In this document: positions 1-42,299 of the stretch, one piece after another
Position numbering within the stretch: the stretch's first letter is position 1
Layout: each line of letters begins with the position of its first letter
Origin: Balamuthia mandrillaris
Lineage: Eukaryota
NCBI GenBank assembly: GCA_031835245.2
Contig: JAVKOQ020000060.1
Coordinates: 186,001-228,299 of the forward strand
Length of the DNA stretch: 42,299 nt
Reading direction: 5' to 3'
The notes under the pieces: model-generated
What the model was told of the DNA's origin: nothing
The model's database searches: none
What the model saw: the letters and a program-made list of their open reading frames with translations, nothing else
Program-made: the position numbers and the translations under genes

Positions 1-331
1 CCTCGTCAGCGTTTTGTGAGCTCTCATCAAATGTGAGGGGAATGCGTGTGGGGTCCATGCTCAGCGAGCGGACCTCCTCCGCCACCGCGTCGGCCTCATC
101 GTCGTCGTCGTCGGCCACGTTTTTCTGGATGGGGGTGCTAGAGGCCGAGGAGGAGGAGAGGGTTGCAGGGGAGGAGGTCAGGCTGGGGAAGCCGCCGCTG
201 TTGGACATGAATAGAGGAGTTCTTTGTTGTTGTTGTTGTGACTCTGTTGTTTTGGAAGAGGAAGAGGAAGAGGAGGAGGAGGAGGTTGTGGTTGCTCCAT
301 AGGAACTTTGTTGTTGTGCACTAGGGTCCAT
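1..331 (-). CDS. 5' part of a gene running off the left edge; Ser/Thr/Gln-rich low-complexity N-terminus, function unknown
   Basis: ATG at 331 (-) opens MDPSAQQQSSYGATTTSSS...QKNVADDDDEADAVAEEVRSLSMDPTRIPLTFDESSQNADE with no stop before the window edge; arranged divergently from the E2 gene. Confidence 0.6.
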   Translation of the reverse strand, partial: MDPSAQQQSSYGATTTSSSSSSSSSSKTTESQQQQQRTPLFMSNSGGFPSLTSSPATLSSSSASSTPIQKNVADDDDDEADAVAEEVRSLSMDPTRIPLTFDESSQNADE

Positions 332-660
332 CGTCTTTGGCTTTCTTTCTTTCGTTCTTTCTTTTTCGATCTTTTCAACAAAACAAAAAAAAAAATAAAT
401 CCGATTTTTTTCTGGTTGACTCCTCGTACCAGTGAGATTTCTTAAGAAAAAATTTGCGGACATCATCGAGTTGCACAAACTCAGCTAAAGTTGTGCATTG
501 CGCACTGGGAGAAGAAATTTCCCAATCACAAGCTACTCGAGTCGTCATGGAGTATAGAGCAAGAGAGAAAGCGGAGAAGAAGCAAAGACAGAACTGATCT
601 TTGGTTTGTGTTGCGTTGTGTTGTGTGTGTGTTTTTTTTTTTTTGAAAGAGCGTCCATCC

Positions 661-969
661 ATGGCAACTGCGTACAAACGGCTGATGCATGAGTACAGAG
701 GTAAAGGACCAAACAAAAACAAAAAAAAAAATGAATTTTTTTTTAACAAACACAGTTTGAACAACAAGACTAACACAACCTAAAAACAAAAGAGCTCACG
801 ATCAACCCTCCCGAGGGGTTGACGGTTGGACCGGTAAGCGAGGATAACTTTCTGGAGTGGGAGGCTCTCATCATGTACGACGACTTCTTTCTGTAGTTTT
901 GTTTTCCTGCTGCTGGGTGTTTTTTTTCTCTCGTAGTATAAAGAATGGCTTTTTTTTTAACTTTTACAC

Positions 970-1023
<54 letters not shown>

Positions 1024-1373
1024 AAGGGGTCCACCCGGTACACCCTACGAAGGCGGCGTCTTCACGGCTCGGCTCGTCTTTCCCAAGGACTACCCTTTGA
1101 ACCCACCCAAAATGACATTCGCGTCCGAAATGTGGCACCCAAACAGTTGAGCCGTCTTCTCTTTTTCTCTTCTTCTTATGTCCTCTGGCCTCTCTTTCAT
1201 TCTCTCATTCCCTTTGCAATCCCTCTGTGAGCAGTTTATACAAACGGAGAGGTTTGCATATCCATTTTGCATGCGGGAGACGACCCGACCCACTACGAGA
1301 AGAGCGAGGAGCGGTGGTCTCCCGTTCAGAGCGTTGAAAAGATCTTGATATCCGTTATGAGCATGCTCTCAGG

Positions 1374-1418
<45 letters not shown>

Positions 1419-1647
1419 GCCTTCCCTTTTGACTTGTTTGTTTCGCTTTCACACCAGAACCAAATGATGAAAGTCCAGCAAACCTTGATGCAGCTGTAGG
1501 CGCTTCTTTCTCTTTTACTCCCTTTTCTTTCTGTTGCTTTTTTTTTTCTCATTTGATGAGTTTTTCAACCAGAAAATGTGGAGAGATGATCGAGAATCAT
1601 TCAACGAGAAAGTGGCCGCCACTGTAAGAAAAAGTCTTGGCTTGTAA
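661..1647 (+). CDS. UBE2G2: Ubiquitin-conjugating enzyme E2 G2 (Ubc7-like, ERAD), multi-exon
   Basis: Exons splice via GT-AG to [127 protein letters not shown] motif, catalytic Cys and the Ubc7-type acidic loop are present. Confidence 0.93.
971..1018. repeat. (AC)n microsatellite in an E2 gene intron
   Basis: Uninterrupted acacac run just before the 3' splice site. Confidence 0.95.
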
Positions 1648-1735
1648 CTAACGTTGTATAAAAACAAAGAACTAGTGGGTCGTTCTTTCTCTTATCAGCT
1701 GCTTTTGTTCTGTTCCGTTGTTTTTTTTTCTTTGT

Positions 1736-3094
1736 TTAAAGCTTTGCAGATTGTTGTTGGCGGTTATCATCAACCTCAACGATGAGTTTACCGAAAGTCT
1801 TTCTCTCTGCGATCTCACGCAATGCCAAAGGAAGCTGCTCCAAACGGAACGACTTGGGATAGACCACTGGCTTCAGTTTGCCTTCCACAAACATTTGCTC
1901 CAACTGTTGAAAGGCTTCTTCGACTTTGGATGGTTGCTTATATTGGTATGATCCCCAAAACACGCTGTTTAGGTTTCAGCTTTAGCTCAACAAGAACGGA
2001 AAAAGGGCAGGAGAAGAGCGGAAGAAGGAAGCAGATCATACCCAACGATAGAACAGTTTTTGAGAAGAACCCGGTTGGTGCGAATGCTTGGAATAGTTCC
2101 GCCTGCAAAACCAATCACCAACAATCCTTTTCTTCCCAGGAGACTCGATCAGCAACGAACAAGAACAACCTACAACCAAGACAGAAGACATACGTCCACC
2201 CCAGGCAATGCATTTGGTTGAGTTATCAAAGACCTCACCACCAACGGGATCAAAGATAACGTCTGCACCATTGCTATCAGTGAGCTCTTTCACCTCGGTC
2301 ACAAAGTCCTTTTCCTTGTTGTTGTAGTCAATGACGTGGTCAGCCCCAGCGGCTTTGGCGACTGCACACTTTTCAGGGCCACCAGCGGTGGCAATGACGC
2401 GAGCCCCCAGGGCTTTGCCTATTTGGATGGCGGCAATGCCCACCCCACCTGCCCCAGCGTGCACCAGCAGGGTCTCCCCTGACCGCAGGTTCGCTCTGTA
2501 GACCAATGCAGCTGGAGAGATTGAAAGCAAATGAGATATGAGGAAGCAACAGGAGAGGAGGGAACAAGAAGAAGCTGAACGCAAGAAGGACAACAGGATA
2601 AAGTCTTACCATAGGAGGTGGGATAGGTCATAGAAAAACCAGCGGCCTGTAAGACCAAAACAAAAAAAAAAAAAACGAACAGACAACGTTAGGGCGTGTG
2701 ATCAGAACAAAAACAAAGACTCGCGAGAAGCCAATAAGTGGCATACGTATTGCAGGGACATGCCACGAGGTATCGCACGGATGCTCTTGGCCGGCACGGC
2801 GATCTTTTCCGCGTAGGCACCGGTGGCAGCGATGCCATAGACCTCATCGCCCACTTTCCACTTGGTGACGCCTTCGCCCACCCTGGAGACCACACCAGAG
2901 AACTCGGTGCCGGGGATGAAAGGGAATGGCGGTCGGTACTGGTACTTGCCCTGCACCATCAAAATGTCGTAGAAGTTTGCGCCGGCATATTTCACGTCCA
3001 CCATCACCATTCCCTTTTTCAAGGGCGGTAGCGGGGCTTCCCTGACGACGAGCTCCTCCGGTTCTTGCCATCGCTCGACCACCACCGCTTTCAT
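1736..3094 (-). CDS. NADPH:quinone oxidoreductase (zeta-crystallin/MDR family), multi-exon, C-terminal -AKL
   Basis: MKAVVVERW..GANFYDILMVQGKYQYRPPFPFIPGTEFSGVV; nucleotide-binding LVHAGAGGVGIAAIQIGKALGA; GADVIFDPVGG; ends RKTFGKLIVEV..SAKL*. Confidence 0.9.
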
Positions 3095-3415
3095 TCTTCT
3101 TCTCCCTTTGCTTTCTTTTCTGTCGACAAAGGAAAATTCACGGTGGAGATAAGGTAAGATCAACGATCTTATCATCGATGTTGAGATCGTTATTCTTAAT
3201 TTGGAAATTATCGGAATGTTTTATGATTTATAATTGGTGGATAGATTTACAAATGAGATCGCAAAAAGGAATGACGTCACAGTTCGATGGAATCGAGAAT
3301 CAACCGCCAAAAAAAAAAAAAATTAAAAAAACAAAAAGGAGCAGCACGGAAGAGGGACCGAGTCCGCCCCCTCAACGCACACTCGCTTGACCATCATTTC
3401 CGGTTTGGCAAACTA

Positions 3416-5388
3416 ATGGAAGGCAGGGCTTCTCTAGGTACGTTGCATTGTGCCTTGTGTTTTTTTATTTCTTGAAGAAGAACACACCAAAAATAAATAA
3501 TAAACACCATGGCCATGCACTCAAATAGGGCGTGGCAACGATGGCGGCAAGACCCCGCGGAAGAGAGCCGCCAGAGCGGGTGCTGCTGCTCCGGAAGAGG
3601 AGGAAGAGAGGGAGGCAACCACCCGAGAGAGCAAGAGGCAGAGAAGAAGCAGAGGGGGCACGGAAACGGGTGAAGCCAGCAACGGGGTAGCAACACAAAG
3701 AAGAAAAGTAGAAATGGGAAAAGAGAAGGCAGAGGCCAGAGCGAGAAAGAAAGAGGGGGAAGAAGAGGAGGAGGAGGACGAAAGAGAGGAAGAGGAGGTG
3801 GAGGGTTTGACCCTGTATGAGCTTTATAGAAGACCCATGTTGCCCATTGAGGACAGCAGCACGACCACCCTGCAAATTCGCACGCTTAACGTGGAGCTCA
3901 CCTGCCCCATTTGCTTGGGGATCATCCGCAGGACAATGACGGTCATGGAGTGCTTGCATCGGTTCTGCGCGGACTGCATTTCCAAGTGTCTTCGCCTGAG
4001 GTTTTCTTTATTTCCTCCTCCTTTCCTTTATTTTTTGTTGCCCACTTTACTTATGTGCTTTCCTTGCACCGTCACAGCAAGAAGAAGGAATGTCCTACAT
4101 GTAGAGTCCATTGCTCGTCCCGTCGTCACTTGCGTCCAGATCCAAACTTTGACAAATTGATTGCCGCCATCTACCCCAACCTGGATGAGTATGAGGCCCA
4201 GGAAGCGTCCTTCATCGAGGACATCAACAAAAGTCTAAATCGGAAAGCTCTTACTGACAGTGTCGAAAGGGGTATTAAACGCCAGGCTGCGGCGGTCAGG
4301 AGATCCTCCACGAGTGGGTCTTCGTCATCAACGCCAGTCCCATCTCCCATGAACACCAGACGTAGTCGGCGAAAGAGTTCTGCTTCTGCGGAACCAGCGT
4401 CGCCAGAACCTTTCTCTAAAAGTAGCACAACAAAACCAAGTAAGTACACTTTCATTTCTCACTATTGTTTTTTTCAAACGTTTTATCAAAAGACTTACAC
4501 TTTTAATACCCCGACTCTTTTAATAATGCACTAACCGGATCAGCGACCCCTTCTTCCACAACCATTCCTTCTCCTTCTGCCACGCCCTCTTCTCCAGCCG
4601 CCTCTTCTGTTCCCACCACAACGAAACCACCACAACCACAACAAGCACCAGCAGGAACCAGTACAGGAGAGCTTCAACATTACCACATGCCCAAGCGGAA
4701 ACACCAACTAGCCACAAAACTCGCCAACAATCCAGAGGTTTGGCAAACTCCTTTCTTATGGCGTTGCTTTGTTTGGCTAACGACCTTTCAAACGGGCGGT
4801 ACAGTTTATAGATTTTGTTTTATACCCACACCCAAACGAAACGCAGCTGCCTGTCTTGGACAAGAATTGTCTAAAAACGAACAAGTCTGCAACAGTACAG
4901 AAACTCACCCAATTTTTGGCTAAGCGGATTCCTCCTCTTCTTTCCTCCCACGCTGCTCCTACTTCAGGTGACAACCCGTTTTGCTTTTACTCTTGTCCTT
5001 GTTTTTTTTCTTGCTTATTTGTGCCTTTCTGATTCTTGTGTTTGTTGCAGAAGGTATGAACGGAAACGGTCACTATACACCAGAGAATCGTGAAGACAGC
5101 GAAACATTTTTGAGCAAAGTAGGCAACCATAACAACTTTCGAATCAGCATTCTTGTCCCAACAGTTAATCCTGGCAGTACTGTGGAACGAAACAAATACG
5201 TCACACTGGAACGCAATGACACGCTTGAGTGCATTCGCAACACAGTATGAACCAATCTTGCACCTTTTTTCCAGCTTCACTTTTGTCAAGTGTCTAATGT
5301 TTATATTTGTTTTTTGTTTCTGTAGTTTTGGGATCAACCTGCCGATATGGTTCTCTATTACAGCCTTGACACCACGCCACAAGAATGA
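3416..5388 (+). CDS. RING1: RING1-like E3 ubiquitin ligase (PRC1 catalytic subunit type): C3HC4 RING plus probable C-terminal RAWUL domain
   Basis: Short first exon MEGRASLG (3416-3437) splices into frame at 3529; ELTCPICLGIIRRTMTVMECLHRFCADCISKCLRL/SKKECPTCRVHCSSRRHLRPDPNFDKLIAAIYPNLDEYE closely matches RING1A/B; last exon FWDQPADMVLYYSL resembles a RAWUL terminus. Confidence 0.82.
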
Positions 5389-6637
5389 TACATAAATTCT
5401 CTTCACCATCATATCTGTGGAGGGTTGAGAAATGCAACAAAATAATTAGAGAGAGAGAAAGCAAGAACAGAAGGGAAAAACAACAACAAAAGAAAGGAAG
5501 CCAAACGCGTTTGGGCCAAGGGAACGACTAATAGCGAGGTACTATGCTTCTATCGCTGGTAGGTCTCCTATGAACTGGAAGGCAAAGGTGACACGGTGAG
5601 TCTGTGTTTCGCAATGAAGCCAAGCGAGGGCTTGTAACCAGGTAGGGAGAACCGTTTGTCCATGGAGCAGACGCACAAAGCCCGCGTGAGCCACCTTTGA
5701 ACCGCTTCGTTGGCTGAGGCCGAATCGCCTTGTCCTCGGGTGGAGAGAGTACAACGAGCTATAACAAACTGTGGTGTGGGATGTGCACGATTGCCAACCT
5801 GCCACGCTCCTCCAGCAAGAGTACTCGTCGAGGCTGTTATCACATCTGATTCTTGGCGTTGTCCAAACGAAGAATGTCAGCTGTGGAATCGACCCAGTAG
5901 GCCTTACAAAGGAATGTACGTTATTGATTCTTTCTCGCATAACACTCTTGCGTTGGTTAGCCCATCGGCAAAACTGGAGGAAAGTTCAAATGGCCAGCTT
6001 TTTGTTTTGCTGTAAGGTGAAGGATAAAGCAAAGAGCATAAGAAAAATGTTAATAGTGCAAGGTGCTGGAGGAAATAGTTTGAGTACTGTTGTGATTTGT
6101 CAGGTGCAAGCACATTCCTTCGCCAACAGCATTGTGGTTCTTCTGTTGCAGATAATGCAGATGTGGTTCTGATAGGGGTTTCTCTGGTTGTGTTCTTATT
6201 TCCTGTGCTAAACAAAGAACAAAACAATGTAAATAAAACGAATCAGCAAAAAAACACCCGCGAAGTTCATCCGTTTACAACCACTCCAAGGAGTTCTTCA
6301 AGCGATCCGGACCTTGACCCAGGTTGTTCGCCCTGCTCCGGAGCCGCTTGCACTTTTGTCCAACAAAGTGACATAAATGAAGTGGAATGGTCTAGTATGC
6401 GTTCACTCAAAATATTGGTCACCTCGAAGAGGAGAAGAATCCTCGCCGCGGGTCATACCCACGGCATGCGTCCCTTCAACCACTACAGGAGCTCACGGCT
6501 CAATTACCTGTCTACAAAAAATATGGCGATACGTATGGATGCCATTCATGCAACGGAATTGTCCAGAAACATCCCTAAATTATCTGCAGGGAAGTACTGG
6601 ACCTATTTTCTGCTTCACTAAACGATAAGAAGAAAAA

Positions 6638-7391
6638 ATGGCGAACAGGACGCCTCCCGAAGCAGAAGGCCTTCCTCACTTCCCGTTCTTGGAGCTGCCC
6701 AGCGAGTTGCAGTTGCACACTTTGGTCTGGCTGGCCCCGCTGGCGGTAAGGAGCACAACCAACGGCAGCAAAAACATCAACAAGGACCTGTTCCACTGCC
6801 ATTTGGTATGCAAGCATTTTGCGCAGCTGTTACGCCGGGATTACTTTTGGCAAATGGTGCTGCAAACGAGCGGCGTGGTGGAGGAGGGCTTCCCCTCCCT
6901 TCCTCACGACGTCCAAACTTGGAAGGAACTCTATCAGTTGCAATGTAATGCACCTTTTCCTATTTTGCCTTTATTTTTATTTTATTTTATGCTTTTTATT
7001 TATTTTTATTTTCATGTTTATCCTTTTTTTCTCTATTTATTTTTTTTTGTTTGTTTATTTATTTTTTGTTGTGTAAGTCATACACTTGGAAGTCGCCAAT
7101 GGCAGCGACAAGTATCTTCGTTTGGAGGACAAGAAGTTGACGGTAACGGTCACCGGAACGCACTATAACCACTTTCGCGTCTACGCTTCTCGTGATTGGC
7201 ATTCTGGTTTGGGTTTCTTCTTCCATGTGGTTGATTTCTTTTGTATTTTCTATTTCTCGTTGTATTTATCCTTGTTCTCCTGCTTGTTGTTGTTGTCTTA
7301 TGTTGTTGTTGTCTTATGTTGTTGTTGTCTTATGTTGTTGTTGTTGTTGTTGTCTTATGTTGTTGTTGTTGTTGTTGTTGTTGTTGTCTTA

Positions 7392-7440
<49 letters not shown>

Positions 7441-8428
7441 CTTCTTCTTCTTCTTCTTCTTCTTCTTCTTCTTCTTCTTCTTCTTCTTCTTCTTGTTCTT
7501 CTTGTTCTTCTTCTTCTTCTTCTTCTTCTTCTTCTTCTTCTTCTTCTTGCTCTTCCTCTTCTTCTTCTTGTTCTTCTTGTTCTTGTTCTTGTTCTTGTTC
7601 TTGTTCTTGTTCTTCTTCTTCTTCTTCTTCTTCTTCTTCTTGCTTCTTCTTCTTCTTCTTCTTTTTCTTCTTCTTCTTCTTCTTCTTCTTCTTCTTCTTC
7701 TTCTTTGTTTGTTGCTGCTGTTTCTTTTTCTTTCTCATCACTTTTGCTTCTTATTTTCTCACTGGTGTATTCAGGAAAACACTACTGGGAGGCAAAGTTT
7801 AATCATATAAATGCGCAGATATTTGTAGGAGTGCTTCCAAGTAAAATTTGTAACACCTATACTGGCATTATTGGACATTCTACTTCAGAAGGTTTGTTCA
7901 CAGATGGTTTCTTTCTTGAGAAATGTTGTTTCAACTCCTTATTCCCTCACCTCTCTTATTTCGCTTCTTTTTCTACATTCTCCCTCTCTCATCGTTTGAC
8001 TTTCATATTCTTTGTTATCCAATCTTTGGTTCTTAACCCCGATATCGCACTCTTAGGGTGGAGCATAATACCCTATACAGGTGAGATCAGGGGCAATCAT
8101 GGCAAAGACAGCAAACCTCCGCTGCAGGGCTTTCAATGGTTCAAAGAAGGGGACGTGCTTGGCGTATGCCTGGATATTGATGCAGGTTTCGTTGTTTCCT
8201 GCCCTGTTGTTTGTTTTTGAGGACTCACGGACCCATTAAAAACAAACAGGAAAGCTGGATTATTGGTGCAATGGGGTCTACTTGACTGGTTTACAGAAAG
8301 AGACCATCAAACAAAACGGACCCTATCGTGCTGCCGTTAGTCTCATGAACGACAAGGAAAGCGTTACGTTCAATTTCAACGCCAGAGTGCCAGCCTCAGC
8401 CATGCAGAGAGAAGGAGGAGCTGTTTAG
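6638..8428 (+). CDS. F-box + SPRY/B30.2 domain protein, multi-exon
   Basis: F-box-like FPFLELPSELQLHTL..LVCKHFAQLLRRDYFWQ; SPRY-like SGKHYWEAKF..IFVGV..GWSI..FKEGDVLGVCLDIDAGKLDYWCNG..YRAAVSL..VTFNF; stop TAG at 8426-8428. Confidence 0.82.
7284..7704. repeat. Compound (GTT)n/(CTT)n/(CTTGTT)n microsatellite in an F-box gene intron
   Basis: About 420 bp of GTT repeats punctuated by gtcttat, switching to CTT at 7441. Confidence 0.95.
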
Positions 8429-8619
8429 CTAACCGTTATCGCAAAATATTCGATAGAAACAAAAAAGAAGAAAATGTTTCAACTCCTAACGATAATCCAG
8501 ATATTTCGCAATATTATCGACAATTATTAATCACCAATGTATTTATCGATGTTTATGAATTAATTACAAATTTTTGTCGACAAATAATCGTGGAATTTAA
8601 AGAGAAAGAAAAAGAAAAG

Positions 8620-9834
8620 ATGAAACAGAAAAGTGGTTCTTCTTCTTCATCGGCCTCTTTCTCTTCCTCGGCTGGAGCGAGCCTCAGGAAAACCAAGTTG
8701 AGCCTCGCTCTCACTTACCACAAGGCCCTTTCGCCATGGTTTTGGCTCAACGTCGTCCCGTTCGTGCTGGGTTACGCGGCCGTCCTCACCGCCTACTTTC
8801 TGCACATGGATGAGGACAAGGACGCCCTCTGGCTGTTGGGCTTGCCCGTGCTGTTCGTCCTTCACGTTCTCTCCTTCTTGGCTATGCACTGGTCGGTCAA
8901 CGCTCGCTGTTTCTTTGCCTATCGAAAGGTTCGTTCGTTGATTTTCAACCATTTCAATCGCTTCCGCTACTTTTTTTTTGATGGTAAACTCTCAAAAAAA
9001 AAAGGTGTCTGATGTGAAGAAAGCGGATTTTGTGAGGGTCACTCCTCCTGCTGCGCACAAAGGACCAACCATGCTTTGTGCTCTTCATCGTCAGGTAGGA
9101 GCGCTTTTCTATCTCGCGGCTTTGCTATTCTGTTCATTGCGCTCTCTTCACGCTGACGTCTTCTTGTTCTTGTTCTTGTTCTTGTTCTTGTTCTTGTTCT
9201 TGTTCTTCTTCTTGTTCTTGTTCTTCTTGTTCTTCTTCTTGTTCTTGTTCTTCTTCTTGTTCTTGTTCTTCTTCTTCTTGCTTCTTTTCTTTCTTGCCAC
9301 TTGCTTCTTGTGTTTATGCTTTGCATGGTGGTGATTGGACAGGATGAGAGTGAGGAAGGAGAGCGGCTGTGGTTTATTTATCAGCAGCGTACTTTTGTCT
9401 TTGACCAAGGAGAAGGCCGGTTCAGGAAGCTGGATTTTCCTGTGTCGGGCCAACTGGAGGTATATCAATCCGTCAAGGGACATACCACCGCTGGTGACCT
9501 CCATCGCGCTCAACGCAAATGGCAACAGAATGAGTACTCACTCCGTTTCCTTTTGTTTGTTCTTATCGTTTGTCGTTTGACTTTGTCGCGTTGTTTAGTT
9601 CTCTTTCTTCCTTTTGTTATATGCTCTGACGTTCTTACATTATACTTCAGCTTTCAAATCCCATTACCTTCGTTTGCGGAGTTGTTCAAAGAACAAGCAC
9701 TGGCTCCTTTCTTTGTCTTTCAGGTCTTTTGCGTGTGTCTTTGGTTCTTTGATGCCTATTGGTACTTTAGCTTGTTGACGTTGGTCATGTTAGTAGTCTT
9801 TGAGTCCTCAGTGGTACAAACGGTGAGCAGAGCT

Positions 9835-9865
<31 letters not shown>

Positions 9866-10563
9866 CCCCCTCTCTCTCACTCGTTTCCTCCTCTTTTCTC
9901 ACGTATTTAATTAATTATAATAGCGGATACAAAACTTGAAAGTATTGCGTGAGATGGCAGAGATGGCAAAACCCAAACAAAACATGTTTGTTTATAGGGA
10001 GGGCAAATGGACTCAAGTCTCTGCCAAAGAGCTTTTGCCTGGAGATATTTGTTCATTGGTTCGACTGAACGATGAGACCATTTGCCCATGTACTTTCATT
10101 CCTTTCTTGATTATGTTTTTCTCTTCGTATTTGTAACGTGCCTTATTCGCTGCAGGTGATGTGCTGTTGTTGTCTGGCTCGTGTGTAGTCGATGAAGCAA
10201 TGCTCACCGGAGAAAGCACGCCACAGTTGAAGGCACACACCCTTTATCTCTCATTGCTTTTTCCACATCTCATTCTCTATGATTCTTTTCTTATGATTTA
10301 GGAAAGCATCCAGTATCGCAACGGTGACGAGAATTTCAATATCTCGAACAGTAATGACCACATACACGTCATATTTGGTGGTACTACCATAGTTCAGGCT
10401 TCTGCTGTTTCCAAAACAGAAGAAAATTATCGCCTAAGAGGTTATTTTTGCTCTCTCTCTCTCTCTCTCTCTCTTGCTCATTTGGCACTACAGCTCCTGA
10501 TGGCGGATGCATCGTTTATGTCCTTCGCACCGGTTTCTACACGAGCCAGGTACTTTCTTTTAT

Positions 10564-10604
<41 letters not shown>

Positions 10605-11164
10605 CACACTTACGACCATTGCTTTTGTATTTTCAAAAGGGCAAATTGATGCGGACAATCATGTTTTCGTCCGAGAGAGTGACGGCTAACACGTTGGAAA
10701 CCTTTTTGTTCATCGGCTGCCTTCTTTGCTTTGCTATTGCCGCTTCTGGCTATGTGCTCTACAAAGGTTTGGGTTGAATTTTAAACATCGAAAGAAAAGA
10801 AATTGAAGAGCATGTTGCACGTTTGCCAACAAAATAACAGGTTTGCAGGACGAGTCACGCAGCAGATGGAAACTCTTTTTGGAGTGTGCGCTTGTCATTA
10901 CATCGGTGGTACCCCCCGAGCTTCCTACAGAGCTCTCTTTAGCTGTCAACACCTCTCTGGTTGCCCTTCGTCGAATTGGTTAGTTCTTTTTTGACTGTTC
11001 AGCATTATATTATTCACTTTGCTCATCTTTCATTTTGATTTAGGGATATTTTGTACGGAGCCATTCCGCATTCCATTTGCTGGAAAAGTTCAGATATGTT
11101 GTTTTGATAAAACTGGAACCTTGACCAGTGATAAGCTTATCTTGGAGGGCGTTGCTGGCCTTGA

Positions 11165-11206
<42 letters not shown>

Positions 11207-14200
11207 TTGTGATTTATCTTTGTTTCGTTCAGCTATTGGTATTTGCTTACGCTTTTCAAAAAAGCGATCCGCTTGCCCTTAAAGATCCAAAAGAGTTGGA
11301 TTGGGAACAAACATTGGCCATTGCTGGTTGTCACTCTTTGGTCTACCTTAATGGAAAACAAGTGGGTGATCCTATGGAAGTAGCTGCATTGGAAGGCATC
11401 AATTGGAGTTACACTAAAGGTTTGTGGAAAGAGATTGACTTGAATGAGAAGATAATGACAGATGAAGACAAGAAAGAAACATATAAGAGCAGCGCGAACA
11501 AGAGACTAATTACACTTACTAATGTAGGAGAAGTTAGTGTTGGCCGCAGCCATGGTCGACCAGGCCAAGTGCGCATTGTGCGGAGGTTTCACTTCACGTC
11601 AGAGCTGAAGAGGATGGCCACTGTTGTATCTCTTGATCATGAGAGCACCTCCACTCTCATGGCCACAGCCAAAGGCGCCCCTGAGACAATGCAACCATTT
11701 TTCACAGAGGTAGGTGCTTGAGATTCAAAACTGTCCCGTTTGCTTTGCTAACGCGCTGCAATCTTTTAAAAAGGTTCCGTCCCATTATACACAAACCTAT
11801 AAGCACTATTCTCGTAAAGGTTTTCGTGTGATCGCTGTTGGATATAAACCTATGAGCTACGTTAACGCCAGCAAGGTCTTTCTAGTCACTCTTGTCTCTC
11901 CTTTCTATATGTTGATGACTCAAGAGGTTATCTTTTATTGGATAAATACAGTTAAATGCTATTCCGAGAGAAGAGATAGAATGCGACTTGACATTTGCTG
12001 GTTTTTTGGTCTTCAAATCAATCCTCAAAAAAGAGTCGTTGGTTACAATGCGTGCCCTCATTCAGGCTTCTCACATGGTCTCTACTACCTCTCTTCTTTC
12101 TTTTGCTTCTTTTAACTAAAATGTTTTATAAAGGTAACAATGATAACTGGCGATAACACTTTGACGGCCTGCCAAGTAGCCACCGAACTCGATATCCTAA
12201 AGAAGCCTGTTCTCATTCTTACCATCCAACAAGAAAGCGGAAAAGAGAAAGCCTATTGGGTGTCTGTCGACGAGACCGTTCGCTTACCATTCGAAGGAGC
12301 CAAAGGACGAATGCTGCCTCTTCCAATGTCCAAAAAAGCTCTGCAACAACTCAGAAAAAACAACGGACTGGAAAACGCAGAAGAAGTAATAGCGAAAGCT
12401 GAGGATGGTTATGAGCTCTGTCTCTCAGGCCAAGCTTTAGACTGGCTGCAACAAACCAACCGACCAGTAAGAGAATGGAAGCAGCTTGTTCCTCAAGTTT
12501 CCGTTTGGGCTCGTGTCTCCCCTCAACACAAACAGCTCATCGTGGCCAAATTGAAGAGCTTCGGCTACATCACATTGATGTGTGGAGATGGAACCAACGA
12601 CGTTGGTGCCTTGAAGCAAGCTCATGTTGGCGTTGCTTTGTTGACCAGTTCAAATGAAGGAAGCAGTAAGACTAAGACCAGCGGAGAGGGTGCTGCCTCT
12701 GCATCTTCATCAGATAGGAGCACTACATCGAAATCTGCTAAAGCTGGTCCTTCTGCTTCTCTGAAACAGGTTCTCTTTTCTGTCCATATATGTTCACTTT
12801 GTTCTCTACTTTTCACTTCTCTTATTTCTTGATATCTTCTCATAATGTATTTAATCTATCACAGCGAAAAGTTGCCAAACACAAACGACCATCAGCATCC
12901 TCTTCTTCCGCTTCCTCCTCATCGCCTTCTGTCTCGAAGAAAAAACGTCCAACGGGAGCTGCTAACCTCACTTTGGCTGCTCTATTGGAGGAACAAGAGG
13001 AAGGCTCCCAACCAGTTCGCATTGGAGATGCCTCTATCGCATCTCCCTTCACCGCAAAGAGCACGTCAGTCTTGCCAGTGATCGACATCATCCGACAAGG
13101 ACGTTGTACTCTGGTTACCACGATGCAGATGTTCAAGATTTTGGCGCTCAATTGCGTAATTAATGCATACTCTCTGAGCGTGCTTTACTTGGATGGTATT
13201 CGTCTTGGAGATATGTAAGTTGACTGTTTTTTTTCAGTTTTTATTGTTACTTCTTAGGTTAATCAAAATTTATTTTTCCGTCTGAAGACAAGCGACAGCG
13301 GCTGGAATGCTGATAGCACTTTGCTTCTTGTTTATCTCTCAATCCAAGGTTAGTGTCGTTCATTTCTAGTGTTCTCTCTCTCTCTCTCTCTCTCTCTTTG
13401 CTTCTCACTTGTGCCAACTGTTAATCCCATTTATCGCTGTAGCCTCTGTCTAGATTGGCTTCTCAACGACCGCCATCTTCAGTGTTTTCTTTGTCTATTG
13501 TGCTTTCGTTGATCGGACAAGTTATCATCCATCTCTCCAGCCTTATTTACATCTCTCAACAAGCTCATATTTACTCTGATGCTGCTGAACAACCTGTTGA
13601 CGGTTAGCTGTTTCTCTAGTTTTCCTGCTTGTTGACTTCGTTTTCTTAGCTTTTATACTTATTAGAACTTATCTCTTTACAGTGAATTCTTTGGGAGAGG
13701 AGACAGCATCTTCGGCGTCTTCAGGAGCGGAAGAGGAGCCGTTGTTCACTCCAAACATCGTGAACACAGCTGTATTCCTCATTTCTACGACGATGCAAGT
13801 GGCCACTTTTGCTGTTAACTACAGAGTATGCCACTTCTCTCTCTCTCTCCCTCCCTCTCTCTCTCTCCCTCTCTCTCTTGTTCTGCCGTTCAATAACCAA
13901 CACGCACACACAAAAACACACGCACACACACAGGGACGTCCATTCATGGAAGGCTTGACAGAGAACAAAGCGTTAATGTATGGATTGGGAGCTACCGCTG
14001 GCTTCACTTTCTTGGCTGCCACTCAACTAGTCCCCCCGTTCAACGAATTTTTGGAGCTTGTGCTTCTTCCCCCTGCGGTACTTTTTTCTTCTACTTCTCC
14101 TATTCTTTCTTTTTGCTTACCTTGTTCTTTTAAAAAACTTAGTTGCAATCCACATTGTTGACAGTGATGTTTGCTGACTTGGGTTTGGCGTTTCTTTGGA

Positions 14201-14229
14201 ACCGTATCGTTGTGTTTCTCTTTTCTTGA
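8620..14229 (+). CDS. ATP13A1: P5A-type ATPase (Spf1/ATP13A1, ER transmembrane-helix dislocase), about 20 exons
   Basis: [42 protein letters not shown] (P5 M4 motif); phosphorylation site [70 protein letters not shown]; ends [10 protein letters not shown]. Confidence 0.93.
9159..9290. repeat. (CTTGTT)/(CTT) microsatellite in a P5A-ATPase intron
   Basis: Visible tandem cttgtt and ctt units. Confidence 0.9.
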
Positions 14230-14470
14230 ATGAATCTATGTCTTCTCTACTCTCTCTGTTCTCTCTTCTCTTCTCTCTCTTCTCTTTACGCAGGTTTTGT
14301 GTACACAAAAGGAGATTTGTTGACGTCAGCAACGTGCCTTTTCACGCAACAAAAAAAAAACGGAAGAAAGTGGAGCAGAAAGAAAACAAAAACAAGTTTA
14401 TGCTGAAGACTCTGGGTGGGTTTCATCCTCGTTCGACAGGCAAACGAAACGAAACGAACAGGAATATAAA

Positions 14471-16961
14471 ATGGAAAAACTACTGTTGAGGACCGAGTCC
14501 CGACTTAGTGCAGGCTTGGATCCTTCCATCACAGAAGGTTCTTCATTCGCTTTGATTCTTTCACATTTTTGTTTCCTAAACCCTTGCTTTCTCCTAAACG
14601 ACAGCTATAATGGTGCCTCGCTCTCAATGGCTGCCTCGAGTGATGCGCAAACATCCAGAAGTATTGGAACTGCGAGAGCGGTTTCGGCCTCTGGGTCAGG
14701 CCGCATCTTTCGGTCGTGTCATCAACTCCAGCAAGACTGAAGTCAAGGAAACGTTATCTCACGTGGTTAAGCTGAAGCTCATCCTTCAGTGCTTGAGAGA
14801 AGAAGGCCTTCATGAAACGGCTCAACTCTTGGAAGAGGAAAGTGGAGTGAAATGTGAGTCTCGTTTTATTCATTATTCATTATTTTATTTTTTTGTAGTT
14901 TCTTCTAATGCAGAGAATCGTTTTCCTTTGTTCTTCTCTTGTTTAGATGTTAACTCAGAAGAACTCCCGCCCGAAACGTTGAAACGGTTATTGCAAGTTG
15001 GAATAGACGACCCCAACCGAGTGTTCGACCCGTTGCCTTCCGAAGAGGACGACGAGGATGATGCCGAAGTGCATGTTTACGACTTTATGCCAGCCAATGC
15101 TTTTGATGAAGGTTTCTTCTTCTCTTCTCTCTTCTCTCTTCTGCTTCTTCACGCTTCATTGTTTAACTATTTATACTAGAGGGACAACAGGAACTTGCAG
15201 AGATGTACGCGGAAGAACATGCGACTAACCTTTTGTTGGACAAAGACACAAAGGAAGTGCAGGCTGGCAACCTCAACACATTGGTGGCCTGGCTCACCTC
15301 CATCAGCAATCCCGACTTGGACTTTCGAAAGATCTTCCTCTTCACTTACCAGTCTTTTACCACACCTGAAGTCTTGCTTTCAAAGCTGATACAGAGGTAC
15401 GTTTTCCTTCTGGATACTCCACTTTTCTTCATTGCGCTCATTGTTGTTACAAGGTATCACATGGTCAGTAATGTGATAGACAGCAAAGGCCTCACCATGA
15501 GGAAACAAATCCACCACCGCATCTTCACGGTGATCAAATATTGGTTGGAAAACCACCAGCCAGATTGGAACGAGAAACTTGTTTCCTCTCTCAACACCTG
15601 GATAGACAACACCCTTGTCACTGAAGGCCATCTCAAACTCGCAATGCAACTCCGGAACGCTCTCGCTAAACTGGTATTGTTAATTTCTTTTGATTGCGTT
15701 TTATTGTGTTATTTTGCTTTGCTTAAGTTTGTTCTCAACTATCACAGGAAGGGAGCAAACTGGAAGAACCACAACAGAGAGTAGAGTACACCAACACCCC
15801 GGAACCAAAAGTGCCAAAGAACATCTTCTCCCCTACCCTCACCCTGGACGCCGTCGACGAGGAGGAGATTGCTCGTCAACTCACGCTGTTGGAATTCGAA
15901 CTGTACGTCGCTATACAGGTACACAGACAAACTTGTTTTTAGCTTCTTAACTTATTATCTTTTAACCAAGACAAAACAATTACATGAAGCCATCAGAACT
16001 GTTGTGTAATGCATGGTGCGATCCAGTGGAGGCAGAGCAACGAGCCCCAAACGTGGTCGCCTGTTTGAGGCGTTTCAACGAGATAGCGCGGTGGGTCACG
16101 ACCAGCATTCTTGATGTACAGAAAGTGAAACAGCGAGCCAAGGTCATGGCTCGTTTTATCAAGATTGCAGATGTAAGTTATTTGCTTGCAGTTTATTGTT
16201 CTTATGCTGCAACAAACTCATTTTTCTTAATCCTTTTTCTTTTTCTTTTTCTTTTTCTTTTTCTTTTTCTTTTTCTTTTTCTTTTCTTTTTTTTTTTTTT
16301 TTTTGCAGCACCTAAGAAAGCAAGGTAATTTTAACACGCTAATGGCCGTATTCTCTGGGCTAAACAATGTCGCTGTGTATCGTCTTCGCTTCACTCGACG
16401 AGAGTTACCACGTGAAACTCTCAAAGTATGCTTCATTCTTTCCTTCTCCTCCTCCTCATTCTTTGCACTTCTAAAACGGGGTTAAAAACAGATTTTGGAA
16501 GAGTTGGAGAAGCTCTTGAGCCATGAGAACTCTTATGAAAAATATCGTGAATACTTTAACAAAGCCAAAGCTCCAGCCATTCCCTTCCTGTAAGTCTTTT
16601 CCTTCCTTTTCTTGCCTTCGTTCTCATCTCTCTCTCGCTTTCTCTCTCTCTCTCTCTCACTCTCTCTCTCACTCTCTTCAAAAGAGGACTACATCTTCGA
16701 GACTTGGCATTCGTGGAAGAAGCAAATGACGACGACATCATCCACAACAACGCTGTGCTCATTAACTTTACCAAGCGAAAGTGCGTGTGGGCTCTCATCC
16801 TGGACACTCTGAGCTATCAAATGGTTCCCTTCAACTTTCATCACGTTCATCAGATCTCCACCTTGTTGCACCACTTTCCTGCACATAGCAACTATAGCGA
16901 GGAAGAAATGTATCTCAAGTCGTTGACCATTGAACCAAAGAACCTGGAAGTCTTGTTGTAA
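14471..16961 (+). CDS. LisH-REM-CDC25 Ras guanine nucleotide exchange factor (Dictyostelium GefA/aimless-type architecture)
   Basis: LisH-like LILQCLREEGLHETAQLLEEES; REM AGNLNTLVAWLT..FLFTYQSFTTPEVLLSKLIQRY; CDC25 EEIARQLTL..APNVVACLRRFNEIARWV..NFNTLMAVFSGLN..YLRDLAFVEE..INFTK..YLKSLTIEPK. Confidence 0.88.
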
Positions 16962-17004
16962 TAATATATGATAGTATTCTTCTATTGAAAGAAAGTAATG
17001 TGTT

Positions 17005-17175
17005 AGAAGAAGAAAGACGAAGAAGAAGCAGAACAAGAAGAACAAGAACAAGAACAAGAAGAACAAGAAGCAGAACAAGCAGAACAAGAAGAACAAGAAC
17101 AAGAAGAGGAAAAAGAAAGAAGAAAGAAGAAGGAAGAAGGAAGAAGAAAGAAGAAAGAAGAACAAGAGGAGGAGA
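17005..17175. repeat. (GAA)/(GAACAA) microsatellite between convergent 3' ends
   Basis: Purine-rich tandem units between the RasGEF stop and the next gene's stop. Confidence 0.85.
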
Positions 17176-17213
17176 AAGTACAATAAACAAAAAAGGGGCA
17201 ATGATGAATAGCA

Positions 17214-17621
17214 TTATTTGAGGCGTTGTTTCTTAGGAGGAGCTGGACCAGAAAAAGAAGCGGAAGCTTCTTGTTCGTTCGTTGTTGCTTGTTGTTGCGG
17301 TTCACGTTCCTTTTCTTGCTCCAATGTTGATAAAGAAGAAGACGAGGACAACGATGAAAGGTCTGTCCTGGAAGATGATGAAGAGAGAGAAGACAACTTT
17401 CCGGTTGTTTGCAAGTCATCGATGTGTTTTTGGATGGTGGAGAGTTTCATGTCGACAGCGGCGATGCTCAGCTGCTTTCGTTGAAGCTCGTATTGACTGG
17501 TGTGAAGGGCTCGTGATTGCTTCATCAGAGTAAAGTCTATTGTCTCCACTTCGTCTCTTATTCTTGTCAACTTTAGTTTTTGGGTGTTGAAAGAAACGAG
17601 ATAAGTCAAAGAAACTACCAG

Positions 17622-17658
<37 letters not shown>

Positions 17659-18464
17659 AAAAGGGAAGAAACGAAGCAAAGAGATACCTCTTTGTCAAGA
17701 CTTTCAGCAAGGGTCCAAGAGGGTGAGCCAAGAAGTTGTGCCATTACAGCAGCAGGTTGCTGCCTCTCTGCAGACGAGAACAACGTCTTTCTGGCCGCTG
17801 ATGGAGGAAGAGAAGGAGAAACGGTTGGAGGAAGAGGAGGCAACGCTGTTGTAGCAGCAGGAGAAGAAGAAGAAGCAGGAGAAGGGGAGGAAAGAGGAGG
17901 AACAATAGATGAGGGAGGAGGAGGGAACGAAGAGGAAGGAGAAGAAAGAGAGGGAGAAGGAGAAGAGGAATGAGGAGGAGGCAATGATGAAGTGGAGGGA
18001 GGAGAAGGTACACGCTGCTGGTGGTGACGTTGGTGTTGCGAAGAAGTGGGAGTTTGATAAGGTGAACGTGAATAGTGGGAAGCGGAAGAAGGTGTGGATG
18101 GAAGATTTTCACGGTGTTGTTGTGAGCGTTCTTCTTCGGCGGAGGGGTAGTTGCGATGTGGTTGGCGGTGATGAGAAGAAGTTAAGGAGGAAGAAGGGGT
18201 GCGAGAATAGTCGCCACTGGAACGAGAAACCGAAGGAGAGTAAGACGAAGAGGAGGAGGAAGAAGAGGGGGAAGGGGAATAGCGATGATGAGAAGAGGAA
18301 TAGTAATAATCTTCGCGTGAGCGCCCGCTGCTGGTACCTCCACCGCTTCTACCGCTTCGCTCCCTGCTGGACCTGGAGGAGGAGGAGTATTCTACTCTGT
18401 CCCTTTCCCTGCTGCCAGCATTTCTGTGACTGTCCTCTGAGCTTCGTCCTCGTCTATCATCCAT
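17214..18464 (-). CDS. Hypothetical Ser/Arg/Pro-rich low-complexity protein with a coiled coil and C-terminal NLS-like motif; one intron
   Basis: MDDRRGRSSEDSHR.. long S/P tract; (CT)n intron about 17590-17687; helical KLKLTRIRDEVETIDFTLMKQSRALHTSQYELQRKQL..; ends PPKKQRLK*. Confidence 0.65.
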
Positions 18465-18771
18465 CGGTTGGGATCCCTTTGCTTTTTTTTTTTTTGTTCT
18501 CAATTCACGTGTCGACGTGAATCTGCATCGGAACTACTGTCGACATTTTCATTTTTGACATTTTATACATTTTTATCATTTTAAACATGCCTTTCATTTT
18601 TCAAAACAGAACGATGCAGAGAAGAGAATGATGACGAAGAGAAGAGAACGACGAGGAGAGCGACAAAAAGAACGATGAAGAGAAGAGAGCGATAGAGAGA
18701 GGCATGATTCATCTCTTCATGAAAAAAAAAACTACAAACGCAATTTACAACAAAACAAAACTGCAAACACA

Positions 18772-20984
18772 CTACTCCTCCACACTTTCATCTGCATCTT
18801 TCTTGGTGGTGTGGTGTCTTACAGAGGAGCTGAGGCTTGTGCCGTCGTCCTCTTTGTGCGAGATGGTGTCTTTCAGGTCGTGGAAGCTCTGCTTGGGATC
18901 TCCCCAATGTATTCCTCGGTAGAGGCGCACCCACACCAAGAAGGTCTCCGGAGAGGCCAGCGAGACAAACATCAGGGTGCCGAGGATGCCTGCTACGAAG
19001 GGCAGAAGGAAGTAGATGCCATAGGAATAGACAAAGTCCACCTCACATTCGGTTCCAGTGACGGCACTGCAAATAACCTACAACACACGTATGAGAGAGA
19101 GGCAAAGGGAAGAGAAGACAAGAGAGAAAGCAGAAAGTTGATGATGACCTGATCTTGGACGGCATTCTCAGCATCGTCCGTCACTGCTGTGGAGTAAATG
19201 CGAATTATGAGGAGGAGAACGAGTGTGGTCCACATGCTGAATACTGCAATGCTGAAACGGACCAACACGGTCACGCTGATCTGTGAGGAGCTGCTCTTGA
19301 CTCGCACCTGTGAATGGTTTGTGTGTGTTGGTTCAGTTTGTCTTGTTTCGTAAACTCGCTTTAACAGTAATATTGGAGCTTCAAAGGTTGAGAGAGAAAC
19401 AAACAAACCTTGAATAACTTAAACAAAGCCAGCCCAAAGAATATGCAGCTCAAAATGGTACTCGGAATGGCTATAACAAACCAAACCCAAGCATTAGCCT
19501 TCTCTGTGATAAAGAGAGGGAGGGAGGAAGGGAGAGAATAAAAGAAGGAGGACAAGATCTTACATGGCACAAAAACGAGAAGCCAGAGCCACAAGCCATC
19601 GGGGCCATTTCCAAAATGACCAACAAGACAATGGGAGCCAGCAGGAATGGCTTCCATCATCTCCAGAGAGAGACCAACGATGCAAGATATCAAGGGACAC
19701 ACCCAGGCCACCACGTGATAGATGGGGTAGAACTTGGCCAGTCTTTCTTGAGAAATCTCCCTCACAAAGAGCAAGTAGGTGTTAAAGCAGAGGATCAACA
19801 GCCAGGCCGCTGTGTTCACGGAGAAGTAGGTTATCAACAAAGCTAGCAAGTTGAAGACCAGAAACTTGGGTAAGTAACCTCATAGCATATAATGAACAAT
19901 AATATATGTGAATATGTGAAAAAAAAAAACAGAGGAATGAAGCTAACCTTGGATAACACAGGGCGCATCGCCTTCCTGTTGAGAAGCATACCTGTTGTCC
20001 GCTGGGCAAATGACCTTCCTCTGCCCTCCCTCCACAAACGTTCCCGACAGCACCCCCAAACTCAATCCAGCCATCGACAGCATGACCCAAGTGATGAGGT
20101 TGGCAGGAAAGAACCTCCTAGCAGGAGACAACAAGGAGCTCAGCACGTAGAACAGGGAGAGGATCAAGGAGATCCAGGCCACAACGGTGGAGGTGAGGAA
20201 GGTGCCATCCAGCTGGGCTTCGGAGTAATAAGGATAGGGACAGGGCAAGATGCAGGGACCCACTCGACCGGTCTTGCTGTCAATGGAGGGTTGGGTGGGC
20301 ATCTCTGCAATGGGACCCACGTCCTGGGCGAAGACGAGGGGATGAGGGCAATCCTCTGGAACATACTCTGGCTCTGAACAAGTTCAAGAGAACATCGGGT
20401 GTAAAAGCACAGCGAGAACGAGAAGGACAACATCAACAAAAGCACAAGAACAACCAAAAACAACAAAGAGGTATCAGGGTGAACGTACCGAGGTCATAGC
20501 GGCCTGGGTTACACGCCGCCGTGCCGTTGCTCTCCGGCAACAGCAAGCAGGCCGCCGGGGTGATGGGCAGCTCCACGTCCTCCCCCGCCCTGGCAAAGTC
20601 CTCCTCGCACAGCTCGAAGAACCGCGTGCAGACCTCCCTGCAAGGCAGGACCCCAAAGTAGTCCAGCCCCGCTTCCTGCCCGCAGCCCTGAAAGGCGTAG
20701 AGGCAGGTGAAGAGGAGGCCTGCCGCCCTGCAGGGCCGGGAGATGACGCCGGAGAAGGCAAAGGTGAGGTCACGAGCCCGCCTCTCCACTTCCTCGTAGG
20801 TGGAGCCGGTGGGGATGGTGACGTTGGCCCTGGGGTCGGCGAGAAAGACGTCGCAGCGGCCGGCGGTGGAGGGACTGCCTGCAAAGGGCTCACATGTTGT
20901 CGCAGAAACGGCAGGAGAGGAAGAGGAAAGCACAACCAGGAAAAGAGGAAGAAGGAGAACAGGGAAGTGGCGAAGAGGTAGCAT
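18772..20984 (-). CDS. Frizzled/Smoothened-like 7TM receptor with N-terminal cysteine-rich domain
   Basis: Signal peptide MLPLRHFPVLLLPLFLVVLS; CRD CEPF..C..PCRAAGLLFTCLYAFQGC..PCREVCTRFFELC; linker CILPCPYPYY; RRFFPANLI, YHVVAWVCPLI and several hydrophobic helices. Confidence 0.82.
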
Positions 20985-21296
20985 GAAGTGGTCCGTTTGC
21001 TTTCTTTTGCAACAACTTTCTTTTTGACATTGCAGCAAGCATTCATTTATTAGCAACGAGATGTGCGGCAACAAAGACACGTGTCTTTTCTGTTACGGTA
21101 ATGGCGTACGTTTAGTTGCCGTAGCCATGCATGGAACATGAACGTACACTCCGCATTTTTTTTTTTTGGAAGCCATTTGGTTATTGGCTATCAGTGGGCT
21201 GGGCCAGCTCAACCTCGCATGGGTAGAATACCTACGGCACGCTTACTGGCGTCAATGCCCATCGGGCAGAGTGCGTTGGGAGGCACATAGGTTGCT

Positions 21297-21386
21297 AGAG
21301 ATCGCCTGTTACACGTTTTGAAGTTGGGAGGGTGTGGGGGGTGTGAGAGATCGCTTGTTCCAAGTTTTGAAGTTGGGATGGTGTGG
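21297..21386. repeat. Imperfect ~41 bp direct repeat (period 49) in the retrotransposon 3' UTR
   Basis: agagatcgcctgttacacgttttgaagttgggagggtgtgg (21297-21337) versus agagatcgcttgttccaagttttgaagttgggatggtgtgg (21346-21386). Confidence 0.85.
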
Positions 21387-21542
21387 TAGATAGGTTGGCT
21401 TCCATTGGAGGTGCAAAGGCAGGTGTGTCATCCAGGCACGGATTCCGCTGGCAGTCCGCTGGCACCTGACCGGGCTGGCAGGTTTTAGGAGGTCTAACCT
21501 CCTGTGGGGTTTCCACTTTTTCGGGAAGGCCGCTCGGTTTTG

Positions 21543-24500
21543 TTACGAGTCGTCGAGGAAATGCAGTTTTTTGAGTTTCTCATTTCGCTTGAGGAAAATA
21601 TTGGGCCTGGTGCTGTCGATAATGTGGGTGATGCTATTGATATCTTTGTTTTTGGTGCCGTGTACCGTTAGATAGTAGGGGAGTTCTCCTTTCCAAAAGT
21701 CTAGGTTTTTCACTTGTTGTGCCAACAAGGAGGAAATAAGGACGTTGTAGGTTTTGATATCTTCTAGCATTTTGGTGGTAAGTTTTTGGGAGACAACACA
21801 CGCAGTATAGAGGTGTTCAGTGGTTTCAGGGCATCTTTTACCATTCTTCATGCAGATTTTGCAGTACTTGTCCGCGTACAGTCGTTTAGATGAGTTATTT
21901 ATGTAGTTACAGAGCGGGAGAAGTTCATATTTTGTTCGAATGAGGTGATTGTAATGTCGTGTGGAGAGGGGTGAGTGTTTTAGTTGTTTGTTGGCTTTTG
22001 GGTGTCTGTTTTTGAGGAGGTTTCTGATATCATGGTCTTCCCAAGTGCAGGCCTTTGGATTCCATATCATAGTTATGTCTTTTGGGAGAAGAGCTAGCGT
22101 TCGTAGAGGATGCAAATTGCACGCAGCAATTGTTCTTTGAGCTAGGGACGCTCGTTTGTCAGCCTCTCTATTAAGTAGTACTCGTTGGTCATAGTCATCT
22201 GGATGGAGGAGTTTTTGTTTGGTTATTTTCTCTTTCCATTCTTTTGATGTTTTCTTTTCCTGGTGGCTATAGACGTGAGCAATTGAGATGTTGCGAGTTT
22301 CGAGGTGTTGAGAGATAATTCGCCAAGCGGCAACTGCTTTGAGGGGTGGGTGTTTGGGTGGCTCGTTGAGGAGGTTAACCATGGCTTTGTTGTCGGATAT
22401 GATGTGAAGAGAAGGGACGGACGCGGTGGCTTCAAGGGCATATGCTATGGCTGAGGCTTCCGCGTTGAAGGATGTATGGCATCCAAGTGGAGGGGCGCCG
22501 TATCTGGTCGTGGCAGTTACAACAGCAGCAGCTGCTACTCCATCCTTGAAAGAGCCATCTGTAGCTATGAGGAGCGGCGCGTTGTTGTGGGGAGTGTTTA
22601 GTGGTTCATGTTTGGTTAGTTGGAAGTCCTCTGGGAATGTAGCAAGGTGAACATTTGAAATCGCGTTTGCATCTTCGTTAGAGAGAGGAGAGAACGGCCA
22701 TGCCGCGAGTTTGTTTGTCAGGTCTGGGGGGAGGGGAAGTTTTCTTTCGTATGGCAGAAGGCATTGTGGTGTGTCTTTAGGTCGGAGAAGTAAAAGTTGG
22801 TTTTGTTTTGCAGTACATAAAAGCTGTGTAATTGTTTTGAGCTTGCTCCGCGTTAGTGGTCCTGGGTTGTGAAGTTGTAGTGGATGGTTGGCTGAGTTTG
22901 TCGTGGGTTGTGGGTAGTAGTTGTTCATTAGGATATTAAGTGTGCGAGAGGCAGAATTGTCATCGTTCAGGATTCTGTTAACGTAGTGATTCAGGAAGTG
23001 TCCATGTTGGAGGGTGGTGATGTTGCGAATGGAGAGGCAGGTCAGTTTGTTTTTAAAAATGCTTGAGTTGTATTTTCCAAAGATGCGTAATGTGGAGCGG
23101 AGGCAGCTTCTGGCAGTGCGTTCTAGGGTGGCTAATGTTTTTGTTTCAAGGAGGTGAGTGTGCATTGGGTATTCAATTGCAGGAATGGCGATGGTATTTA
23201 ATAGGAGCACCTTTAAGTCCACAGGAAGATATCTTCTTGCGATTGCGGAGCAGTACTTGGTGAACTTTTTTGTGAGATGATCGTCAAGGGCATGGGTGTT
23301 TGTGATGGAGAAGGGAACTCCGAGGTATACACAGATGTCTTCACATGAAAGACGTGTTATCGGTTTGAGTTTATTAGTAGAGGTGTCCATCGTGGAAAGG
23401 GAGAGGTTGGGGTCTTTGCTCATAAAGACAGTTTTGCGTACGTTGATGGTGATAGTATCGTGTGCAAGGAATGTAACTGTGTGGTCAAGGTTGTTTGTGA
23501 TGTCCGGAGTGTTGTCCGAGATGAGGAACAGGTCGTCTGCAAAGGCCATTCCTGCAATTTTTGTGCCATCTGGGAGGGTATAGCCCGTGTTTGAAGAATG
23601 GAGGTAATCGAGGAGTGGGTTGATATAGACGTTGAATAGTGTGGAGGAGAGGGGGTCTCCTTGTTTAACTCCTTTGGTAATATAGAACTGGTCAGTATCT
23701 CCGCAGGGAAGGATTACGGATGCTTTAGAGTTGTTGTAGATGCCTTTGAATACATCTATCGCCTCTTCACTTAGGCCATAACGGCGAAGGGTGCGAAAGA
23801 TGGTATTGTGCGGGACAGAGTCAAATGCTTTGTTGATGTCAATCCAGACAATATGGAGAGGTTTATTTCGTTGTTGGCTGTCTTCGATAATGAGTTTGAG
23901 TGTGGTAACATTAGTGGAGGCTGAGCGGTTGGGTCTAAATCCATTTTGTGTGTCACAGAGGGTTTCGCTGGTTTCAAGAATGTGGTCCAGTCTTTTTTGA
24001 ATGATCTTCGTGTATATTTTGTAGATGGAATGGCATAGAGCAATGGGCCTGTAGTTTACTGGAAGAGTTGGGTCACCTGTCTTGTAGATAGGCCATATTT
24101 TAGAGGTATTCCACTTTTCAGGGACAATCCGTGCATCGAGAACTTCGTTTAGCATAGTAACTATCCGTTCTTTGTTGTGCGGGGAGAGAGCTTTATAGGC
24201 TTCAATGACAAGGCAATCGCTGCCAGGGCATTTTTTGTTCTTCATTCTGTTGATAACTGTGTTGACTTCTTGGAAAGTGATGGCTTCATGGAGTTTATGG
24301 CTGAGGTCTTTAAGTTTCTTTTGAATATGTGCTTCATAGATGTTGTTTGGTGGGTGGCTGTCTTCATTTCTATCAATCCCTTCTAGAATTGCAATGAAGG
24401 TTTTCTTTGGGATTGTATCATGCTCTGGGCAGGAAAAGAGTTTTTTCCAGTGGTCTCCAACCACTTGTTTGACAGTCTTTGGGTCTGATGTGATTGTAGG

Positions 24501-25865
24501 TTCATCATTCTCATCGGTGGTAGACACGGATTCTAGTCGTTTGTTGTCATTGGGGAACAGCAGATTTTTCATCTTCTTGTAAAATACTGAGCTTTTGTGC
24601 CGTCCTTCTGAAGCGATTGCTTCGCAGTGTTTTTCTATCTTATTTCTTTCTTCTTCTTTTTCTGTTTGATGAATTTGTAGTTTAAGTTTTTTCTGTCGTT
24701 CTAGGAGAGAGGCAAGAGTTGTGTTTCCTCCTTGTTGTAGCTTGCGATTTAGTGAGTTGGGTATGTTAGAATTGTGGAGGAGGTAGCGGATTGCTTTATT
24801 GACTCTGCGGTATTCAATGATATTATGTTTTGCTTTAGGGAGGCGCCATGGCGTTTTGTTTGAAGTACATGGCGCAACTGCTTTCAGGATTTCTAGAAAA
24901 GTTTCTTGGTGGTCTTCAGGGGAGGAGAAGGCAAGAGGGCTGTCATGTACAGTTTGGTTGAGGCGGGTAATCTCCTTCTCGTTCATGGTACGCTTGTAAG
25001 GGATTCTAGGAACTGGAAGAGGTGTTCTCTTTGGTTTCTTTTGGAACAATGGGACTTTTATTGTAACCATGGAATGGTCAGAGCGGACACTAGAGTGATG
25101 GATTTTTGCAGTGGTGGGCTTTCGGTCTTCAGGTGTAAGGATGAGGTCTATTCTTGATCGGCTGAGTCTCCCTTTCTTTTCATTCAGACGCGCCCAGGTC
25201 ATGGCATGCGAGTTTGGATGGAGAATAGTGTAAGCATCCACCAGTTTGAGTTCTTTTAGCATTGCTGTAAGGCCTTTAGAGACCTTGGCGCTCAGGTTGG
25301 GCTTGTCTTCTTTTCGTAGTTTTGCATTGAGGTCTCCTGCAATAAGGATTCGCCCTTTGCGGCTAAGCTTTTTTAGATGAGGAGTGAGAATAGGCCAGAA
25401 GTTTTCATTGTCTTTGGTGTCTGCGGGAGCGTACGCTGCAACCAGGTAAGTGTTGCCCCACTTTTTGCGATGTACATTGAGAATGACTACACGATGTTCT
25501 ATGTCAGGGTGCGGGGAAATGACACTAATATATCGTTTCCATTCCTTTCTGATGATCCACGCAGTGTGGATGAGCTGTCGTTTGGTGCCTGGTACAGTTT
25601 CTGGGGAGGATAGCTTGCTGGGATAGAGGAGAAAGTCTGGATGGAGTTGTGGGAAGCGAAGGTTTGGGTTACCAAGTTCTTGGACAGAAAGAAAGTCAAC
25701 TTTATTTTTATCAAGAAGCGAGTTCAGAGAGTTAATCTTTTTTTTCCATCCTTTTGACAGGTTAAAGGTCGTTATCATTGTGAGAGGAGGGGAGTACAGG
25801 GGTGACGACGGTGGTGGGGGGGTGGGAGAGGGAGGAGTGGCGTTAGGTAGCATTGTTACCACCAT
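21543..25865 (-). CDS. Retrotransposon ORF2 polyprotein (~1440 aa): apurinic-like endonuclease, reverse transcriptase, RNase H, C-terminal CCHC-type zinc finger
   Basis: APE motifs TFN, SVQE, AYAP, AGDLNA, TW, SRIDLIL, SDHSMV; RT motifs NYRPIAL, QNGFRP, DINKAFDSV, GVKQGDPLSSTLF, AFADDL, YLGV; RNase H ATDGS/NAEASA/ISDN/HVYSH/NREAD; CKIC..ETTEHLYTAC. Confidence 0.95.
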   Translation of the reverse strand: MVVTMLPNATPPSPTPPPPSSPLYSPPLTMITTFNLSKGWKKKINSLNSLLDKNKVDFLSVQELGNPNLRFPQLHPDFLLYPSKLSSPETVPGTKRQLIHTAWIIRKEWKRYISVISPHPDIEHRVVILNVHRKKWGNTYLVAAYAPADTKDNENFWPILTPHLKKLSRKGRILIAGDLNAKLRKEDKPNLSAKVSKGLTAMLKELKLVDAYTILHPNSHAMTWARLNEKKGRLSRSRIDLILTPEDRKPTTAKIHHSSVRSDHSMVTIKVPLFQKKPKRTPLPVPRIPYKRTMNEKEITRLNQTVHDSPLAFSSPEDHQETFLEILKAVAPCTSNKTPWRLPKAKHNIIEYRRVNKAIRYLLHNSNIPNSLNRKLQQGGNTTLASLLERQKKLKLQIHQTEKEEERNKIEKHCEAIASEGRHKSSVFYKKMKNLLFPNDNKRLESVSTTDENDEPTITSDPKTVKQVVGDHWKKLFSCPEHDTIPKKTFIAILEGIDRNEDSHPPNNIYEAHIQKKLKDLSHKLHEAITFQEVNTVINRMKNKKCPGSDCLVIEAYKALSPHNKERIVTMLNEVLDARIVPEKWNTSKIWPIYKTGDPTLPVNYRPIALCHSIYKIYTKIIQKRLDHILETSETLCDTQNGFRPNRSASTNVTTLKLIIEDSQQRNKPLHIVWIDINKAFDSVPHNTIFRTLRRYGLSEEAIDVFKGIYNNSKASVILPCGDTDQFYITKGVKQGDPLSSTLFNVYINPLLDYLHSSNTGYTLPDGTKIAGMAFADDLFLISDNTPDITNNLDHTVTFLAHDTITINVRKTVFMSKDPNLSLSTMDTSTNKLKPITRLSCEDICVYLGVPFSITNTHALDDHLTKKFTKYCSAIARRYLPVDLKVLLLNTIAIPAIEYPMHTHLLETKTLATLERTARSCLRSTLRIFGKYNSSIFKNKLTCLSIRNITTLQHGHFLNHYVNRILNDDNSASRTLNILMNNYYPQPTTNSANHPLQLHNPGPLTRSKLKTITQLLCTAKQNQLLLLRPKDTPQCLLPYERKLPLPPDLTNKLAAWPFSPLSNEDANAISNVHLATFPEDFQLTKHEPLNTPHNNAPLLIATDGSFKDGVAAAAVVTATTRYGAPPLGCHTSFNAEASAIAYALEATASVPSLHIISDNKAMVNLLNEPPKHPPLKAVAAWRIISQHLETRNISIAHVYSHQEKKTSKEWKEKITKQKLLHPDDYDQRVLLNREADKRASLAQRTIAACNLHPLRTLALLPKDITMIWNPKACTWEDHDIRNLLKNRHPKANKQLKHSPLSTRHYNHLIRTKYELLPLCNYINNSSKRLYADKYCKICMKNGKRCPETTEHLYTACVVSQKLTTKMLEDIKTYNVLISSLLAQQVKNLDFWKGELPYYLTVHGTKNKDINSITHIIDSTRPNIFLKRNEKLKKLHFLDDS

Positions 25866-26928
25866 TTGCACTCTTTGGTTGTACCACCTGTACCATTATC
25901 ACCCGTTTTATGTCTTTGTTGTGGTGCGTGATGGGCTTTATCAGCGCAAGGAGGGCTTGGCGATAGGACGGGAAATAAATGAAGGCGCACCCTTTAGAGA
26001 TATTGGTTCTTTTATCTCTTATTATTCTCAGTTCCGTGGGGTGGATGTTACTGTTGTGGAAAGCCTTAAAGATTTTTTTTTGGCTAAGGTTCTTTATATT
26101 GCCTATCCATAGCTTTGGCCCTCCTTGTGCTTGTCCTTCCCATAGGCGGTATCGGGTATCTCCAACTTGTAAGTATTGGTCCGCAAGCAGTTTTTCCTTA
26201 TCCTCCGCTCGTAGCAAGGCAATGCGTAGATCGTTGGAGGGGTAGAGGTAGGTGCCGTGGACAATCGCATGTTTGTTGGCTGCTTCTTCGATTTCTGCTG
26301 CCGTGTGCTTGAGTTCTCTGAGGTAGAGGACGTGTTGGGGTTCTGCATCACATTCTCGTTTCCTCAGGTACTGGATGTCAAGGATGGTGCAGGTGAAGAG
26401 TTGTGGGAGGGTGTTTCTCGCCTCTTCAGCGTCTTTGCTTTTAGAGAACGCTAGGATGGAAATACTGGCGCTCGTAAAGGAGTAGTCTTCCATGGGGGGG
26501 CAACAGTTGGTCAGGTCAGCATAGCTGCCTGTGAAGCCGCGTAGTACGCAAACCGGGACGAGGTCTTCTTCGTCGTCATCATCTTCGTCATCGCTGGCAT
26601 CGTTATGTAGAGATCTGTTAGAGTGGGGGTGCATGAGCTCTCGTATCTCGCGGAGGGCTTGAACTTTGAGGTTCGTGTACTTGGAGTGCGGCTGGTCCGT
26701 CTTTCTTGTTTGTAGCTGCTCGATTCGATGAAGGGCGGCATCAAAGTCTTCGTCTTCTAGGGTCCAGGAGTTGCCGAGAAGGGCGAGTAGTTCGTTGGCA
26801 GCACTGTCGGGGAGTCGGTTGGCGTTTCCCTCCTCATCGTAGTCCTCGGATCTCTTTCTTTTGTGGGAGTACTCGTCTTCGTCTTCTTCCTCTTCTTCGT
26901 TTGGTTTTCTTTTGTGTGGATTTTCCAT
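25843..26928 (-). CDS. Retrotransposon ORF1 RNA-binding protein with at least one RRM
   Basis: First ATG at 26928 (MENPHKRKPNEEEE..HKRKRS; acidic tracts and NLS-like basic clusters); C-terminal RRM with RNP2 LWIGNI and RNP1 KGCAFIYF; stop overlaps the ORF2 start. Confidence 0.85.
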   Translation of the reverse strand: MENPHKRKPNEEEEEDEDEYSHKRKRSEDYDEEGNANRLPDSAANELLALLGNSWTLEDEDFDAALHRIEQLQTRKTDQPHSKYTNLKVQALREIRELMHPHSNRSLHNDASDDEDDDDEEDLVPVCVLRGFTGSYADLTNCCPPMEDYSFTSASISILAFSKSKDAEEARNTLPQLFTCTILDIQYLRKRECDAEPQHVLYLRELKHTAAEIEEAANKHAIVHGTYLYPSNDLRIALLRAEDKEKLLADQYLQVGDTRYRLWEGQAQGGPKLWIGNIKNLSQKKIFKAFHNSNIHPTELRIIRDKRTNISKGCAFIYFPSYRQALLALIKPITHHNKDIKRVIMVQVVQPKSANGGNNAT

Positions 26929-27962
26929 ATTTGGGACAAGGTAATTATTGTGAGGGAAAAAAGTGAAGGAGCGGCGTGGGAAAAAAATAATTAAGAGGGA
27001 AAGAGAAGTATTTATAGTAGTGTGTACGACTAAAGTTTTAGGCAAGCTGTGTAATAACAAAGGTATTTGGTGCTGGTGGGTTGCGATAAGCGGTGTGATT
27101 AGGATTGGAAGGCATAGAGTGTCGGAGTTGAATTGTATGGTTGCGTTTATTCCAATTGCTATTGCCGTACTTATGGTCGGCAGGGAGAAGCAGTTTTGGC
27201 GGGAGGGATATTTGTGGACATTAATGCATTGGATTGGGTAAGAGGTTGGTTGGTTTTGTGTGGCATTTTGGTATCTATTAGCTATTAGGGTATTGGGTGG
27301 TGTAGTGGGGCTTGGTTTCTTTACTGGCTTGCACGTTAAGATGAAAGGTTTTGCGTGGGTCGTTTTGTTGGTTTTTGTTTTTGTGCGTTTGTTTGCTTGT
27401 GTGTTTGGGCTTATATTTGTGTTTGTGTTAGCATAAGTATTTATATTCAAAGAATTAGATGCGAGAGATTCAAGATTTGCAGTTTTGTGTGAGGGGGTTT
27501 TTCGTGATTTTTCGTATGGGATGGGGGGGCGTGCTTGGAGCTACCCATACACTCAACTTTACCCACAAAAGTCGAGCGCACCCTTCGGATTGACGTGGTT
27601 GGGTGTTCCCACGGCACTCGTAAGATTTACATGGGCGAGTGCCCCCATAAAAGGGAGGGGAAGGGTTAACGCCAACGTTCATACCTTCTCGGCACCGCCC
27701 ACGCAAGTCGGAGTGATCAAATTAGACAGGGGAAAGATAAAGTAGGAAAATCAAAATCAAATCAAAGTTAGTCAGTCACGCTCTCTCGCCTCTTTTCTCC
27801 TTGCTTTCACTCCATTGCGCGTTGCTGTTGCTGATCTGTTCGATCCCCGTCAGCAAAAGGGACCCACGAGCGCGTGCGTTGCACTAATTCAACACCGAAT
27901 TTTTGGTTTTTTTTATACTTTCGAAACCTTGCATTTGCAAACAAAAACCAAAACACAAGACA

Positions 27963-28298
27963 ATGGCAAGCCCGGAGACTCACATCATTATCTACAACGA
28001 CACCAAAAAAACCTACGACGTGGCCACGGATTGGCGTCCTCTGATTGGCTTCTTTGGCAGGACGACGGTGGCTCCAGGGAAAACCATCTCCATTGACACC
28101 AGGGACTGGCTGTGGAACTCCCAACGAACGAGCGTCCTTTTTCCCATAGAGGACTTCAATCCCAATTGCCCTTACCTGATTGCAATCAAGAAAAAACCAG
28201 GCAGCTATGATCTCTCCAAACTGCTGAGCTCGGCCAAGAATTTGGCAAAGGTGGGCGAGCTTACTGGAAAGTTGCGCAATATTCTTGAGAACTTTTGA
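27963..28298 (+). CDS. Small intronless hypothetical protein (111 aa)
   Basis: A-rich leader then ATG: MASPETHIIIYNDTKKTYDVATDWRPLIGFFGRTTVAPGKTISIDTRDWLW..LRNILENF*; globular composition; T-rich 3' flank. Confidence 0.65.
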   Translation: MASPETHIIIYNDTKKTYDVATDWRPLIGFFGRTTVAPGKTISIDTRDWLWNSQRTSVLFPIEDFNPNCPYLIAIKKKPGSYDLSKLLSSAKNLAKVGELTGKLRNILENF

Positions 28299-28929
28299 AT
28301 AACAAAGATGACTATTTGCTCTGGTCATTCAAGTTATTCCAAAATACTTTTTTTCCATTTGTTTTATGTGCTTGATTGCAAAGGTTGGTGTACACTATTT
28401 GCTCTTGCTTTTTTTTGTCGGAGTACAACAGCACAAGAAAATTGAGACAGCGTTGCAACAACGGTAATGCCATTACCGCACAGTTGCTAATTTGTTGGGC
28501 AACCTTGCCAGGTGATCAAATTCACCACCGCAACACCGGAGGGAAGAAGAAGGCGAGCAAGAGAAAGGAAGGAATGCAGGGATGACAGAACAACGGTTGA
28601 TGGAGCTTCGTTTTTTTTTTGGTCGCTCGAACGGAGCTCCATATAGGGATTCCAAGAGACTTGGTTGTCGAACAAAAACAGATGTTGTCGGTCGACCTTG
28701 GAATGACAAAGAAGTGGAAAAGAGGGCGTTGTTTGTCGATAATCAAATAGTTTTGTTCGATTATTATCAATACATTCAAAAAAATTAACATATCAATCAA
28801 TTGTCTACAGAAAACCACGTCATCAAGGTGTCCACAAAAATGATCGGTGATGTCACCCTTTGTCTACAAAAAAGATCCCCGATCATGATGTTAAAAAAAT
28901 AAAATAAAAAAGCAAACAAAGAGAGAGAA

Positions 28930-30605
<1,676 letters not shown>

Positions 30606-30750
30606 AAAAAATAATCTCTTAAACAAACAAAAAACCAGTTTTGTTTTTGTTGTTGTTGTGAAAAAAAAAATAAAGAAAAGGTTACAAACAAAAAGAGAGA
30701 GGTCTAAAAGTCATCGCTAACTATGCAATAAGTTTGGGGCAATGGGATAT

Positions 30751-31905
30751 TTAGACCAAGCGGACATAGTTGCTGGGTACCAAGCCACGCTTGCCGTTGA
30801 GCTCCCCTTCCCACCAATCTCCATTTTTGCTTTTGTTTTTTTAACAATGAAAAGGACAAGTCAGTTCAAAAGCAGAGAGAGAGAAGAGGTAATAAAGAAA
30901 GGGGAAGGGAGGAAGGGAGAGAGCAAAGAAAGAACCTCAGGATGTTGATCCTATCTCCATATTGGAAGGACAGCTCAGCAGGGCTCTGGGCAGCAAAAGG
31001 ATACATAGCCTCTGCAACCTCGCCAGAGGGTCCACCGCGTGCAACAGGTGGAGGAGGGAGGCCTCTGCTTCCAGGAGGTGAGGATTGTTGCGAGGGAGGA
31101 TGATAAGACGGCTGTTGTTGAGGTTGGTAAGGTGCAGGTGCTCCTCCTCCTCCAGCGGCCCCGCGTGGTTGATAGGGTTGTGCCGGTTGGTAGGCCGGTT
31201 GGTAGGCTTGCGGCGGTGCTTGATAGCTCTGTTGAGGAGCACCTTGGAATGGAGGTGGTTGCGTATAAGGATTGCTTCAAGGTTGAAGAATAGAACATAG
31301 AGAAAAAAAACGAAGGAAGACAGAAAAGTGTTAGTGCTCTGAAATAAAATGAGAAGCAGAAGAGCAAGAATGAGAGTAGAGGACACGAAAAGTACATTTT
31401 GGCAGCACTCTCCTCGCGAACGACTTTAGGGTGGTGATGAATTGCAGAGCGGTCAATGTACGACACGGTGTTGAGGATTTGGCTGTACTCTTGAGCAGCA
31501 CACTCAAAGTAACTCGCCTGAGCCAGAATAAAGGAGGCAAAGATGTACTGGAAAAAGACCTGTCGGTCCTTGTACAAGAGATCCATATCGTAGAGCAACT
31601 CTTTGTTTAGGTCCTCATAGCCTTGCTTGGCGCACTGGTACTTGTGCTGGAAGTTATGGGCCTCCGCCTGTTTATTCTTTTCGTTCAGTAGCTTGGCTTC
31701 ATGCTTGTATCTACAATAGAGAAACGAAAAAACGCGATGTAAGAACATAAGGATAATAAAGAAAGGAATTTGGTGTCTAAAATCTACCGGTCCATGTCGG
31801 TAAGCCTGCGGTTTCTCTCCTCCGCTCGAGCCTTGAGAGTCTTGAACTGCTTCACGTACTCAGCCAAAGGCTTGAACACGTCTTCGGCGAGTTGATTTTC
31901 CTGTA

Positions 31906-31944
<39 letters not shown>

Positions 31945-32187
31945 GTAAAGGAGCGGTGTCAGGCATGAGCACTACACAACCAAACGTAAACACGAATAGC
32001 AACGAACCAAAGCACCACGGTTATCCTCAATGTTCTGCTGTGCCTTGGTGCAGGCGGTGATGGGGCCGCTCAAAGAGCCAGTGCCCTCATAAAGGGCATG
32101 ACAACTCTCCATCAACGAAGTATGAACTGAACCCAGTTCTGTATTTATTTTTTTATTTTTTGTGAGAAAAAAATCGAAAGAAGTGAA

Positions 32188-32228
<41 letters not shown>

Positions 32229-32435
32229 GTAACCTTTCAGCGTTTTAAAGTAGTGCTCCACGTCCTTCTTGAGCTTGCTGTACCTCTTCTTGTTCTTGGT
32301 GAAACGCTCCCATTCCTGGTTGAAGGTGGCGTCGACGGTGGTGTCCCCACGGCCAAACTTGGAGGTCACGTTGTGCCTCGTCCGGAGGGCGGTGTCCTTC
32401 AAGCCCTTGAAACTGAAGCCTGGTTTGGTTGCCAT
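30751..32435 (-). CDS. BAR domain + proline-rich linker + SH3 protein (amphiphysin/Rvs167-like)
   Basis: MATKPGFSFKGLKDTALRTRHNVTSKFGRGDTTVDATFNQEWERF..RNRRLTDMDRY..YEDLNKELLYDM; SH3 AEAMYPFAAQSPAELSFQYGDRINIL..GDWWEGELNGKRGLVPSNYVRLV*. Confidence 0.87.
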
Positions 32436-33207
32436 CTCCTTCTATTCAACTATTTTTTTAAAAAATTGTTTTTGTAAGAACAAGCTTTAGAAAAACAACG
32501 AAGAAGAAGAAGAAGAAGAAGAAACGAACACAAAAAATGACGTACTTCAAAGATGTCGATGTCTCTGTTTTTTTAAAAAAAAGTTGTGTGGTTGTGTGAT
32601 TTCGTCAGACCAAAAGATAAAAAGATTTGGAGGTTTTTTTTTAAAAAAAAAAACTGCGTACAAAAAAAAAAATTGAGTCGCTAGCAAATAGAATGGAGTC
32701 CAGAAGAACAATCTCACTCTCTCTCTCTCTCTCTATTGTCGCTTGAGGGGAGTGTCGCTCCGTTTGGTTGGCTTTCGTTTGTGTCTCTTTTTCTTACTTT
32801 TTTGTTCTACGTGAACCGGGCGCAAAGGGAGAAATAAATGTTACGGGTGATTTGCTGGCCGCTGGCTCCGGTAAACAAACAAAGGCCACAAATGTCCAAG
32901 AGAAGTGGTGCCAACCAGTGTTTTTTTTTTAAGCGAACAGTTGGACGTGCGTTCCATTCTCTCCTCGAAAAAAGTTTTTTTTTCCGATCAGGTGGTAACA
33001 TAACGTGCATTCCTGGAATTACTTTCATACCTCTATAGATCGATCAGAGTTATCATCTGGTTGCGTTACGTCACCGTTATCCTTCGTCGGAAGTAACTGA
33101 CGTGTCGTTCAAAAAAAAGAAAGAAAAGAAAACTTTTTTTACTGTTCATCTCTTCGCTCTTCCTCTTTCCGCTGTTGCTTCTTCTTGTTCTACTGTGCAC
33201 AAACCAA

Positions 33208-35031
<1,824 letters not shown>

Positions 35032-35361
35032 GGCGTTATGTTTGTGTTGTGCTAGATTCTCACCCCCTTTTGCAACAACCCAATCTCTCTTTTTCACTAC
35101 TTTTTTTTGTCCCTCTAAAGTTTTTCTTTCCGCCACGAGAAACCTCGCTGGCACTGCCGCATCCCTATCCTCACACATGCCGGTCGGCAAAAAAACCTGA
35201 AGTCGACAGTTATGGCTTGCGTGACATCACCATGTCTGCAAATGTCATCTGTCGGCACAAAAATAAAAACGTCGACGAAAATATTCCCGCCAAAAAAAAA
35301 AACCCAAACCAAAAAGAAGTTGCACACCACCCAACAAAAGAAAAAAGTTACAAGACCTAGA

Positions 35362-35858
35362 ATGGACGCCAAAGAGGAACGGACAGGAGAAGAGGGGGAT
35401 CAAGAGGAGCACGAGGAGGGCAAAGAACAAGCCACGCGGATGCAGGCCGTGTTCCCCATCACCCGTATCAAAAAGATTGTAAAGTCCGACCCGGACGTGA
35501 AGCTAATCAGCACTGACGCTGTCCACATGATTTCTAAATCGACTGTACGACTGTCTCCTCATCGAGATCACTTCTTTTTGTGTGGAATACTCACGCTTTG
35601 TTGATGCAGGAGCTGTTTCTTGACTATCTCACCAAACAAGCCTACACCTACACTCAAGAAGAAGGCAAAAAGACACTTCAGTACCGAGACTTGGGTACCT
35701 CTCTACTCTCTTCTCTCTCTACTGTCGCAAAAACTCAGCATTGCACCTCAACAGCAAAATGTGTGGAAGAGGTGGACGTGCTGGACTTTCTCCTCGACAT
35801 CATCCCACCCACAGAAAACATACGGTCCCCTGACTTCCCCAACAACAATCCCGAATAA
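35362..35858 (+). CDS. Histone-fold protein of the POLE4/CHRAC1 (Dpb3-like, H2A/NF-YC type) family, 3 exons
   Basis: FPITRIKKIVKSDPDVKLISTDAVHMISKST/ELFLDYLTKQAY..KKTLQYRDL/AKCVEEVDVLDFLLDIIP. Confidence 0.88.
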
Positions 35859-35865
35859 AAAGACA

Positions 35866-35998
35866 GAACAAGAAGGAGAGGAAGAGGAAGAGGAAGAAGA
35901 AGAAGAAGAAGAAGAACAAGAACAAGAGAAAGAAGAAGAACAACAACAACAACAAGAAGAAGAAGAACAAGAAGAAGAACAACAACAAGAAGAAGAGA
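35866..35998. repeat. (GAA)/(CAA) microsatellite between convergent 3' ends
   Basis: Tandem gaa/gag/caa units after the histone-fold gene stop. Confidence 0.88.
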
Positions 35999-36063
35999 AA
36001 TTAGAGTGCATCTTTTTTCTTGAAACAAAAAGAAAAAAATAGAAAGAAAAACAAAACATTCAA

Positions 36064-37762
36064 CTATGTAGAAGAAGGAGAAGGGGACGCAGAAGGAAGA
36101 TGAACAACAACGCCGCCGTGCCTGTTGATCTCGGCCAAGAACCACTTGCGAGCGCGTATGTTGGCCATACCGCTGACTTGCTCCCAAGTCAACCCGTTCT
36201 GCTCCAACTCTTGCTTGCTCTCCTTTCTCACATCATTGCAAATCCACTCCACAAATTCTCCTATCAAATGCGTCTTGCTTCCAGTGTTGTTGTTTACTTC
36301 TTGTTGTAGTGAAGGTGAAGGAGAAGAAGAAATGATGACTTCCTCCCAGCCTTGACGCAAACGAGCTTCTGTGAAGAAGAGGTCTAAAAACTGCTCTGCG
36401 CTCTCCACCAGCTCGGGAGAGAGCTGCACACTCTTCTTGCCAGCGATGACGCTGTGTGTTGGTCCTTTGGTCTTGAAGCTCAAGGCTTGAAAGAGGTCTG
36501 GAGAGAGTTCAACTCGCTGTTCTGCTTCTTCTTTAACTTCTTCAGAAGCCAAAGGGAAAGAAACAGGATACCAGACGAGACCTTCGCCGCTGCCGCTGAC
36601 GCCGAACCGAGACTTAACCCACGGATCCTCTTTGTCCACGTTCTCCACTAGAACGTTCATTCGATCCACCTCTTTGATCAACTGTCCTTCCGAAGAAGCA
36701 AAGTCCATTTGTACTTGTATCAGTTCCGCTTCTTCATCCTCTTTTGAAGCGTAAGAAGGAGACAATGAAGGAAACCACGGTAGGACAATGAGGTCTTGAG
36801 GCATGGGCAGAGCGCCTTCTTGTTGGAGGAAGGAGAGGATTTGGTCAGGAGCGACAATGAGCTTGGACTTGTCCAAGAGCAGCGCGAATACAGCGTACAT
36901 TCGCTGGTCCACGTTGCAGATGGCTGCTCCTCTCATTATTCCTTTTATTTTGTTTCCAAGAGAAAAGGAAGCAAGAAAAAAAAGTTAAAATCATGATGAT
37001 GCAAGAAGAAAGCAAAAGAAGAAAGAAAGAAACCTTTGCCACACCACTCTCCAAAGACGGTGACAGATTTGTATCCAGCATTCTGCTTGTAGAGTGACTT
37101 GAAGTATGCTTTGCGGTCCTTGTGCAGCGCCCACTCTGCAAAACCATGGTGGTCCTTCTCTTTCGTCAAGAACTTGTTACGACTCTGCACAAAGATATCG
37201 TTGCCGTTGTGTTGAATGCTGATGGCACCGTTGGTGCCGTGAAGCTTAATCTTGGCGCGATAAGTGATGGAGGAAGGAAGCTGCAGCTTTGGCTCTTTTT
37301 GCTTGTCCTTGTTTGCGTCTTCTTCTCCTTTTTCTCCAGTCGCTTCTTTTGCTTTTTCTTCGTGTGGTTCTGGTTGGTTGGGTTCAGTGATTCGAGCTCG
37401 AACGTTGTAGAAGAGACCAATCTCAGGCCAACGATAGAATGTGCCCTTTGGCCTCCTTCGTCGCTTCTTCTCTGCTTCCTCTGTTTAGCAAAATGCATTG
37501 TTATCAACAAACCCAAAAGAGAGAGAGAGAGAGAGCAGGAATAAGAAACGAGCAGAGAGATGGGCCAACAAATCATGAAAAAATTATGAGGAAAAGAGGA
37601 GAGGGAAGAAAACGTACTTTTGAGTTGAGGGTAAAGGTCAGGATAGTTACGAAGCAGCCATGGTTTGCACCGATTGAACACACTCTTCGTGTTGTATTCA
37701 CAATACTCTGGAGGAAGTCCACACACTTTTTGTTTGTTTTTGTCGAGAGAAAACTGTAGATG

Positions 37763-37800
<38 letters not shown>

Positions 37801-38024
37801 AATCTCTCTGTCTGCCGAGGAAAAATTTGAAATGACTTTTTTTTTTCATGCTACTTACTCGGACAATAGACAACGTCTCGGCCAGAGTGTAAGAAAGGCA
37901 CCACGGTGTCTTCCCCTTGCTCGACAACATTCTCTGCCTCTGCCTCCTCCTCTTCCTCTGCTACCGAAGGAGTAGCAGCAGCAGCAGCAGCAAGCTTGTT
38001 CGTTGCGTCTTCTGTGGAGCTCAT
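36064..38024 (-). CDS. Fusion protein: DENR/Tma22 N-terminal zinc-binding domain + ATP-dependent RNA ligase (Rnl2-like nucleotidyltransferase); exons 38024-37859, 37725-37618, 37480-37034, 36941-36064
   Basis: Spliced frame reads VVYCPMCGLPPEYCEYNTKSVFNRCKPWLLRNYPDLYPQLKKEAEKKRRRRPKGTFYRWPEIGLFYNVRAR..YRAKIKLHGTNGAI..QSRNKFL..DHHGFA..VFGEWCGKGIMRGAAI..GEGLVWYP..FKTKGPTHS..FTEARLRQG..DVRKES; all three introns are GT-AG and phase-compatible. Confidence 0.82.
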
Positions 38025-38046
38025 TTTTTGTTTTCTTTTTTTTTTG

Positions 38047-38060
38047 TTTTGTCGACAAAA
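38047..38060. promoter_or_regulatory. Palindromic TTTTGTCGACAAAA, candidate core-promoter motif upstream of the DENR-ligase ATG
   Basis: The same GTCGAC core lies 27-47 bp upstream of four other or same-type start codons in the window (3122, 8576, 18511, 38051). Confidence 0.45.
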
Positions 38061-38276
38061 GAACAGATGTTTGATTTTGATTTGCTAAAGATTTGATCAT
38101 TCCCTCCCTAAAATTTCAAACCAACAAAAAATCAGAAAAAAATCTGTTTGTCTGCCCTTTGATTTTTGATTGGTGCTTTTGTTGGTACGATCTGACGGAC
38201 CTTTCCTGTTTCTGTTCGTCGCTCCACGTTTTTCCTTCACTCCTGTTCTCTCCCTCCGCAGCAATGAAAGAGGGAC

Positions 38277-40716
38277 TCAGTATAAAGAACCGCACAGCAA
38301 TGCCGTCAATCTGACCCATGAAACGAGTCTTGGTCCACTATGAATACCTAAACTTACAAAGAGAGCAAAGGATGAAGCGAGAGAGAGAGAGAGAGAGGTG
38401 ACCAAGTATTTCTTTGGTATTGTTCGGCTGCGAAAAGTCTGATTTTTAAAAGAGAGAACCCTGGACAAAGAGCTTATGCGTGGCTTTGAGCTTGGATTCA
38501 TCGTAAGGTGGATAGCGAACAGCTGGATCCAACCAGGTGCCCCGCTTCAGTACCGACTTGAAGTTCGAGAATGTATCAAAACTGTGTTTTCCACGATAGC
38601 TTCCCATTCCACTTGCTGTTTAGTTTGTATCAACAACAAAGAGGAGTAAGAATACAAGAAATAGACAGACAAACAGAAGACAAAAGAGAAGAGAATGGCG
38701 AACAAACAGAAGAACACTAACCTCCATTTCCACCGAAAGGAGCATCAATGACAGAGTAGTTCATCATGCAGTCGTTAACGCCCACTTGACCTGAGCTTGT
38801 CTCTTGCACAAAGGTTTCAATGTCAACCGAGTTGGAAGAGAACATGTATGCAAAGAGAGGCTTTCCGTTTTTCTTTTCTTGTCTCTTGATAAACTTTATT
38901 GCAGCCTTTGAATGAAGAAGATAAGAACACAAGCAGGTGATAGACAGAACGATAAAGAAGACCAACGAAGAAAATAAGAAGAAGAAGAACAAGAAGTGGA
39001 AGAAGAAGAATCTGAAGAAGAGGTAGATGATGAAGAAGTGGAAGAAGAAGAATCTGAAGAACAAGAGGATGAAAGATCCAAACCTCAAGATTTGTAACAG
39101 GAAAAACTGAACACAGCGGAGCAAATATTTCTTCCTCCATGATGGAAGAGTCCAACGGAGGCTCTCGAATGAAGGTCGGGGCAATGGTCAGAGTTTCTTC
39201 ATCGTAAGTTCCTCCGAATATCACGTTCTCTTCCACCTCTTGCAACAACCCCAACACTCGCTTGAAATGGCCTTCTGAAATGATTCTGGGTCATTTAAGA
39301 GGATAACATTGAGTCAGACCCACAAGCTCGGAAAGAAATATGCGACTAAGAAAACGTGAAGCAACAACAAACTTGCTAAAGTCAGGAGACTTCAAAGGAT
39401 CATCTCCATAAAACTCTTTGATGTTCGCTTTCAAAGCTTCCATCAGCGGCTCCATGACTTCTGGATCCACCAGCAGATAGTCAGGACTCATGCAAACCTG
39501 CCCTCCGTTTACGCACTTGGCCCAGGCGATTCTCCTTGCTGCTACAGGGATGTTGGCCGTACGGTCGATGAAGCAAGGGTTCTTTCCTCCAAGCTCCAAG
39601 GTTAAGGGGGTGAGGTACTCTGCTGCCGCCTTGGCCACGAACTTGGCCACGCGACCTCCTCCTGTATAGACTAGAGCAAGCCGTAAACAAAGGAGAAGAG
39701 AGAAGAGAAAAGGGACAAAGATAGGCAAACGAAAGACGGCAGACAGATAGAGGAGAGTCAAGAGGTGAGTACAAATGTGGTCCCACTGCTCTTGCAACAA
39801 GACTTTTGCGATGGAGGCGTCTCCTTCCACGACGCGGACTGCAGTATTGTCGAGATACTTTGGTACTTGAGAGGCCAAGAGAAGGGAAGCGTGGGGAGCT
39901 AACTCTGAAGGCTTCAATACCGCACAATTGCCTGCCGCTATTGCTCCAATCTACGAAGACAACGGTGGTCATCTTCCGAAGAAAGGAGAAGAAGAAGAGG
40001 AGAAGGAAGAAGAAGAACGAAGAAGCACAGCAACACAGCAGCGACTAAAGGATGGAACCGCACCAACGGAATAACAGCCAACGCCCAAGGACCGTTCCAC
40101 GGAGCGATGATAAGAACCACTCCTTTTGGCTCTGCGGAAAGCGTATGTAAGGTAATGAACTAAGAAGCGCCAAAGCAGAAGGAGCGAACCAGGATAAGTG
40201 TTGCAACTGCCATCCAGCTTGAGCAACAAGGGCACCGAGTGCTTCTTTGGGCTGACCCATGACTTGAGTTCCTTTTGGGCTTTCCTCACCTCGTCCAAAC
40301 AAAAAGCCATCTCAAAGCCAACCTACAGATCATTTGAAACACGTCAACCACCAAAGACAGAAGACACAAGAAGTCAGAAAGAAAGAAGAGAAAGAAACCG
40401 TTTCAACTGGGGCACGATGAAGGTCAACAGCAGCAGCGTCCACGATCCACTTCTCGTTGTCCAGCACCATCTGCTCGATCGCCTTCAACTGCCTCAGCCT
40501 CCATTCCAAGGACCTCGTCGCCCCCGTATCGAAGTTGGCGCGAAGGCCTTCCACCACTTCCGGGACTTCCGCAGGAGCGGGCGAGGCGGGGCAGCTTGCT
40601 CTCAGCCCCTCCCAGTCCAATGATTGACCTGAAGAAGAAGACGACGAGGCAGCATCGGTCTCTTTCTCTTTGTCTTTATGTTGTGGTGGAGTGGAGGTTG
40701 AAACCGCGTTACCCAT
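38277..40716 (-). CDS. ALDH3: Class 3 (fatty) aldehyde dehydrogenase, multi-exon
   Basis: TRSLEWRLRQLKA; VLIIAPWNGP; KPSELAP; YTGGGRVAK; PLTLELGGKNP; NGGQVCMSPDY (catalytic Cys); EEEIFAP; APFGG; RYPPY; short hydrophobic last exon. Confidence 0.92.
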
Positions 40717-41479
40717 TGTTGTTCACTTTTATCTCTTGGCCGTTGTGTTGGTCTGTGTTGTTTTGTTTTTTAAAAGAAAGAAAACTTGAAAGAAATGAAG
40801 CAGAATAAAAATGAGTTCCTATAATGACTCTATTCGTCATGATAGGAATGCACTTTAAAAAACAAACCGAGAAAGAATGAGATGCCTCGCTCGTTCGAAT
40901 TGCTTAGAAGAATGAAAGCAGCGTTACGATTGGTGGTGGCAATAACCTCGTTCGTTCTCATCACCTTGTTTCGCCTAACGGCACGGTTGGCTGTGCTATG
41001 CTCAACATTATTAATTGTGAATTATCGATTTTATTGAATATATTCATAGAAAATCATAATCCAACAAAAGCAATTGATTATCGGCAACTTGGCACAACTA
41101 TTGACCACCGCGCAACGGTCTGGTTTGGAGGTGGTCCATTGCGTACACACCGAAAGTAGCACGGAGGGGCAGGGACATTTTTGCTGCCCTTTTTCCACTT
41201 GTCATTTCATTTCAGTCAAAGATCGAAAAGAGAGTAAAAGAAAGAAAAGGCTAAAACGACAACAGGAAGGAAAGGATGGTAGCGGAAGTACCAACAAGGA
41301 ACCACAAAAGACTGCGTTTGTCTGTGTTGTTTTTTTAAACAAGAAAAAAAGAAGTGAAACCTTTGTATGACCGATGCAACTCAAACTGTTTGCCAGCAAC
41401 AAGAAGAGCTAGATAAAAGCAGAGAAGGAAGAAGAACCGGAAAAAAACAAAGTCTTCCTCCACAACTTCGCCACCTGCT

Positions 41480-41830
41480 TGTTGTTTGGTGGAAGACCTA
41501 TTGCCAGACGAAGTCTTGGACCTGTTGCTCGGAGGAGAGCATGGCTCCGGCAGGCCGCAAAGCGGTTCGCCAGCAAAGCACGGCCATTTGGAGGTGCTGC
41601 AGTGGTTGCGGGGCCAACGACAAGGAAAGGGCATTTGGAGGTGGTGCAATGGTGCTGCTGCCAATGGGCGTCCTTCCAAGTCTTTGTGCAGGCAGCCTGC
41701 ACAATGACCCTTGGGACGTGTTGCAGCGTTGGGCAAGCGGTGGTGAGCAAAGGAAAAAGGTTCATCATGGAACCCATTTTGTGGGGGGCACACTGCTGGG
41801 GGGAGAGGTTGCTGCTAATTGCTCCTTGAG
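41480..41830 (+). pseudogene. Degraded F-box/ankyrin-repeat gene of the amoeba/giant-virus 'GHLEVLQW' type
   Basis: EDLLPDEVLDLLL (F-box-like start), AKHGHLEVLQWLR, then KGHLEVVQW and AAANGRP / DPWD fragments in different reading frames, indicating frameshifts and deletions. Confidence 0.65.
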
Positions 41831-42299
41831 AAAGGGATATGGGACCGAAAGCGTCCAACATTCCCGCTGAAATCTGCGTTCGAACGATGCGGTAATGCAG
41901 CCCCCTTTCGAGTCAATAATGTAGCTATAAAGGCCCAACAACAATAAAAGAAAAAGAAGAAAGAAAAAGGCCCGAGAAAAAAAAAGAAAGAAGGGGGTCG
42001 GCCGCCTTCTTTTTTTTTTTCTTTTGTTCCTTCCACCTTTTTTTTCGTAGAATAGTTGCAGCTGTTCTTTTGTGTACTCTTAAGTAACGCCACACTTTTT
42101 CGCAAAGGGTTCTCCTCTCTTCTAAGCACCTTGATCAAACAATCGTTATAGCTTCATTTTTCATCTCTACCTTTCTTTTTCAACTCTCCTCGTTTTATTT
42201 TAGTTTATTTTATTTGTAACGATAGAGAAATGTCGCTCTTTTCACATCTGTTGGCGTTTGTATTGGGCGGCATCTTCTTTCTCGGTGGCAGCGTGACCC

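Follow-up and report, generated by a model that had tools for sequence, protein, structure and literature searches.

Structure of the fusion gene

Does a gene of Balamuthia mandrillaris join the N-terminal module of the translation factor DENR to an RNA ligase, and what would the resulting protein repair? The window, which is the whole stretch of 42,299 nucleotides that was analyzed, carries a minus-strand gene (38024-36061) whose four exons, joined in an open reading frame reconstruction, encode an open protein of 532 amino acids. This protein consists of a DENR_N domain (PF21023), a basic linker, and a full Rnl2-type ligase (PF09414), in that order. The three introns of the gene (133, 137, and 92 nt) are all GT-AG introns in phase 1, and all features given below lie on the minus strand. 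Exon 1 (37859-38024) holds the start codon at 38024, an acidic low-complexity tail (aa 1-50), and the first zinc cysteine, C54; the NCBI model P0001 has the same start, and RNA contigs cover the gene only from 37926 downward. Intron 1 (37726-37858; 133 nt) interrupts a codon position common to the metagenome loci L005 and L012. Exon 2 (37618-37725) encodes the rest of DENR_N, matches PF21023 with an E value of 9.7e-13, and was aligned to PDB 6ms4_B. Intron 2 (37481-37617; 137 nt), which is found in L005 but not in L012, separates DENR_N from the ligase exon. Exon 3 (37034-37480) encodes the end of the DENR helix, the basic linker (37443-37480; aa 92-104), the N-terminal strand and helix of the ligase, a variable insert (aa 125-160), and ligase motifs I, Ia, and III. 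After intron 3 (36942-37033; 92 nt; common to L005), exon 4 (36061-36941; coding part 36941-36064, stop codon 36063-36061) encodes motifs IIIa, IV, and V and a helical C-domain, and it is 100% identical to P0001. The preliminary description had proposed that intron 2 joins the two halves in frame, and the joined frame was indeed open over all 532 residues. Read-through of intron 2 yields only a frameshifted tail and then a stop, and the translation of exon 3 agrees with the earlier remark that this exon has no in-frame Met.

Pfam searches of the whole protein returned two families only at an E value of ≤1, DENR_N and RNA_ligase. As had been expected, no SUI1 domain was present in the protein (Pfam) or in the window, where a canonical DENR (P0160) matched at exon 2 only. 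The 532-residue protein is KAL6068671.1 of B. mandrillaris at NCBI, named "Translation machinery-associated protein 22" (Tma22), and a second NCBI copy (KAL6080043.1) differs from it in the first 45 residues only. Because SUI1 is absent from both the protein and the window, the Tma22 label is a mis-filing, and the public annotation hides a different enzyme. The surroundings of the gene look like ordinary housekeeping genes without a repair cluster; from their open reading frame translations, we take the neighbors to be an aldehyde dehydrogenase (38443-40700, minus strand), a histone-fold protein (35361-35858, plus strand), and a proteasome ATPase subunit (33146-35051, minus strand).

Transcription, splicing, and assembly continuity

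The predicted junction 37618/37480 was recovered in a spliced contig of a probable RNA run. A 255-base contig of run X1 (record 5; depth, 87.9) runs through 37902-37859, 37725-37618, and 37480-37378 and thereby skips introns 1 and 2; the shorter flank of the intron 2 joint measures 103 letters. These 103 exon 3 bases extend as far as the opening strand and helix of the ligase fold (residues 104-123). Intron 3 is skipped in an X1 contig as well; X1 was taken as RNA by guess, and its contigs lack all three introns. Raw RNA reads crossed intron 1 twice (X7) and intron 3 once (X6), and none were listed across intron 2 in X6, X7, and X8, of each of which 3 to 5% was read. Runs X2 and X3, of which a small share was read, gave short exon 4 pieces only, and no single RNA contig spanned the entire message. 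An unspliced DNA-type contig (X4 record 9), from a run that may or may not be independent of the source of the window, extended unbroken from 36101 to 37755. Since the DNA contigs are continuous, the neighborhood is not an assembly chimera, which had been named as a danger to the fusion. Among strain variants in the folded part, whose boundaries were set from the model and the alignment, 14 of 19 were synonymous, against 21% expected (P = 1.5e-6). The folded part of the fusion protein is thus under purifying selection.

Two further groups of contigs were observed. Two DNA-type runs from a single sample (X4 and X5) contain a short contig that agrees with exon 1 over 30 bases (37869-37898) and then diverges just before the first cysteine codon; partial duplication, a rearranged allele, and an assembly artifact would each account for it. 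In addition, X1 contigs match ligase motifs at 37038, 37262, and 36329 and then diverge in frame, which suggests that a second, more distant ligase paralogue is expressed in that run.

Conservation of the DENR module

The same architecture was found elsewhere, as the preliminary description had asked. Six distinct versions of the fusion, with 33 to 58% pairwise identity, were identified: P0001 (with its allele P0003), P0006 (with P0156), P0009, P0004, L005 (with L038 and L043), and L012. Two of them (P0006 and P0009) were the DENR_N carriers among the best 150 of the 50% representatives, P0009 came from a Trinity transcriptome in EukProt, and P0004 was a longer cluster mate of a truncated match. 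Four of 80 metagenome loci carried DENR_N, representing two versions (L005/L038/L043 and L012), and none of 160 bacterial and viral loci did. A search with the DENR_N region among proteins of 292 to 931 amino acids returned only P0001 from six candidates and was insensitive, as it missed fusions found later; the same search among shorter proteins, likewise of low sensitivity, gave one candidate, an unnamed canonical DENR.

Exon 2 alone scored 48 bits against DENR_N and the whole protein 53 bits (Pfam cutoff, 25.3), and the NCBIfam DRP1 cutoff was not reached. The four cysteines of the zinc site (C54, C57, C64, and C75) align to human DENR, in agreement with the earlier reading of exons 1 and 2. 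By alignment to 6ms4_B, C57, E62, Y63, C64, Y66, and C75 of the Balamuthia protein correspond to human C37, E42, Y43, C44, Y46, and C53, respectively. All six fusions have four zinc cysteines (C75 was read from the printed alignment). According to PMC6013234, residues 24 to 51 of human DENR form the minimal MCTS1-binding region, with contacts through E42, Y43, and Y46, of which any two are dispensable and only the triple mutation abolishes MCTS1 binding. The E42 position is kept in all six fusions; Y43 is tyrosine in five and phenylalanine in one, and Y46 is tyrosine or phenylalanine in four. Identity to P0001 across the six versions was 46 to 68% in DENR_N (residues 51 to 91), 32 to 49% in the ligase, and 8 to 22% in the tail. 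The better conservation of DENR_N than of the ligase and the tail indicates that the module is under selection. On these residues, binding of MCTS1 by the DENR module of the fusion is predicted with good confidence.

Compared with human DENR, P0160, and the Pfam profile, all six fusions carry an insertion of two to three residues in the zinc module, ahead of the fourth cysteine; this insertion hints at one origin. A linker of 17 to 24 residues with 6 to 9 K/R follows DENR_N in each of them, and by the sequence comparisons the fusion point is best placed at this basic linker. Intron 2 was considered as the fusion point and rejected, because the likeness to DENR extends a few residues into exon 3 and L012 lacks this intron. 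An organellar enzyme was likewise rejected, given the acidic N-terminal tails of all six fusions, which were judged by composition only.

Properties of the ligase half

Exons 3 and 4 encode a full ligase, as had been claimed, with all Rnl2 catalytic residues and a C-domain. Exon 3 alone scored 40.3 bits against RNA_ligase (cutoff, 27). A profile of 142 relatives matched T4 Rnl2 with an E value of 1.3e-18 across both domains in one stretch (28-305 to T4 24-301), pairing K170, R192, E236, F259, K397, and K399 with T4 K35, R55, E99, F119, K225, and K227, respectively. The roles of these T4 residues are described in PMC3149579. Motif I, KLHGTN, was confirmed at 37247-37230 and carries K170, the predicted adenylated lysine. 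Motif III, FGEWCG (37038-37055), carries E236, and F259 lies in motif IIIa. Motif IV, GEGLVW (36571-36588), contains E360, which is invariant in 142 of 142 rows, and motif V, FKTKG (36463-36477), contains K397 and K399. In the Rnl2-type helical C-domain (36121-36405; aa 420-514), R434, D477, and E481 are conserved in at least 90% of the 142 rows. K170, H172, R192, E236, F259, E360, K397, and K399 are kept in all six fusions; a dead ligase was therefore rejected, as every catalytic residue is retained.

A model built from the 142-relative alignment had a mean pLDDT of 84 and a helical C-domain; an earlier model from six sequences was poor (pLDDT of 50) and was set aside. The best structural match of the model was T4 Rnl2 (Z score, 16.0; root mean square deviation, 3.2; 203 residues aligned), in an alignment that covers residues 104 to 406 only and places the start of the ligase fold near residues 100 to 104. 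Foldseek gave an E value of 2e-9, with 2hvq, 1s68, and 1xdn (T4 Rnl2 and the trypanosome editing ligase) as the best fold matches. The equivalog cutoff of TIGR02307 was missed (14.9 versus 197.15 bits). The ligase would thus work like Rnl2 but sits outside the T4/REL equivalog group, in a separate, uncharacterized subfamily. This subfamily has 2953 representatives at an E value of ≤0.001, a count that may include DENR-only matches. No healing domain, whether kinase or phosphoesterase, was detected in the chain (Pfam, E ≤ 1), and the model leaves no room for more domains. An ATP-dependent ligase activity is predicted with high confidence.

Origin of the fusion

The exon-intron layout and the ligase phylogeny were compared among the versions. 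The codon and phase of intron 1 are identical in the three genomic versions, and introns 2 and 3 are common to L005, where the introns of L005 and L012 are predicted. In L012, the junction of DENR and ligase lies inside one exon and open frame, flanked by an Ariadne-type IBR gene and a bromodomain gene; these neighbors are eukaryotic. The IBR gene upstream of this fusion (L012:489-2465) encodes an intronless Ariadne-type ubiquitin ligase with N-terminal EF-hands.

In a FastTree tree, the six fusions were dispersed among entries with incomplete N termini, and several other entries from that region of the tree start no earlier than the basic linker. Such linker-start entries may be truncated fusions, truncation being demonstrated for P0002 and P0122 only. 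In a ligase-only tree of 70 of 327 rows, the six fusions and five incomplete entries formed one weak group (SH-aLRT, 83). With 68 of 327 rows, the group also held P0101; a single origin of the fusions had the support of 32% of bootstrap trees and was not rejected (p-AU = 0.48). The outgroups were a random sample, L240 and L224 were dropped as long branches from the 68-row bootstrap and AU test, and the fusion group was defined after the first tree, so that the clade test is post hoc. The duplicated 5' part of an intron-bearing DENR gene would have been joined, probably once, to a ligase whose family otherwise has a patchy distribution over bacteria, large viruses, and some protists.

Unfused relatives and their gene neighbors

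Relatives of the ligase were found in cyanobacteria, myxobacteria, and other bacteria and on large viral contigs. Unfused eukaryotic relatives occur in Pelomyxa and Vexillifera, which indicates that the ligase can work without a DENR module. By motif count, an OB-fold extension occupies the position of DENR_N at 47 of the 77 bacterial genome loci; the metagenome set has 13 such loci of 65 and the viral set 5 of 75, and related cyanobacteria dominate the counts. Pfam tRNA_bind matched four of five OB-fold proteins tested, two of them above the cutoff. The neighbors of the prokaryotic and viral ligases include NADAR (11 loci), PARG, Macro, HD, RlaP, and PNKP, which are the usual company of RNA repair (PMC7824862); such neighbors are sparse, no family being present at more than 11 of about 215 loci.

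Several of these relatives were noted in their own right. Proteins with a tRNA_bind OB fold and an Rnl2-like ligase form a group in cyanobacteria and myxobacteria (L081 to L160, e.g., L087:5001-5942; P0015, P0029, and P0135), often beside NADAR, PARG, or Macro, and this group is apparently uncharacterized. On a viral contig (L197:2908-6496), RlaP, the ligase, and a PNKP kinase-phosphatase are adjacent, which makes a complete heal-and-seal cassette for this ligase subfamily. P0058 (1025 aa) is a ligase of the same family fused to BRCT, WGR, and PARP domains, and P0129 is a ligase relative whose N-terminal extension, 110 residues long, is of a different kind.

Possible function of the fusion protein

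The preliminary description read the protein as a ribosome-tethered repair enzyme. A transcribed DENR_N-ligase fusion without SUI1, with intact contact and catalytic residues, is in line with a repair reading, but the wording of a ribosome tether is weakened by tRNA binding away from ribosomes and by the loss of the h44 contact. We give about an even chance to the fusion being an MCTS1-guided tRNA repair enzyme. Through its DENR module the protein would bind MCTS1, and a tRNA, either free or on a recycling 40S subunit, would be held at its acceptor end by the PUA domain of MCTS1, leaving the ligase to close a 3'-OH/5'-phosphate break in the tRNA so held. End healing beforehand would be carried out by separate kinase and phosphatase enzymes. 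The role that the OB fold may play in cis in the bacterial ligases would here fall to MCTS1, in trans. According to PMC6013234, ribosomes are not required for tRNA binding by DENR-MCTS1, in which the PUA domain of MCTS1 takes the acceptor end; the assays used full-length DENR, and SUI1 may contribute to the binding. If MCTS1 binding and ATP-dependent ligase activity are granted, we would lean slightly toward tRNA as the main substrate.

Several observations stand against MCTS1-guided tRNA repair. Rnl2-type ligases work best on duplex RNA nicks, and breaks in the anticodon loop are the specialty of Rnl1 (PMC1807946 and PMC3884662). Most ribotoxins leave cyclic-phosphate/5'-OH ends, for which an Rnl2-type enzyme needs a kinase and a phosphatase first (PMC7824862); the ends made by metal-independent nucleases also call for healing enzymes, and no healing domain is fused to the ligase. 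Y46 is lost in two of the six versions, the OB-fold counts are heavy in cyanobacteria, the repair-type neighbors are sparse, and unfused eukaryotic relatives exist. The putative N-terminal OB fold of Deinococcus Rnl functions in adenylylation and nick sealing, and not in any demonstrated tRNA binding; such N-terminal modules therefore need not mean tRNA.

In a strictly ribosomal alternative, MCTS1 would anchor the ligase to h24 in the 40S subunit, and 18S rRNA, mRNA, or P-site tRNA would be repaired during recycling, in the place vacated by SUI1. According to PMC7114459, MCT-1 binds h24 of the 40S subunit alone, and the h44 contact is supplied by SUI1 and goes with it. The ligase begins 17 to 24 residues past DENR_N, where the SUI1 linker normally starts, rRNA offers the duplex nicks that Rnl2 enzymes are described as preferring, and PrfH-RtcB2 is a bacterial precedent. 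Nevertheless, a 400-residue enzyme on a short linker must fit the subunit interface, healing domains are absent, the bacterial relatives point to tRNA, and DENR-MCTS1 binds tRNA in the absence of ribosomes (PMC6013234); we regard this tether as unlikely. Alternatively, the module may serve regulation, stability, or location through MCTS1 or a different partner, rather than substrate delivery, for example by titrating MCTS1 from canonical DENR, or the linker may send the ligase to the nucleus for RNA processing, circularization, or 5'-adenylylation. The K/R-rich linker of all six fusions, a putative nuclear signal by its resemblance to the consensus, fits such a role, as do the unfused eukaryotic ligases of the family, the zinc-module insertion in all six versions, and the loss of Y46 in two. 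Against it, the MCTS1-contact face is more conserved than the enzyme, and basic residues after the helix also occur in canonical DENR; we would assign this role a minor share of the probability. A prediction that merges a DENR fragment with an independent ligase gene beside it, or a recent unselected fusion, would agree with an intron 2 junction that rests on one contig from a run taken as RNA by guess, with no raw reads listed across that intron in three thinly read runs. The spliced contig over the junction, the absence of an in-frame Met from exon 3, the continuous DNA contigs, and the purifying selection argue otherwise, and the architecture recurs in five distant homologues, including one with the junction in a single exon and another assembled from a transcriptome; an artifact or neutral accident is thus highly improbable.

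A bolder scheme can also be drawn, which we offer as a tentative and rather doubtful one. In this protist translation-coupled repair machine, the ligase would replace SUI1 on the DENR scaffold, and MCTS1 would load it on the post-termination 40S subunit to mend tRNA or 18S rRNA after nuclease attack by prey, endosymbionts, or viruses, as an independent counterpart of PrfH-RtcB2. A link of the fusion to ribotoxin attack is plausible by likeness to the bdelloid ligases, for which it is likewise a hypothesis (PMC11258130).

Comparison with known systems

Searches of the literature on DENR/Tma22, on Rnl2, OB-fold, and PF09414 ligases, and on Balamuthia RNA ligase or horizontal gene transfer found no description of the DENR_N-ligase architecture. 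The claim of novelty thus apparently stands, although the most likely catalogue, that of Burroughs and Aravind 2016, may yet list it; the available part of PMC4599027, on divergent Rnl2 ligases, does not mention DENR. The fusion is a real, conserved, and apparently undescribed eukaryotic variant of RNA repair ligases. Few natural substrates of Rnl2-type ligases are known to us outside trypanosome editing, and we are aware of no eukaryotic enzyme for RNA repair that is linked to a translation factor. The conserved fusion is a testable handle on what a large uncharacterized ligase subfamily repairs, and it bears on whether MCTS1 is a general adaptor for tRNA or the 40S subunit beyond reinitiation.

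Both domains of the fusion are already known, and bacteria provide a precedent, RtcB2-PrfH, for linking an RNA ligase with a translation rescue factor (PMC6514570). The parallel drawn earlier with RtcB2-PrfH holds as a concept only. That system has an unrelated ligase fold and chemistry, comprises two separate genes, and uses a release factor instead of a recycling-factor module. The chemistry does not carry over, since Rnl2-type enzymes cannot join cyclic-phosphate/5'-OH ends without prior kinase and phosphatase action. The RtcB fold is absent from the fusion, where Pfam, profile, and fold all indicate a covalent nucleotidyltransferase. With DENR/Tma22, the partner of MCTS1/Tma20, the fusion shares the N-terminal tail, the four-cysteine zinc module, the E42/Y43/Y46 contacts, and the helix after the module, but it has a ligase instead of SUI1, and the Balamuthia protein has two extra residues between the third and fourth cysteines. 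It shares motifs I (with His), Ia, III, IIIa, IV, and V and a profile-alignable C-domain with T4 Rnl2 and the kinetoplastid editing ligases; unlike them, it has an N-terminal DENR module and falls below TIGR02307, and the identity is about 14 to 19%. Trl1- and Pnkp-type self-sufficient heal-and-seal enzymes differ in that the fusion chain is without kinase and phosphoesterase domains. The bacterial tRNA_bind OB-fold ligases belong to the same ligase subfamily (30 to 40% identity) and carry their N-terminal addition at the same place, but their RNA-binding module is in cis, whereas the fusion would recruit one in trans through MCTS1. Rnl5 of Deinococcus and Naegleria (DraRnl/NgrRnl; Z score, about 14) resembles the fusion in its nucleotidyltransferase core, the His of motif I, and an N-terminal addition; Rnl5 has an OB-type N-domain and no C-domain, in contrast to the DENR_N and C-domain of the fusion.
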